Part shown: in pieces, positions 1-64,000 of the stretch
Layout: each line of letters starts with the position of its first letter
How positions within the stretch are numbered: position 1 is the stretch's first letter
Assembly: GCA_001931535.1 (NCBI GenBank)
Contig: CP016211.1
Span: forward strand, 4,375,573-4,439,572
Source: Minicystis rosea
GTDB lineage: Bacteria; Myxococcota_A; Polyangia; Polyangiales; Polyangiaceae
Direction of reading: 5' to 3'
Length of the DNA: 64,000 nucleotides
The notes under the pieces: model-generated
What the model saw: the letters and a program-made list of their open reading frames with translations, nothing else
Database searches by the model: none
Told to the model about the DNA's origin: nothing
Program-made: the position numbers and the translations under genes

Positions 1-116
1 CCCGTCTCGTGCGCCACCGCGGTGCCGACCATCACCGGCACCAGCGCCGCCGTGAGCGTGGCCGGACGCGCCGCGAGCACCCACGCCCGCAACGATCCCG
101 GCTGCACCGTCTTCAT
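1..116 (-). CDS. menA: 1,4-dihydroxy-2-naphthoate polyprenyltransferase (UbiA family), N-terminal fragment that runs off the window edge
   Basis: The reverse complement of 1-116 translates to [38 protein letters not shown], a typical MenA/UbiA N-terminus. ATG at 116-114 is preceded by GGAG. It lies 78 bp downstream of menD in the same orientation. It is absent from the ORF track only because no stop codon falls inside the window. Confidence 0.6.
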
Positions 117-194
117 CGCCTCGTCCACGTCTGCTCCTTGCTCATTCACACGGCGGGAGCTCGCGTCGCCGCGCCCCGACCACCGCAGTGATCT

Positions 195-1937
195 TCATGC
201 ACCGAGCTCCTTCGCCAGCTCGGCTCGGATCCGCGCCGCGATCGCTGCACCGCCGTGCGGCGGCACCACGGCCTCGACGAGCGTCGCGCCCTTCCCCGAC
301 CACGCCCGCGCGAGCGCCTCGTCGAGCGCTACCGCCGTCTCGGCCCGCGCATACGAAACCCCGAACGCCGCCGCGGCCTGCTCGAAGCGCACCGGCACCG
401 GCGTGGCGAAGCATCGATCGAAGACGGCGGCATCCGTCGCGCGCACCACGGGGAGCTGCTCGAAGATGCGCCCGCCGCCGTTCTGTACGACGACCACGAC
501 GAGCGGCGCGCGCGCCTCCGCGAGCAGCGCGAGCCCCGTGAGATCGTGGAGCAGGCTCAGGTCCCCGAGCAGCAGCGCCACGGGATCCGCCGCGACCGAT
601 CGCGCCCCCGCGACGCCCGACACGAGCCCATCGATGCCGCTCGCGCCGCGCTGATGCAGGACGCGAAGGTCACGCGTCGACGCCGCGCAATACGCATCGA
701 GGTCACGCACCGGCGTGCTGTTGCCCACCGCGAGGAGCGCTCGCTCGGGGCACGACGACACCAGCGCTCGCGCCACCGCGCCCTCACAGAAGTCGGCCGC
801 GAGCGCTCGATCGATCACCGTGCTCGCCAGCGCATCCGCGCGCGCGAACGACGCCGCCCACGGCGGCGCGGCACCGATGCGCGCCGGCAACCGCCCAGCG
901 ACGGCTCGCGCGACCGCGCCGGGCTCCGCGACGACGAACGCCGTCGCACCGTTCTGCGGATCGTTCCACCCATGCGGCGCAATCACGATCCGCGCGGCGC
1001 CCGGGCTCTGCGCGAGGAGCTCCGCATATGCCGACGACGTCGGCGGCGTGCCCATCTCCAAGATCAAATCCGGCGCGAGCCGCCCGCGCGCCGCCGGCAC
1101 CCGCAGGATGGCATCGAACGCCGAGCACGTGACCACGCCCGCGCGCTCCCCGCCGAAGCGCACCTGGCTCGTGGCCTCAGCGAGCAGCGGAAAGCCCGTG
1201 CGGCGCGCGAGCTCGAGGATGGCGTCGCGCCCCTTCGCCTGCGCGAGCGGCGCCGGCCCGCACACGATGAGCCCGCGCTCCGCGCGCAGCGCCCGCTCCA
1301 CGATCTCGTCGATGGCCTTCGGGTCCGGCGACGTCACCGGCGCATGCACGGCCGGCGCGCCGCGCGTCGCGAGCGAGGCGACGAGCGGCTCCCACGCCTC
1401 GGGCTCCGCCGTGCGCACCGGCTCGAGCGGCTTGCGAAAGCGCGCGTTCACGTGCACCGGCCCCGGCGTCGGCCCGAGCGCGCGCGCCACCGCCTGCGCG
1501 GCCACGCGCGGCACCGCGCGGATCGCGGAAGGCGCCGCGTCGGGCAACCCGAGCTCCGCGTAGTGCCGCACGAAGTCGCCGAACATCTTGGCCTGATCGA
1601 TCGTCTGCGGCGCGGCTGCGTCGTAGAGCTCCCAAGGCCTGTCGGCGGTCACGGCCAGCATCGGCACGAAGCTCTGCGCCGCCTCGATGATCGCGGGCAG
1701 GTAATGCGCGCCCGCGGTCCCCGAGGTGCACACCAACATGCTCGGCCGCCCGGTGACGCGCGCCTGCCCGAGCGCGAAGAACCCGGCCGAGCGCTCGTCC
1801 ACCACCACATGGAGGCGCACGCCCGGCTCCTCCGCGGCCGCGATCGCGAGCGGCGTCGATCGCGATCCCGGCGAGAGCACCACCTCCGTCACACCGGCGG
1901 CGGCCGCAGCGCGGACGAAGAGCTTCGCCCAAGCCAT
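195..1937 (-). CDS. menD: 2-succinyl-5-enolpyruvyl-6-hydroxy-3-cyclohexene-1-carboxylate (SEPHCHC) synthase, TPP-dependent
   Basis: The ORF 195..2063 contains MAWAKLFVRAAAAAGVTEVVLSPGSRSTPL...GTAGAHYLPAIIEAAQSFVPMLAVTADRPWEL, a MenD/TPP-enzyme signature. The start was trimmed to ATG 1937 (MAWAKLF), which avoids overlap with menF. Confidence 0.85.
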   Translation of the reverse strand: MAWAKLFVRAAAAAGVTEVVLSPGSRSTPLAIAAAEEPGVRLHVVVDERSAGFFALGQARVTGRPSMLVCTSGTAGAHYLPAIIEAAQSFVPMLAVTADRPWELYDAAAPQTIDQAKMFGDFVRHYAELGLPDAAPSAIRAVPRVAAQAVARALGPTPGPVHVNARFRKPLEPVRTAEPEAWEPLVASLATRGAPAVHAPVTSPDPKAIDEIVERALRAERGLIVCGPAPLAQAKGRDAILELARRTGFPLLAEATSQVRFGGERAGVVTCSAFDAILRVPAARGRLAPDLILEMGTPPTSSAYAELLAQSPGAARIVIAPHGWNDPQNGATAFVVAEPGAVARAVAGRLPARIGAAPPWAASFARADALASTVIDRALAADFCEGAVARALVSSCPERALLAVGNSTPVRDLDAYCAASTRDLRVLHQRGASGIDGLVSGVAGARSVAADPVALLLGDLSLLHDLTGLALLAEARAPLVVVVVQNGGGRIFEQLPVVRATDAAVFDRCFATPVPVRFEQAAAAFGVSYARAETAVALDEALARAWSGKGATLVEAVVPPHGGAAIAARIRAELAKELGA

Positions 1938-1951
1938 GTGCAGGTTCGAGC

Positions 1952-3322
1952 TCACGGCAGGAGCCCCAGCGCCGCCAGCATCGGCGCCTGCTTGGTGCGC
2001 GTCTCCGCGTACTCGAGCGCCGCGTCCGATCCTTCGACGATCCCCGCGCCCGCATAGAGCCACGCCTCGCGCCGCGAGAGCACACCCGATCGGATGGCCA
2101 CCGAGAACGCGCCGTCACCCGCGGCATCGAACCAGCCCACCGCGCCTGCATACCATCCGCGCGGTGCCGGCTCGTGCGCCGCGATCCACCGGATGGCGGC
2201 CTCGCGCGGCGTCCCGCACACCGCCGGCGTCGGGTGGAGCGTACGCACCAGATCGAGCACGTGGAGCGGCCGCGCGAGCGTCGCGGTGATCGGCGTCCAC
2301 AGGTGGTGCACGTTGCGCAGCGTGCGCACCACCGGCACGCTCGGGACACGCAGCTCGCGCGCGAGCGGCGAGAGCGCCGACTCGATGGCGTCGACCACCA
2401 CGCGATGCTCGCGTCGATCCTTGTCGCTCTCGAGGAGCGCCGACGCCGCCCGCGCATCCGCCTCCGGCCGCCGCGGCGCCGAGCCCGCGAGCGCGTCCGC
2501 TTCGACGGCGAGCCCGCTCTTCTGCACGAGCCGCTCCGGCGACGCGCCGAGGAACACGGCGTCTCCGCGCTGAAACGCGAACCGCACGCACTCGGGATAG
2601 AGCGCGCCGAGGCGCGCCAGCACCGCCGCCGGATCGAGCGCCGCGCGCGCCACCACCTTGCAGAGCGCCATGGGCACGACCTTGGTCATCTCCCCGGCGC
2701 GGATACGCGCGAGCGCGTCGTCGATCATCGCGCCCCAGACCTCGGGGCTCGTGCGCTCGAGCAGCGCTTCCGTCGCCTCCGCATGGGGCGCACGATCTCC
2801 GCCCGCCGCGAGCGCCGCGAGCGCCCCCTCGATCGTTTGAGCTCCAACGATCTCCGCGCGCGGCGTCACCGAGCGGAGGAACGCCCGCTCACCGTCCGTC
2901 CCATAGAGCCAGCGCGGCAGCGCAAAGCTCGCGTCGCGGAACGCCGACCACGGCGCCGCGCGCATCGGCTCCGCACGAAACGCGAGCCCACCGAAGAGCC
3001 GCGGCGGCGGCGCGAACGCGGCCTCGGGATGCCGCCGCTCCGCGAGCCGCGCGAAGAGCTCGTCCGCGCCGCGGCGGATCTCCTCGAACCGCGCCTCACC
3101 ATTGCCCTCCACGCGCGCGCTCTCGCCGAACCCGACGAACGAGAACGCGCGCCCACCGCTCTCCGGCACCGGCGAGTCCCAGCGAAGCACCGGCTCCCCG
3201 AGCGCCGCACACGCCGCCGTGTCGATGGGCACGACGGGCGCCGGCACGGTGATCGCGACGAGCGGAGCCGCCGAAGCGGCGAGCTCCCCGATCGCGTGCT
3301 GCACGATGGCGTCCACGTTCAC
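1952..3322 (-). CDS. menF: isochorismate synthase (menaquinone-specific)
   Basis: C-terminal chorismate-binding signature: GTPREAAIRWIAAHEPAPRGWYAGAVGWFDAAGDGAFSVAIRSGV. Start chosen at GTG 3322, which overlaps the ubiE stop (GTGA coupling). The alternative start is GTG 3352. Confidence 0.75.
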   Translation of the reverse strand: MNVDAIVQHAIGELAASAAPLVAITVPAPVVPIDTAACAALGEPVLRWDSPVPESGGRAFSFVGFGESARVEGNGEARFEEIRRGADELFARLAERRHPEAAFAPPPRLFGGLAFRAEPMRAAPWSAFRDASFALPRWLYGTDGERAFLRSVTPRAEIVGAQTIEGALAALAAGGDRAPHAEATEALLERTSPEVWGAMIDDALARIRAGEMTKVVPMALCKVVARAALDPAAVLARLGALYPECVRFAFQRGDAVFLGASPERLVQKSGLAVEADALAGSAPRRPEADARAASALLESDKDRREHRVVVDAIESALSPLARELRVPSVPVVRTLRNVHHLWTPITATLARPLHVLDLVRTLHPTPAVCGTPREAAIRWIAAHEPAPRGWYAGAVGWFDAAGDGAFSVAIRSGVLSRREAWLYAGAGIVEGSDAALEYAETRTKQAPMLAALGLLP

Positions 3323-4044
3323 GACCTCCTCGGCGTGGCCACGTACAGGCACACTACGCCGAACGTCAGCGGCGAGACCTCGAGCACCGAGAGCCCCGCC
3401 TCCTCCATCACCTTCGCGAACACGTCGGGCGGCGGGAACGCCGCGATCGAGCGCTGCAGGTACCCGTACTCCGACTTCCCCGAGAGCGCCCCACCGAGCG
3501 CCGGCACCACTTGATGAATGTGGAACCGCGCCAGCGCCGACAGCACCCCCTGCTTCGGCTCGGACAGCTCCAGGATGGCGATGCGCCCGCCGTCTTTCGT
3601 CACGCGCGCCATCTCACGCAATGCGCGCGGCCGATCCTCCACGTTGCGGATCCCGAACGCCATGCTCACCGCATCGACGCTCGCGTCCGGCAAATCGATG
3701 GCCTGCGCGTCGCCTTGCATGAAGCGGATGCGATCCCCGATCGCTCGCCCCTTCTGCACCGCCACGTCGAGCATCCCGCGCGACGGATCGGTGGCGATCA
3801 CCGCCGCGTCCGGGTGCGTCCGCGCGATCATGATCGCCAGATCGCCGGTGCCCGTCGCCAGATCGAGCCCGGTCTTGCCAGCCGCGAGCTTCATCGCCGC
3901 GACCGTCTTCCTCCGCCACCCCTGATCGAGCCCCAGCGAGATGAGCCGGTTGAGCAGGTCGTAGCGCGGCGCGATGGCGTCGAACATCTCCCCGCTGCCT
4001 GGGCGTGCGCCCGCGGGCGCAGGATCCTTCGTGGGAGCGCTCAT
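3319..4044 (-). CDS. ubiE: demethylmenaquinone/ubiquinone C-methyltransferase (class I SAM MTase)
   Basis: MFDAIAPRYDLLNRLISLGLDQGWRRK...LDLATGTGDLAI...DAVSMAFGIRNV is a typical UbiE/MenG motif. ATG at 4044 (MSAPTKD). Confidence 0.85.
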   Translation of the reverse strand: MSAPTKDPAPAGARPGSGEMFDAIAPRYDLLNRLISLGLDQGWRRKTVAAMKLAAGKTGLDLATGTGDLAIMIARTHPDAAVIATDPSRGMLDVAVQKGRAIGDRIRFMQGDAQAIDLPDASVDAVSMAFGIRNVEDRPRALREMARVTKDGGRIAILELSEPKQGVLSALARFHIHQVVPALGGALSGKSEYGYLQRSIAAFPPPDVFAKVMEEAGLSVLEVSPLTFGVVCLYVATPRRS

Positions 4045-4046
4045 GG

Positions 4047-5120
4047 CTACTTCCTCCTCCGCGGCACGCTGAGCGCGACGCTCTCGAGCGAGGTGCGCGC
4101 GCGACCCGTGGGCACGACGGAGAGGCTCTTGATCGCCTCTCGGCACAGCTTGGTCGCGAGCTCCAAGCAATCGTCCGTCACCCCCGCCCGCGCCATCGCG
4201 CGCGCCACGTGCGCCGCGAGCTCCGGATCCACCTCGGCGTCCTCGCTCGCGCACGATCGCTCGAGGTCCGGCGCCAGCGACGGATCGCGCTCCATCGCGA
4301 GGATGAGCGGATACGTCATCTTCCCCTCGCGCAGATCCGTGAGCAGCGCCTTGCCCGTAGCCGCCGGGTCGCCCGCGAAATCGAGCAGATCATCGACGAG
4401 CTGGAACGCGACCCCGAGCTTCTGCCCGTACTCTTCGAGCGCCTGCGTGGCCTCCGTCCCCACCCCGCCCGCGCGCGCTCCCGCGAACATCGCCCAGCGG
4501 AACAGCGACGCCGTCTTGCCGTCGATGATGCGGAAGTAGTCGCTCGCGCTGCACTTCACCTTCCCGCGCCGCGCGAGCTGGAGGCTCTCGGCGATGACCA
4601 TCTCCTTGATCACCTCGAGCAGCCGGCCGAGCACGTCCGCCTGCCCCGCCGACTGCACGCGGCAGAGCGCGTCCGTGAGCAGCCAATCGCCGCCGAAGAT
4701 CGAGGCCGCGTTGCCGTAGACCACGCGCGCCGCCGGGTGCCCGCGCCGCACGTCGCCCACGTCGACCACGTCGTCGTGGAGCAGCGTGGCGTTGTGCACG
4801 AGCTCGACCGCGACCGCATACGTGCGCGCCGCCGGCGTGAACCCCTGCCCCGCGCGCGACGCCAGCGCCACGCAGATCGGGCGCAGGCGCTTGCCATCCT
4901 GATCGAGCAGGTGGCGCACCGACTTGTGGGCCGGCGTGTCGCCCGAGCCCGCGGCGGCGATGGCGCGCTCGACATCGGCGAGATCGCCGGCGAGCCACGT
5001 GCGCAGCTCGATCAGCTTGCCTGCCAGCGTGTCGAGACCGCGGCCCGCGCAGACGTCCTCGAGGTGAGCGAAGACGTCGTCGTGAGGAGGCGCGGAGGAT
5101 TCCGTGAACGTCGTGGTCAT
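4047..5120 (-). CDS. trans-polyprenyl diphosphate synthase (IspB/HepT-like, long-chain)
   Basis: Two Asp-rich motifs, LLHDDVVDVGDVRRG and FQLVDDLLDF. ATG at 5120 (MTTTFTE). Sits upstream of the men genes on the same strand. Confidence 0.8.
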   Translation of the reverse strand: MTTTFTESSAPPHDDVFAHLEDVCAGRGLDTLAGKLIELRTWLAGDLADVERAIAAAGSGDTPAHKSVRHLLDQDGKRLRPICVALASRAGQGFTPAARTYAVAVELVHNATLLHDDVVDVGDVRRGHPAARVVYGNAASIFGGDWLLTDALCRVQSAGQADVLGRLLEVIKEMVIAESLQLARRGKVKCSASDYFRIIDGKTASLFRWAMFAGARAGGVGTEATQALEEYGQKLGVAFQLVDDLLDFAGDPAATGKALLTDLREGKMTYPLILAMERDPSLAPDLERSCASEDAEVDPELAAHVARAMARAGVTDDCLELATKLCREAIKSLSVVPTGRARTSLESVALSVPRRRK

Positions 5121-5205
5121 GGTCCCGTCCCTGGTGCGCCCGGATCGCGGGCACACGTTGGCTGTGCGCGGTCAGGCCGCGCGCTCGGGCGGCGCGACGG
5201 CCGCG

Positions 5206-5772
5206 TCAGTCCGTCTTGCGCTTCCCGATCGCGCGGATGGGGAAGCGCACGAGATCACCGAAGCGGGTGAAGTCGACCCGCCGAGATTTGATGAAGCCAT
5301 CGAGCGCCGTCTGCGCGACGATGACGAAGGCCAAGAGCCGCTGGGCTCGATCGATGGCGACGCGCGTGGCCGCGGTCTGCGGCGACCGCTGGAGGAGGCC
5401 GACGGCCCGCTCGATCCGGCTCCGCACCGACTCCGCGAGCAGCCGCTCGCGTTCGTCGAAGACCTTGGAGATCATTCGCCAGAAGTCGGTCTCGGCCTCG
5501 AAGAACTCCTTCCGCTCTCCGGGCCGCCACACGCGGCGAACGACGCCCCACCGTTGCAGCTCCGTGAGCGCCATGCTCACCGCGCCCGCCGACATCGACA
5601 AACGCTCGCCGATCACCGCGGCCGGCTGCGGGTCGGCCGTGAGGAAGAGCACGGTCCACACGCGTCCGAGCCCCTTGCGGAACCCCCAGTGCTCGATGAT
5701 GTCGCCGATGGCGTCGGCCACCAGGAGCTCCGCGTCGTGCACGGGGTCGGAGAGTGTTTCGGCTGGGCTCAT
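5206..5772 (-). CDS. GbsR/MarR-type winged-helix transcriptional regulator
   Basis: GERLSMSAGAVSMALTELQRWGVVRRV HTH region; 188 aa; ATG at 5772. Confidence 0.55.
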   Translation of the reverse strand: MSPAETLSDPVHDAELLVADAIGDIIEHWGFRKGLGRVWTVLFLTADPQPAAVIGERLSMSAGAVSMALTELQRWGVVRRVWRPGERKEFFEAETDFWRMISKVFDERERLLAESVRSRIERAVGLLQRSPQTAATRVAIDRAQRLLAFVIVAQTALDGFIKSRRVDFTRFGDLVRFPIRAIGKRKTD

Positions 5773-5998
5773 TGAACTTTCAAAATCTGTTGAACGAATT
5801 GATGGGTCGAAAGCATCAGGAAGTCAAGCGCGTCAACGCACAGCGCACCGCGCCAAAGGGCGGCCGGAATCGTCTCCGCAGCAACCACCGCACGTTCGCG
5901 TGTTCATGGGGCGTCCACGCAAACGCGTCACAACCCATCGCACCACGGCATCGCGACATCGACGCTGCTCTCCGCGACGCGATCGAAGCGCGCGCAGC

Positions 5999-6056
5999 TC
6001 AGCCGACGAGGATCAATGCGCGCGGCTCTGCCGACGAGGATCAATGCGCGCGGCTC
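5999..6056. repeat. 2 x 28-bp direct repeat (GCCGACGAGGATCAATGCGCGCGGCTC)
   Basis: Read directly in the intergenic region between the GbsR gene and the S8 protease gene. Confidence 0.5.
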
Positions 6057-6211
6057 AGCCGCTGCTCATCCACCGCTGCGCGACGCGACGAAAGCTCAAA
6101 GCCCGACTGAGAAAGCCAACGTCAGGCCCGAGCGGCGCGACGGAAAGAGGGCGCGGGTGGTTCGAGGTATGGGGGACCCGACGACTCCGCCGGCGGGGGC
6201 TTTCCTGTCAC

Positions 6212-7354
6212 TCAGCCCGCTGCGCGCGCCGCGGCCACGGCTGCGCGCGGCTGCACCACGCCCCAGCCTTGACGATCGAGCGCGATCCCCGGCAGCCCAC
6301 GCGCCGTCTGCATCAAGAGGCGGCGGCACTGGTAGGGCTTGAGCCGCGGGTTGGCCTCCAGCATCTGCGCCACCACGCTGCTCACGATGGGCGCCGCGAA
6401 CGACGTGCCGTCGACGTGTTTGTAGTGATCCGAGATCACCTTCTGATCGTGCCACTTGGCCGCGACGAGCTGGCGCACCAGGTACGGCTCGCGTCCCGCG
6501 ATGGCGTCGAGATCGGCATCGATCCCCGCGTGATCGACGAGCAGCCCGGGGATGGCTTCGTCGCTCGCCTCGGAGAGCATCGCGAGCAGGCTCGCCTGCG
6601 CGGCGGTGGGCGTGCCCGGAAGGATCGGCGCCGCCACCCAGATGGCCGGCGCGATCAGCTCGGGCTTCTGCAAGCCATCGATCGTGAGGCCGTACGACGA
6701 GTGATAGTGCCAGCCCTGCTCGCCGGCGCCGCCGTCGTCGAGCCCGCCCACCGCGATCACGCTCGGCGCGCTCGCCGGCGGAAGCACGTGGTGCTGCGCA
6801 TCGTGGCCCGCGTTGCCGGCCGCGGCGACGACCACGATCCCTCGGCGTGACGCTTCGTCCGCGGCCATCGAGAGACCATCGGTGAGGAACGACTCTTCGT
6901 AGTCGCCGCCGCACGAGATGTTGACGACGCGGATGTTGTACTGCGCTTGATGCGCGATCACCCACTCGATGCCGCGGCGGATGTCGTCGTGCACGATGCG
7001 GTGCGCGGACCCGGCCTTCACGAGCACGAGGTCCGACTCCCACGCGAGCCCGCGGAAGCGACCGCCCGAGAGCGCTCCGTTCCCGCACGCGACCACGGAG
7101 GTCATCATCCCGTGCCACGCGGACGCGTCCGACTGCGCGAGCGCATCGCGCCCCGCCTCGGGCGCGTGGATGTCGTGGTACGCGCGGATGCGATCGCGCC
7201 CGGAGATCAGATCGGGATGCGCATAGAACCCCGAGTCGATGAAGGCGACGGTCACGCCGCGCCCTGCATACGCCGTGTCGGCGTGGAGGCGCTCCGCGAT
7301 GGGGAGAATGCGGCGCTGCGGAGGCGCCTTGGGGATCGTCGAAGTCCGGGGCAT
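6212..7354 (-). CDS. S8 family subtilisin-like serine peptidase
   Basis: Catalytic triad motifs VAFIDSGF (Asp), HGMMTSVV (His) and GTSFAAPIVS (Ser). ATG at 7354; the alternative start is GTG 7378. Confidence 0.8.
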   Translation of the reverse strand: MPRTSTIPKAPPQRRILPIAERLHADTAYAGRGVTVAFIDSGFYAHPDLISGRDRIRAYHDIHAPEAGRDALAQSDASAWHGMMTSVVACGNGALSGGRFRGLAWESDLVLVKAGSAHRIVHDDIRRGIEWVIAHQAQYNIRVVNISCGGDYEESFLTDGLSMAADEASRRGIVVVAAAGNAGHDAQHHVLPPASAPSVIAVGGLDDGGAGEQGWHYHSSYGLTIDGLQKPELIAPAIWVAAPILPGTPTAAQASLLAMLSEASDEAIPGLLVDHAGIDADLDAIAGREPYLVRQLVAAKWHDQKVISDHYKHVDGTSFAAPIVSSVVAQMLEANPRLKPYQCRRLLMQTARGLPGIALDRQGWGVVQPRAAVAAARAAG

Positions 7355-7566
7355 CGACGAGAGAGAACGCCGAGGCACCTGCTCCCGTCAAGCACGCCGA
7401 AGCGCGGGAGCCCTCGTGATGAGGATGGATGAGGCGATGGCGCGCATCGCGATCGCATCGAAGCGCGCGCGCGATGGAATGCGGTCGCATGGAAGCGCTC
7501 GCCCCGCCTCTCGCATCGACGTGACGTCGATCGAGGGCGGGGCGTGTTCGGCTTGGAGCGACGAGC

Positions 7567-9315
7567 TTACGCGCCGAGGCGCTGCTTGAGCGCCGCGTGC
7601 TGCTGCCAGATGCCTTCGGGCATGTGGCTCTCGAACTCCTTGAGGAAGCCTTCCTGATCGTTGGCCTCCGCGATCCATCCCTCGCGGTCCACGCTGAGCA
7701 GCTCGCTCATCGCCTGCGTGCTCAGATCGAGGCCGCTCGTGTCGATGGCGCCGTCCGTCGGGAGGACGCCGATCGGCGTCTCTTGCCCGGCGGCCGTGCC
7801 GTGAACGCGCCCATGAATCCAACGCAGGACGCGGAGGTTCTCACCGAAGCCGGGCCAGAGGAACTTGCCCTGGTCGTTGGTGCGGAACCAGTTCACGTGG
7901 AAGATCTTCGGGAAATTGGCCTTGTTTTGGCCGAGCTTCAGCCAGTGCCCGAAGTAGTCGCCCATGTTGTATCCACAGAAGGGGCGCATCGCCATCGGGT
8001 CGCGGCGCACCACGCCGACCTTGCCGGTGGCGGCGGCGGTCGTCTCCGAGGCCATCGTCGAAGCGACGTAAACGCCGTGCGACCAATCGAGCGCTTCGTA
8101 CACGAGCGGCGCGACCTTGGCGCGACGACCGCCGAAGATGAACGCCGAGATGGGCACGCCTTCGGGCGCGTCGAACTTCGGCGAGATGCTCGGGCACTGG
8201 CGCGCGGGCGCGGTGAAGCGGCTGTTCGGGTGCGCGGCCGGCTCCTTGAGCTCGGGGCTCCACGCGCGGCCCTTCCAATCGGTGAGGCCCGCGGGCGGCT
8301 GCGGATCGAGGCCCTCCCACCAAGGGCAGTTGTCGGCCGTCATCGCCACGTTGGTGAAGATCGAGTTCTTCATCAAGCTGGCGAGCGCGTTGGGGTTCGT
8401 CTTCTGGCTCGTGCCGGGCGCGACGCCGAAGAAGCCGGCCTCGGGGTTCACCGCCCAAAGGCGGCCGTCGGATCCGACGCGGAGCCACGCGATGTCGTCG
8501 CCGACCGTCCACACCTTCCACCCCTTTTGCGAGGCGGGGGGCACGAGCATGGCGAGGTTGGTCTTGCCGCACGCGCTGGGGAACGCGGCCGCGACGTATG
8601 TGACGTTGCCGCTCGGATCCTCGAGGCCGAGGATGAGCATGTGCTCGGCGAGCCAACCTTCGTCGCGCGCCATCGTGCTGGCGATGCGGAGCGCGAAGCA
8701 CTTCTTCCCGAGCAGGGCGTTGCCGCCGTAGCCGGAGCCCACGCTCCAGATGAGGCGCTCTTTGGGGAAGTGACAGATGAAGCGGCGGTTGGGATCGAGA
8801 TCGCCGAGCGAGTGCAGGCCCTTGCAGTAGTCTTCCGACGTGCCGAGCGCGTCGAGCGCGACCTTCCCCATCCGGGTCATGATCCGCATGTTCGCGGCGA
8901 CGTAGGCGCTGTCCGTGATCTCGACGCCGACCTTCGACGACGGCGATCCGACGGGCCCCATCAGATAAGGCACCACGTACATCGTGCGGCCCTTCATCGA
9001 GCCGGCGAAGAGCGGCGTGAGCTTCTCGCGCGCGTCGGAGGGCGAGAGCCAGTTGTTCGTGGGGCCCGCCTCCTCCTTCGTGTCGCTGCAAATGAAGGTG
9101 AGGTGCTCGGTGCGAGCGACGTCGGTGGGGTTGCTCCGGTGCAGATAACAGCCGGGGAACTTCTCTTGGTTGAGCTCGACGACGGTCCCGTCCGCGAGCA
9201 TCGTTTGGATGAGCGCGCGGTACTCTTCCTCCGAGCCGTCGCACCAGTGGATGCGCTCGGGCTTCGTCAGCCGCGCGACGTCGTCGACCCACGCGGAAAG
9301 ACTCTGGTTGGCCAT
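7567..9315 (-). CDS. pckG: phosphoenolpyruvate carboxykinase (GTP)
   Basis: Collinear with GTP-PEPCK across its length: [79 protein letters not shown] at 9315 ([12 protein letters not shown]); the track start at 9354 is TTG. Confidence 0.9.
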
Positions 9316-9569
9316 AGTGGGGGTCACCTTAGTGCGTGGCACGGACTGCGCCAAGGGGCTGAGATCGCGGAAGGATTAGCGAGAACGGCGCTTCGCGGCA
9401 GCGCGGAGCGTTCGGCCGGGCGGGTTCCGGGCGCTCGGGAGCCGACGCCCGGAACGGCGCCGCCGCGCATGCGCAACTCGCCCGAGAAAACGCGCTGTCT
9501 TCGTCGAAGACGAATCTTCGTGCGGAGAGCTTTTCGCGTCGGGGCGGGTTTCGGCTATCCTGGCGCGCC

Positions 9570-10445
9570 GTGCGGCGCGTCATCGAACTCCCCGACCGTG
9601 GCAAGCTCATCGTAGCCACGGACGTCCAGGGCAACGTGGCCGACTTCGATCGCGTGGCCGCAGTCTTCGAAGAAGCCGTGAGGACCGAAGGTGAAGCCAC
9701 CCTCGTCGTCACCGGCGACCTCGTGCACGGCCCCGAGCTGACCGAAGACGAGTGGCCCGACTATCTCGGCACCTTCTATCACGGCGACTCGAAGACGGTG
9801 CTCGAGCATGCTCGAACGCTCTCCGATCGCTACCCAGGACGCGTGCACTACTTGCTCGGGAACCACGAGCACGCGCACGTGGGTGGGCCGGTGGTGTCGA
9901 AGTTCTTCCCCGACGAAGCGCGTCGCCTCGAGGATCTCCTCGGCGACGATGGCACGCGCCGCATGCGCGCGTGGCTGCGCACGTGGCCGTTCGTCGCCGT
10001 CGCCCGGAACGCTCGCCTGGTGATGATGCACGCCGCGCCGCACGCGCGGATCCGCAGCGCGGAGGACCTCGATCGCCTGCCGCTCGAAGGCTTCTACGAC
10101 GTGCCCCTCGAAGACATGGCGGCCCGCGGGACGCTCGGCGCGCTGCTCTGGGCGCGCACCACGTCCACCGATCGCGGCTACGAGTTCCTGCGCGCGATCG
10201 ATCCCGAGGCCCGCGTCGCCGTGTACGGCCACGACGTGGCGCGCGGCGGCTTCGCCGTCGATCGCGAGCCGCTCCTCTGCGTGAGCACGAGCTTCGGTTG
10301 CTTCGACGGCGACAAGCTCTACCTGGAGTGGGATCTGTCGCAGCCGGCCGAGAGCGCGCGCGAAGTCGCCCGCCGCGGCCTGCGCGTCCTCCACCCCGGC
10401 ACGCCGCCCGTCCACCGCGACGTGCACTTCAGCAGCTATCTCTGA
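9570..10445 (+). CDS. metallophosphoesterase (calcineurin-like phosphoesterase)
   Basis: Motifs GDLVHGP and GNHEHAHVGG; GTG start at 9570. Confidence 0.7.
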   Translation: MRRVIELPDRGKLIVATDVQGNVADFDRVAAVFEEAVRTEGEATLVVTGDLVHGPELTEDEWPDYLGTFYHGDSKTVLEHARTLSDRYPGRVHYLLGNHEHAHVGGPVVSKFFPDEARRLEDLLGDDGTRRMRAWLRTWPFVAVARNARLVMMHAAPHARIRSAEDLDRLPLEGFYDVPLEDMAARGTLGALLWARTTSTDRGYEFLRAIDPEARVAVYGHDVARGGFAVDREPLLCVSTSFGCFDGDKLYLEWDLSQPAESAREVARRGLRVLHPGTPPVHRDVHFSSYL

Positions 10446-10492
10446 GCGAACGCCGAGCGAGCCACGTCCCGAGGACACGCGGCTCGCGTCGA

Positions 10493-10685
10493 GACCGTTG
10501 GGGCTCAAACGATTCCGCTTCGGAGGAGCGCGCGAATCGTTGGTGCTCCAACGATCTGCGTCACGTTCGCGAGCGGACGAACCTCCGGCCTTCCAACGAT
10601 GGTGCGCGCGCTCGGCGACCGTTGGTACTCCAGTGATGTGCCGGCTCGTGCCAGGGCGACGGAGATCGTTTGAGCTCAAACGATC
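10493..10685. repeat. cluster of four ~20-bp palindromic (REP/BIME-like) repeats, consensus ATCGTT(T/G)G-N4-C(A/C)AACGAT
   Basis: Copies read directly: accgttggggctcaaacgat (10494-10513), atcgttggtgctccaacgat (10536-10555, perfect), ccaacgatgg...gaccgttgg (10594-10627), and gatcgtttgagctcaaacgatc (10664-10685, perfect). They lie between the 3' ends of convergent genes. Confidence 0.6.
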
Positions 10686-10694
10686 GCGCCGCGC

Positions 10695-11660
10695 TCAGAA
10701 GTGCATGAACGAGTCGAGCCAGGCACGCCGAGGACGAACGCGCAGCGCCGCGGAGAGCGGCGCGATCATCGGGAAGGCTTCGGGGCGCGCGCGCTTCACG
10801 GCGCCGGGCGGCGCGCCGCCGGGACCGAGCCAGCCGTGCACTTCGGGCGCGCGGACCTTCACGGCGAGCGCGCGGACCGTCGCCCAGATCTTCTCCGGGG
10901 CGACGCCGGGCACGGCGGCCTCGTCGAGCCAGAAGACGTCCGAAGGCGACGGGAGATCGCGCAACGGATCGTGCGGGCCGGCGATGAGGTAGCCGGCATC
11001 GCGACCGCGAACGCGCACGATCCATTCGTTGCGGATGCGGCTCCGCCAGCGGAAGAAGCGCCACACGGCGGGTGACCGCGCGGGGCGCAGGAAGGTGGGG
11101 AAGTCGCGGCGCCACGCTTCCTCGTACCAAGCGATGAGGCGCGGGAGATCGCGCGGGCCGGCGGGGCGAACGTCGAGCGCGCCGCGCGCGGGCAGCGCGG
11201 TGGTCGCGATGGAGAAGTCACGCGCGGGCAGCGCGACGAAGCCGATGCGCTCGTAGAACGCGGGCTCGATGTCCGAGTAGAGGATGGCCGCGTCGTAGCC
11301 GAGATCGCGCGCCTCCTGCATGACGTGAGCGAGGAGCGCGGCGGCGACGCCGCGACCGCGCGCCGAGGGTCGCGTGAAGAGCGCGCCGATGCCGACGGCA
11401 CGAAGCGGAGCACCGCTGCCTTCACGAAGCTGGATCGCGTAACGCTTGAGCGCGGAGACGAGACGGCCACGCGCGTCGATCATGCCGGCGTAGCGCACGA
11501 TCTCCGGGCCCGCCGTGACGAGCTGCTGATCGACGAAGGCGACGTGATCGCGAAGGGAGCGGCCGCCGCTCCAGAGCACGTGCGTCTGGCGCGACGCTTC
11601 CTCGACGAGGGCGGGGCCGAGCGCGGGGACGTAGGTCAGCGCCGGGCTCCGCCGCGTCAT
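10695..11660 (-). CDS. GNAT family N-acetyltransferase (Eis-like, with C-terminal extension)
   Basis: Acetyl-CoA-binding motif RGRGVAAALLAHVMQEARDLGYDAAILYSD; 321 aa; ATG at 11660. Confidence 0.55.
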   Translation of the reverse strand: MTRRSPALTYVPALGPALVEEASRQTHVLWSGGRSLRDHVAFVDQQLVTAGPEIVRYAGMIDARGRLVSALKRYAIQLREGSGAPLRAVGIGALFTRPSARGRGVAAALLAHVMQEARDLGYDAAILYSDIEPAFYERIGFVALPARDFSIATTALPARGALDVRPAGPRDLPRLIAWYEEAWRRDFPTFLRPARSPAVWRFFRWRSRIRNEWIVRVRGRDAGYLIAGPHDPLRDLPSPSDVFWLDEAAVPGVAPEKIWATVRALAVKVRAPEVHGWLGPGGAPPGAVKRARPEAFPMIAPLSAALRVRPRRAWLDSFMHF

Positions 11661-11667
11661 GAGAGCC

Positions 11668-12858
11668 TCACGGGCTCGCGAGGAGATCGTCGATCACCGC
11701 GTCGGTGCCGCGATCGATCTCCTGATCGGTGAGGAACGGGGCCGGCCCGAGCCGCAGCGTCTCGCCGCGCGCGTCCACGTGCACGCCGCGGGCGCGGAGG
11801 CGCTCGACGCGAGGCTCGGGATCGGTGACATGCACGGTGACGAAACCGCCGCGATGCGCGTCGTCGCGCGCGGTGACGATATCGCCGCCGCGACCGCGGG
11901 CGTCGAAGCGATCGAGGATGCGCCGCGTCTGGCGGAGCGAGATGGCGCGCAGGCGATCGGGCGTGAGGCCGAAGCGATCCCAATGTTCGAGGACGGCGTC
12001 GGCGCGGTAGATCGCAGTCGGATCGAAGGTCGCGCCCGCGAAGCGAGCGCCGCCGGAACCGTAGGAGACGCGCGCGCCCTGCGGACGCGACAGCGAGCCG
12101 AAGTCGGCGAACCAGCCCGTGTACACGGGGCGCAGCGTGCTGCCGGCGGGGATGCGCATCCAACACAGGCCTTCACCGAAGGCGGCGTACTTGTAGCCGC
12201 CGGCGACCGCGTAGACGTCGGCCGCGGCCGGGCCCCACGCGAGCGGCACCACGTTGAACGCGTGGTACCCGTCGATGAGCGGAATGGCGCCGACCTCCTG
12301 CGCGCGCGCGATGATCTCGCCGAGGCGCGGCATCACGTAGGCGTCGTCGAAGAGCACGGCCGAGACGGCGAGCATGGCCGTGCCCGGCGTGAGCGCGGCG
12401 AGCAGACGATCGGCGAGCCCTTCGCGCGGCCGCGACGGCACCCACTCGACGATCACGCCCTCCTCCTCCAAGCGCGAGAGCTGGCGGCGCAGCGAGTGGA
12501 ACTCGCTCTGCGTGGTGACGATGCGCGGGCGCGAGGCGAGCGGGAGGCTCGTCATCAAGCGGTAGACGAGCTCGTGCGTGCTCTTCCCGAAGGCGATGGC
12601 GTCGCCGGGATCGAAGCCCATGCGTGCAAGCACGCGCTGGCCTACGCGGTCGAGCTTGGGGAAGACGACCTCTTCCCATTTGTGATCGACGAAGCGCGCC
12701 GCGTCGTCGAAGGCCAGGGCGAGCGCATCGCGCGCGACGTCGGGCCACGCTTGGTGGGAGTGCCCCGTGAGGAGCACGCGGTCCTCACGCAGGAAGCTCG
12801 TGTACGCCGCGCGGAACGTGTCGAGGTCGGCGATGCGATCGGAGACGGCGACCGACAT
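11668..12858 (-). CDS. kynureninase-like class-V aminotransferase-fold PLP enzyme
   Basis: LLTGHSHQAWPD together with GGYKYAAFGEG (PLP-lysine context) resemble kynureninase; 396 aa. Confidence 0.5.
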   Translation of the reverse strand: MSVAVSDRIADLDTFRAAYTSFLREDRVLLTGHSHQAWPDVARDALALAFDDAARFVDHKWEEVVFPKLDRVGQRVLARMGFDPGDAIAFGKSTHELVYRLMTSLPLASRPRIVTTQSEFHSLRRQLSRLEEEGVIVEWVPSRPREGLADRLLAALTPGTAMLAVSAVLFDDAYVMPRLGEIIARAQEVGAIPLIDGYHAFNVVPLAWGPAAADVYAVAGGYKYAAFGEGLCWMRIPAGSTLRPVYTGWFADFGSLSRPQGARVSYGSGGARFAGATFDPTAIYRADAVLEHWDRFGLTPDRLRAISLRQTRRILDRFDARGRGGDIVTARDDAHRGGFVTVHVTDPEPRVERLRARGVHVDARGETLRLGPAPFLTDQEIDRGTDAVIDDLLASP

Positions 12859-12865
12859 GGCTCGC

Positions 12866-13924
12866 CTAAGGCCGGGAGATGGTGACGGTGGTGGTGGTCT
12901 CCACCGAGCTCTCGTCGCCGCCCGAGCCCGCGCCCTGCACCGCGATGTCCATGTTCGTCTTCAGCGACATGGTGCCGCCGAGCGGCGCGACGCTCTTGAG
13001 ATCCACCTGCGTGGTGCCCGAGCCGTTCGATCCGAAGGACTTCACCTTGGCCGACATGCCCGCCGGCATCTGCGCGGTGTGGATGGTGTCGTTGGCCGCG
13101 AGCTGGATGAGCTTCACCTCCAGCGTGGCCTTGCTGCCGTCGCGGGCCTTGAGCGTATAGATGGCCGACTGCAGGAGATCGGCGCCGCCCGTGGCCGTAC
13201 GGCTGATCACCTGCCACTTGGCGCCGACGCCGACCGGCTCGCTGGGGAGCGGGGTCACCATCGACTCGAAGGACTGGCTCATCCCTCCGAGGAGCTGCTG
13301 CGCCGCGGGCGGCATGCCCGGCGGCATGCCGAGCTTCACGTCGTGCACGTGACCCTTGGGATCGACCCAGTACGCCATCGACAAGCCCTTCATCGTTTCG
13401 AGCTGCGGGCGCAGCGCGCGGGCCATCTGCTCCTGCTGGCCGCCGTTGGCGTCGACGGTGATCGACGTGAGGTGCGAGTCGATCTTGAACTCGGCCCCGT
13501 TCTTGTCGACCGTCGCCGCGTCGAGGCTCATCGACATGCGGGGGATGGTGGTGGTCGGGAGCGTCTGGCCCTGCGCCTTCATGCCCATGGCCATGTCCAT
13601 GGCCATCACCATCTTGTTCGTCGTCCCCTTCGAGAGCGTGTAGCTGAGATCGGAGCGCGGCTCGGCGCCGGGCTCGATCAGCTTCACGATCGGCTTGCCG
13701 CCGACGGGGAGCACTTTGTCGGCCGCGCCCGCGGGGAGCACGCCGTTGGTGGCGCGCGGCAACCCTTGCTCCGGCGAGGCTGGGCCGCCCTGCTGCGCAT
13801 CGTGACGCACGGGCGTGACCTGGGTCACGGCAGGCGGCTCGGCGGAGATCGAGACGTCGCGACGCTCACAAGCGACGGCGAGGGGCAAGGCGAGGAGCAG
13901 CAGCGAGAGGCGAGATCGAAGCAC
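12866..13924 (-). CDS. hypothetical secreted lipoprotein
   Basis: Signal peptide plus lipobox (LLLLALPLAVAC); GTG start at 13924; no recognisable domain. Confidence 0.45.
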   Translation of the reverse strand: MLRSRLSLLLLALPLAVACERRDVSISAEPPAVTQVTPVRHDAQQGGPASPEQGLPRATNGVLPAGAADKVLPVGGKPIVKLIEPGAEPRSDLSYTLSKGTTNKMVMAMDMAMGMKAQGQTLPTTTIPRMSMSLDAATVDKNGAEFKIDSHLTSITVDANGGQQEQMARALRPQLETMKGLSMAYWVDPKGHVHDVKLGMPPGMPPAAQQLLGGMSQSFESMVTPLPSEPVGVGAKWQVISRTATGGADLLQSAIYTLKARDGSKATLEVKLIQLAANDTIHTAQMPAGMSAKVKSFGSNGSGTTQVDLKSVAPLGGTMSLKTNMDIAVQGAGSGGDESSVETTTTVTISRP

Positions 13925-13991
13925 AGGACGCTCCTGGTAGGACGAAGAGCGTCTTAGCCGAGTTGCCCGCGCGCTTCCACTCCCCGGCAGA

Positions 13992-15017
13992 TTACTTACG
14001 GGCCTTCGGCTTCTTGACCGAGGGCGCGTCGGCGCAGCAACGAAAGCCGGTCGAGTAGTCGTGATAGCTCGGCTCGTGCGCGTACGTGACGTACTTGCAG
14101 CCCGGCCCGAGCTGCTCGTGGGTGCTGAAGAATCCGCCCATGAAGACGCCGTTGCCCGGCCGCCAAGACTGCGACTTGCGCTCGACGGGCTCGGCCGCGA
14201 GCTTCTCGATCAGCTCCTCGTCGACGGTGTCGCTGACCCACTCGTGGAGGTTGCCGACCATGTCGAAGGTGCCTGCGTCGCTCGTGCACTGATCGTAGGC
14301 GCCGGTGGCCGCGAGGAAGCCCGGCTCACGATCGAGCGTGGGATCGTTGAACGCTTCGTACGTCCACCGGCGCGCGTCCGCGCCGAAGCGGATCGACAAG
14401 AGGTGCGCCTTGCCCATGTTGCAGCGATCGGCCACGAGCCGCCTGCCGTACGGGTAATGCGTGCCGAGCTTGCCGGCGCAGGCGCGCTGCCACTCGTGCA
14501 TGGAGCAGAGGCGCTTGCCCGCGTTCTTGCACGCGCGCGCGGCCTCCACACGGCTGATGTAGCCCTGCGGATACGCACCCTCCGCGGTGCGCGCCTCGTA
14601 CGCTCCATCCTCCGGCGGCCGCGCGAAGAAAGGGAGCGGCGTGATCTCGCCGACGGTGTTGCGCACGACGAGGTGCGCCTCCCAACGATCGATGCAGTAG
14701 CGCCCGATCTTCGCCATGCCCTCCGGACAATCGGTGGGCAGGCGCGCGCCCGCATCGATCAGATCCCGAGCGGGGCCGCCATCGATCGCCGTCACGAAAG
14801 GTCCGGCATCGGCGTCGGCGGAGGGGCCCGCATCGACGGCGATGGAAGGCGCGGCGCTCGACGATGCGACCGCTGCGACGATCGGGCTCGCGGCCGATGC
14901 AGAAGGCGTGGTCGTGACCGCTGCGGGAGCGCTCGAGGCAGGCGGCGCGGCGCGGCCTTCACGACTGCAGCCCGCGACGAAGACGAGCAGGAGGAAGCAA
15001 GGAGCAGATGTTCTCAC
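13992..15017 (-). CDS. formylglycine-generating enzyme (FGE/SUMF1) family protein, lipoprotein
   Basis: FGE-sulfatase signatures FDMVGNLHEWVSD and YSTGFRCC. Start chosen at GTG 15017, giving the signal peptide RTSAPCFLLLVFVAGCS; the track start at 15035 is TTG. Confidence 0.65.
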   Translation of the reverse strand: MRTSAPCFLLLVFVAGCSREGRAAPPASSAPAAVTTTPSASAASPIVAAVASSSAAPSIAVDAGPSADADAGPFVTAIDGGPARDLIDAGARLPTDCPEGMAKIGRYCIDRWEAHLVVRNTVGEITPLPFFARPPEDGAYEARTAEGAYPQGYISRVEAARACKNAGKRLCSMHEWQRACAGKLGTHYPYGRRLVADRCNMGKAHLLSIRFGADARRWTYEAFNDPTLDREPGFLAATGAYDQCTSDAGTFDMVGNLHEWVSDTVDEELIEKLAAEPVERKSQSWRPGNGVFMGGFFSTHEQLGPGCKYVTYAHEPSYHDYSTGFRCCADAPSVKKPKARK

Positions 15018-15219
15018 GGTGCTGGGAGCGGCCAACGCAGGACGCGGCGCGGATCATTCCCGCGGCGCGGGCGCGCGATTGTCACCTCGTTCCGGGAGCC
15101 GACACCAGCGCTGTTCCAGCATTCGCACCAGCACGCGAAAAGGGCCTGAATTCCTGGGTTCTTCTGCGCTTGTCCCGCCCGCTCGATCGGTTGCATCCGA
15201 GGGGGTAAGGCGCTACCCG

Positions 15220-16959
15220 ATGGGCCTGTCACCGAGCAAAGACCCCCAAGGCGCCGATGACACGGGAAGGTGCCGGGAGACCGGGCCTTTGCGGGGCTTC
15301 CTGCGCGGTGACACGCAGCGCACGCAGCTCGGCGCCATCGCGAGGCTCGGGGTCTTCGCGCTCACGAGCTGCGATCTCGTCGCCACCATGCACGAGACCT
15401 CCAGGGTCGTGTCCGAGATGCTCGGCACCGAGCTCGCCGGCGTGCTGGAGCTCTCTCCCGACGGCGAGCGCTTCCTCCGGCGCGCGTATCTGGGCTGCGA
15501 GAACGCCGAGTTTTCCTTCCTTCCCCGCGAAGAGGCTGGGCTCGCCGCCTACACCATGCTCTCGGCCGAGCCCGTCGTGGTCGACGATCTCCGCACCGAG
15601 ACGCGCTTTCCGCCGCCGCCGATCCTGGTCGCGGAGGGCGTGATCAGCGGGATGGCCGTGGACATTCGGGTGCCGGGCCACGGCGCGCACGCGTACGGCG
15701 TGCTCGTCACGTACGTGCGAACGCCGCGATCGTTCACCTGCGCGGACGTCGACTTCCTGATGGCAGCCGCGAACGTGATCGGCGCGGCCATCCTCCGAGC
15801 GCGCAGCGAAGCGCGGACCCGCGAGAGCGAGCGCGAGCTCGAAGCGCAGCGGAGCCTGCTCCGGGCGGTGTTGGATCAGTTTCCCGCGGGGGTCATCGTC
15901 CACGATGCGCCATCCGGAAACGTCGTGATGATCAACGCACGGCTCCAAGCCATCCTGCGCCGCTCGTTCGACGCGCTCCCCGCGTTCGCGGACCTGACGA
16001 AGGCGTTTCCGGCGCGGCACCTCGACGGCCGGCCTTACGAGAACGAAGACTACGCGGGCGTGCGCGCCATCCAAGGTCACACCGTGAGCGAGGAGGGCTT
16101 CCGCGATCGCGGTGACGGGACCGTCTGCTCGGTGCTCGCGACCGGCGCGCCCGTGCGCGATCGCGAGGGCCGGATCGTGGCGGGCGTCGCGGCCATCATC
16201 GACATCACCGAGCAAAAGGAAGCCGAGCACGAGCGCGAGCAGCTCCTCGACGAGATGCGACGCGCCGTGCGGATGCGCGACGACGTCCTCGCCGTGGTCT
16301 CGCACGATCTACGCAACCCGCTCAGCGCCGTCACCTTGGCCGCAGGCCAGTTGCTGCGCATGACGCCGAGCACCGACGCCGCGCGCGCACACGCCTCCGC
16401 GCAGCGCATCCTCCGCGCGGCCGAGGGGATGGATCAGATCATCCGCGATCTGCTCGACATCTCGCGGATCGAAAACGGCGGGCTCGAGGTGGAGCTCGGC
16501 GAGCACGACGCCGCCGAGATCCTCGCCGAAGCGGTGGAGATGTTCGCGGCGCAGGCGACCACGAGACAAATCCGGATCCGGACGGACGCAGATCGCCTCT
16601 GCGTGCCGATCCGCGGGGATCGCCGGCGCATCGTACAGATCCTCTCGAACCTCATCGGGAACGCGCTCAAGTTCACGCGTGCCGGGGGCCACGTCGAGGT
16701 CGGCGGCTACTCCGAAGAGACGCTGGCCGTGATCTTCGTGCGCGACGACGGCCTGGGGATCGCGGCCGACGATCTCCCCTACATCTTCGCGCCCTATTGG
16801 CAGGCGAAGGGGACGGGCGCGCAGAAGAAGGGCGTCGGTCTCGGCCTCGCGATCGCGCGCGGCATCACCGAGGCGCAGGGCGGGCGCATCTGGGTCGAGA
16901 GCGACTTCGGGCATGGGTCGACGTTCTACTTCTCGCTCCCGGCGGCGTTGCCCATATAG
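15220..16959 (+). CDS. sensor histidine kinase (GAF-PAS-HisKA-HATPase_c)
   Basis: H-box VVSHDLRNPLSAV; N, G1 and G2 boxes NLIGNALKFT, DDGLGI and GVGLGLAI. ATG at 15220; the upstream part of ORF 14716.. is antisense to the FGE gene. Confidence 0.8.
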   Translation: MGLSPSKDPQGADDTGRCRETGPLRGFLRGDTQRTQLGAIARLGVFALTSCDLVATMHETSRVVSEMLGTELAGVLELSPDGERFLRRAYLGCENAEFSFLPREEAGLAAYTMLSAEPVVVDDLRTETRFPPPPILVAEGVISGMAVDIRVPGHGAHAYGVLVTYVRTPRSFTCADVDFLMAAANVIGAAILRARSEARTRESERELEAQRSLLRAVLDQFPAGVIVHDAPSGNVVMINARLQAILRRSFDALPAFADLTKAFPARHLDGRPYENEDYAGVRAIQGHTVSEEGFRDRGDGTVCSVLATGAPVRDREGRIVAGVAAIIDITEQKEAEHEREQLLDEMRRAVRMRDDVLAVVSHDLRNPLSAVTLAAGQLLRMTPSTDAARAHASAQRILRAAEGMDQIIRDLLDISRIENGGLEVELGEHDAAEILAEAVEMFAAQATTRQIRIRTDADRLCVPIRGDRRRIVQILSNLIGNALKFTRAGGHVEVGGYSEETLAVIFVRDDGLGIAADDLPYIFAPYWQAKGTGAQKKGVGLGLAIARGITEAQGGRIWVESDFGHGSTFYFSLPAALPI

Positions 16960-17101
16960 GCCGCGGCGAGCCGGCGGCGTCGGCGCTCTTCGCGGGCGTG
17001 CGATTCTCGCGCAGCGCGCGCCGCGGTGCGCACGTCATGGGCGGCACTTTGCTTGCTCGCGATCCGCCCGGCGGCGCCGACGGTGCCGGTGGAGCTGCTT
17101 C

Positions 17102-17767
17102 ATGACCCAGCCCGAGCTGCAGCGCGACGTCCGCAGTGCCATCTCGATCACCTACGAGCTGCTCCGCCACGAGCACGTCCTCGAGCGGGAGTGGATCGCG
17201 CGCACGCTCGGCGATCTCGAGGACGAGCTCGCTCGCATCGAGGCCAAGCTGGGCGGCCCGCGGCGCGGCGAGATCGTGCCGAGCAGCCTCGACCCTTGGA
17301 TGGAGCGCGTGGAGCAAGTCGCGCACGACGCCGATCCCGTGGTCGCCGGACAAATCCGAGCGCTCCTCGCCAGCCTGCGCGACATCCAGGCGAAGCTCGT
17401 CGACACGCTCGCCGGCCGAGGCGGCCTCCGCGCGGCGGAACGACGTGCGGCCGTCGACTGCGCGGTCGGGGCCGGCGCGATCGCGTCGATCGCGATCGCC
17501 CGCACGACGCGCGCGAAGCTCGCCGGGGCCGCGCTCGGAGCCTCCGCGCTCTCGCTCGCAGCCGTCGGTGGGAACAGGCGCGATCGCATCCTCGGCACGC
17601 GGAAGCACATCAGCGCGTGCGGCGCGCTGGGCGCTGCGCTCGTGGCCGCACCGTTCGTGCTCGGATACGCGCACAAGGATCCCAACGCCGCGACCGCGCA
17701 GGCGCTGACCGGCCTCCTCGCGCTCGGCGGCGCCCTCGTGACCGCGCTCCGACACGCGCGCGCTTGA
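17102..17767 (+). CDS. hypothetical protein with C-terminal hydrophobic segments
   Basis: ATG at 17102 (MTQPELQRDV), in frame with ORF 16913..17767; no known domain. Confidence 0.4.
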   Translation: MTQPELQRDVRSAISITYELLRHEHVLEREWIARTLGDLEDELARIEAKLGGPRRGEIVPSSLDPWMERVEQVAHDADPVVAGQIRALLASLRDIQAKLVDTLAGRGGLRAAERRAAVDCAVGAGAIASIAIARTTRAKLAGAALGASALSLAAVGGNRRDRILGTRKHISACGALGAALVAAPFVLGYAHKDPNAATAQALTGLLALGGALVTALRHARA

Positions 17768-17840
17768 GCCGCAAAGCGCCGCTCGCCGCACCGTCGAAGC
17801 AGCACGCTCCGGTTGACGACGCGACCTCGCGCGGGCCTCA

Positions 17841-18203
17841 ATGCATCGAGCCATGAATGACCCGAGCGACTTCATCTACGTCCTCATCCCGATCGTCGAA
17901 TACGAGGCCGCGGTCACGCAGGGTCATTACCGTCCTGCGAGCGTCGATGACGAGGGCTTCATCCACGCGAGCCCCGCGGACCAGCTCACGCGCGTCGCCA
18001 ACAAGCACTATCTGCACAAGAAGGACGTTCGCCTCCTCTACGTCGATCCACGCCGCGTGCAGGCCGAGATCCGTTGGGAGCCGGCGACGGGAGGCCTCTA
18101 TCCGCACATCTACGGTCCGCTGAACCTCGACGCCGTGGTGCGCATTCGGCGGGTCGTGGCGGACTCGGACGGCAAGATTCGCATCGATCCCAAGGAGCTG
18201 TGA
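17841..18203 (+). CDS. DUF952 family protein
   Basis: GFIHASPADQL...YGPLNLDAV pattern is typical of DUF952. The alternative start is ATG 17853. Confidence 0.55.
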   Translation: MHRAMNDPSDFIYVLIPIVEYEAAVTQGHYRPASVDDEGFIHASPADQLTRVANKHYLHKKDVRLLYVDPRRVQAEIRWEPATGGLYPHIYGPLNLDAVVRIRRVVADSDGKIRIDPKEL

Positions 18204-18218
18204 TCGCGACACGCACCG

Positions 18219-19112
18219 ATGCTCGCTGGTAGCATGAGGCCCATGCCGGCCAGCAAAACCGCCGAGTACGTCGCGCTCTATCGGGCCCTGGAGACGACCG
18301 AGCGATCGCGGACACCGCTCTTCCAGGATCCCTTCGCGTCCCGCTTCCTCTCGCGCGGCCTGCGCCTCGCGCTCGGGCTCTCGCGATCGCGTCGCCTGCG
18401 CGCGGCGCTCGTGCGTTATTCGGAGTGGCGTGCGCCGGGCGCGCGCACGTCGGCGATCGGTCGCACCCGCTTCATCGACGACACCATCCTGCGCGCCGTG
18501 CAGAACGGTGTTCGTCAGATCGTGCTGCTGGGCGCCGGCTACGATTGCCGCGCGCATCGCATGCCCGAGCTCCGCGACGCGCGGGTCTTCGAGGTCGATC
18601 GCGAGGACACGCAGGCCGTGAAGCGGCGCCGCGTGGGCACCGCGCGCGGTACGGGTAACAACGCGCGTGTCACCTACGTGCCTGTCGACTTCGTGCGTGA
18701 CGATCTCGAGCGCTGCCTCGAAAGAGCGGGCTGGTCCGCCGGCGAGCCAAGCGTGTTCGTCTGGGAGGGCGTCACGAACTACCTCACCGAGCGCGCCGTC
18801 GCAGACGTCCTCCGCTTCATCGGGAGCGCCGCCGCGGGCACGGTCCTCATCTTCACGTACATCCACCGCGGCGTCATCGATGGCACCGTGCGCTTCGCCG
18901 GTGGCGACAAGCTGGTCCGCCAAGTAGCGAAGCTCGGCGAGCCGTGGCGCTTCGGGCTCCTCCCCTCCGAAGCGCCCGCCTTCGTGCGCCGCTTCGGCCT
19001 CTCGCTCGAAGAGGACATGGGCGCCGACGAGTACCGCCGCCGCTACCTCGGCGACGACGCCGGGCTCGATGGATACGCCTTCTATCGCATCGCCGTCGCT
19101 CGGGTCGGCTGA
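18219..19112 (+). CDS. class I SAM-dependent O-methyltransferase (leucine carboxyl methyltransferase/Ppm-type)
   Basis: YRALET...DPFASRFL...VLLGAGYDCRAHR...VWEGVTNYL pattern; alternative starts at 18234 and 18243. Confidence 0.7.
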   Translation: MLAGSMRPMPASKTAEYVALYRALETTERSRTPLFQDPFASRFLSRGLRLALGLSRSRRLRAALVRYSEWRAPGARTSAIGRTRFIDDTILRAVQNGVRQIVLLGAGYDCRAHRMPELRDARVFEVDREDTQAVKRRRVGTARGTGNNARVTYVPVDFVRDDLERCLERAGWSAGEPSVFVWEGVTNYLTERAVADVLRFIGSAAAGTVLIFTYIHRGVIDGTVRFAGGDKLVRQVAKLGEPWRFGLLPSEAPAFVRRFGLSLEEDMGADEYRRRYLGDDAGLDGYAFYRIAVARVG

Positions 19113-19273
19113 GCCCGAGCCTCTCTTCTCACCCAGCCATTGGCGCCTCTCTCACGCGCTGCACGCGCGTCGTTCCGTCGCGCTATCCTCTGCCCGCCTT
19201 GCCTCGACGCCGCGATCCCGTTCCCGGATACACGGCCGCGGTGCCGCCGCCGACGGCTCCCGGCCGGAGCAGG

Positions 19274-22200
19274 ATGCTCCCGCTCGAAGGCTGTGATCCG
19301 ATCCAGCTCATCGATGCCTCGTACGGGAGGTACACCCGCCAATCGAGCTCGTCGGCGCAGCCCTTCTCGGGGTGGATGTTCGCTACGGAGCCGGAGCCCG
19401 ATCCCTATTGGGAGATCTATTTGGGCGAGTCGATGTTCGTCGAGCGCATCGCCCTCTGGCTCGCGCCCGTCGCTCCGGACACGGAGGTGCGCGTCGTCGC
19501 GCACGCCATCCCCACCCCGCAAAACGAGCCCGCCGCGGGCAGCGCCACCTGGGTGAGCCGCATCGACGAGCTGCCGGTGGCGAGCGACGGGAGCGCCGTG
19601 CTCTGGATCGGCGCCGACACCGTTGCGCGCTTCGTGCGTGTCTCGCTCCATCGTGCCGACGGTGCCCCGGTGACGCTGCTCGTGCGCGGCGTCGAGATCC
19701 TCGCGGCCCCGCTCTTCCTCGAATCGCTCGCGGCGAGCTTCGCCCGCGCCTTCACGCTCTTCGCGGATCGCCCGCTCTTCGCCGCGCGGATCGGCGAAGG
19801 TCCCTTCACCGTCACGCATCGTTATCGCGACGTGTGGACCGCGGCGCGCCGCCTCGCGGGAGCTCTCGCGCACCTCACGCCGAGCGACGGCGAGACGCGC
19901 GTCTTCATCGGCCTGTGCACGCGCAACCGACCCGAGTGGCTCATGGGCGATCTCGCCGCCGTGATCCTCGGTCACGTCACCGTCCCGCTCTCGCCCGACG
20001 ACAGCGACGATCGTCTCGCCACCATCCTCGGCCGTTGCCCGCTCGCCGCCGTCCTCGTCGAGCCCGGCGACGGCGATCGCTTCGCGCGCCTCGCCGCGCG
20101 CTGCCCCTCCCTGCGCCTCATCATCGAATGCGATCCCGCGCCCGCCGATGCGCCCTCACGCGCCTCACCGGCAAATGAGCCCGAGCGCATCGGCTTCACC
20201 GATCTGCTCGCGCGCGCCGCCGAACGGCCTGCTCCATCCGCACCGGCGCGCGACGGCCGCGATCTCTGCACGGTGCTCTTCACCAGCGGCAGCAGCGGAG
20301 TCCCCAAGGGCGCGATGCGCAGCTACGCCACCTTCCTCGCGATGGTGTCGGGCTACGGCGTCGCCGAGCCTGCGATTCACCTCTCCTTCCAGCCGCTCAG
20401 CCACGTGAGCGAGCGCATGTACCTGCCCGCCGTCGTGCTGCGCGGAGGCCTCGTCGGCTTCTCCCGAGGCGGCGCGCGCGTGCTCTCCGATCTGCGCGCG
20501 CTCGAGCCCACCATCGTCGGCTCGGTGCCGCGGCTCTTCGAGCTCGTCCACGCCGCGCACCGCCGCCGGCTCGAGGCCGCCCTCCGCGCCGACGACCACA
20601 CGCCGCCCGACGAAATCGAAGCGCGCGTGCTCGCCGAATCGCGCGCCGTCTTCGGCTCGCGCCTCCAAGGTGTCGGCATCGGAAGCGCTCCGTGCAGCCC
20701 CGAGGTGCTCGCGTTCCTGCGCCGCTGCTTCGCGGATCTCTGGGTCTCGGAGGGCTATGGCAGCACCGAGCACGGCACGATCGCATCGAGCGGCCTCGTC
20801 CAACCCAACGTCGAGGTGAAGCTCGTCCCGCTCGCCGGCGTCTCCGAAGGCGCACCGGCCCGCGGCGAAATCTGGGTGCGCACGCCGCACGTCATCGACG
20901 GCTACTACGGCGATCCCGCCGCCACCGCCGCGAGCCGCGACGCCGACGGCTTCTTCCGCACCGGCGATCTCGGCGAGCTCGACGCCGACGGGCGCGTCCG
21001 CGTCGTGGGCCGCGTGCAGAACGTCATCAAGCTCGGGCAGGGCGAGTTCGTCGCCGTCGACCGCATCGAAGCCGCGCTCGCAGGCGCACCGATCGTCGAT
21101 CAAATCTTCGTCCACCCCGACGCTGCCTCCGCCTCGTTGCTGGCCGTGGTCATCCCCGCCGGCGACGTCCTCCGCGCCGAGCTCGGCGTCACCTCCGCAT
21201 CGCGCGCCGAGCTCGCATCCCATCCCGACGCTGCGCGCACCGTGCTTCGCGCGCTCCATGCCCATGGCCGGCGCGTCGGCCTCGCCCGCTACGAGCTGCC
21301 TCGCGCCGTGCTCGTGGATCCCGATCCGATGACGGTCGACACCGGCCTCCTCACGGCGAGCGGGAAGCTCGCGCGCCCCGCGGTCATCGCCCGATACGCA
21401 TCCGCGCTCGCGGCCCTCGATCGGACCGCGCCTCCTCCTGCCGCGGACGGCTCGCTCGCCGCGCAGCTCGCCGCCGTCATCGGCGTCGTCGTCGGCCGCA
21501 CCGTCGACATCGACGAGCCGCTTCACGAAGGGCTCGGCATCGACTCGCTCGCCATCGCCGAAGCCATCCACGCGGCCTCCACCTCGCTCGGGCACGACAT
21601 ACCGCTCGGTATGTGGTTCGAAGCACGCACGCTGGAAGACCTCGCCGCGCGGCTCGATCGCGGCACGCTCGGCCGGCTCGCACCGAACGACGATCAACCC
21701 GCGCGCGATCTCGCCCTCGATCCGGCGCGCGGCGCGCATCTCGCGGCCGCGCGCGTGCCCTTCGAAACCATCCTCCTCACGGGCGCCACCGGCCTGCTCG
21801 GCGCGCACCTGCTCGAATCCATCGCTGCGCGCGCCGACGCGCACGTCCTCTGCCTCGTCCGCGCGCCCTCCGACGACACCGCTGCCGAGCGCGTGCGCGC
21901 GACGCTCGCGCGCTACGCCATCCCCTCCCCTGCACCTTCACGCTGGTCCGCCATCGCCGCCGATCTCGCCGCCCCGAATCTCGGCCTCGATCCCGCGCGT
22001 TTCCGCGCCCTCGCCGCGCGCGCCGACGCCATCGTCCACGCCGGCGCCACCGTGAGCTGGCTCCACGCCTACGACGTCCTGCGCGCGCCCAACGTGCTCG
22101 GCACGCAAACGCTCCTCGAGCTCGCCATGCACGCGCGCGAGATTCCGTTTCACTTCGTCTCCACCCTCAGCACCGCGCCCGCCGACGGCGACGAATCCAC

Positions 22201-22834
22201 CATCCTCTCGTTCGCGGAAGCGCGCGCCGGCGGCGGCTACGGCCTGAGCAAGTGGGTGGCCGAGCAGCTCGTGCGCCGCGCCGGCGATCGCGGCCATCCC
22301 GTGGCGGTCTACCGCCCCTCGATGATCACCGGCCACAGCTGCCGCGGCCTCGGCAACCCCGACGACTACGTGCACCGCTACCTGCGTGCCTGCGTGCAAT
22401 TCGGCCGCTTCCTCGACGGCGACGGCGAGCGCCTCGACATGACGCCCGTCGACTTCGTCGCCGATGGCATCGCGGCCCTCATGCTCTCGCGCCCCCGCGG
22501 CGGCGCCACCCATCATCTCACCAACATCGATCAATCGATGTCGTATACCGATCTCGGGCACGCCTTCTCGAACGCGGGATATGCGTGCACGAAGACCTCG
22601 TATGCGGGCTTCCGCGCCACCGCGGTGCTCGCCTCGGGCTCGCCGCTCCGCGCCCTGGCTGCGTATTTCCCCGAGGCCGGTTTCGGGCTCCGCATGGGCC
22701 CGTGGCCCTCGGCCCGTACGCGCGACGAGCTCGCGACGCTCGGCGTCGTCTGCCCGCGCGTCGATGCCACGTTGATCGAGACCTACCTCGCCGGGCTCGC
22801 GCACCGCGGTCTCCTGCGCGATCCTGCGAAGTAG
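19274..22834 (+). CDS. NRPS-like adenylation-thiolation-reductase (carboxylic-acid-reductase-like) with an N-terminal discoidin/F5-8-C-like domain
   Basis: A-domain cores TSGSSGVPKG, GYGSTE and FRTGDLG. PCP serine motif GLGIDSLAIAE. Reductase Rossmann motif LLTGATGLLGAHLL and YGLSKWVAE (YxxxK). An N-terminal ~170 aa (PYWEIYLGESMFVERIALW...) precedes the A domain. ATG at 19274. Confidence 0.8.
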   Translation: MLPLEGCDPIQLIDASYGRYTRQSSSSAQPFSGWMFATEPEPDPYWEIYLGESMFVERIALWLAPVAPDTEVRVVAHAIPTPQNEPAAGSATWVSRIDELPVASDGSAVLWIGADTVARFVRVSLHRADGAPVTLLVRGVEILAAPLFLESLAASFARAFTLFADRPLFAARIGEGPFTVTHRYRDVWTAARRLAGALAHLTPSDGETRVFIGLCTRNRPEWLMGDLAAVILGHVTVPLSPDDSDDRLATILGRCPLAAVLVEPGDGDRFARLAARCPSLRLIIECDPAPADAPSRASPANEPERIGFTDLLARAAERPAPSAPARDGRDLCTVLFTSGSSGVPKGAMRSYATFLAMVSGYGVAEPAIHLSFQPLSHVSERMYLPAVVLRGGLVGFSRGGARVLSDLRALEPTIVGSVPRLFELVHAAHRRRLEAALRADDHTPPDEIEARVLAESRAVFGSRLQGVGIGSAPCSPEVLAFLRRCFADLWVSEGYGSTEHGTIASSGLVQPNVEVKLVPLAGVSEGAPARGEIWVRTPHVIDGYYGDPAATAASRDADGFFRTGDLGELDADGRVRVVGRVQNVIKLGQGEFVAVDRIEAALAGAPIVDQIFVHPDAASASLLAVVIPAGDVLRAELGVTSASRAELASHPDAARTVLRALHAHGRRVGLARYELPRAVLVDPDPMTVDTGLLTASGKLARPAVIARYASALAALDRTAPPPAADGSLAAQLAAVIGVVVGRTVDIDEPLHEGLGIDSLAIAEAIHAASTSLGHDIPLGMWFEARTLEDLAARLDRGTLGRLAPNDDQPARDLALDPARGAHLAAARVPFETILLTGATGLLGAHLLESIAARADAHVLCLVRAPSDDTAAERVRATLARYAIPSPAPSRWSAIAADLAAPNLGLDPARFRALAARADAIVHAGATVSWLHAYDVLRAPNVLGTQTLLELAMHAREIPFHFVSTLSTAPADGDESTILSFAEARAGGGYGLSKWVAEQLVRRAGDRGHPVAVYRPSMITGHSCRGLGNPDDYVHRYLRACVQFGRFLDGDGERLDMTPVDFVADGIAALMLSRPRGGATHHLTNIDQSMSYTDLGHAFSNAGYACTKTSYAGFRATAVLASGSPLRALAAYFPEAGFGLRMGPWPSARTRDELATLGVVCPRVDATLIETYLAGLAHRGLLRDPAK

Positions 22835-23078
22835 TCGCCGACGCGCAGTAACGCATCGTCGATGCGCGACACCGCATTCACGCGTCGCTGGCGCCTTTCG
22901 TATGCGCGTGTCGCGGAGCCGCGTTCGCAGCGCGCACACACCGCACGGAAAAACACGCGGTGAGCATGCCTTTTCCAAGGCACGCGCCTTGCGATGCCCG
23001 GAGCGCTCCTGCCGGCGCGGCGCGAATTCGTGCCTCCGCCGCCCGAGGAGCGCCTCGTTCTCGACCGGGAGACAACCC

Positions 23079-24047
23079 ATGAACGCTGACTCGATCCGAC
23101 TCGCAGCCATCGGTCTCTTGTGCGCATCGCTCGGCGCCTGTGGAGGACACGCCGAGCCTTACGTCCCCTCCTGCTCGATCGACACCGACTGCGGAGACGA
23201 CACCGACCCGTGCGTCGCGCACGTGTGTCGCTCGGGAGAGTGCGAGATGGAGAGTCGGCTCGGGACCCGCGCCTGCGAGTGCCGCACCGCCACCGACTGT
23301 GATCAGACCGAGGCCACGCCCTGCTTCGTGATCTCGTGCGCGGCGAACCAATGTGTCTCTGCGCTCGCCGCCGCCGGGCCGGCCCCCGTTCAGACCCAAG
23401 GGGACTGCGCCACGTTCCTTTGCGACGGACAGACGCGAATGCCGATGCTCACCCAAGACCTCACCGACGTTCCGCCCGACGAGCCCTGCGGCAAAGGCAT
23501 GTGCACCGCCGCGGGGCCATCCATCGAATACGATCCCGATGGCACGAGCTGCTCCGGCGACGCGGGCTTCTGCTTCCAGCATGCTTGCGTCACGGGCTGC
23601 GTCCCGCAAAACGCCTCTGCCTGCGGTGGTGAAGGCCCGAACGAGCCGGTGAACGACGACTCCACCACACCGGCCTCGTTCACGGCCCCAAACGCTTGTG
23701 GGATGCTCGATGACTCCGATGTCGACTGGTACACCTTCTACGCGAAGGACGAGGACTTCCAGACAGACATTCTCCACTTCGACGCCTGGTCCACCGCGCC
23801 GACGATCGAGCTTTGCGCCTATGCGCGTTGCACCGATGGCTCGCTCCCGAGCGGCGGCGGCTGCGAGGCCGACCTCGACGGCCCGAACGGCAGCAAAGGC
23901 TGTTGTTGGACGGGCGCCTCTCAAGGCTTCTCGAAGACGTGGGATCTCGAGTGCACGACGAGCGACGATAGCGGTGACATCTACGTCTCGATCCGCTCCA
24001 CCACCGCGGGCGCGTGCGCGGTTTACGCAGTGAGCATGTCATACTGA
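23079..24047 (+). CDS. Cys-rich secreted lipoprotein (hypothetical)
   Basis: Signal peptide plus lipobox (LAAIGLLCASLGACGG); about 36 Cys in 322 aa; ATG at 23079. Confidence 0.5.
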   Translation: MNADSIRLAAIGLLCASLGACGGHAEPYVPSCSIDTDCGDDTDPCVAHVCRSGECEMESRLGTRACECRTATDCDQTEATPCFVISCAANQCVSALAAAGPAPVQTQGDCATFLCDGQTRMPMLTQDLTDVPPDEPCGKGMCTAAGPSIEYDPDGTSCSGDAGFCFQHACVTGCVPQNASACGGEGPNEPVNDDSTTPASFTAPNACGMLDDSDVDWYTFYAKDEDFQTDILHFDAWSTAPTIELCAYARCTDGSLPSGGGCEADLDGPNGSKGCCWTGASQGFSKTWDLECTTSDDSGDIYVSIRSTTAGACAVYAVSMSY

Positions 24048-24334
24048 TTCACGCCCGGAGCGCGCCCTCTTGCACGCGCGTGTTTGCAGGGGCTCCCCAG
24101 CGCGCCGCGGCATCGGGTGTCGTCCCGAGCCGAGCGGCGCAAGATTGGTGCGATTTCGAACCAACGGGCGGTTGTTCCGCGCCGTCGCGGCACCGCTCCG
24201 CGGCCGTCCGCACGAGGAACGTGAGGCGCGTGACGAGCCGAGCTTGCAACGCGTGAGTCATCGCGACTACGCTGAACCGTAGCCCGAGGCCTACGGGGTG
24301 GCCTCAGCATCCCGCTACGCACCTGGGCATCTCC

Positions 24335-24928
24335 ATGGAAACGCCTAAAATCAAGGGTGCCGGCTTCGTCGAGATCCTGAAATGGTACGCGACGACCCCT
24401 CAAGGGCCGGCGCGGCTCAAGCGCGCCGTGCAAAAGCTCCCACCGGATCTCAGAGGGTACATCACCCGTCCGGACGAGCCCACGCTCGGGGTCCTGGCCG
24501 GCACTTGGTATCCGGCCCCGCTCGTGGGCCACGTCTTCGGGGAGATGACGAGCGATCTCTCCCCGCTCGCGGTGCGCCAGCTCGCCATCGACGCGGTGAA
24601 GGCCAGCGTGGGCACGACGCTCAACGGTCTCTACGCCGGCATCTTCCGCATGCTGGTCAGCCCCAAGATGCTGGCCAACAACTACAATCGACTCTGGCGC
24701 CTCTATCACAACACGGGTGAGTTCGAGGTCATCATAGAATCGCCAACGCGCTTCGATTTCCGATTGTCGAAGTGGCCCGTCCACGACTCTTTCTTTTGCC
24801 AGATGAACCTCCAAGCGACCAAGCTCATCCTCGAGATGCTCGGGATGAAGGAGGTCATGGGGCAGCTCACCGCCTGCGTCGACCGAGGGGACGCGCATTG
24901 CTCGTACCTCCAAATGTGGAAGGGATGA
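24335..24928 (+). CDS. hypothetical protein, DUF2378/TIGR02265-like (Myxococcales paralogous family)
   Basis: Size and composition fit this family; the call rests on recalled similarity only. Confidence 0.4.
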   Translation: METPKIKGAGFVEILKWYATTPQGPARLKRAVQKLPPDLRGYITRPDEPTLGVLAGTWYPAPLVGHVFGEMTSDLSPLAVRQLAIDAVKASVGTTLNGLYAGIFRMLVSPKMLANNYNRLWRLYHNTGEFEVIIESPTRFDFRLSKWPVHDSFFCQMNLQATKLILEMLGMKEVMGQLTACVDRGDAHCSYLQMWKG

Positions 24929-25329
24929 TGCGCCCCCGAAGCGCCCGGTGACACGCAAGCTGGTCGCGACGCGCCCGCCCCGACGGCCCTCCTCGAATAT
25001 CGAGCCGACCAATCACGATCGCATCACCCATCGATATGCCACGCCCACTCGCAATGGCGGCGCCGGCGCAATGGCTCTCGATGCGCGGGCTCATCGGGCT
25101 TTCCCGGACGACGAAGTGCCCTGGCAGTCGCCTCTGTCACGAATGGTCGCACGTCGCACCGGCCGGGTTTACCGCGGCCGGAGCGCATCTCACCTCCACA
25201 TAGAAACGCGCCGTCCCGACGCGATCGTCATCATTCGTGAGTCACGCCGCGCGCGGAGACGCCCGAAGACCACGGCCATTTTCTCGAATCTCGTGCACGC
25301 GCGGGAATGGTTCCCTTTCGTTGGCGCGC

Positions 25330-25338
25330 TGGTATGAT
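25330..25338 (+). promoter_or_regulatory. putative extended -10 element (TGGTATGAT), ~90 nt upstream of the 25430 CDS
   Basis: Sequence ctggTATGATg lies in a comparatively AT-richer intergenic stretch; no convincing -35 element. Confidence 0.25.
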
Positions 25339-25429
25339 GCCGGCTTCGTCAGGGGCGCCGCGCTGGTTTCGCGAGCGGTACGTTCGACCATCGATTGATG
25401 CAGTGGGCCGCGCCGCAGGGAGTCCGTAC

Positions 25430-27322
25430 ATGTCCAATAGTGCCTTTCCGGAGAACGAGGGCAGGGCCGCGCGCGACAGCATCGTCGTGCCGGCCCACAT
25501 CACCACGCACATGTCGGAGCCCGTCGCCCATTTCACGGAGGAGGAAGAGCCGGAGCCGATGTCGTTCGCGCCGGGCCGCCTCCGCCGGCAGAACGACATG
25601 CCGGCATCGTCCCGCCGGGGCGCCGCGCTCGAGCACGATTTCGAGGCGGTCTCCGCGCGCTTCCGCGGCATGAACGAGGTCCGGCACCATACCCAACAAC
25701 GCTCGCTCCACGAAGATGCACGGCGGATGATCGAGACCACGGGCGACGAGCTCCGCGTCCGCGCGCTCGAGGCGACTTCTCCGCAGGATCGCGCGCGCTT
25801 CACCGCCTTCGCCGAGACCATCGACAAGCTCCTCGAATCCCCTCAAGCGCTCGAATACCTGCGAAACGATCAAGTATCGCGGGAGATCGTCTCGTACCTC
25901 AAACGCTACAAGGCCGCGCAGCGCGTCTGGGGCAACGTCGACGACTTACGCGACGTGGTGTTGAAGGCCAGCGTCACGGCCATCCACATCGCCCCTTGCC
26001 TCGGTTATTGGCGCCAGAATCCCAACGTCCCCGACGAAGTGAAGAAGCTCCTCACGAGCGAGAGCGTCTTCGGCTCGGTTTTCCGCATCGCCAAGGAGCG
26101 CAAGGCCTCTTGGGTCGACCGGCTCCTCGCCCGCTATGCCGCCGTGACCACGGCGCTCCACCAGAGCCCCGGCAAAACAGGCCCGATTCCCATCAAGACA
26201 CGGAATGCTGTGCTCTGGCCTTGGTGCAAATTCAACATCAAGAACGTCACCTATCGGCTCTACCGCGGCGACTCGTCCCTCGCAGAAGCCGAGGAGACGA
26301 TCGCCGATGTGAAGCTCGTCCTCGTCGTGCTCAACGTGATGCTCGACGACATCGCCGACGCCCTCCAGGACGCCGATTTGCTGGAGCCGTTCCTCGCCAT
26401 TCCCTTCGCCGACGGCCGCTTCGGCGTGGCGCCGGCCGAGGCCTATGCGGCGCTGCGCGGCCGGCTCGCCGGGCTCGGCTGGCCGCAATTCGAGGCCTAT
26501 TTCGATCTGGCCGTCGATTGCTGGGTCGCCGCCATGGAGAAGCTGAAGGGCGTGGTCGGCAACGCGTATGACGCGCTCGAAGCCGATTTCGCGCACGATC
26601 ACGATCTCCTGCTCAAGGCCATGCGGTTCTCCGCCCATTTGAACGACGCGCCCCGCGCGGTCTTCGAGCTCGAATCTCCCATTCTCTTGGAGCGGTACGG
26701 CGGCTCCGGCTTCGGCGACATCCTCGCGCACAACGCGAATCGAGCGGTGTTCTTCACCATCGATCTGATGTGCCTCCTGGCCTTCGACCCGTCCCGCTAC
26801 AAGGATCTCGCGCGGGCCGGCGCGGTGGCCGTCTATCGCGAGAACGCCTGGATTTATCAGGACGCACACCAGATCGGAAACTCGGTGGCCACGGGCGCCC
26901 GCGAGTCGGAGAGCGACGACATCACCAACGAGCTCTTCAAAATCGCCAACGAGCGCCTCAACACCATCGATGATTGGCCCCTCCCCGGTCACCTCGCCCT
27001 CATCCCCGGCTTCCCTCGCAAGGACGCGGTGCTCCGCGCATTCGAGCTCAAGAAGGCCGCGAAACAAGCGCGGCGCCATCACCCCGAAGGCTCCCTCGCG
27101 CAGCAAATGGCGCAGGCGGAGTACAAGGCGCTGGGAGACGACATCGAGCAAATGGTCGAGATGTCGGGCGCCGAGCATTACTACTTCCTTCATTGGCTCA
27201 AGCGTCGCGAGGAAGCCGTCGACGTGTTCTACAAATGCGACGAATGGGTCGATCGCTATTCGCTCATGAGCGCGAACGATCTCGTCCTCGTGCTGCACCT
27301 GACGTACAAAGGCCGCATCTGA
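25430..27322 (+). CDS. large (630 aa) hypothetical protein with class-I terpene-synthase-like motifs
   Basis: ATG at 25430 after AGGGAG. Asp-rich LNVMLDDIADALQD (DDxxD), NSE-like triad GNSVATGARE (N-x3-T-x3-E) and RY pair VDRYS near the C-terminus. The function is inferred, not confirmed. Confidence 0.5.
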   Translation: MSNSAFPENEGRAARDSIVVPAHITTHMSEPVAHFTEEEEPEPMSFAPGRLRRQNDMPASSRRGAALEHDFEAVSARFRGMNEVRHHTQQRSLHEDARRMIETTGDELRVRALEATSPQDRARFTAFAETIDKLLESPQALEYLRNDQVSREIVSYLKRYKAAQRVWGNVDDLRDVVLKASVTAIHIAPCLGYWRQNPNVPDEVKKLLTSESVFGSVFRIAKERKASWVDRLLARYAAVTTALHQSPGKTGPIPIKTRNAVLWPWCKFNIKNVTYRLYRGDSSLAEAEETIADVKLVLVVLNVMLDDIADALQDADLLEPFLAIPFADGRFGVAPAEAYAALRGRLAGLGWPQFEAYFDLAVDCWVAAMEKLKGVVGNAYDALEADFAHDHDLLLKAMRFSAHLNDAPRAVFELESPILLERYGGSGFGDILAHNANRAVFFTIDLMCLLAFDPSRYKDLARAGAVAVYRENAWIYQDAHQIGNSVATGARESESDDITNELFKIANERLNTIDDWPLPGHLALIPGFPRKDAVLRAFELKKAAKQARRHHPEGSLAQQMAQAEYKALGDDIEQMVEMSGAEHYYFLHWLKRREEAVDVFYKCDEWVDRYSLMSANDLVLVLHLTYKGRI

Positions 27323-27452
27323 ACACGTGACGGGCGCGTGCGGCGAAGGGCGAGACCGACGTCGCACGGTGAATCCGCATGGTCGGTCACATCTCCAGTG
27401 ACGGACGCGCGCATACGCGATCGCGCTTGCACGAGGCGGCGTCGATCGCGCT

Positions 27453-29009
27453 ATGGTCGCGGCCATGGGTGCATCCGCGAACGAGCTCAAGGGCCCCGAC
27501 CTCGAGGTCGGCATCGACATCCAACAGCTCCGAGAAGGCGAGCCGCTGCTCGGACATGCGGGCGGCGAGGGCGTCGTCCTCGTCAAGCGCGGGGAGACGT
27601 GCTTCGCGGTGGGCGCGACCTGCCCGCACTATTCCGGGCCGCTTGGTGAAGGGCTCGTCGTGGGCGACACCATTCGCTGCCCGTGGCACCACGCACGCTT
27701 CGATCTCGCGAGCGGCGCATCGCTCGGCGGGCCGGCGCTCAATGCCATCCCGTGCTTCGACGTCGCGCGCGAAGGGCCGCTCGTTCGCGTCCTCGGCAAG
27801 CGCGCGGCAGCCCCGGCGAAGCGGCCGCCGCGCGCACCCGCGAGCGTGGTGATCCTCGGCTCGGGCGCGGCGGGCACCGTCGTCGCGGAGACGCTGCGCG
27901 CCGAAGGTTACGAAGGGCCCATCACGCTCGTCGGCGAAGAGGGCATTCCCATCGATCGTCCCAACCTCTCCAAGGATTACTTGGCCGGGACGGCGCCGGA
28001 AGAATGGATGCCCATCCGCGACGAGCAAGCGCTCCGCAGCAAAGGCATCGATCTCGTCGGGGCGCGCGCCACGCGCATCGATCCCGAGAGCAAGCGTGTC
28101 GCGCTCGAAGGCAAAGACGATCTCGCCTATGGCACGCTCGTGCTCGCCACCGGAGCCTCGCCCATTCGGCTCTCGATCCCGGGCGCCGATCTCCCGCACG
28201 TGCACATGGTCCGCACGCTCGCCGACAGCCGCGGCATCATCGCGGCCTTGGGCACGGCCAAGCGCGCGGTGGTGATCGGCGGCGGCTTCATCGGCCTCGA
28301 GGTCGCCGGCTCGCTGCGCGCGCGCGGCCTCGAAGTGACCGTCCTTCTGCGCGAGACGGTGCCGCTCGCGCGCGTGCTCGGCGACGAGCTCGGCAAGCTC
28401 GTCGAGTCCATCCACGTCGAGCACGGCGTCACCTTCGTGCGCGACACGCCGGCCGTCATCGACGCGACGGGCGTGACGCTCACCGGCGGACAGCGGCTCG
28501 AAGCAGACCTCGTGATCATGGGCGTCGGCGTGCGCCCCCGCGTGGAGCTGGCCCAAGCCGCGGGGATCCGCGTCGACAACGGCATCGTCGTCGACGATCG
28601 CCTGCGCACGAGCGCGCCCGATGTTTTGGCGGTCGGCGACGTCGCGCGCTTCCCGTGGGGCCCCGAAGGCACGCTGGTGCGCGTCGAGCATCTGGTCCAC
28701 GCCGAGCGCATGGGCTTCGTGGCCGCGCGCAACGCGCTCGGCTACGACGAGGCCTTCCGATTCGCTCCGTTCTTCTGGAGCCAGCATTACGACGTGCCGA
28801 TCAACTACGCAGGCACCGGCGCCTGGGACGAGGTCGAGATCATCGGCGACCCCGCGAAGCGCGATGTCCTCGCCGTCTATCGATCGCGCGGCCGCGCCGT
28901 GGCGCTGGCCTCGATCTACCGCGATTTGGAGAGCCTGCGCTTCGAGGACCTGCTCGAGCGCGGCGATGACGCCGGCATCGAAGCCATGTTGAAGGCCGCG
29001 CGCGGCTGA
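27453..29009 (+). CDS. Rieske [2Fe-2S] domain fused to FAD/NAD(P)-dependent ferredoxin-reductase-like oxidoreductase
   Basis: Rieske ligand boxes CPHYSGPL and CPWHHARF; dinucleotide-binding folds VVILGSGAAG and VVIGGGFIGLE. Confidence 0.8.
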   Translation: MVAAMGASANELKGPDLEVGIDIQQLREGEPLLGHAGGEGVVLVKRGETCFAVGATCPHYSGPLGEGLVVGDTIRCPWHHARFDLASGASLGGPALNAIPCFDVAREGPLVRVLGKRAAAPAKRPPRAPASVVILGSGAAGTVVAETLRAEGYEGPITLVGEEGIPIDRPNLSKDYLAGTAPEEWMPIRDEQALRSKGIDLVGARATRIDPESKRVALEGKDDLAYGTLVLATGASPIRLSIPGADLPHVHMVRTLADSRGIIAALGTAKRAVVIGGGFIGLEVAGSLRARGLEVTVLLRETVPLARVLGDELGKLVESIHVEHGVTFVRDTPAVIDATGVTLTGGQRLEADLVIMGVGVRPRVELAQAAGIRVDNGIVVDDRLRTSAPDVLAVGDVARFPWGPEGTLVRVEHLVHAERMGFVAARNALGYDEAFRFAPFFWSQHYDVPINYAGTGAWDEVEIIGDPAKRDVLAVYRSRGRAVALASIYRDLESLRFEDLLERGDDAGIEAMLKAARG

Positions 29010-29526
29010 TCACCCTCCCCTGCCCGCAGCGACGCGCCCGCGTCGCACCTGCCCACGATCACCACGAGCCTCCGCGCTGCCCACGGCGGCGCGGCCGCGC
29101 ACCTCGCGCTCGATGCGAGGGCGAGCGACGCACACCCGTCCTCGACATGCGCGCGGCGAACAGACGCCTCGTGTCGCGAGCACAAGGCCCCTCACCTGTG
29201 ACTCCCATTCACATGCACGTTCCGAAACCGTGCCTTGGGGTCACAGTCATCCATGCACCTGTGCCCCGAGCGCACAGGTCCCATGGTCTGTATCCTCATT
29301 TCACCGGTCGCTTCTCGCCCCATGGCATCGTGTCCTCTTGACCCTTGATGCGAATCTGAGGTTCACTCGATCTCACGATGCTTGAACGGCGGCCCTCCGC
29401 CGCTCGTGCCTCGCCTTCCTTCGTTCGCAAGCTTTCTTTCTTCAGGTTCGGTACAGCCCGTCATCGCATCCGCGACGTCCCGTCGTGAGGTCGGTGGAGG
29501 GGTGTCTCCGGGCCGGCGGAGCATTC

Positions 29527-31242
29527 ATGACCATCAGGCCTTCGGCCCCCGAAGGGCCGAGATCCGATCTCGCCTCGCGCGTGCGCCGGCACGCTCCTGC
29601 GCTCGCCGTCGTGATCGCGGCGGCCCTCGTGGGCGGCGCGATGTTCGGGCGGTTTCTCTTTCCGTATGCGGTGCCCGTCGGGTTCGACGAAGCGTACATG
29701 GTGCCTTTCGCCGAGCGCGTGATAGACGGAAAGTTCCTTCCTTACGTCGACGCCGTGAGCCAGCGCGGGCCGGTCTTGTATTGGGTGCTCGCGCTGGGGC
29801 AGCTCGTCTTCGGACGCTACGAATGGATCGGTATCCGCGTCATCGCGCTCGCGGCTTGTCTCATCACCCTGGTGGCGACGTACCTCGCCGGCGTCGCGGC
29901 GCGCTGGCCGCTCGCGGGAGCGTTCGGCGGCGCGGCGACGGTCCTCGTCATCGCCCTTCACGGCGCGCCCGTGGCCCTCTGCGGCGAGGCGGTGGCCGCG
30001 CCTTGTCTCGCGCTCGCGTTCGCCGCCCTCGCGTTCGCGCAGAGGCGCGCACCGGCGGGCCGGCGGAGAATGGCGTGGCTCGCGCTCTCCGGCGCGCTCG
30101 CGGCGACGGCGACGCTGGCCAAGCAAACCACTGGGCTCGCGTCGGGACCGCTCCTCTTGTGGGTCCTCGCACAAGCATTCTCCGAAGCGCACGAGAGCCC
30201 TTCACGCGGGCGCTTCGCTTTCCTCCGCGAGCCGTTCGCGTTCCTCGCCGGCTGGGTCGCCGTGATGGCCACGCTCTTCGTTTGGTACGCGGCGCACCAC
30301 GCCCTCGCGGAGCTCGTCTATTGGAGCACCACGTACAACTCGACCATCTACATGGCGCCGTACAAGGCGCATTATTGGCGCACCATCTTCCGCTGGCTCG
30401 GAGCGCATCTCCCCGTGCTCGCCGCCGTGATTCTGGTGCTCGTGTTCGCGGTGGCCCGCACCGTCACCGCGGGCCGATGCTCGTCGGTGCGCCACGTAGC
30501 CGCGGCCTACGCGCGCTCCGGATTCGAGGTGACGGCGGCGCTGAATGCCGTGCTGCTCTTCGCCGCCGCTGCGCTGCCGGCGCGGTTCTGGTGGCATTAC
30601 TTCCTCGTCGTCTGGCCTTGGTTCGGCGTGGTCGCGGGCGCCATCGTCGAGATCGCGTTGCGTCGCGGAGCGGGCCCTACCCTGAGAAAACAAGCTCTCC
30701 TGGCCGGTCCACTGGCCGTGCTCATCGCCGGAGCGGGCGTGTTTCGGATGGCGGCCATCGAGGAGAAGCGCGCACACGGTGCCTACGGAAACCCGCGCAA
30801 GACGGCGCTGTGCGAGACGATCGACCGCCAAGCGCGACGCGGCGAGAGCATCTTCGTTTGGGGCTTCGAGGGAGACGTCTACATCAATTGCCGGCGCCGG
30901 CCGGCGACCCGGTTCACCTACCTGACGCTCGTCGCCGGCATCGTCCCGCCCTATTGGGATGTCGCCCGCCCCGATCGCGTGGCGCGCGATGCGCGGAAGC
31001 TCCTCTTGGCCGATCTCGAGAAGAGCCGCCCAGCGCTCGTCCTCGACTATCCCATTCACGGCTTCTCGATGACCCACGTCCCCGAGCTCTCGGAGCTCCT
31101 CGCGCGCGACTACTGCCCGCTCCCCCGCCCCAAAGGCAAGATGAAGCACCGCCCCAACCTTTATGGCCGGCGCAATGCGGAGACCTGTGAAGAATCGCTG
31201 AAGAAGACGGCTCGTCCGCGTCAGGCACGCAAAGGGCGATGA
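29527..31242 (+). CDS. GT-C fold membrane glycosyltransferase (ArnT/PMT, GT39/83-like)
   Basis: More than 10 predicted TM helices, an N-terminal Asp-containing loop (FDEAYMVPFAERVIDGKF) and a C-terminal soluble domain. ATG at 29527. Confidence 0.6.
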   Translation: MTIRPSAPEGPRSDLASRVRRHAPALAVVIAAALVGGAMFGRFLFPYAVPVGFDEAYMVPFAERVIDGKFLPYVDAVSQRGPVLYWVLALGQLVFGRYEWIGIRVIALAACLITLVATYLAGVAARWPLAGAFGGAATVLVIALHGAPVALCGEAVAAPCLALAFAALAFAQRRAPAGRRRMAWLALSGALAATATLAKQTTGLASGPLLLWVLAQAFSEAHESPSRGRFAFLREPFAFLAGWVAVMATLFVWYAAHHALAELVYWSTTYNSTIYMAPYKAHYWRTIFRWLGAHLPVLAAVILVLVFAVARTVTAGRCSSVRHVAAAYARSGFEVTAALNAVLLFAAAALPARFWWHYFLVVWPWFGVVAGAIVEIALRRGAGPTLRKQALLAGPLAVLIAGAGVFRMAAIEEKRAHGAYGNPRKTALCETIDRQARRGESIFVWGFEGDVYINCRRRPATRFTYLTLVAGIVPPYWDVARPDRVARDARKLLLADLEKSRPALVLDYPIHGFSMTHVPELSELLARDYCPLPRPKGKMKHRPNLYGRRNAETCEESLKKTARPRQARKGR

Positions 31243-31260
31243 CGGGGGAAGGTCACCCGC

Positions 31261-32175
31261 TCAGGGCGCTCCCCATTGAATCTTGACGGTCCCGGATTCG
31301 GTGCACGGGCTCCAGCAGAATGGCTGTCCCTGGTTGTCGATGACCTTTTCCGTGTAGGAATAATCGAGCTGACCGGAAGAGAGCTTGCCCACGATGTGAT
31401 GGGTGGTCTGCCAAAGGCAGTTGTCGGGCGCGGAGACGACCGCGATGCCCTCCAAGAAAACCTCGCCGTTCTGCACGTTGCCCGAGAACGTGACGGAGCC
31501 GAGCTGCGCCGTGACGAGGCCGCCGCCGCAGGGAAACTCGATGAGCCCCATGCTCCCCTTCTCCACGGGGAAATCGATGCAATTCGGCGAGGAGGGCGTG
31601 GATCCGGTGACCTCGAGGACGGGCTTGCAATCACCGACCTCGCAATCGGCGTCGATGATGCCGTTGCAGTTGTCGTCGATGCCATTGCAGACTTCGATGT
31701 TGTCGGGGCCTTTGGAGCAGCCGTCGCACGTCATGACGTCGTCCGTGCAGAGATCGGAGTCGGGGCCGTCGCACGCCTCGCCGAGGTGAAAGCCCTCGTC
31801 GATTTGGCCATCGCAGTTGTCGTCGATGCCATTGCACACCTCGGGCGAGGGCTCGATCGCGCCCTCGCAGGGGCCGAGCACGCCGTCGTGACACGTGCGC
31901 AGGCCGGGCTTGCAAGCGCCGATGCTGCTGCCGCACACGACGGTCTCCCCTTCGCTGCATGCGGTGGGCGCGCCTCCCTGGCCCGCGCCGCCTTGGCTTG
32001 TGCCGCCCTGGCCCGCGTCGCTGCCGGTGGGCAGGCTGGAGCGCGCTCCGCAGGCGAGGATCGACGCGGAAACGAGCGCGAGGAAGCCGAGGCGGAGCAG
32101 CGGTTTCACGCCGGTGCTTCTACCACGATGACGCGCGGCGAGCGTCGATCCGCGGTCGAGGAGCGGCGCGCTCAC
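31261..32175 (-). CDS. MopE-like Cys-rich repeat lipoprotein (putative metal-binding motif)
   Basis: Three CNGIDDNCDG-type repeats (CNGIDDNCDGQIDEG, CNGIDDNCNGIIDADC); signal peptide LLRLGFLALVSASILACG. The GTG start overlaps the GST stop (GTGA). Confidence 0.6.
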   Translation of the reverse strand: MSAPLLDRGSTLAARHRGRSTGVKPLLRLGFLALVSASILACGARSSLPTGSDAGQGGTSQGGAGQGGAPTACSEGETVVCGSSIGACKPGLRTCHDGVLGPCEGAIEPSPEVCNGIDDNCDGQIDEGFHLGEACDGPDSDLCTDDVMTCDGCSKGPDNIEVCNGIDDNCNGIIDADCEVGDCKPVLEVTGSTPSSPNCIDFPVEKGSMGLIEFPCGGGLVTAQLGSVTFSGNVQNGEVFLEGIAVVSAPDNCLWQTTHHIVGKLSSGQLDYSYTEKVIDNQGQPFCWSPCTESGTVKIQWGAP

Positions 32176-32838
32176 AACGCTTCGGTCTGCGGGATGGTCC
32201 AGGGCTCGGCGATGGCCGCGGCCTCCCAGGCACGAAATGCCGGGTCGGCGAAGATGGCGTCGGCATAGGCCTGCGATGCGGGGCGCATCGGAACACCATA
32301 GGTGCGGAGACGCGTGGCGACGGGCGCATAGAAGGCATCGGCGATGGTGCGCGCGCCGAACAAGAAGGGACCACCCGCGCCGTAGCGCTCGCGCGTGTCA
32401 GCCCACAGCGCCTCGATGCGCGCGAGATCGGCCTGCGTGTCGTCGGGCCAGGCGCGCGGCGTGGTGCGGCGGCGGATGTTCATCGAGAGGTCACGGCGAA
32501 CCGCGCCGAAGCTCGAATGCATTTCGCAAGTCACGGCGCGGCAAATGGCACGCGTGCGCGGATCCTCGGGCCAGAGGTGAGCCGAAGGCGCGGCCTCCGC
32601 AGCCCATTCGGCGATGGCGAGCGAGTCCCAGATGGTGATGCCGTCGACCTCGAGCGCAGGGACGCGCCCGCTCGGCGAGACGGCGACCACTTCGGGGATC
32701 TGCGCTTTCCCATAACCGGGGCCGCCGAGCGGAATCACCCGCTCTTCGAAGGGAATGCCCGCCCAGGTGAGCACGAGCCACGGGCGCAGCGACCACGATG
32801 AATAGTTCTTGTTACCGATGTAGAGAACGGCGCTCATG
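32172..32838 (-). CDS. glutathione S-transferase
   Basis: ATG at 32838 (MSAVLYIGNKNYSSWSLRPW); thioredoxin-like N-domain with SxWS motif plus a helical C-domain. The upstream part of ORF ..33152 is a Arg-rich artefact. Confidence 0.75.
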
Positions 32839-33063
32839 CGCGCGAGGATAGTGCCTCGAACCGCGGGGCGCTCCCTCGATCGTGGCGCGGTGGATTCCGC
32901 CTGCGAGGTGGTCGCGATGCGCGACGGCGTACCGCGGCGGGCGCGTGGAGCCTCGCGTTCGTCGGATCCTCGCGCGGCGGGGCTTCTGGCCGTGCGTGTC
33001 CCGTGCCACCATGCGCCGGCTCGAACCCTTTCCCTTCCGCTTCCTGCGATCCGGATTCGAATC

Positions 33064-36000
33064 ATGACGAAGCTGACCGCCGCACTCCATGCCCTTTTCC
33101 TCGTCGCCGCGACGAGCTTCCTCGCCGCGTGCGGGCGCTCCGAAGTCGACATCTCCGTCGGTGGCTCATCGGCGACGAGCTGTCAGACGAACGCCGACTG
33201 CGCATCGACACCGGCCACGCCGCTGTGCCTGATACCACCCGGGCAGTGCGTCGCATGCTTGACCTCGCCGGACACGTGCCCGGCCGGCGAGACCTGCGAC
33301 GCCCAAACGCACACCTGCGTGCCGACCACGACGGGCTGTCAGAGCGACGCGGACTGCTCCGCGCCGACGCCGCACTGCCGGCTCGACACACACGTCTGCG
33401 TCGAGTGCACGAGCAACGAGCAGTGCCCCGGCGACGAGCAGTGCGCGAGCTTCCAATGCGTCGGCTTCTGCGGTGACGGATCGGCCTGCACCAACGGCAA
33501 GACCTGCTGCTCGCCGCTCTGCGTGGACGCGTCGAGCGATCCCGAGAACTGCGGCGGCTGCGGCATCAAGTGCGGGCCGTTCCCGCAGGCGTCGGGCTCG
33601 TGCTCGGGCGCGACGTGCACCGTCGGCCAATGCTTCCCCGGCTTCGCCAACTGCAACGGCCTCCTCAGCGACGGATGCGAGGTCGACACGGCCACCGATG
33701 CCACGAACTGCGGTGGATGCGGCATCACCTGCAAGCCCGATGAAACGTGCTCGGGCGGGACCTGCGCCGGGTCCTGCGGCGCCGTGGGCTCGTGCACGCC
33801 CACTCAAACGTGCTGCGGGACGCAGTGCGCGAACACGCAGAGCGATCCGCTGAACTGCGGGACCTGCGGCAACACTTGCACCGCGGTTCCGCAGGGCAAC
33901 ACCGCGTGCGTCTCGAGCGCGTGCCAGATCATCAACTGCGCGGCGGGCTTCGCCGACTGCAACGGCAAGATCATCGACGGCTGCGAAGCCGCCACCGACA
34001 AGGATCCCAACAACTGCGGCACCTGCGGGACGGTGTGCGCCGCGGGCTCCGTCTGCGTCGCGGGCACGTGCCAGTCCACGACCTGCAAGACCACGGGCTG
34101 CCCCGTGGGGCTCGCGTGCTGCGGTGTCGCCTGCACCGATACCAACAACGATCTCGGCAACTGCGGCGGCTGCGGCAACGCCTGCCCGCCGAACGCCACG
34201 GCGTGCATGGGCGGCGGCTGCTGCTTCCCGCAGCCCGGCGGCGGCGTCATCTGCTCCAGCGTGGTGTGCACGCCGCCGCTGCAGAACTGCGGCGGGACCT
34301 GCGTCGATCAGGGCACGGATCCCAGCAACTGCGGCGGCTGCGGCATCAAGTGCGGGCCCACCGAAACGTGCGTGAACGGCACGTGCACGGGCACGATCAC
34401 GTGCAACGGCGGCCCGGCGTGCGCGCCCACGCAGGCGTGCTGCGCGAGCGGGTGCGCGAGCACGGACACCGATCCGAAGAACTGCGGCAAGTGCGGCATC
34501 GTCTGCCCGGCCGGCAACAACTGCGTCGGCGGCTCCTGCCAGGCGACGTGCAACGGCGGGCCCACGTGCTCACCGACGCAGCAGTGCTGCTCGACCGGAT
34601 GCGCCAACACGGGCTCGGATCCGAACAACTGCGGCGGCTGCGGCATCGTTTGCCCGGCGGACACCACCTGCGTCAACGGCGCCTGCCAAGGCACGTGCAA
34701 CGGCGGACCGATGTGCGGCGCCGGACAGACCTGCTGCCCGAGCGGGTGCGCCAACACGACCAGCGACGTGAAGAATTGCGGCGGCTGCGGCATCGTCTGC
34801 GGCGACGAGCAGACCTGCAACAACGGCATGTGCACGACGCCCATGCAATGCAACGGCGGCCCGGCGTGCGGCGCCGGGCAGACCTGCTGCCCGACGGGCT
34901 GCGCGGATCTCAACAACGATCCCAACCACTGCGGCGGCTGCGCCACCGTGTGCGGGCCGACCGCGTCGTGCATCAATGGCTCGTGCGCGACCAACGAGGG
35001 CGCCTTCAATCCGATCGTGAATCCGACGTTCCTCGCGCCGGGCGTCCACAACTTCACGACGATCAACATCCCGGCGGGCGTCACCGTCTTCGTGGCCGGG
35101 CCGGGGCCGGCGTCGGGCACGCTCGATCTGCGCGCCACGGGCGCGATCGTCATCGACGGGACCATCGATCTCTCGGGCGGGCCCGGCACCCAAAACACCA
35201 TCACCTCGATGAGCACGCAGTCCGGCCGCGCCGGGAGCGGCGGTTACACGGGTGAGCCCTATCAATCGGCCACGCCTTCTTCAGCGTGCCAGTTCATCGC
35301 CGGCAACCCGGGTCAGCTCGGGTTCCAACTCCAGGGCACGCCGGGCACCTGCACCATCCTGTCGACGAGCATCTGCGTCTCGCAAATGGATCCGGCTGCG
35401 CTGGTGTTCACGGCGCCTCCGGCGATGTTCGGCGGCGGCGCAGGCGTGTTCACGGGCTTCCGTGGTTATGGCAGCGGCGGCGGCGGCCCGGCCGGCGGCG
35501 CGCCCGGCGCAATCGGGCCTGCCTTCGGCGGGCAACAGAACTGCTCGGGCGCTTCCGGCGGCGGCGGCGCCGTCGCGGGCAAGGGCGGCAATGCCGGCAA
35601 TGCCACCTACAATGGCAAGGACGGTGTGCTCGGACAGACGCAGTGCCAAGGCGTGATGGGCTTCCCGCCGGCCTACGTCGGCGGCGGCGGCGGCGGCAGC
35701 ATCGGTACACAAGCCGCCCTGGACCGCGCGGTGCTCACCACCTTCCAGACCGGCTCCGGCGGCGGCGGCGGCAGCGCCGATTACCTCAATCGTCCGGTGT
35801 TCGGCGGCACCTCGGGCGGCGGCGGCGGCGGCGGCGCGCTCAAGCTGTCCACGCCCGCGAGCATCACCATCAAGGGTCAGCTTCTCGCCAACGGCGGTGT
35901 GGGCGGCGATGCCTTCATCGGCAATGGCGCCGCGGCCGGCTGCGATCCGCAGCCCGGCGCGGCGGGTGGCGGTGGATCGGGCGGTGTGATCTACCTGTCG

Positions 36001-36237
36001 GCGCCGAGCGTCTCGGTGAGCAATGGTGCCGTCATCTCGGCGGCCGGGGGCGCTGGTGGCTTCGGCAGCTTGTTCGCGAGCGGCGGCGGCGGTGGCGCCG
36101 GTGGCCTCGGTCGGATCCGACTCTCGGTGTCGCCGGCGACGTGCTCGCTGAGCGGGACGTTCAAGCCGCCGCTCCAGGCTGGATGCGGGACGGCGAATGC
36201 GGCTGGGTTTGCATACGTGGGGACGTATCCGAATTGA
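33064..36237 (+). CDS. giant extracellular Cys-rich repeat lipoprotein (more than 20 DPxNCGxCGxxC repeats) with a Gly-rich C-terminal region
   Basis: ATG at 33064 and lipobox LAAC. Repeats such as SDPENCGGCGIKCG, TDPSNCGGCGIKCG and SDPNNCGGCGIVCP. The last ~350 aa are Gly-rich (GGGGGG runs). Confidence 0.75.
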   Translation: MTKLTAALHALFLVAATSFLAACGRSEVDISVGGSSATSCQTNADCASTPATPLCLIPPGQCVACLTSPDTCPAGETCDAQTHTCVPTTTGCQSDADCSAPTPHCRLDTHVCVECTSNEQCPGDEQCASFQCVGFCGDGSACTNGKTCCSPLCVDASSDPENCGGCGIKCGPFPQASGSCSGATCTVGQCFPGFANCNGLLSDGCEVDTATDATNCGGCGITCKPDETCSGGTCAGSCGAVGSCTPTQTCCGTQCANTQSDPLNCGTCGNTCTAVPQGNTACVSSACQIINCAAGFADCNGKIIDGCEAATDKDPNNCGTCGTVCAAGSVCVAGTCQSTTCKTTGCPVGLACCGVACTDTNNDLGNCGGCGNACPPNATACMGGGCCFPQPGGGVICSSVVCTPPLQNCGGTCVDQGTDPSNCGGCGIKCGPTETCVNGTCTGTITCNGGPACAPTQACCASGCASTDTDPKNCGKCGIVCPAGNNCVGGSCQATCNGGPTCSPTQQCCSTGCANTGSDPNNCGGCGIVCPADTTCVNGACQGTCNGGPMCGAGQTCCPSGCANTTSDVKNCGGCGIVCGDEQTCNNGMCTTPMQCNGGPACGAGQTCCPTGCADLNNDPNHCGGCATVCGPTASCINGSCATNEGAFNPIVNPTFLAPGVHNFTTINIPAGVTVFVAGPGPASGTLDLRATGAIVIDGTIDLSGGPGTQNTITSMSTQSGRAGSGGYTGEPYQSATPSSACQFIAGNPGQLGFQLQGTPGTCTILSTSICVSQMDPAALVFTAPPAMFGGGAGVFTGFRGYGSGGGGPAGGAPGAIGPAFGGQQNCSGASGGGGAVAGKGGNAGNATYNGKDGVLGQTQCQGVMGFPPAYVGGGGGGSIGTQAALDRAVLTTFQTGSGGGGGSADYLNRPVFGGTSGGGGGGGALKLSTPASITIKGQLLANGGVGGDAFIGNGAAAGCDPQPGAAGGGGSGGVIYLSAPSVSVSNGAVISAAGGAGGFGSLFASGGGGGAGGLGRIRLSVSPATCSLSGTFKPPLQAGCGTANAAGFAYVGTYPN

Positions 36238-36245
36238 GGGTGGGG

Positions 36246-36279
36246 TCAACCTGGGTGGGGTGAGCCCCACCCAGGTTGA
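36246..36279 (+). terminator. perfect 15-bp stem / 4-nt loop hairpin immediately after the stop codon of the giant Cys-rich gene
   Basis: tcaacctgggtgggg-tgag-ccccacccaggttga; GC-rich with no T-tract, so also compatible with a REP-like hairpin. Confidence 0.4.
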
Positions 36280-36440
36280 GGTTGAGCCCCGCGCAGATTG
36301 AAAAGGCAGCTGAGCCCCACCCGGGTTGAGCTGAGCCTCACCCAGGTTGACCCCACAGCCTGCTTCTTTCTCAGCCCACCCAGGTTGAGCTTTCCTCACC
36401 CAGGTTGAGCCCACCCCTGTACAGCTCGTTCAGGGGTGAG
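36267..36440. repeat. array of 5 direct repeats (C/T)CACCC(A/G)GGTTGA(G/C)C plus a second hairpin (cacccctg...caggggtg)
   Basis: Copies at about 36267, 36318, 36338, 36376 and 36396; the core AGGTTGAGC is shared with the 37277-37410 array. Confidence 0.6.
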
Positions 36441-36489
36441 GCAGCTTCAGCTCGACCTGATGGCGCGGTTGCGCCGCCTGCGCCAGCGC

Positions 36490-37203
36490 TCACACCATCG
36501 CTCTCCGCCCTGGTTGGATATCCAGCGACAGCTCGCCTCGCCGGAGAGCCTCCCAGGTTGCCTCCGGTGTGGCCGGTTGCCGAGCACACCACTCGAGATA
36601 CGCGAAGAACGTGATGTCAGGATCCCGCGCCTCCTCATCCGAGACATCAAAGCGCCCTTCGATGGCACGCTCCACCGCTGCCAACAGATTCTCGTGATAG
36701 CGCTCGTACACCGTCAGGTCCCGAAGCCACCGGAAGCGGGCAGTGTCGTGAGCGACCACCTCTGCCGCAGCGTCGCGCACCCGCTCCAGCCAACCCGGGT
36801 AGCACCGGAGCATCTGAAGATCGTAAGCAAACTGATTGCCATCGTGATGCGCGGCCAGGAGATGCTTGAGCACCCGCTCCGGAGAGCTCGCGAGCCCAGA
36901 CGCGTCCAGCGGAGCGATGGCTTGCTCCCAAACGAGAAACGGAAACCGCATCGGTCGATGACGTAGAAGCCGTGCCCGCAACGTCGGACGAACCGGGTGC
37001 TCCACACAGGTCCCGATCGTCTCGGATCGGAAGAGGATGCGCTGCCACATCCGCACGACGCCGAGAAAGATCTGCCAGAGATTGGGACACGGCTCCACCA
37101 GCGCCGCGGCCCGCACCCGCTCGAGGCCGCGATGGACCCGCTCAGGCTCGACCAGGATCAACCTCGCGAACCAGGGTAACGCGCGAACCTCGTCGGTCGT
37201 CAT
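36490..37203 (-). CDS. hypothetical protein flanked by AGGTTGAGC repeat arrays
   Basis: 237 aa; ATG at 37203; no recognisable domain. Confidence 0.45.
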   Translation of the reverse strand: MTTDEVRALPWFARLILVEPERVHRGLERVRAAALVEPCPNLWQIFLGVVRMWQRILFRSETIGTCVEHPVRPTLRARLLRHRPMRFPFLVWEQAIAPLDASGLASSPERVLKHLLAAHHDGNQFAYDLQMLRCYPGWLERVRDAAAEVVAHDTARFRWLRDLTVYERYHENLLAAVERAIEGRFDVSDEEARDPDITFFAYLEWCARQPATPEATWEALRRGELSLDIQPGRRAMV

Positions 37204-37276
37204 ATGCCACTTTTACCGGCCGGGGCCCGCGTTGGACAGGAGTGTTTTAACCGACGCCCTCAAAGCCCTCAGCCCC

Positions 37277-37410
37277 GACCGAGGTTGAGCCCAGCTAGAA
37301 ACCTCGATCGAGGTTGAGCCCAGCTCCCAGCTCACCGGAGCTCCCAACTCATCGGCGAGCCAGAAGCAGCGTGGCCCATCCTGACGCCTCGACCGAGGTT
37401 GAGCTGAGCT
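37277..37410. repeat. 3 direct repeats GA(C/T)CGAGGTTGAGC(C/T)(C/G)AGCT
   Basis: Copies at 37277-96, 37306-25 and 37391-410, between the hypothetical gene and the RAYT-like gene. Confidence 0.6.
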
Positions 37411-37710
37411 GAGCTGGAGCTGCGCCCAACATCCGATGCAAGGCATGCCCGCCGCACAGGGCCGCCGCTCGCTTCGCGACAAACCTTCGCCGTGCATCAT
37501 CCCATATGTCGTGAGGTGGCCGGTCTGACAGAGCGCCTCCTCCATCGACGATGCCATTCATCTCGACCCAGGTGACGCGGCCGCAGCCATCCACCGAAGA
37601 CCATCAGCGCATATCGCTCAAGAGCATCAGAGCACGCAACACCCCCGCAATTGACTTCACCAAACAATCCCTATCGCAACATCCCCCATCGCGACTGGCT
37701 CAAACATCGA

Positions 37711-38664
37711 TCAGCCTACGATACAAGTCGGCAGCAACCCACCAGCAGAACAGCTCGACGGTTCAGCCACGTCGGCGCCGTGAAACACCCGCATCCACCA
37801 TGTTCCGCTCGGGAATGCGACACTACGGAGGCCTGCGCGCCATCGCTCGATTGCAGCTCGATACGACATGCGAAACGAGCGAACGGCTTCCACGGCTCGG
37901 TGCCATGCACCCCCTTGCTCACGCCCAACGGCGAACGTGGGGTTGCGATCTCGCGCGGGCTCGAAGCTCGAAATGCGATCTTGTGGCGAGATCTTCCTCA
38001 CTCGCTCCGGCCCCAGAAAACGAAGCCCCTTTCGTCGCATCTCTGCATGCGCCTCCTGCTCGAGTCGCTCGACCTCGGCGGCAACTTCAGCCCGAAATGG
38101 ATCGGCCCCGCTTCGCTCGATCGAGGGAGGCAGCAGGATGGGCAGGGACACCTCCGCCGGCCATTGAGGATTGCTTGGATCGAAGTAGGTTTGAGGCCGG
38201 CTCGCGCGCAGCACCCCAGTCCCCACCTCGCTCGAGCCGACCATCGCGCCGGGCCACTCGCGCGCATGTCTGACGAGGCCTGCAGCTACGGGGTTTGCGA
38301 GAACATAAGCGATCTTCTCCACAATCGCAGCCCGTGTCAGCAGCCTGACGACGCTCGTGGCCTCATGGTCCCATACCGGCCCTTCCCATCGGCGGAGCAG
38401 CTTTGTACCGAGCGCCACCAAGCGATGAAAGAACTGCAAGAAACGTGGAAGAAGCCCATGCACGTCGGTCACCACGAGATGCAGGTGCGTCGACATCGCG
38501 CAAAATGCGTGCACCTGGAGACCCAATCGATGCGCCGACACCGCAAGCGCATAGGTCAAGAGCTGATTGATGCGCGCGTCGGGTCGGAAGAGGAGATGTC
38601 GACGCAACGTACGTCGGGTAATGAGGTAAGTCGCTCCGAGAACGACCTCGCGAGGTTGGCTCAT
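37711..38664 (-). mobile_element. IS200/IS605-family HuH Y1 transposase, long REP-associated (RAYT)-like form
   Basis: HuH motif MSTHLHLVV and catalytic-Tyr motif IAYVLANPVAAGLV (Y-x3-NPV-AGLV). 318 aa from ATG 38664; TTG 38694 is possible. Repeats flank it on both sides, and the sequence is locally AT-richer. Confidence 0.65.
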
Positions 38665-38779
38665 GCCCGAATGTATCTTCAAATATCGAGCCAAAGACTG
38701 AATCGAGCAATATCAACAGCTTGGGCAACCACGTAGGGCCTCGAAGCCCGCCAGCCCGCCAATTTCCGCCAGCCATTCA

Positions 38780-38841
38780 CGCCAACGTGGGTCGGTCCAG
38801 CCACCCAATCCGCCAACGTGGGTTGGCCCAACCCATTGACA
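38780..38841. repeat. 2 x ~31-bp tandem repeat CGCCAACGTGGGTYGG..CC, the second copy palindromic (gggttgg-c-ccaaccc)
   Basis: Read directly upstream of the RAYT-like gene. Confidence 0.5.
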
Positions 38842-38951
38842 AATCCCCGAAATCCCCGCCATAACCTCCCCCTCCTCATGACTGCCCCCCGCCCAGCCGC
38901 GAGCAACTCATCCACGCGCTCTACGAAGCTGCCGAGCTCGAGCACAACCTC

Positions 38952-40474
38952 ATGTGCACGTACCTCTACGCAGCCTTCAGCCTCCGCAGCGGTGAGGAGG
39001 ATGGCCTTTCCCCTCACGAAGCCGCCGCCGTCGCGCGCTGGCGCCGTGAAATCATCGATATCGCCATCCAGGAGATGGGCCACCTCACGGCGGTATGGAA
39101 CATCACCGCCGCGCTCGGCGGCTCACCGAGGTTCGGCCGCGGCAACTTCCCCCTCGACCCGGGGGCCCTGCCTGCCGGCGTGGTGGTGAAGCTCGCCCCC
39201 TTCAGCGACGCCGTCCTCCAGCACTTCATCCACCTCGAGCGCCCCGAAGGCTCTTCCGAGCCCGACGGAGAGGGCTTTGCCCCCGAGTTCACCTATCAGC
39301 GCGGTTCGCATACTCCCCGCATCACCCCCATGCCCACCGATTACGACACGGTCGGTGCCTTTTACGCCTCGCTCGGCGCCTCTCTCCGCGCCTTCGTGGA
39401 GCACGTCGGTGAGGCCACGGCCTTCTGCGGTGATCCGGCCCTGCAACTTTCGCCCACGGAGGTCGCGCTCGCGGGCGCCAAACCCGTCATCTGTTTGAAG
39501 ACCTCGCTCGCCGCCTTCACCACCATCGTCGAGCAGGGCGAGGGCGCGCCGCTCCAATCGCGGGATTCGCACTATCAGAAATTCCTCGCCATCCGCACCG
39601 AGCTCGCGGAGCTCCAGGCGGCGAATCCGAGCTTTTCGCCGGCGTTTCCGGCCGCGCACAATCCCGTGCTCCGTCCGCCGGTGCGCCGCGAAGGGCGTGT
39701 TTGGCTGGAGAACGAGGAGGCCGCCGCCGCCGTCGATCTCGCCAACACGGGATATGCGCTCATGCTCCGGCTGATGGCGTATTCGTACACCGTGCCTCGG
39801 CCCACGGCCGAAAAGACGCTCTCCGTCGATCTCGCGCTCGGCCTCATGCGCGCCGTCACCTACCTCGCAGAGCGCGCGGTGCGTTTGCCCGCGGGCCCGT
39901 CGAATCCCGGTTGCAATGCGGGGATGTCGTTCTCCGCCCTGCGGGACGCAGCGCCGTTGCCCATGGGCCCGAGCGCGCGGCGCTTCTTCACCGAGCGGTT
40001 CGACGAGATGGTGCGGGCCGCAACCATCCTCGACGCGTCCGGCGATCGGCGGGTGAACACCGCGACACGCATCCTCACCGATCTCGCCAGGCGCGCGCAC
40101 CGCGGCTTCGACGCCGCGACGGCAGCGCAGGCCGCGGCGCCCGCCCCCGCTCCGGCTGTGCGCCCGACGACCGCGACGGCTGTGGCAGCGGCGGCCGCCG
40201 GCCCGGAGGCGCTTCCGGGCACCCCGCCGACGCCCGTCACCATCAATGGTGTCGATCACATCGAGGGCAAGAAGCTCACGCTGCTGTACGAAGGCAAGAA
40301 GTGCATTCACGCGCGCTTCTGTGTCACCGGCGCGCCGAAGGTGTTCATCGCCAACGTCCAAGGCCCGTGGATTCACCCCGACGCCGTGGATGTCGAAGCG
40401 CTCGTGGAGATCGCGCACATCTGCCCGTCCGGTGCGATTCGCTATCAGCGCAAGGACGGCAAGAGCGATGAAGG
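38952..40474 (+). CDS. ferritin-like domain + divergent 4Fe-4S mono-cluster domain protein (frame-0 segment of an apparently frameshifted gene)
   Basis: PF12902-like N-terminus ...EQLIHALYEAAELEHNLMCTYLYAAFSL...EMGHLTAVWNITAALGG. C-terminal GKKCIHARFCVTGAP...HICPSGAIRYQRKDG. No in-frame start exists upstream of 38952, although homology continues; ATG 38878 (MTAP) is in the +1 frame before a C6 run. Confidence 0.55.
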
Positions 40475-40879
40475 CCCCCGCCCGTCAACCTCATCGCCGT
40501 CCGCGAGGCAGGCCCGTATGCCGTGCGCGGAGACATCCAGCTCGACGGCGAATCCATCAACTATCGAGCCACGCTGTGCCGCTGCGGCGCCTCGAAGAAC
40601 AAGCCTTATTGCGACGGCTCCCATCACGAGGTCGGATTCGCTGCCTCCGGCGAGCCGCCCTCGGGAAAGACGGACATGCTGGCGGTCCGCAATGGCCCGC
40701 TCGCCATCGACCCGCAGGTCGACGGCCCCCTGCACGTGCGGGGGAACCTCGAGATCACGAGCGGCACGGGGCGCGTCGTCACCCGCGTCCAGGAAGCGCG
40801 CCTCTGCCGCTGCGGCGGCAGCAGCACCAAGCCCTTCTGCGACGGCACCCACGCTCGCATCGGATTCAAATCCGTTTGA
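40472..40879 (+). CDS. CDGSH iron-sulfur domain segment (frame +2 continuation of the ferritin-like gene)
   Basis: Two CDGSH motifs, CRCGASKNKPYCDGSH and CRCGGSSTKPFCDGTH. The frame opens at 40472 (RPPPVNLIAVREAGPYAVRGDIQL) immediately after a C5 run, where the frame-0 ORF loses homology. Confidence 0.6.
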   Translation, partial: RPPPVNLIAVREAGPYAVRGDIQLDGESINYRATLCRCGASKNKPYCDGSHHEVGFAASGEPPSGKTDMLAVRNGPLAIDPQVDGPLHVRGNLEITSGTGRVVTRVQEARLCRCGGSSTKPFCDGTHARIGFKSV

Positions 40880-40892
40880 GCATGCGAGCGCG

Positions 40893-40925
40893 CGCGAGCC
40901 GGATGACCGACGACTGCGGACATCC
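40893..40925 (+). terminator. 9-bp stem hairpin (agccggatg...catccggct) between convergent genes
   Basis: Read directly; no T-tract. Confidence 0.3.
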
Positions 40926-40957
40926 GGCTCGCAAACGCTTCTTCGATCTCGTGGCAA

Positions 40958-42601
40958 TCAAGGCGTCGCGAGCTTGAGGACGATCGAGCGCCCGCTACGC
41001 TCGATGCTCCCCACCAGCCGATCGGGGATCGTGGCACCCGTGATGTTGAGGTGCTCCCGCTTCAACAGCGCGGGCAGGGACAGCTCGACGCGTGCGGGCC
41101 CGATGTCGTGCAGTTGAATCGCCGCAGGGAGCAGGTGCGGATCGTCGACGACGACGACCACGAAGCGCCCTTCGGCCTGAAGCAGCCGCGCGGATTGATG
41201 ACCGATGGCCGTCACGCCCCCGAGCTTGAGCTTATGTGGGGCACTGCACGGCGTCTTCTCGGCCAGGGCACACTCGGCGGCTGCCCGTGAGGTCTTTTCG
41301 GGCAGCACCCCGAAGAACAGATGCCCCTCCGAAAGCGACACGCTCCCGAAGCGCGCGAACGTCGCGCTCCCCTTCGGGCGATCTCCCAACATGCGCAGCC
41401 GCTGCGAAAGCCTGATTCGAGGCACCTCGCTGACGAGCCAAGGCAATGCCACCAAGTACCCGGACCAACCCGCTTCGCGCACCCGATTCACGAGCATCGA
41501 CCCACCCTCGCGGCGCGGCTGATCCCCCGGAAATCCCCAAGCTTGCGAAAACGCCTCCGCGATGTCGACCGAGGCCGATGCGCCCGGCACCGTCATCGAC
41601 TTCGACGGGAGCCAAACCTCGTCCGGAGGCATGGGAAACGCAGCGCCGGTGTCGACGGTGAGGGTGATATCCATCTTCCCCGCGGCTTCGCCCGCGGACA
41701 CGTCGACGGTATCGAAGTAATTGCCTTTGGCCGAGCCCGCGAGCACGTGAGAGCGCGCCGATTCCCACATGCCTTGTGCGGCCAAGAGCCCGCGTTGATC
41801 GGGTGTGATCGGGGCGCCTTCGAGGGCCGCGACGGTGGTGGCGACGCCGTGCAAGAACCCGAGATCGGCGACGCCTGCCGGTGAATAGCGCACCCGCAGG
41901 GCACGTCCCGAGAGCGCCGGCGCCTCCCCACGTCCATCGCTCGTGGAGAGCTCGCGAAGCGCGGCGCGGCCTTGTTTTCCAATGGCCATGTCGACGACCA
42001 CGCCATCACCGTTCACACGCGTCACCACGTGTCGTTGTCCGTGCGTCCATGCGCTGCCATCGCTGCGAAAACCGAGCTCCTCCAGGGCTTTGACGATCAT
42101 GCGATGAAGCGCCTCCGCATCCCTGGCCGGCACGAGCGCGCGCAGCGCCACCGTGGGCGGCTCTCCGGCCACGGCGTCTCGCACCTGCTGCACTTGATCC
42201 GCAGTGAGCGGCTGGGACGAGTCCCCCGGATTGTTCGCCGGGATCAGCGGCCGGAGGGCCTCGATCGTGCGGCGCGCGGCAGGCGATGCGCCGGCGAGCG
42301 CGAACGTGATGGGACGCGAAGGATCGAGGACGGGCGTGAATCGCGCGAGCAAGCTCATCACTCCATCCATCGGGAGCTCGAGCACCTTCATGGGCGCGAG
42401 CCGCGCGAATACGCCGGTATCGATGCTTCCCGAAAGGACCGCTCCGCTCGGCAGCCCCACGACGGCGGGCGCAGGCGGCGGAGGCGGGGGCAGGCCCTCA
42501 CTCGCCGTGGCAATGGCAATCGAGGGTGGAGGCGGAGACGATCCGCCACATCCAACCATGGAGATGCCGAGCGCGAGCCATGCCATTCGACGAAAACGCA
42601 T
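40958..42601 (-). CDS. hypothetical lipoprotein
   Basis: ATG at 42601 (MRFRRMAWLALGISMVGCGG lipobox) followed by a Pro-rich linker; the N-terminal part of ORF ..42781 is discarded. Confidence 0.5.
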   Translation of the reverse strand: MRFRRMAWLALGISMVGCGGSSPPPPSIAIATASEGLPPPPPPAPAVVGLPSGAVLSGSIDTGVFARLAPMKVLELPMDGVMSLLARFTPVLDPSRPITFALAGASPAARRTIEALRPLIPANNPGDSSQPLTADQVQQVRDAVAGEPPTVALRALVPARDAEALHRMIVKALEELGFRSDGSAWTHGQRHVVTRVNGDGVVVDMAIGKQGRAALRELSTSDGRGEAPALSGRALRVRYSPAGVADLGFLHGVATTVAALEGAPITPDQRGLLAAQGMWESARSHVLAGSAKGNYFDTVDVSAGEAAGKMDITLTVDTGAAFPMPPDEVWLPSKSMTVPGASASVDIAEAFSQAWGFPGDQPRREGGSMLVNRVREAGWSGYLVALPWLVSEVPRIRLSQRLRMLGDRPKGSATFARFGSVSLSEGHLFFGVLPEKTSRAAAECALAEKTPCSAPHKLKLGGVTAIGHQSARLLQAEGRFVVVVVDDPHLLPAAIQLHDIGPARVELSLPALLKREHLNITGATIPDRLVGSIERSGRSIVLKLATP

Positions 42602-42815
42602 GCCTCGTTCTAGCCTCATCATCCCGAAATCCGCCAGGAATTTGGGCCGTGCGCAGCGCGACGAACGCGGCTCCGTCGCCACCGAGAGCGGCGCCGACAT
42701 TCGGCCGTGCACAGCCGAGCTTCGGGATGGACACGCAAGGTCCGATGCTCGAGAAGCGCGCTTGCCGCTCCGCACGAGCAAGCGTACCGCGGAGCTTCAC
42801 CTCAACATCGGAGTC

Positions 42816-43925
42816 ATGCTCATGAAGCTTCCTGTCTCCCTCACTGCGCTCGCCTTCCTCGCCATGGGCTGCGCCGGCACCGATCTCGGAACCGCGACGG
42901 AGAGTGTCACCTCCGACGACACAGCCGTCTTCGCCGTTCGCGCCGACACCAACACCTGTGCATTCCCTGCCTGCGGCGGCTACTACGTCTCACGCGTCAA
43001 TCGCACCACGACCACCTGTGCCGACGGCACCGACGCGGCCGAGTGCTACGTCGCCGAGCTCGACTTCTCCTCGGTCGGCCTCACGACCCAACAAGAGACG
43101 GATTTGCGCGCTTCGGTGACGACCTCGGCGCTCACGGTCTCTTCGCTCTTCCGCGGCAAGATCTTGAAGAGGAAGTTCGGCACGGCAGGCACGTTCGGCC
43201 GGCTCGCCATCACCGTGCCCTTCGTGTCCCCTGCGCCCGTGACGCTCGACAGCATGGTTTACAAGATGTCGACCATCGGCGGCAATTGCACCAACGAGAC
43301 CTGTCCGACGATCCGCGAGGTCGAGCTCAACACCAGCGTTGGCCGCCTCGTCTCCCACCTCGATCTCACCGGCACGCCCGGCACTGCCACCCAGAAGAAC
43401 GAGGCGCTCGTCGCTGCCTATTCGACGGATTCGATGCTCACCCTGGGCACGCAGGTCGGCGGCTCGACCGATCGTGTCTTCACCGCGACGAGCTATTTCA
43501 CGCCGGTGGATCCGGGCGAAACACTGTGCGGCACCGATTTCACCGACGAGCTCTCGGCGGTGACCGACGGCTTCCTTTGGATGAGCGAGTCGGACTATCC
43601 CGTCGATCCCGTGATGTTCCCCGGCGAAGGCTCGGCCGCGCCCACCGCGGAGCAAGTCCGCGCGCTCGTCGGCTTGCCCGCGGGCACATCCGTGGACGAG
43701 CGCTCGATGGTCGTCTTCCAGTGGGCCGGACGCAACGATCTCGGCATGGCCCCCGAAGAGACCGCGCTCGCCATGCGCTATCGTGCTCTGCGCAAGGTCC
43801 TCGAGCACAACCTGACCGATCTTCGTTTCTACTATTACGGCACCATCCAAGTGCAGGTCTACATCGTGGGCCGCACACGCTGTGGTGATCTCGCGGGCAT
43901 GCACACCGTCTCCATCGAGACCTGA
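42816..43925 (+). CDS. hypothetical lipoprotein
   Basis: ATG at 42816 after GGAG; lipobox LAFLAMGCAG; 369 aa. Confidence 0.5.
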   Translation: MLMKLPVSLTALAFLAMGCAGTDLGTATESVTSDDTAVFAVRADTNTCAFPACGGYYVSRVNRTTTTCADGTDAAECYVAELDFSSVGLTTQQETDLRASVTTSALTVSSLFRGKILKRKFGTAGTFGRLAITVPFVSPAPVTLDSMVYKMSTIGGNCTNETCPTIREVELNTSVGRLVSHLDLTGTPGTATQKNEALVAAYSTDSMLTLGTQVGGSTDRVFTATSYFTPVDPGETLCGTDFTDELSAVTDGFLWMSESDYPVDPVMFPGEGSAAPTAEQVRALVGLPAGTSVDERSMVVFQWAGRNDLGMAPEETALAMRYRALRKVLEHNLTDLRFYYYGTIQVQVYIVGRTRCGDLAGMHTVSIET

Positions 43926-44062
43926 GTCGATCCGCCCAATCACCGGCGGATCGAGCCTCGATGCGCGCTCGCGACGTGACCGAGACAGCGTCGCGCGCGC
44001 CGCTCCGAGGGGAAGACATCTCCCCATCACGCGCGGCGCGGAGCGGCCTCATCGGTCACATC

Positions 44063-45763
44063 TCAGCCGGTGATCTCGACCGTCGTCTCCACGCGCCCGG
44101 TGCGGGCGGAGCTCGCTTGTACGGTCACGCTCCCCTTCCCCTTCACCACCCATGAAAGGCGCTGACGGACAGGCGCCGATACCGAGCGTGCGAAGGAGGG
44201 TGTCGCCGATCGCTCGCAGCTCCCCCACCCTTCGAGATGGCCCACCACTTGTTCGTTGTCGGTGCCCACGACCGTCACGTCGCCGCCGAGCACGAGGCGC
44301 GCGCGCAGCGGATCGCTCCACGGCAGCTCGCGCGCCGACGAGAGCACGTACGTGGGGAGGAAACCGTCGTTCTGCACGATGGCCGTGATCCGTGAGACGC
44401 CGGAGCCCACGGGCGTGACCGTGACCTCCGCCACGCGCACGCGCGGCGTCAGCGCGGCGATGCGGAAGAACACCTTGGCTTGCCCCTCGCAGAGCGTGGC
44501 AATTTGCTCCTCGGGCGGGTTCCAAACGCCGATGCGCGGATCATAACCGCCGACCTCCACCGGGCCGAGCTGCGGATGCACGAACGGCCGCCAAGCACCC
44601 ACGACGCGACCACCGTTCTTGTCGCGATCCCAGCGGCCGATGGCCTCGATGTCGTCGCGCGTGCGGCGCGAATAGTTGAGGACGAAGGGCCGATGCACCG
44701 TGAGGCCGGCCTGCTTCCAGAAGTCCCACAGCTCGCAGACCATGGCCACGGTCCCGCGCTGCACGTACGCGAAGGTGCTGAGATCGCCGCGCAGCGGTTT
44801 GTCGGGCTCGTAGGTGAACTCCTCGAAGCCGCTCACCATCGGATAACCGGCGTACGCCTCCGCCCACTCGCCGATCTGCAGATACAAGTTGAGATCGCGC
44901 TGATCCATCTTGCGATCGGGCATGTCTCCCGCAGGGCGGATGTAGCAGCCGCCATAACAATGGAGGTTGAGCCACGCGAAGATGTTCGGGTGTTGGGTGG
45001 CAAAGACGGTGACCGCGCGCGACTCGGGCTCGCTGGTGGCGAAGGCGCCCGCGCCGATCTGCTTGGGCTCGGGGGCCCAGTCGTAGGGGAAATTGCGGTT
45101 CATGTCCGTCTCGCTGTTCGACAGGAAGTTGTCGACAGGCACGGTGAAGCCGTCCCAATTCTCGATCATGCCCTCGGGATAGAGGCTGTAATACGGGCCG
45201 GGGTCCTCGAGGCGCCGCGGCAACATGAGGCCGGGAATCGTCGGGCTGCAAACGAACTCGCCCGCGGGATCTTCGCGGCGCATGAGGCGCGCGCGGCCGT
45301 CGCCGTCGACGTCGCCGGCGTTCCAATAGGGCGCGGTGCGGCCGAGCCGGCCGTCACGTGGGTTCGAGCGAACGTATGCGCCCGTGCGGAGGATCTGCTC
45401 CGCGCCATCCGGGCACATGCGCGGAAGCACGTACACGAGGATGTCGTCACGCAAGATGGCGGCGAGGTGCGGGGGCAGATCGTGAATCGGGGCGCCCGAG
45501 GCGTGGGCCGTGATGAGATCCTCCGCTATCGCGAGCGCCACGCACGAGCCGGCGAGCTCGGAGGCATGCATGTTGGCGTCGACCCACGCGGCGGGGCGGG
45601 TGCGATCGGGATCTCGACCGATGGTGAGCAACCAAAGCTCGCGCCCCTCCGGCGAGGTCGCCAGGCTTTCGAGGCGCACGAACGAAGGGTTTGCTTCGGC
45701 CCACGCTCGAACGATGCGCGTGATTTCATCGTAGCTCGGATACTTCGTGCGAAAGAGCGACAT
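44063..45763 (-). CDS. M14 family zinc carboxypeptidase-like protein
   Basis: Zinc-binding context WVDANMHASELAG and NLHCYGG; ATG at 45763. Confidence 0.7.
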   Translation of the reverse strand: MSLFRTKYPSYDEITRIVRAWAEANPSFVRLESLATSPEGRELWLLTIGRDPDRTRPAAWVDANMHASELAGSCVALAIAEDLITAHASGAPIHDLPPHLAAILRDDILVYVLPRMCPDGAEQILRTGAYVRSNPRDGRLGRTAPYWNAGDVDGDGRARLMRREDPAGEFVCSPTIPGLMLPRRLEDPGPYYSLYPEGMIENWDGFTVPVDNFLSNSETDMNRNFPYDWAPEPKQIGAGAFATSEPESRAVTVFATQHPNIFAWLNLHCYGGCYIRPAGDMPDRKMDQRDLNLYLQIGEWAEAYAGYPMVSGFEEFTYEPDKPLRGDLSTFAYVQRGTVAMVCELWDFWKQAGLTVHRPFVLNYSRRTRDDIEAIGRWDRDKNGGRVVGAWRPFVHPQLGPVEVGGYDPRIGVWNPPEEQIATLCEGQAKVFFRIAALTPRVRVAEVTVTPVGSGVSRITAIVQNDGFLPTYVLSSARELPWSDPLRARLVLGGDVTVVGTDNEQVVGHLEGWGSCERSATPSFARSVSAPVRQRLSWVVKGKGSVTVQASSARTGRVETTVEITG

Positions 45764-45899
45764 TCGATTGGGCATGCCGGAACCGGCGCCGCGCCGCAAG
45801 GCTCTCTCGGACGCCGCGAAGAGCCCCGCACGCCGTGCGAGCGCGCTCGAACGACACCGACATTCCTGGTTGTCTCGTTCACGCTGGAGCGTTGCGAGC

Positions 45900-47219
45900 T
45901 CAACGCACGCAGCGCACTCGGTTTCGCGCGCTCACCACGGTCTCGGCCGTCCGTCCGGTGGAGAAGTGCACCGCCCACGCCGCGCCCGGGCCCGCGTTCG
46001 TGCCCGACCAAAACACGTCGATGGCGGAGGTGGGGAAGCTCTCCGGATCGAGCGGTGGATCCATGGTGGTGACTTGCACGAGGCTCTTCAGCTCGTCGGC
46101 GGTAGGCAGTCGATAACCGCCGCCGACGCGCAGACAATGGGAGCGCGCCGATGACCAATCCATCGCCGAGGAAGCCGGGCGTCGCTGCCACGTGAGCTTC
46201 TTCTCGCTATCGACGAGCGTGTCGGCCGAGAGCGTGAAGCGATCCGGAGGCGGTGGCCCGCCGCGCCCGCGGCCGAGACCGAAAGCGATGATCAAGACGA
46301 TGACCGTGACCATGCCAATGGCCACACCTGCCATCGGCGAGAGGGTGCGCTTCACGCCCGGGCTCGCAGGTGTCGCGGCCGAGGGCTGCGCAAAGGGCGC
46401 GAGCGCGGCGGAGAGCGCGGCGACGTTGGCGTAACGCTTGTGCGGGTCTTTCTCCAGACAGCGGAGGATCACCGCTTCGAGCCCAGCTGGGATTTCCGGT
46501 CGATGCTGGCGCGGAGGCAACGGATCGCGCGCCAACACGAACGCGAGCACGTTGCCCACGCTGTCGGCGTGAAAGGGTGTGCGCCCCGTGAGAAGCTCGT
46601 AGAGCGTGACGCCGAGCGACCACACGTCCGTGCGCGCGTCCACGTCACCGGCCGATCGCATCTGCTCGGGAGACATGTATTCGGCGGATCCCATCCCCGT
46701 GTGCGCCTCGGTGATGCGCGTGTCCTCGCTCAGCTTGGAGATGCCGAAATCGAGCACCTTGATCACGGGCTCGCCGGTGCGCTTCTTCGCGAGGAACAGG
46801 TTCGCCGGCTTGACGTCGCGGTGAATGATGCCGAGCGCGTGGGCCTCGGCGATCCCTTGGCACGCCTCGCGGACGTAGCCCACGGCCTCGGCGAGCGCGA
46901 GCTGCCGCCGGCGCACGAGGGCCGCGAGATCGCAGCCGTCGAGCAGCTCCATGACGATGAACGGCGTCCCGTCGTCGAGCGTCTCCACGTCGAGCACGCG
47001 CGCGACGTTCTGGCCCTCCATGCGGCTCGCGGCGCGCGCCTCGCGGAGGAAGCGCTCGATCACCTCGGGCTGCTGCGGCGACCCCGGCTTGAGGAGCTTG
47101 ATGGCCACGCGCTGCTGGAGCGTCAGGTGCGTGGCCGCGTGGACGACCGCCATCCCGCCCTGGCCGAGCTGCTCCTCCAAGCGGTATTTCTGGCGGAGGA
47201 TGTCGCCGGGCGCAGCCAT
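45900..47219 (-). CDS. Ser/Thr protein kinase with TM helix and extracellular DUF1566 (Lcl C-terminal) domain
   Basis: Kinase subdomain motifs GQGGMAVV, VAIKLL, HRDVKPANLF and DFGISK; TM helix AGVAIGMVTVIVLIIAFGL. The C-terminal TWQRRP...WSSARSHC...GGYRLPTADELKSL matches DUF1566. Confidence 0.8.
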   Translation of the reverse strand: MAAPGDILRQKYRLEEQLGQGGMAVVHAATHLTLQQRVAIKLLKPGSPQQPEVIERFLREARAASRMEGQNVARVLDVETLDDGTPFIVMELLDGCDLAALVRRRQLALAEAVGYVREACQGIAEAHALGIIHRDVKPANLFLAKKRTGEPVIKVLDFGISKLSEDTRITEAHTGMGSAEYMSPEQMRSAGDVDARTDVWSLGVTLYELLTGRTPFHADSVGNVLAFVLARDPLPPRQHRPEIPAGLEAVILRCLEKDPHKRYANVAALSAALAPFAQPSAATPASPGVKRTLSPMAGVAIGMVTVIVLIIAFGLGRGRGGPPPPDRFTLSADTLVDSEKKLTWQRRPASSAMDWSSARSHCLRVGGGYRLPTADELKSLVQVTTMDPPLDPESFPTSAIDVFWSGTNAGPGAAWAVHFSTGRTAETVVSARNRVRCVR

Positions 47220-47677
47220 CACGCCCCCTCGGCGCGGACCATCCGCTGGGCTTCGAGAATGAGCGTTCGGCGCGTCGTCGGCATTTGCGATCGCCGACGA
47301 TAGCGGGGCCCGGTCCGGCTGTCTCCGGGCTCGCGCACGCGGCTTCCGGCGGGGCCGTCATACCGCGTCCGGCGGCTCCGGATCCCGACCTACAGCGAAC
47401 GCTCCGTCCCAATGCACGGGGACGTGGAGGGGCGTGGCGAGCGCGCCCGGATGAGCCTGTGATCTCCAGAGGATTCGTCATCCCCTCCCAGGGCCTTCAC
47501 GGGTCTTTCCCTCCCCGGTGATTGGGTATCATCCCGACCCGGGCGACTGGCACGTTCGCCAGCCTTCGTCATCTTGTCGGGACTGACATCCTCGCGACGC
47601 TGTCCGCGTGTTTCATGCGGGAGCGCCCGCGGCGAAATTCAACCTCAGGCGGCACCGCAACAGCGAGAGGTCAACGC

Positions 47678-48154
47678 ATGGGCCTGATCCAAGAAGTGGC
47701 CAGGACGGACCGGCCAATCCTCGGAAACGACATTCCCATTCTCGTGTTCCGTGTCTTTCGTCACTTCTCGGCGGGCTACGTCGAGGAGGTGCTCGGGCGG
47801 GGCGCGGCCGTCGTCTTCCAAAATGGTGGGCGCGATCTCGGCCGAGAGGCGGGGACGATGCTCTACAAGCCCGATCCGACCGAGTATCTCCGGGAAGTGT
47901 GCCAATTCGTCCGGGACTCTCGCATCGGGATCCTCCAGCCTCGCGAGGTGAGCGACAAATTGCTGGTCGTCGATCTCGACGAGTGCATCACCTGCGCTGG
48001 AATGGCAAACATCGGCAAACGAATCTGCCAATTCGAGGTCGGGTTCGTGGCCGGGGTCGCCGAGGTGCTCGTGAAGAAGAAGCCGAAGGCGTACGAGACC
48101 AAGTGCAACGCCAACGGTGAGAATACCTGTCAGGTGACCGTGGAGCTCGGCTGA
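47678..48154 (+). CDS. V4R (4-vinyl reductase) domain protein
   Basis: ATG at 47678 after GAGAGG; conserved Cys pair (CITCAGM...C) typical of V4R. Confidence 0.6.
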   Translation: MGLIQEVARTDRPILGNDIPILVFRVFRHFSAGYVEEVLGRGAAVVFQNGGRDLGREAGTMLYKPDPTEYLREVCQFVRDSRIGILQPREVSDKLLVVDLDECITCAGMANIGKRICQFEVGFVAGVAEVLVKKKPKAYETKCNANGENTCQVTVELG

Positions 48155-48174
48155 GCTCGGCAGGGGGGAAGAAC

Positions 48175-48549
48175 GTGGCCAGCACGAATCGTATCGAGAG
48201 GATCCAGGACGTACTGCGCTCCCTCCGAGCCGTGTCGCCCGACATCATCGGATCGGCGATGGTGAGCACCGACGGCTTCATCATCGCCTCGCTGCTCCCG
48301 GCGGAGGTGGATGAAGAGCTGGTGAGCGGCATGGCCGCGGCGCTGCTCGGCGTGGGCGAGCGCATCGCCGGTGAGCTCATGGGTGGGTCGATGGAGCAGA
48401 CCTATGTGCGAGGTCGCCTCGGCTATGTCATCCTTCATGCGGTCGGGCAGGAGGCGCTCCTCATCGTCCTCACCACGCCGGACGCGAAGCTCGGGCTCGT
48501 GTTCCTGGACGTGAAACGAAGGGTGCAGGAGCTGACGAAGATCCTTTGA
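48175..48549 (+). CDS. Roadblock/LC7 (MglB-like) domain protein
   Basis: 124 aa; GAMVSTDGFIIAS...ALLIVLT pattern; GTG start 20 nt after the V4R stop. Confidence 0.7.
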   Translation: MASTNRIERIQDVLRSLRAVSPDIIGSAMVSTDGFIIASLLPAEVDEELVSGMAAALLGVGERIAGELMGGSMEQTYVRGRLGYVILHAVGQEALLIVLTTPDAKLGLVFLDVKRRVQELTKIL

Positions 48550-48837
48550 CGGATCCTGGCAGGATGGTGAAAAGCGTCGCGAGCGCACCAAAGCTAGGGA
48601 GCGCGACCGAGGAATCCTCGTGGATTTCGAGGGAGCCCGACCGACGATTCGAGGCGCACCGCAGCGTTTCAGCATCCTGCTAGGCTCGAAAGGCCACCTG
48701 CTCTCACCAAGGTCGATGGACGGCGCCGCGCGCGGGCGGCAGGCGGAGTCGCGTCTCCGACCGCTCGCGGTGCCGCTTCACGGCGAGAGCGCTCGTCGGG
48801 GGACGAGGCGCGCCCGTACGAGGAGGAGCGTTAGGAT

Positions 48838-49422
48838 ATGCACGCCCGCGTCGCATCAGGGGTCTTCCTGGCGCTCGGCTTCGCCGATCTGGCGCTGTTG
48901 AATCTGCTCTTGGCCCCACGGCTCGCGGCCGAGAGGGCGCTCGCCGACAAGGCTTCTCCACAAGAGATCTCCGCGCCGGTCGAGCCGCCGCGAGCTCCCG
49001 CCCAAGCGGTGACGGTGGTCAAACCACCTTCGAGCCCGCCGCCGTCGTCGACGGCGACCATCGCCGCCAATGCCCACGCGGGGCAGAGCGAGGCCGCGCC
49101 CGACGTGCTGTTCAGCCTGGAATCGGAGCGGATCACGAGCTTCGACGCGGCCATGGCGCTGGATCGCGTGGCGCGCGAGCTGCGCGCCGATCCCAAGCGC
49201 CGCGTGCTCCTCCGCGGGCACACCGATCGACTCGGCACCTCCTCGTTCAACGTGGTTCTCAGCCGCCGACGGGCCGAGTCGGTGCGTCACTTTCTCATCG
49301 CGCACGGCGCCCCGGGGGAGCGCATCGACATCGAGTCAGTGGGCGACACCGAGCCGGCCGACCCCGGCGACGGCTTCATGGCATGGGCGAAGAACCGCCG
49401 CGTGCAGGTCATCTGGCGATAA
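48838..49422 (+). CDS. OmpA-family peptidoglycan-binding protein
   Basis: C-terminal OmpA-like box LLRGHTDRLGTSSFNVVLSRRRAESVRHFL; RBS GAGGAGGAG. Confidence 0.75.
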   Translation: MHARVASGVFLALGFADLALLNLLLAPRLAAERALADKASPQEISAPVEPPRAPAQAVTVVKPPSSPPPSSTATIAANAHAGQSEAAPDVLFSLESERITSFDAAMALDRVARELRADPKRRVLLRGHTDRLGTSSFNVVLSRRRAESVRHFLIAHGAPGERIDIESVGDTEPADPGDGFMAWAKNRRVQVIWR

Positions 49423-49434
49423 CGGGACGACGCA

Positions 49435-51024
49435 ATGGATATCGTGCCTTCGATCTGCCTCTCGTCGCTGGCGGGAGCGATCTTCTTTTTCACGGGCGGC
49501 CGGCTCTCGGCGCGCGGGTCGCAATCGACCTCCGGTGGGGAGCTCGCGGCGGAGCGGGAAGCGCGCACGCGCGCCGAAGAAGAAATGGCGCGCTCGGCCA
49601 CGGCGCGCGACGAGGCGACGCGGGCGCGCGACGAAGCCGCCCGCTCACGCGACGAAGCCACACGCGCGCGCGATGAGGCGACGCGGGCGCTCGCGGCGGA
49701 GCAGGGACGCGCCATGGCGCAGGCGCGCGCGATCGAGAACGAGCGCGCCTCGCGAGCGCAGGAGGCACAGCACGCGGCCGCGGAGATCGCGCGGCTCGGT
49801 GAAGAGGGCACGCGCCTCCGCGCGCACGCCGCGAGCCTCGCGCAGCAGATCACGGAGATGCAAGCGCGCCTCGTCGCCGGAGCGAGCGAAGCCCGCGCGC
49901 AGATGAGGTCGGCACCCGACGATGGGCGCGCTGCGGCCGCCGAGAAGCGCGCGACCACGCTCTCGGCCGATCTCGAGAAGGCCCGCGGCGAGCTCGCACG
50001 AGCAATCGACGCGAAGAATCGGCTCGACACCGAGATCACCGATCTGAAAGCCCGGCTCGCGCAGCGCGGGAACGGCGCCGACGAAGCACGTCGCGAGGCC
50101 GAGGCGCAGGCCACGCGACGCGTGGCGGAGATGCAGAAGGAGATCGAGCAAGCGCGGAGCGAACGCGCGGCCACACGCTCGCAGCTCGATCAGACGCGCA
50201 CGCAACTGAACCAGGCGCGCACGGCGCTCACCGCCGCCGAGACGCGCGCCACCGCGGCGGAAGCGCGCGCGACCGCCGCGGAGAAACGCGTGGCCGACGC
50301 GGAGAAGCACGCGGCCGAAGCGGAGAAGCACGCGGCCGACGCGGATCGATTGCGCGCCGAGAACGCTCAGCTGCGCGCCGAAAAGGCCGCGACGCCGAGC
50401 CCGGGAGGCGATCTCGCGGAGCTGCAGCGACGCGGCCTCGAGCTGACCATGAGGACGCGCGTGATCGAGCAGCGCACCGGCGAGCTCGAGCGCGCCAATG
50501 CCGAGAACCACGAGCTGCGCACCCGCGTCGAGGCGCTCACCGAGGCCGCGCGCGAGGCGGACGAGCTGCGCCGCCGCGTGGCCGAGCTCGAGGCGATGGG
50601 CTTCGCCAAGCGCCTCGAAGAGCCGCCGCCGCCGAGCCGTCCGCCGCCCGAAGGCGCGCGCCTCTCCACGGTGCTCGAGCGCGAGCTCGATCGGCTCGTG
50701 AGCCGCGAAGAAGGCTGCCGCATGGCGGTGCTCGCCGACCCGCGCGGGCTCTTGATCGCCGCCTCGGCAGGCGCGTCGTATCCGCACGAGGTCGCGGCCG
50801 CGTCGTCGCTCACCACCACCACCTCCGATCGGCTGCGCGAGCTGATGCCGCTCGGCGCGCCCGCGAGCCTCGAGCTCTACGACGAGAACGGGCTCTGCAT
50901 GCGGACGCGATGGATCCGCTTCGAGAAGGAATGGTTCTTGGTGAGCACGGTGGGCATGGTGGATCCGCAGGACACGGAGGCCGCGGATCTGCGCTCGCGG
51001 CTCGGAGAGCTCATCGGCCGCTGA
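49435..51024 (+). CDS. long coiled-coil protein with C-terminal Roadblock/LC7-like domain
   Basis: About 330 aa of heptad-like Ala/Arg/Glu-rich coiled coil, then RMAVLADPRGLLIAASAG...LVSTVGMVDP. Confidence 0.55.
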   Translation: MDIVPSICLSSLAGAIFFFTGGRLSARGSQSTSGGELAAEREARTRAEEEMARSATARDEATRARDEAARSRDEATRARDEATRALAAEQGRAMAQARAIENERASRAQEAQHAAAEIARLGEEGTRLRAHAASLAQQITEMQARLVAGASEARAQMRSAPDDGRAAAAEKRATTLSADLEKARGELARAIDAKNRLDTEITDLKARLAQRGNGADEARREAEAQATRRVAEMQKEIEQARSERAATRSQLDQTRTQLNQARTALTAAETRATAAEARATAAEKRVADAEKHAAEAEKHAADADRLRAENAQLRAEKAATPSPGGDLAELQRRGLELTMRTRVIEQRTGELERANAENHELRTRVEALTEAAREADELRRRVAELEAMGFAKRLEEPPPPSRPPPEGARLSTVLERELDRLVSREEGCRMAVLADPRGLLIAASAGASYPHEVAAASSLTTTTSDRLRELMPLGAPASLELYDENGLCMRTRWIRFEKEWFLVSTVGMVDPQDTEAADLRSRLGELIGR

Positions 51025-51044
51025 CGGACGATCGCGGGGGGATC

Positions 51045-52151
51045 ATGGATCACGAGCTCGCAACCAACGACGAGACGAAGGGCTGGGACGCGGCCACGGA
51101 TCGCGAGAGCGGATTCACCCCGATCGCGGGGCGCTATCCGGGCAGCGCGGTGCTCGACGAAGCGGGCCTCGGCGTCGTCCTCTTCGATCCCGGCGGGGAG
51201 ATCGCGGCCAGCAACGCCACCGCCGAGGAGCTCCTCGGCCGCCGCGTGGATCGGACGACGCTGCTCCGTCAGGTGCTCGAGCGAGCGCACGCCGGCGGCC
51301 CCAGCGAAGGCGAGCACGACGAGCAGCAGCTCGTCGAGGTCGAGGCCGCCGGCGGCCGGCGCGGCGTCGTTGGCTACCGCGTGGTGCGATCCCCGCGGCT
51401 CGGCACGATCTTCACGCTGCGCGACATCACCGAGCTGGAGCGCACGCGCGCCGAGCGGCGAGCGCTCGAGCGGCTCTCGCAGGTCGGGCGCGCCTGCGCC
51501 ATGGTGGCGCACGAGATCGGCAATCCCCTCGCGGCGCTCAAAGCCACGTTGCAATCGATCGAGCGCGAGGCCGCCGCCGCGGGGCTCGGCGACACCATCG
51601 CCGCCGTGTTCCGCGAGATCGATCGGCTCGACAACATCCTCGGCCAGCTCCTCGGGTTCGTGCGTCACCGCATGCCGCGGCGCGTGCGCACCGATCTCTC
51701 GGTCGTGATCGCGCGCGCCCGCGAGGCGACGCGCGATCGCCTGCAGCACATCTCCTTCCACGCGCCGCGCGGCCCGCTCCCGGACGTCCACTGCGATCCG
51801 GATCAGATGGAGCAGGTCTTCTTGAACCTCTTCCTCAACGCTGCCGAAGCGATGGGCCATCGCGGCGAGATCCGCGTGCGCGCCGGCGCCTCCTCCACGC
51901 ACCTCTGGATCCGCGTGGAGGACTCGGGCCCGGGCGTGCCCGCGGGGCTCCGCGAAAAGGTCTTCGAGTCCTTCTTCACCACCCGGACCACGGGCGTCGG
52001 CCTCGGCCTCCCCGTGTGCCTCCGGATCATGAGCGATCACCACGGATCCATCTCCATCGAAGATCGCGAGGGAGGCAAAGGCGCGAGCGTGCGCCTGTCC
52101 CTGCCCTTCGGTACGGTCACCGGGCGCCGGCCGCGAGAGGAGCGGAAATGA
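51045..52151 (+). CDS. sensor histidine kinase (PAS-HisKA-HATPase_c), cytoplasmic
   Basis: H-box MVAHEIGNPLAAL; N and G boxes NLFLNAAEAM, DSGPGV and GVGLGL. Confidence 0.8.
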   Translation: MDHELATNDETKGWDAATDRESGFTPIAGRYPGSAVLDEAGLGVVLFDPGGEIAASNATAEELLGRRVDRTTLLRQVLERAHAGGPSEGEHDEQQLVEVEAAGGRRGVVGYRVVRSPRLGTIFTLRDITELERTRAERRALERLSQVGRACAMVAHEIGNPLAALKATLQSIEREAAAAGLGDTIAAVFREIDRLDNILGQLLGFVRHRMPRRVRTDLSVVIARAREATRDRLQHISFHAPRGPLPDVHCDPDQMEQVFLNLFLNAAEAMGHRGEIRVRAGASSTHLWIRVEDSGPGVPAGLREKVFESFFTTRTTGVGLGLPVCLRIMSDHHGSISIEDREGGKGASVRLSLPFGTVTGRRPREERK

Positions 52152-53233
52152 CACCACGAAGGCCGAAGGTGCTGATCGTCGACGACGAGGACAACATCGT
52201 CCTCGCGCTGCACCGCGTGCTCTACCAGGACAACGTCCGCTACGACGTGCTCCTGGCGCGGTCGGCCGAGATCGCCCAGCAGATCTTGGAGGACACGCGC
52301 ATCGACGTGCTCGTCACCGACGTGCACCTGCCCGAAAAGAGCGGGATGGATCTCTTGAGCTGGGTGGCGGTGCAGACGCCGAGCACCCGCGTGATCGTGA
52401 TGACCGCGTTCGACGTGCTCCGCATCAAGGATCGCGCGCATGCCTTCGGCTGCCTGCGCCTCGTGCGCAAGCCCTTCGACGTGCACGAGATGCGGGCCGC
52501 CATCATCAGCGCCCTCGGGGTGCGCGACACCTTCAAGGGTCACCTCTCCGAGCTGTCCTGCGTCGACGTGATCCAGATGCTCTGCATTGCGCGCAAGACC
52601 ACGGCGCTCCGGCTGTCCGAGGGCGAGAGCGCCGGTGTCATCCACATCGAGAACGGCGAGATCGTGCACGCGGTGTGGGACGACATCGTCGGCGAAGAGG
52701 CCTTCTTCCGCATGCTCGCGGTGAAGAACGGGCTCTTCAACACCGGGCCTCTGCCGCCGGAGATCGAGCGGACCATCCGCGGCGATTGGCAATATCTCCT
52801 CATCGAAGGCCTCCGCCGGCTCGACGAGGCCGCCGCCGGCATCTCCGAGCCCGAGCGCCCCTCGGTACGCCCCGCACCGCCGCCCGAAACGAGCAACGAG
52901 ACGACCACGCCCTTCTCGCGCCCGCGGCCTGTGGAGCGCGAGAGCACCACGGTCACCCTCGCGCGCTCCACCATGGGATCGATGCTGAGCGGCCCCGCCA
53001 GCACGCCGGCGCCGAGCTCGTCACCACGCAGCCCCGAGGTCACGCGACTCATCGACGAAGGCTTCAGCGCCCTCCGGGACCGCCGCCGTGACGACGCCCG
53101 GCGCGCCTGGGAGGCCGCGCTCCGGCTCGATCCCGGCAATCGCATGATCGAGCTCAACCTCCGCAAATTGGGTGTGGAGGTCCCGCCGCCGCCGCACTCG
53201 GGCCGAGGCTCCGGAGAGCTCGAGACCGGCTGA
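52148..53233 (+). CDS. response regulator: REC domain + DUF4388 domain + Pro-rich tail
   Basis: REC motif KVLIVDDEDNIV...DVLVTDVHLP...VIVMTA; the start ATGA overlaps the histidine-kinase stop; GHLSELSCVDVIQML matches DUF4388. Confidence 0.75.
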   Translation: MTPRRPKVLIVDDEDNIVLALHRVLYQDNVRYDVLLARSAEIAQQILEDTRIDVLVTDVHLPEKSGMDLLSWVAVQTPSTRVIVMTAFDVLRIKDRAHAFGCLRLVRKPFDVHEMRAAIISALGVRDTFKGHLSELSCVDVIQMLCIARKTTALRLSEGESAGVIHIENGEIVHAVWDDIVGEEAFFRMLAVKNGLFNTGPLPPEIERTIRGDWQYLLIEGLRRLDEAAAGISEPERPSVRPAPPPETSNETTTPFSRPRPVERESTTVTLARSTMGSMLSGPASTPAPSSSPRSPEVTRLIDEGFSALRDRRRDDARRAWEAALRLDPGNRMIELNLRKLGVEVPPPPHSGRGSGELETG

Positions 53234-53238
53234 CGCCC

Positions 53239-53473
53239 CGCAAAGCCCTCTCGGCCTCCATCCGGGACATCCCCTCTCCCTCTTCGCAAAGCCATCTCGG
53301 TCTCCATCCCGGACATCGCCTCTCCTCGTTCGCAAAAGCCACCTCGCCCTCCATCCGGGACATCCCCTCTCCCTCTTCGCAAAGCCATCTCGGTCTCCAT
53401 CCGGGACATCTCATCTCCTCGCGCCCAAGCCATCTCGCCATCCACTCCGGACAGCGCCCATCGCGCAAAAGCT
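53239..53473. repeat. ~46-bp tandem repeat, about 5 copies (CGCAAAGCCATCTCGGTCTCCATCCGGGACATCCCCTCTCCCTCTT)
   Basis: Read directly, immediately after the response-regulator stop and ~120 bp upstream of the flavoprotein-membrane fusion gene. Confidence 0.85.
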
Positions 53474-53589
53474 TCGTTGTGCGCCTGGACCGAACACCGC
53501 TCCTGGCGCGTGAGGTTGTAATCGGTATTATTGGCAATGTTGGCCTGACTCGTCATTTCGGGAGAGCCAAGGGCCGGGCGGGGGGCGCC

Positions 53590-56500
53590 ATGGTCGACCT
53601 CGGTGAACGACAGACCCTGGTGGTCATCGGCAATGGCATGACCAGCCACGCGCTCTGCCGCAGGCTCGCGGAGTGCGGGGTCACACGCGGTGAGCTCGAG
53701 GTCGTGGTCTTCGGCGAAGAGCCGCGGCCCGCGTACGATCGCGTGCACCTCACGGATCTCCTCGGCGGCAAGACCGAGGCCGATCTCTCGCTTGCCCCGC
53801 GCTCCTGGTACGAAGATCGCGCCATCACGCTCCACCTCGGCGATCCCGTGGTGGAGATCGATCGCGACGAGTGCCTCGTGCGCTCCGCGTCCGGCGCCAC
53901 CGTGCTCTTCGATCGGCTCGTCTTCGCTACGGGATCACGGCCGTTCATCCCGCCCATCCCGGGCGTCGATCTGCCGGGCGTCTTCGTCTATCGCACCGTC
54001 ACCGATCTCCACGCCATCCTCGCGCATGCGTCGTCCGCCAAGCGCGCCGCGGTGATCGGCGGCGGCCTGCTCGGGTTGGAGGCCGCGCGCGCGGTGCACG
54101 CCCTGGGGCTCGAGGTGCACATCATCGAGGCCCATCCAGGGCTGATGTCGCGCCAACTCGACGCCACGGGCGCGCGCCTCCTCGGCGAGCGCGTCGAGAC
54201 GCTCGGCGTGCGCGTGAAGACGGGCGCGCGCACCGCGCGCATCGACGCCGGCAAGTCCGCGAGCGCCGCCTCCAAGCGGATCCTCCGTTTCGAAGACGGC
54301 TCCACACTCGAGGTCGATCTCGTGATCTTCGCCGCCGGCGTTCGCCCTCGCACCGAGCTCGGCGTCGCCTGCGGGCTCCTCACGGCGCCGAGCGGCGGGC
54401 TCCTCGTCGACGATCGCCTCACCACCTCCGATCCACGCATCTTCGCGGTCGGCGAGTGCGCCACGCATCGAGGCATCACCTATGGCCTGGCCGCGCCCGG
54501 CTATCAGATGGTCGACGTGCTCGTGAACAACATCGGCGGCGGGGACGCCACGTTCACGGGCGCGAGCCAGTCGACCCGCTTGAAGCTGCTCGGCGTGCAC
54601 GTCGCCTCGCTCGGTCGGCCCGATGAAAAGAGCACGCCGGGCGCGACCACGCATACGTACCTCGCCGGGGGCGCCTATCGAAAGCTGGTGATCGCCGATG
54701 GCCACATCATCGGTGCCATCGCGATCGGTGAATGGGAAGATCTGGTGCGCATCGAGGACGCGCTCGCCGAGCCGCGCCGCGTCTCGTTCTGGGATCTGCG
54801 CCGCTTTCGCAGCACGGGCAGCCTCTTTCTCAAATCGGAGTCGCCGCCCGTGCACGAGTGGCCGGCGGAAGCGCTCGTGTGCGGCTGCCTCGGCGTGCGG
54901 CGCGGCGCGCTCAGCGATGCGGAGATCAAAGGCTGCTCCACCGTCGAAGCCATGTCGGCCCACACCGGCGCTGGCACCATGTGCGGCTCCTGCAAACCGC
55001 TCCTCGCGGATTACCTCCGTCGCGAGCGCGCCGATTCTCTCCCTGCCTCTCAGCTCCTGCGGCTCGCCCCGCCGCGCGTGCCGACCTTCGACGGCGTCGC
55101 TCCTTCGAGCAAGGCGCGCCCCGCCTCGGCCGCGCCCCTGCCTTCCAAGCCCACCCCCGCGCCCATCCCTGCGGCGCCCACGCCGCCGAGCACAGCCGGC
55201 GTCGCCGCGCCCAAAGGACGCAAGAGCTCGAATGCACCCTCGCGCAAAGCGCGTCACAACTCGGGAGCTCCGTCGCGCCAGGCAAAGGCCCTATCGAACA
55301 TTCCGCCGCGCCGAACGACGGCCCCTTCGCAAGCTCCGCTTCCTGCACCCAAGGACAAGACCCTTTCCGTTGCTCCCCTGCCCAAAGCGAAGACCAGCTC
55401 GGCGCCTCCGAGCACGGCGCGGTCCGAGCCGACCGCCGCGCCTCGCAATGCACCTTCGCACGCGGCCTCTCCGGCGAGCGTGGCAAAGCCCCCTGCGGTC
55501 GCGGCCCCGCGCGATGCAGAGCCCCTTTCGGTTGCACCTCCGAGCACCGCACGCTCCGAGCCCGCCGCGTCGTCCAACAAGGCTCGTCCCGTTGCCCCAC
55601 CGGCGCCGCGAATCGAGACCGCGGTTGCCCGACGCGAGGCCAAGCCTGACTCCGTAACTCCGCCCAGCACCGCTCGTCCGGGAGCGCCCCTTTGCTCGGC
55701 GCGCCGCGATTCCGCCGCTCCACCGAGCACCGCGCGTCCCGGCTCGGCTGCGCCGCGGTGCGCTTCATCCAACGAGCTTGTCGAGCAACGATGCTCGCTG
55801 CGCGCCGATTCGATTGTTCCTCCGTGCGCCGCCCATGTCGACGAAGTGAATCAACCCCGATCCACCCCCGCGGCGAGTGACGATCGCGGGGAGGACTCGC
55901 CGCCGACGCTGCGCTGCAATGACGAGGGGAATGGAGCCGTGATCGAGCCGGCCGCGCCTGAAGCGCCGACGTCCGATGATGAGGATCCTCTCTCGATTCC
56001 GGCGCTCGCACCGCCGCAGGCCGCGGAGCCCGCAAAGCCGCCCGCGCCTTCCCCGCCTCCACCACCGGACTCGACGCCCGGCGAAGGCCCTCTCTCCGTG
56101 CGCTCGCCGCGTGCCGGACGCGTGCGCCCGCGGCGTCGTCAGGCTTTCGATACGCTGCAGAGCACACCGCCCATCGGCGCGGTCACCGCGCGCGAGGCAG
56201 CGTCGATCCGCCTCGATGCGCCGTCCAAACGCACCCTCACCGCCGCGCTTCCATCCATCGCGGCCCATTTGAGCGCCGCCCGCGCCGAGCGTGCACCGAT
56301 CTCGGTCGCACCCGCGTCCACCATCTCGACACGACAAGAGTCCTCGACGCGGCTGCGACCTTCGATTGCAGAGCAGGGGCCCGTCTCGGAGGCGCAGCGC
56401 GCCAAAGCACCTTCGATCGTTCCACCGCCCAAACCACCTTCGCTCGTTCCACCACCCAAACCACCTTCGATCGTCCCACCGCCCAAACCACCTTCGATCA

Positions 56501-57210
56501 TTCCCCCGCCGCTCAGCGTCCGTGGTCCCGACTCGAATGCACGCGGCGTCGACAGCGCGCCTCCGTCGACGCGACGCGGATCGATGCCACCGCTCCGCCC
56601 CCTCTCCGTGCCTCCGGGGCGGCTCCCTTCGATTCCACCACCGCGCCTCTCGCTCGCGCCCATGGCGCCCGCCCAGCGCGCCGAGGAGCGCCGCCGGCAG
56701 GCGTTGCTCGGATCGGCGGCGAGCGCGTTCGCGGGCGTGTTGATGCTCCTCCTCGCGCCGTCCCTCGGCCCCGCGCGCTCGTTCCTCGGCTTTCATCTGG
56801 ACGCGCTCATCGTCGATCGCATCGTCCGCCAAGCGAGCGGTTATGCCGTGCTCGTCCTCTCGCTCTTGGGGCTCTTCCTTTCGATTCGCAAGCGCGTTCC
56901 GCGCCTCGCTTCCCGCGACATCCCCGGCGCGCGCGCGTTCCATGGAGTCGTCGGCGCGGCGGCGATCGCGTTCCTCTTCCTCCACACCGGCCTGCACCTC
57001 GGCGTGCGCTTGAATCGACTGCTCATGCTCGACTTCCTCGCGCTCTCCGCGCTCGGCGCGGTTGCGGGCCTCTTCGCCGCCGTCATCGGCAACGGTGATC
57101 CGGCCGCTGCGCAGGCGCGGAGGCTCTTCGTCTTCCGCGTGCACGTCATCCTCTTTCTCCCCTTCCCCATCCTGGTCGCCCTGCACGTGCTCGGCGCCTA
57201 CTACTTTTGA
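53590..57210 (+). CDS. NirB-like FAD/NAD(P)H oxidoreductase + BFD-like [2Fe-2S] domain, ~560-aa Pro/Ala-rich disordered linker, C-terminal ferric-reductase-like bis-heme-b transmembrane domain
   Basis: N-terminus VVIGNGMTSHA, AAVIGGGLLGLEAA and AVGECA (class-II pyridine-nucleotide disulfide oxidoreductase fold). BFD box CGCLGVRRGALSDAEIKGCSTVEAMSAHTGAGTMCGSCKPLL. Linker repeats KPPSIVPPP x4 and PPSTARSEP. C-terminal TM helices carry FHGVVGAAAIAFLFLH (H-x13-H) and VHVILFLPFPILVALH (H-x13-H). Confidence 0.75.
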   Translation: MVDLGERQTLVVIGNGMTSHALCRRLAECGVTRGELEVVVFGEEPRPAYDRVHLTDLLGGKTEADLSLAPRSWYEDRAITLHLGDPVVEIDRDECLVRSASGATVLFDRLVFATGSRPFIPPIPGVDLPGVFVYRTVTDLHAILAHASSAKRAAVIGGGLLGLEAARAVHALGLEVHIIEAHPGLMSRQLDATGARLLGERVETLGVRVKTGARTARIDAGKSASAASKRILRFEDGSTLEVDLVIFAAGVRPRTELGVACGLLTAPSGGLLVDDRLTTSDPRIFAVGECATHRGITYGLAAPGYQMVDVLVNNIGGGDATFTGASQSTRLKLLGVHVASLGRPDEKSTPGATTHTYLAGGAYRKLVIADGHIIGAIAIGEWEDLVRIEDALAEPRRVSFWDLRRFRSTGSLFLKSESPPVHEWPAEALVCGCLGVRRGALSDAEIKGCSTVEAMSAHTGAGTMCGSCKPLLADYLRRERADSLPASQLLRLAPPRVPTFDGVAPSSKARPASAAPLPSKPTPAPIPAAPTPPSTAGVAAPKGRKSSNAPSRKARHNSGAPSRQAKALSNIPPRRTTAPSQAPLPAPKDKTLSVAPLPKAKTSSAPPSTARSEPTAAPRNAPSHAASPASVAKPPAVAAPRDAEPLSVAPPSTARSEPAASSNKARPVAPPAPRIETAVARREAKPDSVTPPSTARPGAPLCSARRDSAAPPSTARPGSAAPRCASSNELVEQRCSLRADSIVPPCAAHVDEVNQPRSTPAASDDRGEDSPPTLRCNDEGNGAVIEPAAPEAPTSDDEDPLSIPALAPPQAAEPAKPPAPSPPPPPDSTPGEGPLSVRSPRAGRVRPRRRQAFDTLQSTPPIGAVTAREAASIRLDAPSKRTLTAALPSIAAHLSAARAERAPISVAPASTISTRQESSTRLRPSIAEQGPVSEAQRAKAPSIVPPPKPPSLVPPPKPPSIVPPPKPPSIIPPPLSVRGPDSNARGVDSAPPSTRRGSMPPLRPLSVPPGRLPSIPPPRLSLAPMAPAQRAEERRRQALLGSAASAFAGVLMLLLAPSLGPARSFLGFHLDALIVDRIVRQASGYAVLVLSLLGLFLSIRKRVPRLASRDIPGARAFHGVVGAAAIAFLFLHTGLHLGVRLNRLLMLDFLALSALGAVAGLFAAVIGNGDPAAAQARRLFVFRVHVILFLPFPILVALHVLGAYYF

Positions 57211-57212
57211 TC

Positions 57213-58544
57213 ATGGGCGCACGGCGTACGCTCCTCGTCGGATCGCTGGTCACCGCCGCGCTCGGTGCCTATCACGGCGCACCTCTGGTGCTCGCCGGCG
57301 CCGACAAGCGCGACCATCTTCCGGGCCGCACGTCACGCGGACACGAAGCCTTCGAGTCCGCCTGCGCCACGTGTCACACACCCTTTCGCGGCGTGACCAA
57401 CGATGCTTGCAAACGCTGTCACGAAGAGGGGCTCGCGGCCGCCGAAGACTCGCACCCCGAGAGCAAGTTCACCGATCCACGCAACGCGACCCGCGTCGCC
57501 GCGCTGGATGCGCGCGCCTGCGTGACCTGTCATCGCGAGCACGTGCCCGATCGCACGAACGCAGGCGTCACGCTCCCCGCCGATTTCTGCGGCGCGTGCC
57601 ACCAAGACATCCGCCACGAGCGAGCGAGCCACGCGAGCTTCTCGTTCGAGGGTTGCGCGCGCGCCGGCTGTCATCGCTTCCACGACAACCGTGGTCTCTA
57701 CGAAGGCTTCCTCGCCAAGCACCAGCACGAGCCCGAGAACCTGCCCAAGGCCGTCGTTCTCCTCGTCACGCGCACGGCGGCCGCAGGCAAGGCGCTCACC
57801 GTCGCCGATGCGGACGCACCGCCTGCTTCTCGCACCGAAGCGGTGATGCATGCTTGGTCGACCACCGCGCACGCGCGTGGAGGCGTGGGGTGCAAAGCCT
57901 GTCACGACGTGCGCGACGCCGCGACGGGGACGCGTGCTTGGAAGGATCATCCCGGCACCGCGTCCTGCGAAGGTTGCCACGGCGGCGAGCACGCGAGCTT
58001 CCTCCGCGGCCAGCACGGCGTGCGCACGGCCGTGGGCCTCTCGCCGCTCACACCGGCCATGGCCCGTCTCCCCATGAAACCCGAGGCGCGCGGCCGCACG
58101 CTCGATTGCGAGTCTTGCCACGGCGCGCACGCGTACGACACCGCGCGCGCCGCCGCCGATGCCTGCCTCGGATGCCACGACGATCGCCACAGCCGCGGCT
58201 GGGCGACGACGCGACACGCGCTCGCCTTTCGTCGCGAGCAGAGCGGCGCCGCCGCGCCGGGGACGGGGGTTTCCTGCGCCACCTGTCACTTGCCCCGCGT
58301 GGCGCGACGCGCGCACGGCACCGACGAAGTGAGCGCGAGCCACGACGTGAGCGCGGCGCTCCGCCCGCGCGACAAGATGCTGCGGGCCGTGTGCGTGCGT
58401 TGTCACGGCCTCGGCTTCGCCATCGACGCGCTCGCCGACGGCGATCTCGTGCAACGCAACTTCAACGGCCGCCCAGCGGTGCACGTCGAGAGCCTGGAGA
58501 TGGTCGAGCGCCGCGCGCACGAAGATCAGGGAGGTGGGGGATGA
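57213..58544 (+). CDS. multiheme c-type cytochrome (10 CxxCH + 1 CX4CH)
   Basis: Heme motifs CATCH, CKRCH, CVTCH, CGACH, CARAGCH, CKACH, CEGCH, CESCH, CLGCH, CATCH and CVRCH. The N-terminal TM/signal is LLVGSLVTAALGA. ATG at 57213 follows the upstream stop. Confidence 0.85.
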   Translation: MGARRTLLVGSLVTAALGAYHGAPLVLAGADKRDHLPGRTSRGHEAFESACATCHTPFRGVTNDACKRCHEEGLAAAEDSHPESKFTDPRNATRVAALDARACVTCHREHVPDRTNAGVTLPADFCGACHQDIRHERASHASFSFEGCARAGCHRFHDNRGLYEGFLAKHQHEPENLPKAVVLLVTRTAAAGKALTVADADAPPASRTEAVMHAWSTTAHARGGVGCKACHDVRDAATGTRAWKDHPGTASCEGCHGGEHASFLRGQHGVRTAVGLSPLTPAMARLPMKPEARGRTLDCESCHGAHAYDTARAAADACLGCHDDRHSRGWATTRHALAFRREQSGAAAPGTGVSCATCHLPRVARRAHGTDEVSASHDVSAALRPRDKMLRAVCVRCHGLGFAIDALADGDLVQRNFNGRPAVHVESLEMVERRAHEDQGGGG

Positions 58545-59116
58545 CCATGACGACGCGTTTCCTGTCGAAGCTCCTCCCGGCCGCGGCGCTCGTCGCCGCC
58601 GCCGGATGCGGTAAATCCGAGCCCCATGGAGGCATCGCCCCGCAGACGATGGCCGACGGCCTCTATGCGGTCATGTCCGCCGATCGCGCCGTCTACACGC
58701 GTGAGGTCGTGGCCCGTTTGCAAGACGACGAGGGCGTGATCAAAGCCAGCGAGCACTTCAAGGACGACAAGGCCCTTCCGCTGCCCGCCCAGATGTTCCG
58801 CATGGGCGCGGAGACGGCGCGCAAACAATCTCCCGGCTTCACCTATGCGCTGCTCTCGCAATGGCCCATCAACAAACAGAACCTGCCTCGCACCGAGATC
58901 GAAAAGACCGGCCTCCGCCGCGTGGCCGAGACCGGCAACCCCTTTTACGGCGAGGAGACGCTGGCCGGCACGCGCTACTTCACCGCCGTCTACGCGGATC
59001 GCGCGGTGTCGACGGCGTGCGCCAACTGCCACAACGGCCATCGCGACAGCCCGAGGCACGATTTCAAGCAAGGCGACACGTTGGGTGGCGTGGTGATCCG
59101 CATCGCGCTCAAGTGA
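58541..59116 (+). CDS. DUF3365-like monoheme lipoprotein
   Basis: ATGA overlap with the cytochrome stop; lipobox LVAAAGCG; single CANCH near the C-terminus. Confidence 0.6.
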   Translation: MTMTTRFLSKLLPAAALVAAAGCGKSEPHGGIAPQTMADGLYAVMSADRAVYTREVVARLQDDEGVIKASEHFKDDKALPLPAQMFRMGAETARKQSPGFTYALLSQWPINKQNLPRTEIEKTGLRRVAETGNPFYGEETLAGTRYFTAVYADRAVSTACANCHNGHRDSPRHDFKQGDTLGGVVIRIALK

Positions 59117-59191
59117 CGCCTTTTCCCTGATTGCGCGCGCCTCCGCACGCGCCCCTTTCAATGCGCCGTCCGCTGTCGCATCCTCGCGGCG

Positions 59192-60976
59192 ATGCAGGCC
59201 CGGTCAAAGCGTTTGCTCGCCGCCGTCGAGCGCTTCGGGAGCGGCCCTCGGGGGCTCCTTCGTCTCGTCGTCTTGGTCTTGGTGCTGCTCGGCTCGGTGT
59301 GCTTCCAGGGCTTGCAGGTCGATGACCTCTGGCACCGCGGGCTCTTCATCAAGGACCCTTTCTGGGCCATCGGCCCCAAACATTGGTGGCAGCTCTTCAC
59401 CTTCTTCGACGGCAAACCCGAGCTCGTGCAGCACGCGCGCGATCTCGGCATGGTCCCTTGGTGGGCCGACGATCACGTGCGCCTCGCTTTTCTGCGCCCG
59501 CTCTCGTGCCTGACACACGTCCTCGATTACGCGCTCTGGCCGGGCCTCCCGGGCGTCATGCACCTGCACTCGCTCGCTTGGTACGTGGCGCTCGTGCTCG
59601 TCGCGGCGAGCCTGTATCGGCGCGTCCTCCCGCCCGCCGCGGCCGCGCTCGCCGCGCTCTTCTACGCCGTCGATCACAACCACGGCGGCGTCGCCGGCTG
59701 GATCGCCAACCGCAACGCCATCGTCGCGGCCACCTTCGGCCTCGCCGCGGTCGTCTTCCAAGATCGCGCGAGCCGCGGTGAAGCGCGCGCCCGCTGGCTC
59801 GGCGCGCTCTGCTTCGGCCTCGGCCTCCTCTCCGGCGAAAGCGCGCTGGGCGCCGCGGGCTACCTCGCCGCCCACGCGCTCACCCTCGATCGCCGCCCGC
59901 TCCGCGAGCGCCTGCGCGATCTCGCGCCGCACGCCGCCGTGCTCGTGACATGGATGGCCGCTTATCGCATCTTCCATTATGGAGCCTCCGGTTCGGGGAT
60001 GTACCTCGATCCCGGCCGAGCCCCGCTGCGCGTCCTCGCCCACGTCCCGGAATACGCTTCGCTCCTCATCGCCTCCGAGTGGGGATCCATCGCTCCCGAG
60101 ACGGAGATCATCATGCCTCCCGCGGCGCGCATCGGCCTCGTCGCGATGGCCTTCGTCATCGTCCTCGCCGGCCTCGCCGTCCTCTCCCGCAGCCTGCGAA
60201 CGCGCGCCTCCAGCCGCTTTTTGCTGCTCGGCGCGCTGCTCGCCATCCTCCCGTGCTGCGCGACCATGCCGGCCACACGCCTCCTGTTGCTCCCAGGCGT
60301 CGGCCTGATTGGCCTGCTCGCCGAGATCGTCACCGACTTCGTCTCCGGCGAGCATTGGAATCGAGGGCCGATTCGCGTCGCCGCCGGCTATTTCACCTAT
60401 TGGGCCGGCCTCGGCCACCTCGTGCTCTCACCGCTCCTGCTCGGTCCGATGGCGTGGCAGATGGTCATTCTGCAGGACAACCTCATGCAGTTCGCGCAGA
60501 GCTTCCCGCCGGACGACACCGCTCTTCCCCGACAACGCGTCATCGCCGTCGGCGTCCCCGATCCTGCCTTTTCCGGCTACATTCCTCTGCTCCGCCACGA
60601 CCGCGCGTGGACGCTCCCGCGCGCCTCGCTCGGCCTCACCAACGGCACGCGCCCCAGCGAGGTTCGCCGCATCGCCGACGACGTCGTCGAGGTCCACGCC
60701 CCCGGCGGCTTCTACCAATGGGGCACCGACTTCCTGGAGCGTGATCCCGAAGTGCCTTTGCCGGTGGGCACCCGTCATCGCCTCTCCGACGTGACCATCG
60801 AAGTCACGCACGCCACGGAAAAAGGCATCCCGGACGTCGCCCGTTTGACCTTCGACGCCGCCGCGACCGACGCCCGCTATCGTTGGGTCACCTGGAGCGA
60901 CCGCAAATACGTCCCCTTCCCCCTACCCGCCGTGGGCTCGTCCACGACGGTGCCCGCGCAAAAGCCGGGGACGTGA
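59192..60976 (+). CDS. polytopic integral membrane protein (hypothetical; GT-C/DUF-like)
   Basis: About 10 predicted TM segments plus a C-terminal soluble ~150 aa; no motif recognised. Confidence 0.5.
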   Translation: MQARSKRLLAAVERFGSGPRGLLRLVVLVLVLLGSVCFQGLQVDDLWHRGLFIKDPFWAIGPKHWWQLFTFFDGKPELVQHARDLGMVPWWADDHVRLAFLRPLSCLTHVLDYALWPGLPGVMHLHSLAWYVALVLVAASLYRRVLPPAAAALAALFYAVDHNHGGVAGWIANRNAIVAATFGLAAVVFQDRASRGEARARWLGALCFGLGLLSGESALGAAGYLAAHALTLDRRPLRERLRDLAPHAAVLVTWMAAYRIFHYGASGSGMYLDPGRAPLRVLAHVPEYASLLIASEWGSIAPETEIIMPPAARIGLVAMAFVIVLAGLAVLSRSLRTRASSRFLLLGALLAILPCCATMPATRLLLLPGVGLIGLLAEIVTDFVSGEHWNRGPIRVAAGYFTYWAGLGHLVLSPLLLGPMAWQMVILQDNLMQFAQSFPPDDTALPRQRVIAVGVPDPAFSGYIPLLRHDRAWTLPRASLGLTNGTRPSEVRRIADDVVEVHAPGGFYQWGTDFLERDPEVPLPVGTRHRLSDVTIEVTHATEKGIPDVARLTFDAAATDARYRWVTWSDRKYVPFPLPAVGSSTTVPAQKPGT

Positions 60977-61145
60977 CGACGCGCACGGCCCCAACACCGC
61001 TTCGCTCGAGCACGCGACGTCCGACTCCCAAGCTCACGAGCATCGGAGTCGATTCAACACCTCGCCGCGACTCCACCTCTCGACACGCGCTCCATTCACC
61101 ATCACGGAGCTCGCCGCCCTCGCGGCGAGCCCGTCCCCTCTGCCG

Positions 61146-61667
61146 TCACCAGGCCCGATCGCGCATCTTCATGCGGTAATCCTGCTTGTAGGCGTCGTGG
61201 CATTTCTTGCACGAGGCCTTGGCTCCATCGATGTCGCCGGCTTTGGCCTTGGCGGCGCCTTCTTTGGAGATGGCGACCCATTGGTCGTAGCCGGGCGGAG
61301 GCCGCTTCCCTGCATAAGTCAGCGCCTCGGAGAGCTTCTCGCCGTCGCCGCTCGAGGACGCGGGCGCCATCACCTTCTTCATCCACCCTTGCATCGGACA
61401 GGGCTTTTGACCTTTGGCGCCGCAAGCCCACTTCGTCAGCTCGAGCTGCGGCTCCGAGGTCTCGGTCGCGTCCGACGTCGTCGTCGTGACCGTGGTCGGT
61501 GCCGAGGTCGGCGTCGCGCTCCCGGCGGCGGTCGTGGTCGCAGCCGCCGTCACGCTCGCGGTCGCGGTCGCAGTGGGCACGCCTGAAGCGCCTTTTTCCC
61601 CACACCCCGCGACCAAGCCCAACATGCCCGCCAGCAACGCCGCGAGCCGATTCGTCGTTCTCTCCAT
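61146..61667 (-). CDS. c-type cytochrome lipoprotein (cytochrome c'-like, C-terminal CxxCH)
   Basis: ATG at 61667 (MERTTNRLAALLAGMLGLVAGCG lipobox); CKKCH lies 18 aa from the C-terminus. The upstream part of ORF ..62333 is antisense to 61795..62754. Confidence 0.6.
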   Translation of the reverse strand: MERTTNRLAALLAGMLGLVAGCGEKGASGVPTATATASVTAAATTTAAGSATPTSAPTTVTTTTSDATETSEPQLELTKWACGAKGQKPCPMQGWMKKVMAPASSSGDGEKLSEALTYAGKRPPPGYDQWVAISKEGAAKAKAGDIDGAKASCKKCHDAYKQDYRMKMRDRAW

Positions 61668-61794
61668 CGCGCGCACCATAACGCGACCGGGCTCTCCCTC
61701 GCGAGCCTCGAAGACCAACCCGACGCCGGCCAGGCAGTCCCGCAACCGCAGGTCAGGCACAGCATCCCAAACCAGCGGAAGGGGGATCTTACCC

Positions 61795-62754
61795 ATGCGC
61801 TTCTGGCATGTATCGCTGTTCGTGACCGCGCTCACCGCGCCCGTCCTGGTCACCCCGAGCACCGACGCCGCCGAGTGCTCGCAACCGCCGCGCGGCGGCA
61901 GCTCCTCCGGCGGCACCGTCACGCCACCGGCGACCACCGGATCTTCCGGCAGCAATACCTCTTCTGGTGATCCGGCCACGTCCGGCGCCGGCGGCGCGAG
62001 CACGGGCACCTCCGGCAGCTCCAACGCAGGTGGCGCGCCGAGCGGCGGTGAGCCGAGCGAGGGTGGCGCCGCAAACGCAGGTGGAGCGGCAAACGAGGGT
62101 GGTGCTGCGAACGCAGGTGGTGCACCGAGCGGTGGTGAGCCCAACGAGGGTGGTGCCGCAAATGCAGGTGGCGCGCCCAACGAGGGTGGAGCTGCGAACG
62201 CAGGTGGCGCGCCCAATGGTGGTGAGCCCAACGAGGGTGGTGCACCCGGCGATCCCAACGCCGGTGTCGGCGGTGGCACGAGCAGTGGAGATCCTCCGAT
62301 CCCCCGCGATCGCACGACCTGCGATGCGGCCAAGGCCTGTTACGAGCGCTGCACGCCGGAGTGCACGTGGTACTGCGCCGACATCCACGATTGTGCGCCC
62401 ACCTGCATCGATCGCTGCGAGCACGAGTGTGACAAGGTCTGCCCCATTTCCAACTGCGAGAAGTACTGCACCACCACGTGCAACCTCGATTGCCGGATCC
62501 AGTGCCTCGAGGCCGACGATCGCGAGGGGTGCATCGCGTCATGCTCGTCCACCTGCCCCGCCCAGTGCGACGCCAAGTGCGGGCCGACCGAGCTTGGCCC
62601 GGCCGAGATCAAGAGCGCGCGCAAGGCCGCGAGCTGCGCGCTGTCCGAGCCGATTGGCTCGCTCGGCAATGGGTCCGTGCTCGGCCTCGGTGTCCTCGCC
62701 GGTCTCGCCGCCTGCCGGCGCCGGGCGAAGCGGGGTTCTCCCGGACGCGCGTGA
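61795..62754 (+). CDS. secreted repeat protein: (GGAANAGGAPNEGG)n repeats, Cys-rich module, MYXO-CTERM-like tail
   Basis: ATG at 61795 after GGAAGGGGGA; signal peptide; about 9 Gly/Ala/Asn repeats; 26 Cys; C-terminal GSVLGLGVLAGLAACRRRAKR. Confidence 0.6.
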   Translation: MRFWHVSLFVTALTAPVLVTPSTDAAECSQPPRGGSSSGGTVTPPATTGSSGSNTSSGDPATSGAGGASTGTSGSSNAGGAPSGGEPSEGGAANAGGAANEGGAANAGGAPSGGEPNEGGAANAGGAPNEGGAANAGGAPNGGEPNEGGAPGDPNAGVGGGTSSGDPPIPRDRTTCDAAKACYERCTPECTWYCADIHDCAPTCIDRCEHECDKVCPISNCEKYCTTTCNLDCRIQCLEADDREGCIASCSSTCPAQCDAKCGPTELGPAEIKSARKAASCALSEPIGSLGNGSVLGLGVLAGLAACRRRAKRGSPGRA

Positions 62755-62770
62755 CGTGTAAAACGGCAGG

Positions 62771-64000
62771 GTGATCCGCCGCTCCTCGATCCACGCCATT
62801 CCCTTCGCCATCGCCTCCCTCGCCGTCGTCGCCTGCGAGAGCTTGCCGCCGCCTCCGCCGCCGCAGGTGGCGTCGACACCCGCGCCCGAGCAGAGCGCCG
62901 CGCCGGCCGCCGCGCCGCCGACCGAAGAAGAGGCGCGCGCTTTCCTGGCCGCGGTCGACGGCGATCTGCGCAAGCTGTGGACGGCGTCTTCGCGCGCCGC
63001 GTGGGTCGCGCAGAACTTCATCACCGACGACAGCGAGGCGCTCTCCGCCTCCGCCGAAGAGGCGAGCATGGAGTTCATGTCGCGCACCATCAAGTCCGCG
63101 ACGCGCTTCGACGGGGTCAAGCTCCCGTCCGATCTCACCCGCCAGCTCTGGCTCCTCAAGATCGGCAGTCAGCTCCCCGCCCCGAGCGATCCGAAGGAGC
63201 GCGCCGAGCTCGCCGAGACGAGCGTGGCCATGACCGGCGAGTACGGCAAAGGCAAGTATTGCCCCGAGCGCCTGAAGAACGATCCCAAGGCCAAGAAGAA
63301 GTGTCTCTCGCTCGGCGATCTCACCAACATCATGGAGAAGAGCCGCAAGTACGACGAGCTCCTCGACGCCTGGCGCGGCTGGCACTCCATCGCTCCGCCC
63401 ATCAAGCCCAAGTTCGTCCGCTACGTCGAGCTCGGCAACAAGGGCGCGCGGGAGATCGGCTTCAAGGATCTCGGCGAGCTCTGGCGCTCCGGCTACGACA
63501 TGCCGGCCGCCGATTTCGAGGCCGACACCGACCGTCTCTGGAGCCAGGTCAAACCGCTCTACGACGATCTCCACTGCTACGTCCGGAGCCGCCTGCAAAA
63601 GGCCTACGGCAAGGACAAGATCCCCGACAAGGCCCCCATCCCCGCGCACCTCCTCGGCAACATGTGGGCGCAGGAGTGGCAAAACATCTACGAGCTCGTG
63701 GAGCCCTACAAGGGTGAAGCCCCGCTCGACGTCACCAAGAAGATCAAGCAGAAGAAGCTCGACGAGAAGGCCATGGTGCGCATCGGCGAAGGCTTCTTCG
63801 TCTCGCTCGGCCTCGATCCGCTGCCGAAATCGTTCTGGGAGCGCTCGCTCTTCCGGAAGCCGGCCGACCGCGACGTGGTCTGTCACGCGAGCGCGTGGGA
63901 CGTCGGCTTCAACGACGATCTGCGCATCAAGATGTGCATCGAGCCGAAGGAGGACGATCTCATCACCATCCACCACGAGCTCGGGCACGATTACTACTTC
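62771..64000 (+). CDS. M2 family peptidyl-dipeptidase (angiotensin-converting-enzyme-like), 5' partial that continues past the window end
   Basis: GTG at 62771 with lipoprotein signal AIASLAVVAC; the ACE-like region ends at the HExxH motif (TIHHELGHDYYF) at the window edge. Confidence 0.8.
   Translation, partial: MIRRSSIHAIPFAIASLAVVACESLPPPPPPQVASTPAPEQSAAPAAAPPTEEEARAFLAAVDGDLRKLWTASSRAAWVAQNFITDDSEALSASAEEASMEFMSRTIKSATRFDGVKLPSDLTRQLWLLKIGSQLPAPSDPKERAELAETSVAMTGEYGKGKYCPERLKNDPKAKKKCLSLGDLTNIMEKSRKYDELLDAWRGWHSIAPPIKPKFVRYVELGNKGAREIGFKDLGELWRSGYDMPAADFEADTDRLWSQVKPLYDDLHCYVRSRLQKAYGKDKIPDKAPIPAHLLGNMWAQEWQNIYELVEPYKGEAPLDVTKKIKQKKLDEKAMVRIGEGFFVSLGLDPLPKSFWERSLFRKPADRDVVCHASAWDVGFNDDLRIKMCIEPKEDDLITIHHELGHDYYF

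Follow-up and report, generated by a model that had tools for sequence, protein, structure and literature searches.

The window analysed, a 64,000-nucleotide stretch of Minicystis rosea DNA with a G+C content of ~70%, contains a metallophosphoesterase gene and a GNAT acetyltransferase gene that are truly convergent, and the spacer between their stop codons houses an entire array of palindromic units (Table 1). The first-pass annotation had reported four palindromes between two gene 3' ends, two of them perfect, and inspection confirmed the location and the presence of all four subject to small corrections: a fifth unit (unit 3) had been overlooked, and while unit 5 is perfect throughout, unit 2 is perfect in its arms but has a centre, TGCT, which is not self-complementary. 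The 20-bp core of unit 5 (ATCGTTTGAGCTCAAACGAT, 10665-10684) is extended to 22 bp by a flanking G and C, includes TTTGAGCTCAAA as the core of the unit, and lies such that the end of the unit is 9 bp from the GNAT stop codon (10695-10697). Unit 3 is in register with the other units of the repeat family (D1), and the start-to-start distances of units 1-5 are 42, 45, 37 and 47 bp. No coding signal was detected in any phase of the gap (10446-10694) by phase-specific GC3 analysis, and a small gene in the spacer was rejected, the ORFs there being spurious and devoid of such a signal.

Table 1. Features of the window relevant to the palindrome array.
Feature	Position	Strand	Sequence or identification	Remarks
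Chorismate-binding (MenF-like) gene	1952-3352	-		contains sixth copy
Sixth copy	2832-2851		ATCGTTTGAGCTCCAACGAT	exact arms
MarR_2-like gene	5206-5772
Metallophosphoesterase gene	9570-10445	+	Pfam PF00149; M. rosea A7982_03751	100% protein identity
Spacer	10446-10694	.		249 bp; non-coding; between two stop codons
Unit 1	10494-10513		ACCGTTGGGGCTCAAACGAT	degenerate, T2>C; 6/8 arm pairs complementary
Unit 2	10536-10555		ATCGTTGGTGCTCCAACGAT	both 8-bp arms perfect; carries the G/C variant of positions 7/14; PWM score 29.6
Unit 3	10581-10600		ACCTCCGGCCTTCCAACGAT	right half-site alone kept; 4/8 arm pairs complementary
Unit 4	10618-10637		ACCGTTGGTACTCCAGTGAT	degenerate, 3 mismatches; 5/8 arm pairs complementary
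Unit 5	10664-10685		GATCGTTTGAGCTCAAACGATC	perfect 22-bp palindrome; canonical form of the family; PWM score 35.1
GNAT acetyltransferase gene	10695-11660	-	Pfam PF13527/PF00583	convergent with metallophosphoesterase gene
Repeats around RayT-like ORF	37273-37404 and 38781-38826
RayT-like Y1 (HUH) transposase ORF	37711-38655	-	NCBIfam NF047646	~314 aa; long C-terminal extension

When the window was searched with the pattern ATCGTTKG-N4-CMAACGAT allowing up to three mismatches, 7 matches were recorded against 0.54 expected, a number reached by none of 100 shuffles, and the core pattern GTTKG-N4-CMAAC gave 4 matches against 0.02 expected.

The same convergent arrangement is annotated at the corresponding locus of a Minicystis MAG (L108; 90% protein identity), where the gap is 0 bp and the two stop codons abut, TGA being followed directly by TCA. 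Extending the comparison for insertion polymorphism, as the first-pass annotation had proposed, to three other relatives established gaps of 3 bp (L109), 1 bp (L158) and 12 bp (L159) at the same junction, and since all four relatives have only 0-12 bp there, the 249-bp spacer was gained in the lineage of M. rosea. A T2>C change common to units 1, 3 and 4 (left ACC), together with one asymmetry common to all five units (centre NNCT on the + strand), indicates that the array arose by local tandem duplication in one orientation and then decayed. The linkers between units are GC-rich and loosely alike but no longer alignable. Units 1, 3 and 4 have undergone non-compensatory changes that leave the numbers of paired arm positions given in Table 1.

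In three of these relatives a cytochrome-c/FTR1 gene is located between the metallophosphoesterase and GNAT/kynureninase genes (L109 10877-12832, L158 10875-12854, L159 10883-12892); as it is missing from both Minicystis genomes at this junction, the junction that now carries the array must have been rearranged earlier. The spacer was considered as a remnant of that gene, an origin rejected on finding no similarity.

A sixth copy of the palindrome, situated 7.8 kb from the array within the chorismate-binding gene, is read in frame as ATC GTT GGA GCT CAA ACG ATC and, flanks included, is identical to unit 5 at 26 of 27 bases. The alignment of MenF-like proteins across this site, which falls in a variable region, contained no indel, thereby establishing that the copy was made by substitution and not by insertion; on the same alignment, the notion that coding copies represent in-frame insertions comparable to the Rickettsia palindromic elements was rejected. 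The Minicystis MAG retains the copy at the corresponding position with one mismatch (L108 3736); four more distant relatives lack it.

A motif scan of a genome collection containing one genome per species gave scattered single matches in all phyla among the matches listed, and a very different picture in Polyangia and other Myxococcota, for which more than 20 exact-arm copies were found among the matches listed against an expectation from base composition of ~1 or fewer. These copies have in common a preference for the centre AG-N-T, and the Polyangiaceae MAG CAYLJT01 accounts for at least 7 contigs with the palindrome among the matches listed. The first-pass annotation had held that a motif unique to this spot would speak against its proposals; given the copy at 2832 and those in many Polyangia genomes, the motif is clearly not unique. 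That the array is a local tandem repeat without wider meaning, resembling other palindromes by chance, would suit the loosely alike GC-rich linkers and the decay of three units; it is nevertheless extremely improbable in the face of the nearly unit 5-identical copy 7.8 kb away, the excess of matches in the window, the excess of exact-arm copies in Polyangia, and the family-wide centre preference.

The density of sites differs considerably among relatives, amounting to 5 secondary sites in 42 kb of CAYLJT01 (12 per 100 kb), 2 loci in the 64-kb M. rosea window, and none in 74 kb of the relatives L109, L158, L159 and L160. Sequence common to the copies is limited to ~22-26 bp, and the surrounding spacers do not align. 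The location of the copies is equally distinctive: 8 of 13 intergenic site-loci in Polyangiaceae/Polyangia are in convergent gaps, which account for 13.7% of the intergenic sequence there (P = 8.5e-5), a statistic that, like most of the loci, rests on crude GC3-based gene calls made in this analysis, and several of these copies fill convergent gaps of 31-42 bp exactly. One further copy lies 65 bp beyond a tRNA gene, between tuf and secE. Some 40% of strong Polyangia sites (11 of ~27) are inside genes, where they occur in all three frames of unrelated proteins, PanC, ThiD-like and MenF-like among them, without indels.

Lone 8-mer half-sites outside palindromes numbered 1 in CAYLJT01 against 2.1 expected and were mildly enriched in the window; because they are not enriched as such, the unit is considered to be the whole palindrome. 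On the same counts, a signal resembling DNA uptake sequences was rejected. A phage origin was likewise discarded, IMG/VR having yielded 27 single, chance-like matches. A literature search returned no publication with the palindrome sequence, and none on REPs or RAYTs in myxobacteria.

Several related palindromes were recorded in the course of these scans. The sister palindrome ATCGTTGGCWWGCCAACGAT forms tandem arrays of 2-3 units spaced at 36-77 bp (L138 97-206; L141 1158-1303; L150 1127-1196; L154 814-869; L156 423-498) on contigs of 68-71% GC from rhizosphere or soil metagenomes, the arrays being intergenic and located both upstream and downstream of genes. The 20-mer ATCGTTGG(A/G)(A/T)TTCCAACGAT is nearly identical in the matches from Bifidobacterium, Actinomyces and Promicromonospora (L006 4999, L049 1049, L046 4060, L059 1463, L062 7083, L074 7751), and probably represents a separate conserved site. 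A metagenome contig of 56% GC (L147 1895-2045) carries five overlapping units of CAGAC(G/C)ATCGTTTGGGATCAAACGAT(C/T)GTCTG with a spacing of 18-48 bp, a longer palindrome around the same core.

The gene at 37.7 kb that the first-pass annotation had described as RAYT-like proved to be real, in that the ORF matches NF047646, a family of REP-associated tyrosine transposases, with an E-value of 7e-13 over profile positions 7-144 of 146, at a score (48.6 bits) below the curated cut-off of 80; Pfam gave no match for the ORFs of this region. By inspection, the ORF contains the HUH motif HLHLVV and the tyrosine motif YVLANPVAAGLV, and it lies in a stretch of lower GC (0.62). The further proposal that the array palindromes are its recognition sites did not survive examination of its flanks, which carry other repeats: three copies of CCTCGAYCGAGGTTGAGC, containing the palindrome CCTCGATCGAGG, are present beyond the 3' end of the ORF, and two copies of GCCAACGTGGGTYGG are located upstream of it. 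Within the window these two repeats are not dispersed, and both differ from the array palindrome; they may be the cognate REPs of this ORF. The nearest match resembling the array palindrome, at 36917, is weak (score 14) and ~775 bp away, such that the ORF is not a RAYT gene flanked by copies of that palindrome.

These results bear directly on the possibility that the palindrome is a REP/BIME-like element, a hairpin-forming repeat that multiplies in some Polyangiaceae and survives mainly in harmless gaps after stop codons, the five-unit cluster then being a BIME and the resemblance to a MarR operator secondary or coincidental. Consistent with this are the absence of the spacer from four relatives, which amounts to the presence/absence polymorphism at orthologous sites seen with REPs, the strong enrichment in convergent gaps including those filled exactly, the uneven density among relatives, the RayT-like gene in the window, and the sister-palindrome arrays in metagenome contigs. 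However, REPs are almost exclusively extragenic, and the intragenic share of strong Polyangia copies, arisen without indels, makes a REP in the strict sense doubtful. Neither do the five units alternate in orientation with set linkers as in a BIME, all having the same orientation and unalignable linkers; the RayT-like gene has other repeats on its flanks, the shared sequence is confined to the palindrome and its immediate borders, and the same sequence appears elsewhere as a promoter operator (vide infra). Overall, such an element is considered a rather unlikely explanation of the array.

The folding of the array was assessed for the four full-length units, and two of these four outperformed shuffled sequences: unit 2 (-13.3 kcal/mol; z -4.45) and unit 5 (-12 kcal/mol; z -3.76). 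Neither unit 1 (-5.6 kcal/mol; z 0.08) nor unit 4 outperformed its shuffles, and z values for the entire spacer were -3.3 and -5.3 on the two strands. Searches for a terminator-like site with a U-tract were negative for either strand of 9300-11800, as was a search for a sigma-70-like promoter at the spacer; no Rfam family was found in 9500-11700 at E-values up to 10, nor across the window at the gathering score.

Two other convergent gaps in the window provide a useful reference. That at 40875-40962 contains a 12-bp GC-rich stem (-40 kcal/mol; z -3.8) and that at 43920-44068 two strong hairpins, in each case without a U-tract and with sequences unrelated to the palindrome family, and such idiosyncratic G+C-rich hairpins presumably represent what is normally found at 3' ends in this genome.

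Against this background, the units might be bidirectional RNA hairpins that serve both 3' ends as terminators lacking a U-tract or as 3'-end protectors, comparable to the mycobacterial TRIT. The array does sit just past and between two stop codons, a stop-codon-proximal placement repeated at L003, L014, L040, L087 and L102; the copy beyond the tRNA is similarly placed, the perfect symmetry would suit both transcripts, units 2 and 5 and the spacer as a whole fold better than shuffles, and there is a precedent for a palindrome of conserved sequence at gene ends (PMC3152330). Intrinsic terminators, however, combine a stable G+C-rich stem with a U-tract, and the array has a U-tract on neither strand and AT-rich stems that are weak for a genome of 70% GC; the two convergent gaps just described rely on unrelated and far stronger GC-rich stems. 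The non-compensatory changes in three of the five units, the lack of any need for a hairpin to conserve its sequence across genera, the failure of promoter-located relatives to keep arm complementarity, and the limited overlap of predicted TRITs with mapped termini in M. tuberculosis (bioRxiv 10.1101/2022.06.01.494293) all argue in the same direction, rendering this explanation distinctly unlikely and leaving the structured terminator of the first-pass annotation unsupported. Extended non-conserved stems were rejected as evidence of selection for hairpins, being unspecific and equally frequent in chance matches in other phyla (4/30 versus 10/87).

In other Myxococcota, copies of the palindrome are found in the promoters of salt/osmotic genes and next to genes of the MarR family. 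Promoter-region sites were found in L097, L157, L165, L162, L164, L028, L161, L163 and L065. In L097 the palindrome abuts the MarR start, in L157 it is located between a divergent MarR gene and a CLC channel gene, and in L165 the MarR homology begins ~50-70 bp downstream of it; the three orthologous MarR proteins, from loci fetched independently, have 50-59% mutual identity, and gave generic MarR matches only in NCBIfam and PDB. Small winged-helix genes homologous to each other, in a Kofleriaceae MAG (L028) and a metagenome contig (L157) that were both retrieved with the motif, also have the palindrome 98-140 bp upstream. Five additional loci (L161-L165), fetched by means of the winged-helix protein and not the motif, gave an equivalent result: in L161-L163 the palindrome is 161-176 bp before the annotated start of the winged-helix operon, and in L164 and L165 it precedes a trehalose gene directly upstream of that operon. 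Seven palindromes are paired with an nhaA-I riboswitch scoring above the Rfam gathering threshold 8-78 bp downstream, the pairs preceding the wHTH-DUF5985-DUF5985 operon and trehalose-6-phosphate synthase/phosphatase genes, and genes for a CLC channel and for MscS likewise have the palindrome upstream. As cognate binder, the wHTH protein encoded by that operon was considered first and then ranked below MarR, next to which sites occur in a greater variety of contexts; its named matches included no Minicystis homolog.

Thirteen sites that had not been selected by exact match were particularly informative, in that the core TTTG/CAAA was invariant and the outer arm positions varied independently, being complementary in only 2-8 of the 13. 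An invariant core with independently varying outer arms is characteristic of half-sites recognised on double-stranded DNA and not of a hairpin, and two half-sites with independently conserved arms are what would be expected of a MarR operator. Taken together, these comparisons with other genomes identify the palindrome there as a predicted operator linked to a MarR-type regulator, and the dimeric-regulator operator family, one of the options named in the first-pass annotation, is thus the one best backed by related genomes through its promoter sites and MarR adjacency.

The salt/osmotic island to which many of these sites belong was recorded on several Myxococcota-like contigs (L028 6657-7223; L157 5861-6916; L161 2032-3135; L162 623-2900 and 5806-6963; L163 54-1149; L164 7445-10925; L165 7742-10976). 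Its nhaA-I (Na+/Li+) riboswitches precede the winged-helix gene with two DUF5985 genes, otsAB-like genes and NhaA, with the palindrome before each, and MscS, CLC channel, OmpA, protein kinase and MarR genes are found nearby. This organisation, of which no description was found, suggests that a riboswitch and a DNA-binding regulator act together in controlling these genes. At actinobacterial loci of Acidimicrobiia/Nanopelagicales-like origin (L050 4951-5835, L060 5602-6248, L065 115-674), the palindrome ATCGTTTGG-NN-CCAAACGAT adjoins a gene for a MarR-like protein with 35-41% identity to the myxobacterial MarR, which suggests an old pairing of operator and regulator that is common to different phyla.

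Equivalent surroundings were not found for the Polyangiaceae/Polyangia copies: none of 19 palindrome loci had an nhaA-I riboswitch, and osmotic genes were likewise not nearby. Next to the array there is neither a promoter nor a riboswitch nor a gene that looks regulated; tblastn detected no ortholog of the L097/L157/L165 MarR within the window, the MarR_2-like gene there belonging to another subfamily, and where a MarR operator would be expected in a promoter, the window has its copies between convergent genes and within a coding sequence. Being outside any promoter, the array cannot be a classical operator.

On the combined evidence, the array probably represents a group of misplaced binding sites for a protein, and neither a transposase-driven repeat nor an ordinary terminator. 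The more specific proposal that its units are MarR-type operator sites outside any promoter, with a role as decoy or roadblock or surviving as a relic, is the reading preferred here, and is regarded as plausible if somewhat short of probable. According to this proposal, the units would be copies of a 20-bp operator with two half-sites and the consensus A-T-C-G-T-T-T/G-G - A-G-N-T - C-A/C-A-A-C-G-A-T, which a MarR-family dimer would read as double-stranded DNA, the regulator controlling a salt/osmotic regulon in related Myxococcota. A unit of ~42 bp bearing one site would have been amplified in tandem within the 249-bp insertion between formerly abutting stop codons, units 2 and 5 staying intact as units 1, 3 and 4 decayed. 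M. rosea would then be expected to encode an orthologous MarR able to bind units 2 and 5, and the protein-bound cluster could titrate the regulator as a decoy, or could separate the two convergent genes as a roadblock or insulator, unless it is simply a neutral relic. The manner in which coding copies arise, by substitution in three frames of unrelated genes, supports the operator proposal.

Certain features nonetheless count against operator sites. With a unit spacing of 37-47 bp the helical phase is not strictly kept, and the density in the window and in CAYLJT01 hints at copy numbers above those of a normal regulon, possibly extending to a high copy number in some Polyangiaceae genomes. The main tension, however, resides in the Polyangiaceae distribution, since enrichment in convergent gaps is the opposite of what an operator would lead one to expect, and the stop-codon-proximal placement resembles that of a REP or the mycobacterial TRIT. 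One conceivable reconciliation is that some copying process makes copies which are then purged from promoters, where the resident repressor would misregulate. Alternatively, in some Polyangiaceae the palindrome, bound by a MarR-like protein, could have been recruited to short convergent gaps as a bidirectional, possibly stress-releasable roadblock terminator or insulator, replacing the intrinsic terminators lacking in genomes of 70% GC and with the five-unit array as an amplified example; this is thought very unlikely.

Should the array be bound by a MarR protein, it would constitute a natural example of operators amplified outside promoters, bearing on the origin of decoys and roadblocks and on how convergent units are separated in very GC-rich bacteria without canonical terminators. 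If it is instead REP-like, it would be the first such element described for Polyangiales. In either event, the significance of the array itself is modest pending a whole-genome count and binding evidence. The comparisons have also brought to light an apparently undescribed Myxococcota regulon that combines the MarR operator with nhaA-I riboswitches before trehalose, ion-channel and DUF5985 genes.

Three known systems invite comparison. The CosR/EctR operators are, like the units described here, pseudo-palindromes made up of two half-sites and spanning ~20 bp. CosR is an osmoregulator of the MarR type, for which PMC8070244 quotes the consensus TTTGA-NN-TCTAA; the palindrome core TTTGA-NN-TCAAA matches this consensus. 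The related Myxococcota sites in osmotic/salt promoters and beside marR correspond in turn to the classical autoregulatory layout, with the palindrome placed before otsAB-like, CLC, MscS and NhaA-neighbouring genes and the regulator known as a generic MarR only. Unlike CosR/EctR operators, the copies in the window occupy a convergent gap and a coding sequence and not a promoter, five of them are in tandem, and binding is predicted only.

REP/BIME elements associated with RAYT (TnpA-REP) proteins are similar in being short palindromes after stops or between convergent genes, in occurring as clusters, and in varying in presence among relatives; they differ in that no RAYT gene flanked by copies is present in the window, many palindrome copies are intragenic, the array units share one orientation, and no conserved asymmetric 5' tetranucleotide is evident.

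The TRIT of the RNIE paper (PMC3152330), a palindrome conserved at the ends of genes and reportedly confined to Mycobacterium, resembles the palindrome in the conservation of both sequence and structure, in being bidirectional and tied to stop codons or convergent genes, and in belonging to a high-GC genome without canonical terminators. The likeness is one of description and concerns a motif of another phylum, and a concentration at gene ends of the TRIT type, significant as it is in convergent gaps, is accompanied by many copies in promoters and genes. For the palindrome, moreover, sister lineages provide independent evidence that a regulator recognises it in double-stranded form, a point of difference from the TRIT.

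Follow-up and report, generated by a model that had tools for sequence, protein, structure and literature searches.

Gene and product

The locus studied here raises the question of what a large, cysteine-rich reading frame of Minicystis rosea encodes, and what its product could do outside the cell. The frame lies in a window of 64,000 nucleotides, which is the whole stretch of DNA that was analysed and to which all positions refer. A complete coding sequence was located at 33064..36237 (+ strand), corresponding to 1057 amino acids and a stop codon, and the N-termini of its orthologues align at its Met. The product is M. rosea A7982_03768 (100% identity, 100% coverage), which is annotated as a 'hypothetical protein'. 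No promoter was found upstream of the gene in the σ70 scan.

A7982_03768 is a modular cysteine-rich putative lipoprotein, an ordinary representative of a family that is very large and uncharacterised. Most likely it is lipid-anchored, with ten Stig1-type repeats as a stalk and a conserved Gly-rich β-helix head, and acts as a surface adhesin or matrix protein. When the full protein was searched against all PDB chains, only Gly-Ser linkers of scFv constructs were retrieved, with E > 0.5.

The protein contains 121 Cys, and Cys accounts for 16.6% of the residues over aa 26-700. Such a content could be expected for a metal-binding or redox-buffering protein of the metallothionein type, and the neighbouring ORF at 31261-32175 (- strand) carries PF11617 motifs (the MopE 'putative metal-binding motif'). 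Against this function stand the export of the protein into an oxidising compartment, the invariant positions of the Cys residues and their even number in every module (16 + 96 + 8, with the lipobox Cys extra). The modules are moreover predicted as β-hairpins that resemble EGF, furin-like and TNFR domains in weak Foldseek matches, and the MopE-motif gene is not conserved at the five other orthologue loci examined. A role in metal binding or redox buffering is thus very improbable.

Lipoprotein signal peptide and predicted sorting

The initial annotation had described the protein as extracellular. Support for its export comes from a lipoprotein signal peptide that is conserved. This peptide, MTKLTAALHALFLVAATSFLAAC, covers aa 1-23 (33064..33132, + strand) and ends in the lipobox LAAC, with Cys23 as the predicted lipidated +1 residue. 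The pattern applied consists of a basic residue near the N-terminus, a hydrophobic segment and the lipobox [LVI][ASTVI][GAS]C, whose Cys should lie about 15-35 residues from the start. In A7982_03768 these elements are represented by K3, by LTAALHALFLVAATSF as the hydrophobic segment and by the lipobox LAAC with Cys23. Both Cys23 and Arg25 were invariant among 11 aligned orthologues, and in a larger set of 42 sequences the conservation of Cys23 was at least 90%. In the AF2 model, a helix (aa 3-21) is followed by a disordered linker (aa 22-37).

The residues that follow the lipobox allow a prediction of the final location. In Myxococcus xanthus, a Lys at +2 directs lipoproteins to the inner membrane and an Ala at +7 directs them to the matrix; the substitution A27D in FibA leads to outer-membrane retention and blocks matrix export (PMC3222651). 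A7982_03768 has Gly at +2 and Asp at +7. Under these M. xanthus rules, the two residues indicate the outer membrane as the destination, and neither inner-membrane retention nor matrix release, by analogy with a species that belongs to a different suborder. Lipidation and a location at the outer membrane or cell surface are predicted for the protein.

The same residues bear on the possibility that A7982_03768 is released and contributes structurally to the extracellular matrix or to fibrils, without being a cell-anchored adhesin. Shed from the membrane or exported as a matrix lipoprotein, it would then construct or cross-link the matrix, and no specific external ligand would be involved. M. xanthus does secrete lipoproteins into its matrix (PMC3222651), and extracellular matrices typically contain Cys-rich proteins (PMC3325183). 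The +7 residue speaks against matrix release, since it is Asp as in the export-blocked FibA variant (PMC3222651), and Ala occupies this position in 1 of the 10 other orthologues of the alignment. No polymerisation signal is evident either, and a released matrix component is considered rather unlikely.

The predicted cysteine-rich stalk

Downstream of the linker, two modules of about 52 aa with 8 Cys each were recognised by their Cys positions (aa 38-135; 33175..33468, + strand). At the DNA level they form a direct repeat with 156-nt spacing. Their form is C..DADC..P.C...C V.C...CP..E.C...C; Pfam gave sub-threshold matches only, and the first module is missing in several orthologues.

They are followed by a Stig1-type, MXAN_6577-like array of 10 units with 96 Cys (aa 136-645; 33469..34998, + strand), delimited by two family models and the motif positions. 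The array passes the gathering score of the Pfam family Stig1 (PF04885; 93 bits versus 24.1, E = 1.6e-26, 9 stretches), which bears out the resemblance to Stig1 proposed initially. It also passes the cut-off of the NCBIfam model NF041328, 'MXAN_6577-like cysteine-rich protein' (173.6 bits versus 100, E = 2.2e-51, 5 stretches). The motif D..[NH]CG.C[GA]..C occurs in 10 copies, nine strict and one degenerate, at aa 159, 212, 261, 314, 363, 419, 470, 519, 568 and 619. Consecutive copies are therefore separated by 53, 49, 53, 49, 56, 51, 49, 49 and 51 aa. The initial annotation had counted more than 20 repeats at a period of about 40 aa; both figures have to be corrected, to ten copies and to 49-56 aa. 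The period is fairly regular.

That the Cys repeat is real was confirmed by comparison with chance, which it exceeds by far. In 5000 shuffles of aa 136-645 the core CG.C[GA]..C was found on average 0.15 times, with a maximum of 3, while the protein has 10. When the 64-kb window was scanned in all six frames, [NHD]CG.C[GA]..C was confined to this ORF. The units come in two flavours, one with 10 Cys and 49-51 aa and the other with 8 Cys and 53 aa. Six of them have the Cys spacing 4-2-3-5-4-(3 to 5)-5-5-0-3-5 in common, and the Cys residues are invariant across orthologues. At the DNA level, repeat analysis revealed a 147-nt (49-aa) tandem repeat at 34398..34953 (+ strand), with 3.7 copies that are 75-79% identical. 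This repeat is formed by the four stalk units of the latest duplication.

In the AF2 model the stalk consists of paired β-hairpins with a pLDDT of about 75-88. For the 'Cys-knot-like' topology of the initial annotation, in which a third disulfide would pass through a ring made by two others, the model gives no more than these hairpins. The likeness of its modules to EGF, furin-like and TNFR domains in Foldseek was weak and non-significant (E ≥ 0.0096). Disulfide formation and a rod-like shape are predicted for the stalk.

Identity of the stalk to its orthologues is 50% overall and drops to 32% when Cys and Gly are left out; it is mainly the scaffold that is conserved. The orthologues differ by gain or loss of whole units, and the homologues that bear the head contain between 2 and 14 motif copies. 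Stig1 stalks of other proteins end in different heads, namely Gly_rich_2, DUF5648 and Fibrinogen_C.

These observations can be set against the idea that the Stig1 repeats themselves are active, as receptor- or lipid-binding modules or possibly as peptides released by proteolysis. The membership in PF04885 agrees with it, and so does the tomato protein STIG1, which stimulates the growth of pollen tubes and binds to the kinases LePRK1 and LePRK2 at their extracellular domains (PMC6275014). Binding of PI 3-phosphate is mentioned in the title of a paper referenced there. The poor conservation of the non-scaffold residues, the freely varying number of units and the many unrelated heads preceded by the same repeats fit a spacer better than a module with a specific ligand. 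A signalling or lipid-binding role of the repeats is hence quite improbable, and the array is preferably read as a stalk.

The Gly-rich head domain

The remainder of the protein is a Gly-rich head with 8 Cys (aa 646-1057; 34999..36234, + strand), characterised by the conserved motifs GGGGGSADYLNRP, CDPQPGAAGGGGSGG, GRIRLS and a terminal YPN. A Gly-rich tail of 350 aa had been noted before. The enrichment was confirmed (28% Gly over aa 700-1057), and the domain is longer than stated, at about 410 aa. It is better conserved than the stalk, with 69% identity to the orthologues and 59% without Cys and Gly.

The AF2 model of the head was confident when the domain was run alone. This includes its centre (aa ~710-920), for which the full-length run gave a pLDDT of 38-78. 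The model is a β-helix-like solenoid, and β-helices of adhesins are nearest to it among solved folds, which supports the earlier description of the tail as 'β-helix-like'. These nearest folds are HxuA, HMW1, FHA, EtpA, tapirin, Candida Awp proteins and autotransporter passengers. Some 150 residues in the centre of the head are modelled with scant regular secondary structure (pLDDT > 89 in the head-only run) and are rich in Gly runs and predicted disulfides. Foldseek searches of the PDB with the head and the full-length models gave no significant match, and a profile built from the head retrieved none of the PDB chains.

The head alone likewise had no match in the Pfam (E ≤ 1), NCBIfam or PHROG scans. 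Pfam PF21722 (Gly_rich_2) was considered as a candidate family and discarded on account of this lack of a Pfam match at E ≤ 1. In addition, hhalign with two Gly_rich_2 proteins aligned just the Cys repeats and the first 30 or so residues at the junction.

In its homologues the head is found almost always at the extreme C-terminus. In a set of 64 proteins, it was preceded by MopE motifs in 14 and by Stig1 repeats in 11, and further preceding modules were EGF_CA, Big_9, cadherin-like, disintegrin, filamin and Big_2. From these sequences the head is taken to be a swappable module. Metagenome proteins of about 410-470 aa were examined as possible free-standing heads and rejected: they start exactly at the stalk/head junction (MCAVNEGAF, VSGTCAASEGAF) and are probably truncated gene calls.

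With E ≤ 1e-30, the head family comprises at least 175 clusters at 50% identity, from Myxococcota and Desulfobacterota. It may represent an undescribed, widespread extracellular family whose fold is only partly a classical β-helix and which could offer a new polyglycine-based binding surface for a class of ligand new to bacterial adhesins; this suggestion is a tentative one. Residues conserved in the orthologue alignments are mostly Gly and hydrophobic, and therefore a binding site could not be identified.

Two other functions were weighed for this domain. It could be enzymatic and act on polysaccharides, as a lyase or depolymerase like pectate lyases or tailspikes, and the stalk would then merely be a spacer. 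GH11 and cellulase genes lie near one orthologue, but such glycoside-hydrolase neighbours are not conserved across the loci and the head has no carbohydrate-active Pfam match. Structurally it is best matched by adhesin β-helices that are not enzymes, Gly predominates at the invariant positions, and no conserved acidic or basic catalytic cluster stands out. Enzymatic activity is clearly unlikely on these grounds.

The best structural matches of the head are TPS domains, which could suggest a two-partner-secretion (TpsA/FHA-like) exoprotein. The position of the domain contradicts this already, as the TPS domain is N-terminal and the head C-terminal, and so does the absence of a partner gene. No TpsB-type family was found in the adjoining ORFs scanned, nor any POTRA/TpsB Pfam match within 6-10 kb of the orthologues. 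Neither Haemagg_act (PF05860) nor another Pfam family matches the head, and the protein has a lipoprotein signal peptide of its own. Two-partner secretion is extremely improbable.

Homologues and gene neighbourhood

More than 3400 homologues of A7982_03768 scored at E ≤ 1e-5, chiefly from Polyangiales. The contig index gave no record for the protein of the window when it was looked up as an exact match. Repeats of this kind had been called rarely described in bacteria, which holds for the literature and not for the sequences. No paper was found on the MXAN_6577 / NF041328 family. One literature match for Stig1 and myxobacteria was dismissed as false, caused by peptide names such as 'Stig_102', and the M. 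rosea genome paper has no mention of Stig1 or cysteine.

A conserved gene neighbourhood was searched for at six orthologue loci (here L001, L002 and L006-L009), and none was shared with the window. Synteny was restricted to L001 and L006/L007, with CvfB-like, LigB and HSP33 genes. As the window and the orthologue loci have no genes in common, no operon partner can be assigned.

The hairpin downstream of the gene

The perfect 15-bp hairpin reported after the gene is indeed present. It is an inverted repeat with a 4-nt loop (36246..36260/36265..36279, + strand) that begins 9 nt past the stop codon, and its RNA fold has an energy of -43.9 kcal/mol (z = -6.4). It may provide the mRNA with a 3' stem-loop. 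The hairpin was not called by the terminator scan because it has no U tract. A simple terminator was rejected for this reason, and also because the two arms are inverted copies of a clustered intergenic short repeat. This cluster (36246..36426, no strand assigned) holds 6-7 copies of CACCCAGGTTGA(GC), with 6 matches versus 0.09 expected, all of them here. The first two copies, mutually inverted, form the hairpin; the repeat unit is 12-14 nt and locally clustered, and lies 1.3 kb from a RAYT-like gene.

The hairpin was also considered as a possible REPIN. The inverted pair gave three matches, in unrelated genomes, and not the copy of the window itself, when a contig collection from which the M. 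rosea genome is apparently absent was scanned. An Rfam scan of 32700-37700 returned two chance-level matches, far under the gathering scores, and no family for the hairpin.

Proposed role of A7982_03768

Based on this architecture, an anchor-stalk-head model with an adhesive head is proposed, to which we assign a probability of roughly 55%. The protein would be exported by the Sec pathway as an envelope protein lipidated at its N-terminus. After cleavage of the signal peptide, Cys23 would be acylated and serve as the anchor. About 600 residues of disulfide-locked β-hairpin modules, comprising the two 8-Cys modules and the ten Stig1-type units, would form the stalk, whose 112 Cys could give up to 56 disulfides. 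Such a stalk would be a rigid and protease-resistant spacer, adjustable in length during evolution. The 410-aa Gly-rich β-helix head, held out by this spacer, would be the functional, ligand-binding end and could mediate adhesion to a surface, to a matrix polymer or to another cell, kin or prey. An adhesin or matrix role can reasonably be inferred from the architecture, and binding by the head is suggested by the same design.

Huge Cys-rich surface proteins take up much of the coding capacity of myxobacteria, and almost none of these proteins has been studied. A7982_03768 is in itself an ordinary member of a family of thousands of sequences. Its locus provides a clean example of a lipobox anchor, an adjustable Stig1-type stalk and an exchangeable head, and it has allowed the delimitation of a conserved head domain that is without an existing family model. 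A ligand of the head, if found, could help to account for the attachment of Polyangiales to substrates, prey or kin. For protein engineering, the disulfide-locked modules of the stalk are possible rigid spacers.

Comparison with known systems

Plant STIG1 proteins carry a single Stig1 domain. A7982_03768 differs from them by its ten tandem units, its nature as a bacterial lipoprotein and its large unrelated head. They share the same Cys framework (PF04885), including the D..NCG.CG..C core, and both are secreted and disulfide-rich. Most of the match of the units to the Pfam model is limited to its C-terminal half, the best stretch being profile positions 41-83 of 85. The plant proteins are small, secreted and cysteine-rich (CRPs of 4-16 kDa) and function as ligands for receptor kinases of pollen (PMC6275014). 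NF041328, a myxobacterial subfamily model, is the name that current NCBI annotation rules would assign to A7982_03768. This model spans the repeat region only, without the C-terminal head, and has no characterised member.

TraA of M. xanthus is similar in design, as it combines a binding head, a stalk of Cys-rich tandem repeats and a membrane anchor at the myxobacterial surface. Its repeats have been proposed as a rigid stalk that presents the binding domain (PMC3325183). TraA has a PA14 head, TIGR04201 repeats and a MYXO-CTERM anchor, and its polarity is opposite to that of A7982_03768, which has its anchor at the N-terminus and its head at the C-terminus. The latter differs also in its lipobox anchor, its Gly-rich β-helix head and its repeat family. 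An NCBIfam scan at E ≤ 1 gave NF041328 alone, with no match to TIGR04201 or MYXO-CTERM (TIGR03901), and the C-terminus (...AYVGTYPN) is without a hydrophobic or Arg/Lys tail.

The β-helix adhesins compared were HxuA (4i84), HMW1 (2odl), FHA (1rwr), EtpA (8vba), autotransporter passengers, tapirins and the A-domains of Candida Awp proteins. About one third of the head aligns with right-handed β-helices of this kind, with no sequence relationship and no Foldseek match. The head of A7982_03768 differs from them in being C-terminal and in having 28% Gly and 8 Cys. Stalked ice-binding proteins, such as IBP_1 of Shewanella frigidimarina (6bg8), combine an Ig-like domain with a DUF3494 β-helix. The head has no sequence match to DUF3494 and no indication of ice binding, and M. 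rosea is a soil myxobacterium.

Open reading frame, signal peptide and sorting

The reading frame at 33064-36237 (+), here called the Stig1 gene, was confirmed in the window, which has a G+C content of about 69%. The product counts 1057 aa and matches the 'hypothetical protein A7982_03768' of Minicystis rosea, from a 16.04-Mb contig, at 100% identity along its entire length. A longer frame opens at 32836; the orthologues start at the methionine of 33064, ahead of a lipoprotein signal peptide (N-terminus MTKLTAALHALFLVAATSFLAAC, lipobox LAAC). Cys23 and Arg25 were invariant among 11 orthologues. Following Sec export, Cys23 would be lipidated and the protein would probably be sorted to the outer membrane, since position +2 is Gly (not Lys) and position +7 is Asp (not Ala). 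In Myxococcus xanthus, Lys at +2 marks inner-membrane lipoproteins and Ala at +7 matrix lipoproteins, and the A27D change in FibA leads to outer-membrane retention (PMC3222651). A less likely rival reading, in which the lipoprotein is a released matrix component, has to face the Asp at +7.

Cysteine repeats, a predicted stalk

The motif D..[NH]CG.C[GA]..C was found at aa 159, 212, 261, 314, 363, 419, 470, 519, 568 and 619, within a predicted stalk spanning aa 136-645. The motif's core, CG.C[GA]..C, occurs 10 times; 5000 shuffles that preserved the composition gave it 0.15 times on average and never more than 3 times. A six-frame scan of the window located the motif at no other place. The initial annotation had rightly seen a Cys repeat, but it put the number at more than 20 and the period at about 40 aa, whereas 10 units spaced by 49-56 aa were counted. 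A tandem DNA repeat at 34398-34953 (147 nt or 49 aa, 3.7 copies, 75-79% identical) agrees with the corrected period. The first half of the array alternates between two unit types, one with 10 Cys in 49-51 aa (Cys spacing 4-2-3-5-4-(3 to 5)-5-5-0-3-5) and one with 8 Cys in 53 aa, containing C..GFADCNG...DGCE.

The proposed likeness to Stig1 was borne out: the repeat region matched Pfam PF04885 in 9 stretches (93 bits, gathering score 24.1), as well as NCBIfam NF041328, 'MXAN_6577-like cysteine-rich protein' (173.6 bits, cut-off 100). On these profile scores it is a member of both families. The description of such repeats as rare in bacteria holds for the literature, where no paper on a bacterial Stig1-type repeat was found. 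It does not hold in sequence space, where the repeat is common, as more than 3400 proteins scored at E <= 1e-5, mainly from Polyangiales genomes and metagenomes.

The full-length AF2 model (42-sequence alignment) displayed paired β-hairpins in each stalk unit, with pLDDT of about 75-88. Its pTM was low (0.47), as it is expected for an elongated chain. In Foldseek, similarity to tandem EGF, furin-like and TNFR modules was weak and did not reach significance. Beside the single lipobox Cys, there are 16 Cys in aa 24-135, 96 in aa 136-645 and 8 in the head, so that every module holds an even number. Oxidative folding, with about 60 disulfides, would give a stiff stalk.

Head domain and modularity

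The Gly-rich tail noted before (28% Gly) corresponds to a C-terminal head of about 410 aa (aa 646-1057), for which no sequence match was found in Pfam, NCBIfam, PHROG or PDB. AF2 of the head alone (58-sequence alignment) gave a pLDDT of 95.7 and a pTM of 0.93; the centre (aa ~710-920) was confident only in this run, with pLDDT of 38-78 in the full-length one. As modelled, the head is a conserved domain lacking a family model, with a familiar fold class, the β-helix. That the head might be a genuinely novel domain or fold, with a ligand class of a new kind, appears unlikely. The β-helix would be presented for binding; two rival readings of this fold are unlikely, an enzymatic β-helix, which has the absence of any family match against it, and a TPS-like exoprotein, which has the lipobox against it.

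A head profile search among 1.84 billion representative proteins recovered 175 clusters (50% identity) at E <= 1e-30 and 908 at E <= 1e-10, and the match nearly always ran to the last residue. Among 64 representatives, the head was preceded by MopE motifs (14/64), Stig1 (11/64) or EGF_CA (3/64), and further by Big_9, cadherin-like, disintegrin, filamin and Dicty_CTDC domains; Big_2 precedes it in some other proteins. The head occurs, among others, in Myxococcota and in an Ig-like protein of Desulfopila that is 7437 aa long. Conversely, Stig1 stalks of Polyangiales carry other heads (Gly_rich_2, DUF5648, Fibrinogen_C).

Conservation differed sharply between both parts in the orthologue set: identity was 50% for the stalk (aa 136-641) and 69% for the head (aa 646-1057), falling to 32% and 59%, respectively, without Cys and Gly. 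Orthologues differ by the insertion or deletion of whole stalk units, and head-bearing homologues contain 2-14 motif copies. Read from sequence, this contrast, together with unit gain and loss and variable copy number, is the hallmark of a spacer or scaffold bearing a functional terminal domain. The unlikely rival in which the Stig1 units themselves act as ligands could appeal to their family membership and has to account for the lower conservation of the stalk. The whole model of a lipid anchor, a disulfide stalk and a β-helix binding head was given a probability of roughly 0.55.

Many 'stand-alone' head proteins of 406-470 aa were also observed, among them the metagenome gene calls P0121, P0122, P0130 and P0143, whose first residues coincide exactly with the junction of stalk and head (MCAVNEGAF…, VSGTCAASEGAF…). 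They have no signal peptide. Such proteins probably stem from gene calls cut short in high-GC DNA full of repeats, hence care is needed with domain-architecture counts from metagenomes.

Gene neighbourhood

Upstream lie a GST-like frame at 32172-32810 (-) (GST_N_2, E 1.4e-15) and, at 31261-32175 (-), a Cys-rich predicted lipoprotein of 304 aa. The latter has a lipobox-like N-terminus (…SASILAC), two MopE 'putative metal-binding' motifs (PF11617, E 4.5e-10) and a C-terminal half assigned to no family. In other proteins, the module met most often N-terminal to the head is likewise the MopE motif (14/64). A 4-nt overlap between the GST-like frame and the start of the MopE-motif gene suggests that the two form an operon, divergent from the Stig1 gene. 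At the thresholds used, neither Pfam nor NCBIfam matched the 585-aa product of 29485-31242 (+). An unassigned 237-aa frame lies downstream at 36490-37203 (-). For the frame at 38952-40400 (+), the one match was weak and covered only model positions 798-935, in the C-terminal part of VioB (TIGR04492, 50.7 bits, cut-off 1250); the frame was rejected as a VioB orthologue.

None of the six orthologue loci shared a neighbour with the window. In one Polyangiales lineage (loci L001 and L006/L007) the orthologue sits between genes for a CvfB-like S1-domain protein and HSP33, a redox-regulated chaperone; this synteny was absent from the window and from loci L002, L008 and L009. An unlikely rival role in metal or redox binding could draw on the MopE-motif neighbour, to be weighed with this lack of shared synteny. 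Apparently, the Stig1 gene is monocistronic and has no dedicated partner.

Hairpin and short repeats

The perfect 15-bp hairpin reported earlier was recovered at 36246-36279, with a 4-nt loop, 9 nt past the stop codon (RNA fold -43.9 kcal/mol, z = -6.4). It may stabilise or terminate the transcript; it has no U tract, the terminator scan did not call it and no Rfam family matched it. It is made up of CACCCAGGTTGA in two inverted copies; this 12-mer is present 6 times in 36246-36408 (expected 0.09) and is otherwise absent from the window, and 6-7 copies of CACCCAGGTTGAGC cluster in 36246-36426. A related repeat, CGAGGTTGAGC, as CGAGGTTGAGC(C/T)(C/G)AGCT, occurs in 3 copies in 37260-37410, the 237-aa frame lying between the two clusters. 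At 1.3 kb from the hairpin, the 327-aa frame at 37711-38694 (-) resembles the REP-associated tyrosine transposase NF047646 at a sub-threshold score (E 6e-13, 48.9 bits, cut-off 80). Judging from these elements, the clusters and the RAYT-like frame may form a REP/RAYT-type arrangement in a myxobacterium.

Comparison with known systems

As a whole, the protein belongs to the numerous modular Cys-rich envelope proteins of Polyangiales. The proposed logic of anchor, stalk and head has a precedent in TraA, a surface protein of Myxococcus xanthus with a PA14 head and Cys-rich repeats that were proposed to act as a stalk (PMC3325183). Compared with TraA, the polarity of the Stig1 gene product is reversed, and its repeat and head both come from different families.

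Follow-up and report, generated by a model that had tools for sequence, protein, structure and literature searches.

REP/RAYT systems are the best-known example of a domesticated transposase that co-evolves with a genome-wide family of short repeats. To our knowledge, the characterized examples all rely on hairpin-forming palindromes, and we know of no characterized Y1 transposase that does not recognize hairpins. In the REPtron, REP/BIME repeats are combined with TnpA-REP, as described for E. coli and for the REPINs of Pseudomonas (Nunvar 2010; Bertels and Rainey 2011, PMC3116915; Ton-Hoang 2012; Messing 2012, PMC3479197; Quentin 2018, PMC6006769). RAYTs are typically present as one copy per genome and off plasmids (Bertels 2017, PMC5581495), and class 2 TnpA-Y1 enzymes share a signature of HUH, a single catalytic Tyr and Y---NP (Quentin 2018, PMC6006769). 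Two further groups are of relevance here, i.e., the TIRtron/TIRYT group (Di Nocera 2013, PMC3733652), which corresponds largely to subclass 2.1 of Quentin and the repeats of which are in some genomes also dispersed, in dimers or clusters, and the subclass 2.3 TnpA-Y1 proteins of Chromatiales and Alteromonadales, with a median length of 325 aa (Quentin 2018, PMC6006769). Sorangium or Myxococcales are not mentioned in Di Nocera 2013 (PMC3733652) or Quentin 2018 (PMC6006769), and a search of open-access full text returned nothing relevant on the motif described below, or on RAYT, REP or IS200 in Sorangium or myxobacteria.

The locus considered here lies in a 64-kb stretch of Minicystis rosea DNA (the window), in which AGGTTGAGC repeats accompany a gene for a RAYT-like HUH-Y1 protein, a single-strand DNA nuclease, and a gene for a 237-aa hypothetical protein. 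With a probability of about 0.65, we consider the repeats to be a Polyangia-wide family whose cognate protein is a distinct HUH-Y1 enzyme of ~300 aa with two domains, a relative of the REP-associated tyrosine transposases. On this reading, the system is REP/RAYT-like with non-palindromic repeats, a variant that is apparently undescribed so far.

Repeats, hairpins and the Y1 gene at the M. rosea locus

The AGGTTGAGC repeats are confirmed as real. The exact motif is found eight times in the window where 0.23 occurrences are expected, a number that 0 of 100 shuffles reach, and six of the eight matches fall within 36279-36410 and 37282-37404. The remaining matches (44964 and 53152) are within long ORFs, are devoid of the extended context and look like chance. 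When up to two mismatches are allowed, CACCCAGGTTGAGC gives nine matches in the window (0.36 expected), eight of them at the locus, and all eight window matches to CCSRGGTTGA (0.31 expected) are at the locus; this last scan found no further motif copy in the other 61 kb. Unrelated intergenic tandem repeats are present elsewhere in the window, at 5990, 53239 and 56402.

Table 1 Features of the repeat-bearing locus (window coordinates)
Feature	Position	Strand	Basis or detail
Y1-distal array of the repeat family	36244..36410	+	Motif scans; match to family logo from 145 arrays
Hairpin 1	36246..36279		Inverted core pair TCAACCTGGGTGGGG-tgag-CCCCACCCAGGTTGA; perfect 15-bp stem, 4-nt loop
Hairpin 2	36409..36442		CCCACCCCTG...CAGGGGTGAGG; -12.6 kcal/mol, z = -3.1
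Hypothetical protein A7982_03769, 237 aa	36490..37203	-	M. rosea annotation, homology, synteny
Downstream bracket arm, GA[C/T]CGAGGTTGAGC x3	37277..37404	+	Copies at 37277, 37306 and 37391
HUH-Y1 (RAYT-like) gene	37711..38664	-	317 aa from ATG; NCBI model 298 aa
Sigma-54-type -24/-12-like element, TGGCTCG-ATAT-TTG	38680..38693	-	Sequence reading; GG at -28 from ATG
CTGGCGG boxes (two exact, one variant)	38748..38772	-	Between upstream repeats and promoter-like element
Upstream bracket arm, ACGTTGG-type core variant	38780..38824	-	Two copies, forward with respect to Y1 gene; 31-nt x 2 repeat

The 237-aa ORF, annotated as hypothetical, is present as originally predicted, and so are the five repeats and two hairpins on one side of it and the three repeats on the other (Table 1). 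These positions stand, but the terms upstream and downstream that had been attached to them do not: because both the 237-aa gene and the Y1 gene are on the minus strand, the array at 36.2-36.4 kb lies 3' of the 237-aa gene, and the array at 37.3-37.4 kb is on the 5' side of the 237-aa gene but on the 3' side of the Y1 gene. Similarly, the Y1 gene had been said to begin 300 bp further on; the distance is right, but it is the 3' end of the Y1 ORF that lies there.

The Y1-distal array occupies convergent intergenic space between the stop codons of a Cys-rich gene (36237) and the 237-aa gene (36490), and Sorangium arrays have the same 14-mer, CACCCAGGTTGAGC, as their core. The Y1-distal array comprises five plus-strand copies (36268, 36318, 36339, 36377 and 36397) of the form CC-n-CACCC[A/G]GGTTGA[G/C]C; in addition, AGGTTGAGC is partly duplicated at 36279, and there is one minus-strand copy (36244-36257) that had not been listed before. 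Hairpin 1 starts 9 nt past the stop codon of a 1133-aa gene and has a DNA fold of -24.7 kcal/mol (z = -6.4), equalled by 0 of 200 shuffles. Hairpin 2 is located ~48 nt past the stop codon of the 237-aa gene, is not a core copy itself, and may be a terminator or mRNA-end structure. Rfam gave no credible match (best mir-1662, E = 0.36), and scans for sigma-70 promoters and terminators stayed at background level.

The Y1 gene is flanked on both sides by arms of the same family. The upstream arm, ~115-160 nt ahead of the ATG, comprises GACCCACGTTGGCG (38780-38793) and AACCCACGTTGGCG (38811-38824), and its ACGTTGG-type variant is also present upstream of four homologues (L264, L269, L271 and L272). 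The downstream arm, which begins beyond the Y1 stop codon at a distance of 310-430 nt and is inverted with respect to the gene, has three copies with, in order of position, 0, 1 and 2 mismatches to GACCGAGGTTGAGCCCAGCT. It holds a 16-nt palindrome, AACCTCGATCGAGGTT (37300-37315), is itself followed by (TGAGC)n at 37400-37422, and folds with z = -3.2 on the plus strand and -4.0 on the minus strand; CCGAGGTTGA in this arm is the core variant of a distant subfamily. Between the upstream arm and the gene, the sigma-54-like element differs by one mismatch from TGGCACG-N4-TTG, which homologues have at this position, and an element of this kind with GG at -27 to -29 is present in 15 of 73 homologues (0.15 expected). 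The CTGGCGG boxes are assigned by comparison with homologues, which have CTGGCGG or TGGCGGCCGCCA boxes at the same place, the GC-rich 7-mer not being significant by itself.

The nuclease domain of the Y1 protein is N-terminal, with H60-L-H62 and the catalytic Y120 in YVLANPV, and the segments STHLHLVV and KIAYVLANPV contain the HUH motif and the class 2 signature Y---NP. The fold is that of Y1 transposases, TnpA-REP-like and closest to 4ER8. Residues H60, H62, Y120, N124 and P125 do not vary among 32 sequences, and the family motifs are [ST][TN]H[LHY]H and Y[VA]L[AT]NPV. The C-terminal domain (~150 aa) is mostly helical and conserved. All 32 family members match the NCBIfam RAYT equivalog NF047646, but all score below its cutoff (49 bits for the window protein versus 80), and Pfam (Y1_Tnp) gives no match even at E <= 10. 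Several Sorangium genomes have at least four diverged Y1 paralogues each, ~70-75% identical and with no near-identical copies among the top matches, while M. rosea contributes one family member among the best 120 matches. The low RAYT score, the missing Pfam match and the several Sorangium paralogues count against our preferred reading, as does the confinement of the motif to one locus within the 64 kb of M. rosea. No TnpB neighbour of the Y1 gene was found, and the family occurs in no phages and in essentially no plasmids.

Oriented brackets and dispersed arrays in Polyangia

Homologues of the Y1 protein at 31-75% identity, from Sorangium, Minicystis and Polyangia MAGs, are encoded by genes with forward repeat copies upstream and inverted copies downstream. 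At 17 loci, 49 forward and 7 inverted copies are upstream of the gene, and 3 forward and 32 inverted copies downstream. Loci selected through arrays are biased towards arrays, a bias for which protein-selected sets correct: the bracket is present in eight of eight independent protein-selected loci from genomes, and 79 array-blind metagenome loci have 88 forward and 9 inverted copies upstream (44 loci mostly forward, 5 mostly inverted) and 5 forward and 76 inverted copies downstream (35 loci mostly inverted, 2 mostly forward), with only 4 copies inside the 79 genes. Variant cores, mostly in the same arrangement, were found in all eight inspected metagenome loci that have no strict-core copy, and for half-cores the forward-to-inverted ratio is 32:0 upstream of the gene and 3:24 downstream of it. 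Genes for proteins of 31-100% identity have this bracket architecture in common. The core variant follows the clade of the protein, and the upstream and downstream arms of one gene share the extended core.

The AGGTTGAGC repeats are members of an apparently undescribed Polyangia short-tandem-repeat family. Its core of ~14-16 nt, roughly CC-n-[C/G]ACCC[A/G]GGTTGA[G/T], varies between clades after the constant GACCCA half and has a near-palindrome, ACCCAGGT (variant form ACCCGGGT); cognate forms of the core are GACCGAGGTTGAGC or CACCCAGGTTGAGC, and that of another clade is …GGTTGATTT. The spacer after the core differs between arrays, and the period is 15-60 nt, with a mode of 21 nt that is inflated by one large array in the 145-array logo. 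Units form no consistent fold (z = -1.4 at L170 and +0.8 at L177).

A genome scan identified 112 array-bearing blocks, mostly in Sorangium, Polyangiaceae and Myxococcales. The dispersal counts describe the genomes of relatives, and for M. rosea the 64-kb window. Fourteen of the 112 blocks contain a Y1 homologue detectable with four diverse queries, and of the 49 arrays with 1.6 kb or more of flanking sequence on each side, 42 (86%) have none in the block (E < 1e-3, same number of queries). Two convergent arrays without a Y1 gene (L161 and L186) were checked for a Y1 remnant and have none, and a fragmentary Y1 is located beside the arrays of a further locus (L155). The arrays are ~87% extragenic, with ~13% possibly coding versus 63% of random segments, according to a coding call refined for arrays in 5' extensions of ORFs. 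The narrow CACCCRGGTTGA tandem pattern alone marks 4-6 separate sites per Sorangium genome, and dispersed arrays with the exact CACCCAGGTTGAGC core reach 24 copies on one strand.

One array site is orthologous in 13 Sorangium genomes, where it has 4-24 copies and different spacers; an array has thus been kept at this site while its number of copies changed. Such persistence shows that much of the present distribution is inherited and not recent, and no clean pair of filled and empty array sites was found; both points count against our preferred reading. Tandem core pairs in viral contigs were 15 unrelated local repeats; locus L009 has a similar core and no Y1 gene. A replichore-linked strand bias of the arrays (raw Fisher p = 6e-4) was lost on independent loci: array masking and clustering reduced 42 Sorangium blocks to ~18-20 independent loci, 13 blocks being one orthologous site, and the resulting split of ~0:4 versus 2:1 is not significant. 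Block GC skew did not correlate with array orientation.

Relation to described Y1 systems

The system shares with the REPtron a HUH-Y1 catalytic core of the single-domain type, which has Y---NP and is closest in fold to 4ER8, a Y1 gene placed between oppositely oriented arms of its own repeats, dispersal of the same repeats in extragenic space (in relatives), co-variation of repeat and enzyme, and a chromosomal gene family that is off plasmids. However, REP and REPIN units are imperfect palindromes of 20-40 nt that form hairpins, whereas the units here are non-palindromic with no hairpin per unit. The 5' GT[AG]G of REP is missing, in agreement with the original prediction that the consensus is not GTAG-headed, and neither GTAG nor GTGG is present in the core logo of 145 arrays. 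The convergent pairs expected of REP doublets were not borne out; in place of REPIN doublets or alternating BIMEs there are head-to-tail arrays with array-specific spacers, and one inverted pair in the window (36246-36279), which alone makes a strong hairpin. The protein is about twice as long as a RAYT, has the conserved C-terminal domain, is encoded by several diverged paralogues per genome (in Sorangium), scores below the NCBIfam RAYT cutoff and has no Pfam Y1_Tnp match. The proposal of a lineage-specific REP-RAYT system is upheld in that the arrays partner the Y1 gene in a REP/RAYT-like bracket, co-vary with it and are dispersed in relatives, but not as a strict REP/BIME system.

As in TIRYTs, a RAYT-related Y1 gene lies between inverted non-REP repeats. 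TIRYT repeats are, however, single terminal inverted repeats sharing GGGGWSAS, which is not the conserved element of the present arrays; here the arms are tandem arrays with another core, and the subclass 2.1 motifs NH[VYF]H and YIELNP, with an HTH-like tail, differ from [ST][TN]H[LHY]H and Y[VA]L[AT]NPV. Subclass 2.3 resembles the present family in its long protein, subclass-specific C-terminal domain and several copies per genome with ~75% identity between them, but its motifs are NHYH and YVDLNP, its core domain contains two insertions, and no repeats have been found to accompany it; in the present family the core runs without interruption (~58 aa from HUH to Tyr) and the gene has repeats. 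Finally, TnpA of IS200/IS605 (IS608, ISDra2) has Y---Q and ~150 aa, near-identical copies, subterminal hairpins and often tnpB, in contrast to Y---NP, ~300 aa, paralogues of 70-75% identity and no TnpB neighbour here.

Proposed mechanism and alternative readings

The window Y1 gene has the usual bracket of the family, in the order forward copies, CTGGCGG boxes, a sigma-54-like promoter, the gene and inverted copies, and the array at 36244-36410 is a further family member in the next intergenic space, past the resident 237-aa gene. By analogy with TnpA-REP/REP and IS200/IS605, we infer that the Y1 protein mobilizes the repeats: the enzyme would recognize the core, nick and rejoin one DNA strand and thereby seed copies at new sites, where arrays would then grow or shrink via slippage or unequal exchange. 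As the units form no hairpin, the C-terminal domain would probably assist in recognition of the core. Such recognition would be without precedent, since the characterized Y1 transposases we know of recognize hairpins and the units here have none. Where stable hairpins lie at the ends of genes, the host may have recruited them to terminate transcription or to form the ends of mRNAs.

A bolder form of the proposal, which we regard as less likely than not, is a distinct HUH-Y1 class, in which a two-domain, sigma-54-driven enzyme acting on a non-hairpin ~15-nt core would make and maintain head-to-tail satellite-like arrays across the very large Polyangia genomes, with the arrays marking rearrangement breakpoints or favouring them, as is seen here to either side of the 237-aa gene. 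The arrays could also be iteron-like, i.e., double-strand binding sites of a domesticated protein, either the Y1 protein or a host factor, comparable with iterons or the Rep-binding elements of other HUH proteins. The arrays would then serve regulation, nucleoid organization or replication-linked nicking, and would spread and change mainly by slippage and recombination instead of transposition. The near-palindrome in the core (ACCCAGGT or ACCCGGGT) would suit a dimeric binder, and units without a hairpin, the conserved extra C-terminal domain, stable inheritance at orthologous sites, the modal period of about two helical turns and the chromosomal, diverged gene family are all in line with this; we nevertheless consider it unlikely, as it leaves unexplained the same core at many unrelated extragenic sites in diverse Myxococcota, there is no helical phasing beyond the inflated mode in a period of 15-60 nt, and the invariant catalytic HUH and Tyr residues argue for retained nuclease and ligase chemistry. 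Rather unlikely, too, is an autonomous IS-like element in which arrays, Y1 gene and inverted arrays move as a unit, with the arrays as terminal inverted repeats (cf. TIRtron) and Y1-less arrays as solo ends or decayed copies. The inverted bracket at nearly every Y1 gene, the several Sorangium paralogues, the fragmentary Y1 beside arrays and the convergent Y1-less arrays speak for such an element. Against it stand paralogues that are only ~70-75% identical, with no near-identical copies among the top matches, the 86% of well-flanked arrays without a Y1 remnant, Y1-less arrays of up to 24 perfect copies, unlike decaying ends, and the lack of plasmid or phage copies.

That the repeats might be local intergenic tandem duplications that are next to the Y1 gene by coincidence is suggested by their restriction to one locus within the window and by the unrelated tandem repeats elsewhere in it; this reading is refuted by recurrent arrays in relatives, with the identical 14-mer core in other genera, and by the strict orientation rule under which the core brackets homologous Y1 genes. 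The alternative in the original prediction, a small non-canonical element that is delimited by the two repeat clusters and carries the 237-aa gene as cargo, is very improbable. Repeat clusters do lie on both sides of the gene, and homology to a Minicystis MAG begins near its start codon and ends exactly at its stop codon, the operon partners of the MAG orthologue being missing beside the gene in the window. The clusters, however, share orientation and are not inverted, and the gene is carried by 0 of ~100 other Y1 loci examined. The protein, which has no relative in Pfam, NCBIfam or PDB, is conserved at 55-82% identity across Myxococcales, with one M. rosea entry among the matches listed, and its gene is in conserved synteny, ~7 kb from those for OmpA, Robl, V4R, Pkinase and PepM14, the order of which is kept in the Minicystis MAG at 60-98% identity. 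In that MAG, comparison of the orthologous locus (L001) places the gene inside an operon, without a Y1 gene and without arrays, which argues against cargo; a 327-aa neighbour of the MAG orthologue was considered as a Y1 protein and rejected. As judged from homology and gene order, the 237-aa gene is a resident chromosomal orthologue at a synteny break, outside the element.

The preferred reading, of a repeat family partnered with a two-domain Y1 protein, thus retains the genomic logic of REP/RAYT, built on a non-palindromic core in tandem arrays and an enzyme with an extra conserved domain. If the Y1 protein acts on the units, the known substrate range of Y1-HUH enzymes would be wider, and the pairing of core variants with enzyme clades would offer a tractable natural system for enzyme specificity. 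The hosts are bacteria with the largest known genomes, and the distinct-class form of the proposal, if true, would imply a new mode of Y1 substrate recognition and possibly a contributor to genome plasticity in these genomes. Array copy number varies at fixed Sorangium sites, so that the arrays could be of use in strain typing, but also put the assembly and engineering of genomes at risk in producers of natural products.

Repeat copies and hairpins in the M. rosea window

The AGGTTGAGC-type repeats and both hairpins described in the original prediction are borne out by the counts and folding energies. AGGTTGAGC occurs eight times in the 64-kb window against an expectation of 0.23; six copies lie in the two clusters that flank the 237-aa gene, and the remaining two fall within long ORFs and lack the extended context. 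The extended motif CCSRGGTTGA is likewise found eight times (0.31 expected), in every case at the locus, and the other 61 kb of the window contains no further repeat copy. The first cluster comprises five copies on the plus strand and one on the minus strand, the latter pairing with the first plus-strand copy to form a perfect 15-bp hairpin (-24.7 kcal/mol, z = -6.4); the second hairpin is also significant (-12.6 kcal/mol, z = -3.1). No Rfam family matches the repeat and hairpin region. Short tandem repeats are generally plentiful in the M. rosea genome, and the window holds four unrelated ones. The upstream neighbor, an MXAN_6577-like cysteine-rich protein with STIG1-like repeats in Pfam, carries internal repeats of its own.

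Coordinates of the features discussed, along the window unless a locus handle (L001 and so on, fetched homologous loci or array-bearing blocks) is given
Feature	Location	Strand	Remarks
HUH-Y1 ORF	37711..38664	-	HUH motif STHLHLVV; tyrosine motif KIAYVLANPV
237-aa gene	36490..37203	-	A7982_03769
AGGTTGAGC copies, six of eight	36279-36410; 37282-37404		
Perfect hairpin	36246-36279		
Second hairpin	36409-36442		
Upstream arm of Y1 gene	38780-38824		two forward ACGTTGG-type copies; same variant upstream of homologues L264, L269, L271, L272
Downstream arm of Y1 gene	37277-37404		three inverted GA[C/T]CGAGGTTGAGC copies
Sigma-54-type element of Y1 gene	38680-38693	-	TGGCTCGATATTTG, one mismatch
CTGGCGG/TGGCGGCCGCCA sites	38748-38772; L002 ~9890-9925; L003 9660-9930; L004 9905-9925; upstream regions of L252, L271, L272		
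Cysteine-rich protein gene	32836-36237	+	1133 aa; internal 147-nt repeats at 34398-34953
Unrelated tandem repeats	5990-6061; 53239-53450; 56402-56510; 62023-62247		28 nt x 2.6; 46 nt x 4.6; 27 nt x 4; 18/87-nt repeat
Genes syntenic with Minicystis MAG L001	44-49.4 kb		OmpA, Robl, V4R, Pkinase, PepM14
Operon of 239-aa orthologue	L001 10001-12245		
Y1 gene, arrays in same orientation	L206 4152-5813		Sorangium So ce388
Y1 fragments	L155 6769-7359		Polyangiales MAG; 46 aa and 78 aa
Tandem CCTCCGGGGTTGCC	L252 5190-5320		Minicystis MAG; five copies
Tandem GCAACCTGGGTCGGCGGA	L009 1322-1421		six copies
Open-frame arrays	L146 6748-6848; L175 3687-3787; L179 838-1163; L188 1270-1406		Sorangium
'Acidobacteria bin100110' arrays	L141, L150, L232, L238, L243		
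'Planctomycetota' MAG arrays	L187, L191, L202		L187 array adjoined by Y1 fragment
Orthologous Sorangium array site	L142, L158, L159, L160, L167/L244, L170, L193, L208, L223, L228, L236, L240		chromosome fraction 0.79-0.83

The Y1 family and its bracket of oppositely oriented cores

Both locus proteins are 100% identical to M. rosea entries ('Transposase' and 'Hypothetical protein A7982_03769') from the 16.04-Mb chromosome. The NCBIfam model 'REP-associated tyrosine transposase' matches the Y1 ORF with E = 6e-13 and 49 bits, below its cutoff of 80, and Pfam gives no match to it even at E <= 10. When 32 members of two ~39%-identical subfamilies are aligned, H60, H62, Y120, N124 and P125 are invariant, as are the C-terminal positions F264, Y268 and F284-P285-x-G287-T288. 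Because of its Y---NP signature the protein is assigned to class 2 in the scheme of Quentin et al. 2018 (PMC6006769); its motifs and domain layout fit none of the subclasses listed there. The family is large, with at least 1,293 and at least 3,416 significant clusters in two homology searches, and in several Sorangium genomes there are four or more paralogues with ~70-75% identity to the query; it is missing from phage records and all but missing from plasmid records.

The link between repeats and Y1 genes was first seen in homologues picked by protein identity alone. In a Minicystis MAG (L002) and in two paralogues of Sorangium So ce406 (L003 and L004), tandem units containing GACCCAGGTTG lie upstream in the orientation of the gene, with eight copies at a 19-nt period in L004, and inverted copies lie downstream in all three. 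Across 17 Y1 loci of 31-100% identity, the upstream regions (<=1.5 kb) hold 49 forward and 7 inverted cores, six of the latter from a single locus, and the downstream regions 3 forward and 32 inverted cores. All five additional protein-selected Y1 genes (one sampled twice) are bracketed in the same way, and 14 inverted copies follow the Y1 gene at locus L257. The M. rosea gene has this standard layout.

A set of 79 metagenome homologues (36-75% identity) is blind to arrays, since its members were chosen by peptide pattern. Upstream, 44 of these loci have mostly forward and 5 mostly inverted cores (88 versus 9 copies); downstream, 35 have mostly inverted and 2 mostly forward cores (76 versus 5), and the 79 genes themselves contain only 4 copies. 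About one third of the loci lack a strict-core match; all eight of these that were inspected carry variant cores (GACCCACGTTGG, GACTCAGGTTGA or GACCCAGAGTA) in mostly the same arrangement, and a generalised half-core gives forward-to-inverted counts of 32:0 upstream and 3:24 downstream. The end of the core tracks the protein clade, reading ...GGTTG[G/A]G[G/C] in THLH and ...GGTTGAT[T/G]T in NH[H/L/Y]H clades, and the extended core is common to both arms of one gene. An exception to the bracket is the So ce388 gene, whose flanking arrays share one orientation. The two fragments between core copies in L155 look like a decayed Y1 gene that the repeats still bracket. In L252 a different tandem repeat lies past an inverted core copy, 270-390 nt beyond the Y1 stop codon.

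A sigma-54-type -24/-12 element, GGCA[CT]G-N4-[T/C/A]TG, whose GG lies at a constant -27 to -29 relative to the Y1 ATG, is present in 15 of 73 homologues versus 0.15 expected (metagenome loci within L258-L337) and also at L002-L004 and L252. It is limited to the Sorangium/Minicystis-like clade plus metagenome loci L290 and L292, and suggests that expression of the family may be under enhancer-binding-protein control. Between upstream array and promoter-like element, CTGGCGG boxes and a TGGCGGCCGCCA palindrome recur, which could form a putative upstream activator site or operator.

Dispersal and turnover of the arrays

A scan for tandem pairs of CACCCRGGTTGA in a genome collection to which M. 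rosea does not belong, the window's own locus being missing from the results, returned 112 array-bearing blocks. Most belong to complete Sorangium chromosomes or to MAGs of Polyangiaceae, Myxococcales, Sandaracinaceae and Anaeromyxobacteraceae, and a small number in unrelated taxa resemble chance coding repeats. A Y1 homologue is present in only 14 of the 112 blocks (four diverse queries, E < 1e-3), and of the 49 arrays with >=1.6 kb on each side, 42 stand in blocks that lack a Y1 gene. The exact 14-mer CACCCAGGTTGAGC of the original prediction is the core of large arrays, and S. cellulosum So0157-2 has ~20 perfect copies of CACCCAGGTTGAGCTGCTCCC in one array. A logo of 145 arrays, one consensus each, reads CC-n-[C/G]ACCC[A/G]GGTTGA[G/T], with C at position -4 in 93% of arrays although this position lies outside the search pattern. 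Spacers vary between arrays, and the periods (15-60 nt, mode 21) show no preference for multiples of three among the 145. A frame-aware check classed ~13% of arrays as possibly coding versus 63% of length-matched random segments. Certain Sorangium arrays (period 27-30 or 21/42 nt) keep open a frame that has a coding signal on either side; they may have inserted in frame within genes, a situation reported for some REPs.

The same core occurs in arrays of MAGs labelled non-myxobacterial; its host range may be wider, it may have been transferred horizontally, or the contigs may be mis-binned. It also lies inside the tandem copies of L009, an IMG/VR contig labelled GVMAG (giant-virus MAG) that has no Y1 gene within 14.5 kb and may be a mis-binned bacterial contig.

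After array masking, 42 Sorangium blocks cluster into ~18-20 independent loci, and with this clustering an apparent link between array strand and replichore (raw p = 6e-4) no longer holds. Thirteen of these blocks come from a single site that is orthologous across 13 genomes but differs in copy number (4-24) and in spacer, e.g., TGCTCCC with a period of 21 in So0157-2 against CCCC with a period of 18 in So ce134. Arrays thus persist for long at a site and turn over internally, in this case in the manner of a VNTR fixed in position.

Alternatives and relation to known systems

The suggestion that the 237-aa gene is cargo of a small element is rejected. The protein is 55-82% identical across Myxococcales, with no family or structural relative in Pfam, NCBIfam or PDB, and the window is syntenic with L001, where five genes occur in the same order (60-98% identical). 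There, a 239-aa orthologue heads an operon, overlapping a 196-aa gene upstream of an FGE-sulfatase gene, and neither a Y1 gene nor an array is present; both partner genes are missing from the M. rosea window. Since nucleotide homology extends from near the start codon to exactly the stop codon, sequence comparison identifies the gene as a resident, with arrays in the synteny breaks on both sides. The arrays may have given rise to these breaks or may simply have accumulated in them.

Coincidental adjacency of repeats and Y1 genes is contradicted by the oriented bracket in array-blind loci and the co-variation of core and clade. That the Y1 gene and its arrays move together as an autonomous IS-like unit, the arrays serving as its ends, is unlikely given the many well-flanked arrays that have no Y1 gene nearby. 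The protein (~300 aa) does not fit IS200/IS605: it has Y---NP rather than Y---Q, and its copies are diverged rather than near-identical and have no tnpB neighbor. Less probably, the arrays are iteron-like binding sites of a domesticated protein. It is well supported, with a probability of about 0.85, that repeats and Y1 family are cognate, REPtron-like partners, the repeats being a dispersed, mostly extragenic family of Polyangia.

The proposed lineage-specific REP-RAYT system thereby stands in outline, by bracket, clade co-variation and dispersal, but the identification with REP/BIME elements does not: the units lack the defining REP/REPIN features, because they have no conserved per-unit hairpin (z = -1.4 and +0.8 in array blocks L170 and L177) and no GT[AG]G, and follow one another head to tail. 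Among published concepts, the TIRtron/TIRYT (Di Nocera et al. 2013, PMC3733652) comes closest to inverted flanks that are not REPs; it differs in its GGGGWSAS motif and in having single terminal repeats. Neither Sorangium nor Myxococcales is mentioned in that paper, in Quentin 2018 or in Bertels 2017 (PMC5581495), and open-access full texts yielded nothing relevant on the motif or on REP/RAYT/IS200 in myxobacteria. The feature is real and apparently an undescribed system of the REP/RAYT kind. At even odds, by analogy, the Y1 enzyme would nick and rejoin DNA at the core and so seed new copies; with no hairpin available, recognition would probably involve the extra C-terminal domain, and arrays would afterwards grow and shrink by slippage.

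What the first reader, a model, noticed from the sequence alone, without database searches (positions are those of the whole stretch)
37711..38841. Unusually long (318 aa) IS200/RAYT-like HuH transposase with palindromic repeats upstream
It carries the HuH (HLHLVV) and Y-x3-NPV-AGLV motifs of Y1 transposases, but the C-terminal ~170 aa have no IS200 counterpart. Neither IS608-type subterminal hairpins nor a tnpB is present. Two 31-bp repeats, one a near-perfect palindrome, sit just upstream. Local AT-richness suggests foreign origin or a domesticated transposase.
Basis: partly seen in the sequence, partly recalled or inferred. Interest (0 to 1): 0.55.

Follow-up and report, generated by a model that had tools for sequence, protein, structure and literature searches.

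The report
RAYT-like nuclease gene with inverted repeat arrays
This is an intact gene for a DNA-cutting enzyme related to the "REP-associated" tyrosine transposases, flanked on both sides by short repeats that point inward toward the gene; it belongs to a large family that has not been described, and it is a variant of a known kind of element rather than something new in kind.

Summary
Window 37711-38664 (- strand) encodes a 317-aa protein with an intact HUH triad (H60-L61-H62) and a Y120-x3-N124-P125 motif. A 31-bp tandem pair lies upstream at 38768-38833.

- The same short motif recurs inverted downstream (37278-37405) and again at 36246-36408.
- The ~300-aa length is normal for this family: 549 clusters at 50% identity score E<1e-30, almost all full length.
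- The architecture is family-wide. In 80 Sorangium loci, units of GACCCGACCCAGGTTG lie forward upstream and reverse-complemented downstream. Four of five intact distant loci, and metagenome contigs, show the same layout.

Best reading: a REPtron/TIRtron-like unit, meaning a RAYT-related Y1 nuclease with its own non-palindromic repeats. It probably has a sigma-54-type promoter. No biochemistry has been tested. Novelty: new variant of a known kind. Interest is moderate.

The parts
37711..38664 (-). CDS of the RAYT-like Y1 HUH protein (317 aa plus TGA stop)
   Evidence: ORF and sequence. 100% identical to P0001 'Transposase [Minicystis rosea]'. The N-terminus is conserved in the family.
38245..38664 (-). 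N-terminal catalytic core (residues 1-140), Y1 HUH / TnpA_REP-like fold
38479..38487 (-). HUH triad H60-L61-H62
   Evidence: Coordinates. H60 and H62 are invariant in 28 diverse relatives.
38290..38307 (-). Catalytic-tyrosine motif Y120-V-L-A-N124-P125 (the Y-x3-NP signature of class 2 TnpA_REP-type proteins)
   Evidence: Y120 and N124 are invariant. The Y-x3-NP signature is defined in PMC6006769.
37753..38244 (-). C-terminal extension (residues 141-304), conserved in the family. It has two short strands and two ~25-residue helices and ends in the FP-x-GTW-x-MR motif. No known fold.
38780..38802 (-). Upstream repeat unit 1. On the gene strand it reads GGCTGGACCGACCCACGTTGGCG.
   Evidence: Same orientation and motif family as the Sorangium upstream units GACCCGACCCAGGTTG.
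38811..38833 (-). Upstream repeat unit 2. On the gene strand it reads GGTTGGGCCAACCCACGTTGGCG, and it contains the 7+1+7 palindrome.
38748..38771 (-). Three TGGCGG boxes (CCGCCA on the + strand at 38748, 38756 and 38766). They correspond to the GGTGGCGG...TGGCGGCCGCCACC box conserved upstream of the Sorangium copies.
38679..38692 (-). Candidate sigma-54-type -24/-12 element GGCTCGATATTTGA, ending 14 nt before the ATG
   Evidence: GG and TTG are invariant in 41 of 41 aligned upstream regions. The pattern GG-N10-TG sits 13-15 nt from the ATG in 76 of 87 loci (10-16 nt in 79), against 3.7% of shuffles for the 10-18 nt search window.
37278..37291 (+). Downstream repeat unit (ACCGAGGTTGAGCC), inverted relative to the upstream units
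37307..37320 (+). Downstream repeat unit (ATCGAGGTTGAGCC). Its 5' part lies in the 16-nt perfect palindrome AACCTCGATCGAGGTT (37300-37315).
37392..37405 (+). Downstream repeat unit (ACCGAGGTTGAGCT), the one nearest the stop codon (~305 nt away)
   Evidence: The Sorangium median distance from the stop to the first unit is 276 nt.
36246..36408 (+). Separate array of six CACCCAGGTTGA units, five forward and one reversed. Two of them form a perfect 15-bp hairpin (36246-36279) immediately after the stop codon of the gene at 32836-36237.
   Evidence: 6 matches against 0.09 expected. inverted repeat I6.: -24.7 kcal/mol, z -6.4.

Best explanation
The locus is a REPtron/TIRtron-like unit: a gene for a Y1 HUH single-strand DNA endonuclease of the RAYT (TnpA_REP) lineage, bracketed by inward-pointing copies of its own short DNA motif.

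Shown by computation:
- The protein has an intact, family-invariant HUH triad and catalytic tyrosine on a TnpA_REP-like fold.
- A ~165-aa basic extension of unknown fold is conserved across the family and packs on the core.
- The gene is flanked by a 16-17-nt, non-palindromic motif: (GACCC)2AGGTTG in Sorangium, and GACCGACCCACGTTGG and GACCGAGGTTGAG in this window. The motif is forward upstream and reverse-complemented downstream.
- This layout recurs in 80 Sorangium loci, in four of five intact distant relatives (with co-varying motifs), and in metagenome contigs.
- Copies are under purifying selection. Most are vertically inherited, and some have duplicated to new sites as a discrete ~1.2-1.3-kb unit.

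Inferred mechanism:
- By analogy with TnpA_REP and IS608 TnpA, the enzyme binds the motif, probably on single-stranded DNA. It cleaves through a 5'-phosphotyrosine on Y120, with metal held by H60 and H62, and then rejoins the DNA.
- The units are not hairpins, so the C-terminal extension probably supplies the sequence recognition that hairpin binding supplies in REP and IS608 systems.
- Repeated cutting and joining, or slippage, at the units would explain three things: the rapidly changing unit numbers (0-30), the solo arrays elsewhere, and the occasional movement of the gene unit.
- Expression is probably from a sigma-54-type -24/-12 promoter 13-15 nt before the ATG, giving a near-leaderless mRNA. 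The TGGCGG boxes are candidate activator sites.
For: Protein:
- NCBIfam REP_Tyr_transpos, E 5.8e-13.
- Family profile hit to 4ER8 TnpA_REP, E 2.8e-5.
- 14 of 28 relatives hit Pfam Y1_Tnp.
- AF2 model pLDDT 93, pTM 0.91.
- H60, H62, Y120 and N124 invariant.
- dN/dS 0.07-0.32 in 14 pairs.

Repeats:
- Positional profile over 81 loci. The forward motif peaks at 57-156 hits per 100-bp bin at -500..-100, against 1-11 reverse hits. The reverse motif peaks at 42-99 per bin about 100-600 nt after the stop. Elsewhere most bins hold 0-10 hits.
- The flanking bases GACCCGA, which were not part of the search pattern, are 62-93% conserved. 79 of 80 loci have upstream units and 65 of 80 have downstream units.
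- The window follows the same layout.
- Distant members at 35-50% identity carry inverted copies of related motifs: ACCCGAACCAGGATAGTTT, ACCCCGACCGAGAGTA, CCCGCACCCAGGTTGC, CACCCGGGTTGATT and GGACCCCGACCGAGAGT.
- Reverse test: of 21 informative metagenome stretches selected only for two tandem units, 14 carry a family gene beside the array and 7 are solo.

Unit behaviour:
- Within-genome pairs reach 99.3% identity, with similarity confined to about -100..-220 to +120..+190 and unrelated flanks.
- Orthologues are syntenic between strains.
- Unit numbers differ between orthologues.

Promoter. M. rosea has 104 sigma-54-activator family proteins (PMC8436480).
Against: - No biochemical evidence of any kind.
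- Pfam Y1_Tnp gives no hit for this protein. The NCBIfam score of 49 is below the curated cutoff of 80.
- The units are not palindromes, and the upstream pair does not fold better than shuffles. The hairpin-based recognition known for RAYTs and IS608 therefore cannot be transferred directly.
- In this window the upstream (CCCACGTTG) and downstream (CCGAGGTTG) variants differ. Near-identical gene copies (L023/L033) carry different variants. Specificity is therefore loose, or the arrays turn over independently of the enzyme.
- Similarity between the 99.3% pair decays gradually on the 3' side. That looks more like gene conversion than clean transposition.
- In the other ~60 kb of the window no arrays occur, so genome-wide spread in M. 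rosea is unproven.
- The -12 element reads GT (Sorangium) or GA (this window) instead of the canonical GC.
Confidence: 0.62

Rival explanations
1. It is an ordinary, currently active insertion sequence of the IS200/IS605 family. On this view the whole ~1.5-kb unit transposes by the single-strand 'peel and paste' route, and the arrays are simply its ends.
For: - Several copies per Sorangium genome: at least 6-7 among the best 80 loci.
- Paralogues share a discrete unit with unrelated flanks. One pair is 99.3% identical and two are ~95.5-95.8% identical.
- Y1 HUH chemistry is present.
Against: - The Y motif is Y-x3-NP, not the Y-x3-Q of IS200 transposases.
- There is no tnpB.
- There are no same-strand subterminal hairpins. 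The flanking motifs are inverted, which places the two ends on opposite strands.
- Median within-genome identity is only ~80% at the nucleotide level.
- Copies are syntenic between species with dS ~0.13-0.16, and all are under purifying selection.
- The arrays differ between near-identical gene copies.
- There is a single copy in this 64-kb window, and only one M. rosea protein among the 120 best hits.
Confidence: 0.2
2. The protein is a domesticated factor that no longer moves DNA, for example a regulator, or a nuclease working in replication or repair. On this view the flanking arrays are host regulatory, terminator or insulator elements rather than its substrates.
For: - Vertical inheritance and purifying selection.
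- A conserved, apparently regulated promoter region.
- The 36246-36279 hairpin sits exactly at a gene end, like a terminator.
- Solo arrays exist.
Against: - Invariant HUH and Tyr argue for retained cleavage chemistry.
- The strict inward orientation of the arrays on both sides of the gene persists across hosts, and the motifs co-vary in distant relatives. Unrelated host elements would not be expected to do this.
Confidence: 0.13
3. The two 31-bp upstream repeats are operator or promoter elements of the divergently transcribed ferritin-like gene and have nothing to do with the Y1 gene.
For: They lie in the 38665-38951 divergent intergenic region, and a TTGACA hexamer follows the second repeat.
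Against: - The same motif family lies inverted downstream of the Y1 gene.
- It flanks 79 of 80 Sorangium homologues, which have entirely different neighbours.
- The sigma-70 scan finds no promoter-like site in this region.
Confidence: 0.05

Closest known systems
E. coli TnpA_REP / RAYT (YafM; PDB 4ER8) and its REPtron
   Same: - Best PDB sequence match.
- HUH triad and the Y-x3-NP signature.
- Gene bracketed by inverted copies of a short repeat that also occurs elsewhere.
- Mostly vertical inheritance.
   Different: - Twice the length, with a conserved ~165-aa C-terminal extension of unknown fold.
- The repeat unit is a non-palindromic (GACCC)2AGGTTG-type 16-mer in tandem arrays, not a GTAG-tagged hairpin.
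- At least 6-7 diverged copies per genome in Sorangium, rather than about one.
- Scores below the curated NCBIfam RAYT cutoff (49 against 80 bits).
TIRtrons / TIRYTs (Di Nocera et al. 2013, PMC3733652); Quentin et al. subclass 2.1 (PMC6006769)
   Same: A tyrosine-transposase gene flanked by terminal inverted repeats that are not classical REPs. These TIRs can form moderately abundant families arranged singly, in dimers or in clusters.
   Different: - Described TIRs share GGGGWSAS. The motif here is ACC(C/G)AGGTTG-type.
- TIRYT/2.1 proteins have a median length of 238 aa, with an HTH/DnaA_C-like C-terminus and YIELNP or Y[IV]HLNP motifs.
- Here Pfam finds no HTH, the Y motif is YVLANP, and the length is ~306 aa.
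Quentin et al. subclass 2.3 (long TnpA_Y1, median 325 aa, Chromatiales/Alteromonadales)
   Same: Similar overall length. Several non-identical copies per genome. A subclass-specific C-terminal domain.
   Different: - Subclass 2.3 has NHYH and YVDLNP motifs, a 172-aa core with 10-aa and 55-aa insertions, and no flanking repeats.
- Here the core is ~140 aa and aligns to 4ER8 without a large insertion.
- The motifs are (T/N)H-x-H and Y-V-L-A-N-P, and flanking repeats are the rule.
IS608 / IS200 TnpA (PDB 2VHG; Pfam PF01797)
   Different: - No Y-x3-Q motif, no tnpB, and no same-strand subterminal hairpins.
- Not present as near-identical multicopy elements.
- This protein itself gives no PF01797 hit.

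Membership tests
Y1 HUH endonuclease superfamily (TnpA_Y1) | HUH metal-binding triad and a single catalytic Tyr on a following helix, on the HUH alpha/beta fold | tested here: met
   [not shown]
Pfam Y1_Tnp (PF01797) | Score above the Pfam gathering threshold | tested here: not met
   No hit at E<=1 for this protein. 14 of 28 relatives hit, best E 6.2e-7.
RAYT / TnpA_REP (NCBIfam NF047646 equivalog) | Score at or above the curated cutoff of 80 bits | tested here: not met
   49 bits, E 5.8e-13, residues 7-138. It is a homologue, not an equivalog.
RAYT / TnpA_REP (class 2 of PMC6006769) | Y-x3-NP tyrosine motif, as opposed to the Y-x3-Q of IS200 | tested here: met
   Y120-VLA-N124-P125. N124 is invariant.
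RAYT / TnpA_REP | Gene flanked by cognate repeats in inverted orientation (REPtron arrangement) | tested here: met
   Window: units at 38780-38833 against 37278-37405. Family-wide profile.
RAYT / TnpA_REP | Cognate repeats are REPs: 20-40-nt imperfect palindromes (hairpins), typically GTAG-tagged and at high genomic copy number | tested here: not met
   The unit consensus cGACCCGACCCAGGTTGg has no internal palindrome and no GTAG. The upstream pair folds no better than shuffles. Only some units are paired into hairpins (36246-36279, 37300-37315). Genome-wide copy number could not be measured.
RAYT / TnpA_REP | Typically about one copy per genome, vertically inherited (PMC5581495) | tested here: inconclusive
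   One copy in the window, and one M. rosea protein among the top hits. Sorangium genomes carry at least 6-7 diverged copies. Orthologues are syntenic between strains.
IS200/IS605 insertion sequences | Subterminal hairpins at both ends on the same strand, often with tnpB, and near-identical copies | tested here: not met
   Median within-genome nucleotide identity is ~80%.
TIRYT / TIRtron (PMC3733652) | Tyrosine-transposase gene flanked by terminal inverted repeats unrelated to GTAG REPs | tested here: met
TIRYT / subclass 2.1 | GGGGWSAS motif in the TIRs and an HTH/DnaA_C-like C-terminal domain | tested here: not met
   [not shown]
Any of the above | Site-specific single-strand DNA cleavage and strand transfer on the cognate repeat | not testable with these tools
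   This requires biochemistry.

The most novel reading that the evidence does not exclude
This is a distinct, undescribed class of Y1 HUH elements, centred on Polyangiaceae and related Myxococcota. On this reading the enzyme recognises non-hairpin 16-nt units through a new C-terminal DNA-reading module. It builds and remodels inward-pointing unit arrays and seeds solo arrays. It is switched on only through a sigma-54/enhancer-binding-protein signal. That would make it a host-regulated genome-remodelling system rather than a selfish insertion sequence or a classical REP/RAYT pair.
Probability: 0.25. Interest if true: 0.7.

Novelty: new variant of a known kind. Interest (0 to 1): 0.47.

Why it matters
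How RAYT-type enzymes recognise, create and spread their repeats is still poorly understood. Essentially all of the mechanistic work rests on one hairpin-binding enzyme, E. coli TnpA_REP.

This family has several features that make it useful:
- It is large and easy to recognise.
- Pfam and the papers on RAYT classification that I read largely miss it.
- Its cognate repeat is not a hairpin.
- It has a conserved extra module of unknown fold.
- The many diverged copies in a single Sorangium genome offer a natural series of enzyme and motif pairs.

If the sigma-54 promoter is real, it would also be an unusual case of signal-gated expression of a transposase-like nuclease.

For genome annotation, there are two practical points. 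The gene's start codon is probably mis-set in the public record. The family also deserves its own profile model.

Tried and rejected
- Pfam, PADLOC and PHROGs scans of the protein found nothing.
- Rfam on 36000-39200 gave only sub-threshold miRNA noise on the hairpin.
- The sigma-70 promoter scan found no sites, and the terminator scan found one inside the gene, no more than in shuffles.
- I looked for a conserved structured element in the 3' region of the Sorangium copies. RAliFold predicted no consensus pairs on a poor alignment, so I dropped it.
- IS608-style hairpins: the upstream repeats fold no better than shuffles.
- I looked for synteny between the window's neighbours and the Sorangium loci. 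There was none, so there is no conserved operon partner. The 237-aa neighbour is not part of the unit.
- I looked for a second gene copy in the window. There was none.
- A profile search for more distant named homologues returned mainly the same Sorangium clade.
- Cluster look-ups gave little taxonomy.
- I could not place the family in the RAYT groups by phylogeny, because no reference sequences were available. I compared only the signature motifs from PMC6006769.

Full report
**1. The observation**

The minus-strand ORF 37711..38664 encodes 317 aa from ATG to TGA. It is 100% identical to a database protein named 'Transposase [Minicystis rosea]'. That record starts 19 codons later, at a TTG. 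The ATG start is supported by the family-wide conserved N-terminus, with M1 invariant.

They are invariant in 28 relatives that go down to 30% identity.

The 31-bp tandem pair upstream is real. Tandem Repeats Finder reports period 31, two copies, at 38768-38830. The core occurs twice against 0 expected. The second copy holds the palindrome GGGTTGG-C-CCAACCC.

The gene is less G+C-rich (62.5%, GC3 66%) than the window (69%) and its neighbours (GC3 74-88%). No tnpB is nearby.

**2. What the protein is**

Pfam gives no hit for this protein even at E<=1. The Y1 assignment nevertheless holds:
- NCBIfam REP_Tyr_transpos matches residues 7-138 at E 5.8e-13, although at 49 bits it is below the 80-bit cutoff.
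- A profile of 28 family members finds E. coli TnpA_REP (4ER8) at E 2.8e-5, followed by ISDra2 and other IS200-type transposases.
- 14 of the 28 members hit PF01797 on their own.
- An AlphaFold model built on that alignment is confident (pLDDT 93, pTM 0.91).

The Y-x3-NP motif is the signature of the TnpA_REP-type class 2 in Quentin et al. (PMC6006769). IS200 transposases have Y-x3-Q instead.

**3. The length is not unusual**

An exhaustive HMMER search of 1.84 billion cluster representatives finds 3971 relatives at E<=0.001 and 549 at E<=1e-30. The best 150 nearly all align over residues 1-300 and are 290-320 aa long. The long form is therefore the standard architecture of a large family.

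Named members come from Sorangium, Polyangium, Minicystis, Anaeromyxobacter, 'Myxococcales', 'Deltaproteobacteria' and Planctomycetota. Most are metagenomic. JGI labels them 'REP element-mobilizing transposase RayT', while the precomputed Pfam field is mostly empty.

**4. The repeats belong to a family-wide architecture**

I fetched 80 Sorangium loci and scanned them for the core CC[CG][AG][GC]GTTG.
- The forward motif piles up at -500 to -100 before the ATG: 57-156 hits per 100-bp bin, against 1-11 reverse hits.
- The reverse complement piles up about 100-600 nt after the stop: 42-99 hits per bin.
- There are almost no hits inside the gene, and most bins elsewhere hold 0-10 hits.

The unit consensus is cGACCCGACCCAGGTTGg. 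The seven bases 5' of the searched core were not part of the pattern, yet they are 62-93% conserved. 79 of 80 loci have upstream units (median 5, maximum 30). 65 of 80 have downstream units (median 3). Spacing is 18-30 nt. The last upstream unit ends ~175 nt before the ATG, and the first downstream unit begins ~276 nt after the stop.

The window fits this layout exactly.
- On the gene strand the two upstream units read ...GACCGACCCACGTTGGCG and ...GCCAACCCACGTTGGCG, 116 nt before the ATG.
- Three inverted units (ACCGAGGTTGAGCC-type, 37278-37405) begin ~305 nt after the stop.
- A further six-unit array lies at 36246-36408, beyond the neighbouring ORF. It includes a perfect 15-bp hairpin directly after the stop codon of the gene at 32836-36237.

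**5. Generality and a reverse test**

Six loci of distant members (about 35-50% identity to the query) were retrieved from metagenome assemblies. In one of them (L081) an IS21-like insertion occupies the downstream flank. Four of the other five show the layout clearly. The best inverted repeat around the gene is a related motif placed 57-245 nt before the ATG and 207-449 nt after the stop:
- ACCCGAACCAGGATAGTTT
- ACCCCGACCGAGAGTA
- CCCGCACCCAGGTTGC
- GGACCCCGACCGAGAGT

The fifth (CACCCGGGTTGATT) also fits. The motif therefore co-varies with the protein.

I then ran the test in the other direction, scanning metagenome contigs for two exact tandem units and nothing else. This returned 52 stretches.
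- 14 carry a family gene beside the array. Where the flanks were inspected the orientation is the expected one, with one exception (L115).
- 7 are solo arrays with at least 1.6 kb of gene-free sequence on both sides.
- 31 are too close to a contig end to judge.

Solo arrays also occur in the outer flanks of the Sorangium loci: about 15 arrays of at least 5 units in 318 kb.

**6. Mobile or domesticated?**

The best 80 loci include 6-7 copies from each of several Sorangium genomes. Median within-genome nucleotide identity is ~80%. One pair is 99.3% identical and two are ~95.5-95.8% identical.

In such pairs the similarity is confined to a discrete unit, from about -100..-220 to +120..+190 around the gene, and the outer flanks are unrelated. 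Copies have therefore reached new sites. In the 99.3% pair, however, identity decays gradually on the 3' side, which is suggestive of gene conversion.

Between strains, orthologous copies sit in fully syntenic contexts, for example L018/L028 and L058/L065. All 14 pairs tested give dN/dS of 0.07-0.32. Unit numbers and variants differ even between close orthologues and between near-identical paralogues, so the arrays turn over quickly.

The window's neighbours have no counterparts beside any Sorangium copy.

This profile of several diverged copies, few duplicates, vertical descent and purifying selection resembles what Bertels et al. describe for domesticated RAYTs (PMC5581495). It does not resemble an active IS.

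**7. The conserved 5' region**

Upstream of the Sorangium copies there is a conserved box, GGTGGCGG...TGGCGGCCGCCACC. In the window this appears as three TGGCGG boxes at 38748-38771. A TTGAAAT element follows, and then GGCAC-N5-TTTGT.

GG and TTG are invariant in 41 of 41 aligned sequences, the window included. The GG-N10-TG pattern lies 13-15 nt before the ATG in 76 of 87 loci, and 10-16 nt before it in 79. Only 3.7% of shuffles place it within the 10-18 nt search window. Three distant loci carry the canonical GGCAC-N5-YTGC. In L082 this holds once the start is moved to the second ATG, which restores the family N-terminus.

The spacing matches a sigma-54 -24/-12 promoter whose transcript would be nearly leaderless. 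This is an inference. The -12 dinucleotide is GT in Sorangium and GA in the window, rather than GC. M. rosea encodes 104 sigma-54-activator family proteins (PMC8436480).

**8. Comparison with what is known**

The arrangement is conceptually that of a REPtron (TnpA_REP flanked by REPs) or a TIRtron (Di Nocera et al., PMC3733652). The differences are these:
- The unit is not a GTAG-tagged hairpin, nor the GGGGWSAS TIR.
- The protein is twice the size of TnpA_REP.
- It lacks the HTH/DnaA_C tail of TIRYT subclass 2.1.
- It lacks the core insertions and motifs of the long subclass 2.3.

Neither Sorangium nor other myxobacteria appear in the main texts of the classification papers I read, nor in the text-held supplements of PMC6006769. 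Literature searches found no description of this element. I therefore file it as a homologue and functional analogue of RAYT/TIRYT systems, and as a new variant. It is not a member of any defined subclass.

**9. Mechanism**

What is shown: homology, fold, invariant catalytic residues, the repeat architecture and its association with the gene, and the selection regime.

What is inferred:
- The enzyme binds and cleaves the 16-nt units, via Y120 with metal at H60/H62.
- The C-terminal extension supplies recognition of a non-hairpin site.
- Cutting and joining, or slippage, at the units drives array turnover, solo arrays and the occasional relocation of the gene unit.
- Expression is gated by sigma-54.

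Nothing here tests the chemistry.

**10. Verdict**

The feature is real and the protein family was correctly guessed, but the framing was wrong. The protein is not unusually long, there is no evidence it is foreign, and the repeats are one arm of an inverted bracket. It is a new variant of a known kind, of moderate interest. Most of that interest lies in the non-palindromic cognate repeat, the unassigned C-terminal module, the many diverged copies in Sorangium and the sigma-54-like promoter.

Noticed in passing
window 38679-38692 and 38748-38771 (- strand); L001-L080 about -15 to -130 from the ATG: There is a candidate sigma-54-type -24/-12 promoter (GGCAC-N5-TTTGT; GGCTCGATATTTGA in the window) 13-15 nt before the ATG, which implies a near-leaderless mRNA. 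TGGCGG boxes lie 50-80 nt further upstream and could be activator sites. GG and TTG are invariant in 41 of 41 aligned loci. Distant loci L082, L084 and L086 have the canonical GGCAC-N5-YTGC.
   Followed up: partly
window 36246-36408: A six-unit array of CACCCAGGTTGA sits one gene away from the Y1 gene. Two units form a perfect 15-bp hairpin (36246-36279; -24.7 kcal/mol, z -6.4) that starts 9 nt after the stop codon of the Stig1-like Cys-rich gene (32836-36237). It looks like a REPIN or terminator.
   Followed up: partly
window 38865-38990: The ferritin-like/Fer4_19 gene has no in-frame ATG, GTG or TTG before 38952. Yet the frame upstream already encodes the domain's N-terminus (SREQLIHALYEAAELEHNL). 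The only nearby ATG (38878) is in a different frame, just before a run of six C. This is probably an indel in the assembly, or an unusual start.
   Followed up: partly
window 37711-38664: The public annotation of this gene (P0001, 298 aa) starts at an internal TTG and drops 19 conserved N-terminal residues. The ATG at 38664 fits the family alignment.
   Followed up: yes
window 10664-10685 and 2831-2852 (weaker copy near 10535): A 22-nt perfect palindrome, GATCGTTTGAGCTCAAACGATC, has a one-mismatch second copy 7.8 kb away (0 expected by chance). It is unrelated to the Y1 repeats and could be a different small palindromic repeat family or an operator.
   Followed up: no
window 37571-37595 and 37300-37315: The imperfect palindrome GGTGACGCGGCCGCAGCCATCCACC lies ~115 nt after the stop. 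On the gene strand it loosely resembles the Sorangium 5' box GGTGGCGG...GGCGGCCGCCACC. Separately, the 16-nt perfect palindrome AACCTCGATCGAGGTT overlaps one downstream unit.
   Followed up: no
window 36490-37203 (- strand): A 237-aa ORF lies between the two downstream arrays. It has no Pfam, PADLOC or PHROGs hit and no counterpart next to any Sorangium copy. Its GC3 is 74%, lower than that of the other neighbours.
   Followed up: partly
window 53196-53427 and 56402-56509: There are tandem repeats of ~46 nt (about 4-5 copies) and 27 nt (about 4 copies). I did not examine them, and they may be coding.
   Followed up: no
L083 3940-4381; L081 3991-6341: In one distant locus a 221-nt segment containing the downstream inverted repeat is duplicated in perfect tandem. 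In another, an IS21-like element (rve plus IstB genes) sits directly after the Y1 gene, where the downstream repeat would be.
   Followed up: no
L001-L080 gene against flanks; window gene: Family genes are consistently less G+C-rich than their hosts: 66% against 72% in Sorangium, and 62.5% against 69% here. This holds even for copies that are old and syntenic. The cause is unexplained.
   Followed up: partly
L001-L080 flanking arrays: The two arms are systematically different. Upstream units are 76% CCCAGGTTG. Downstream units are split between CCCAGGTTG (47%) and the palindromic CCCGGGTTG (44%).
   Followed up: partly
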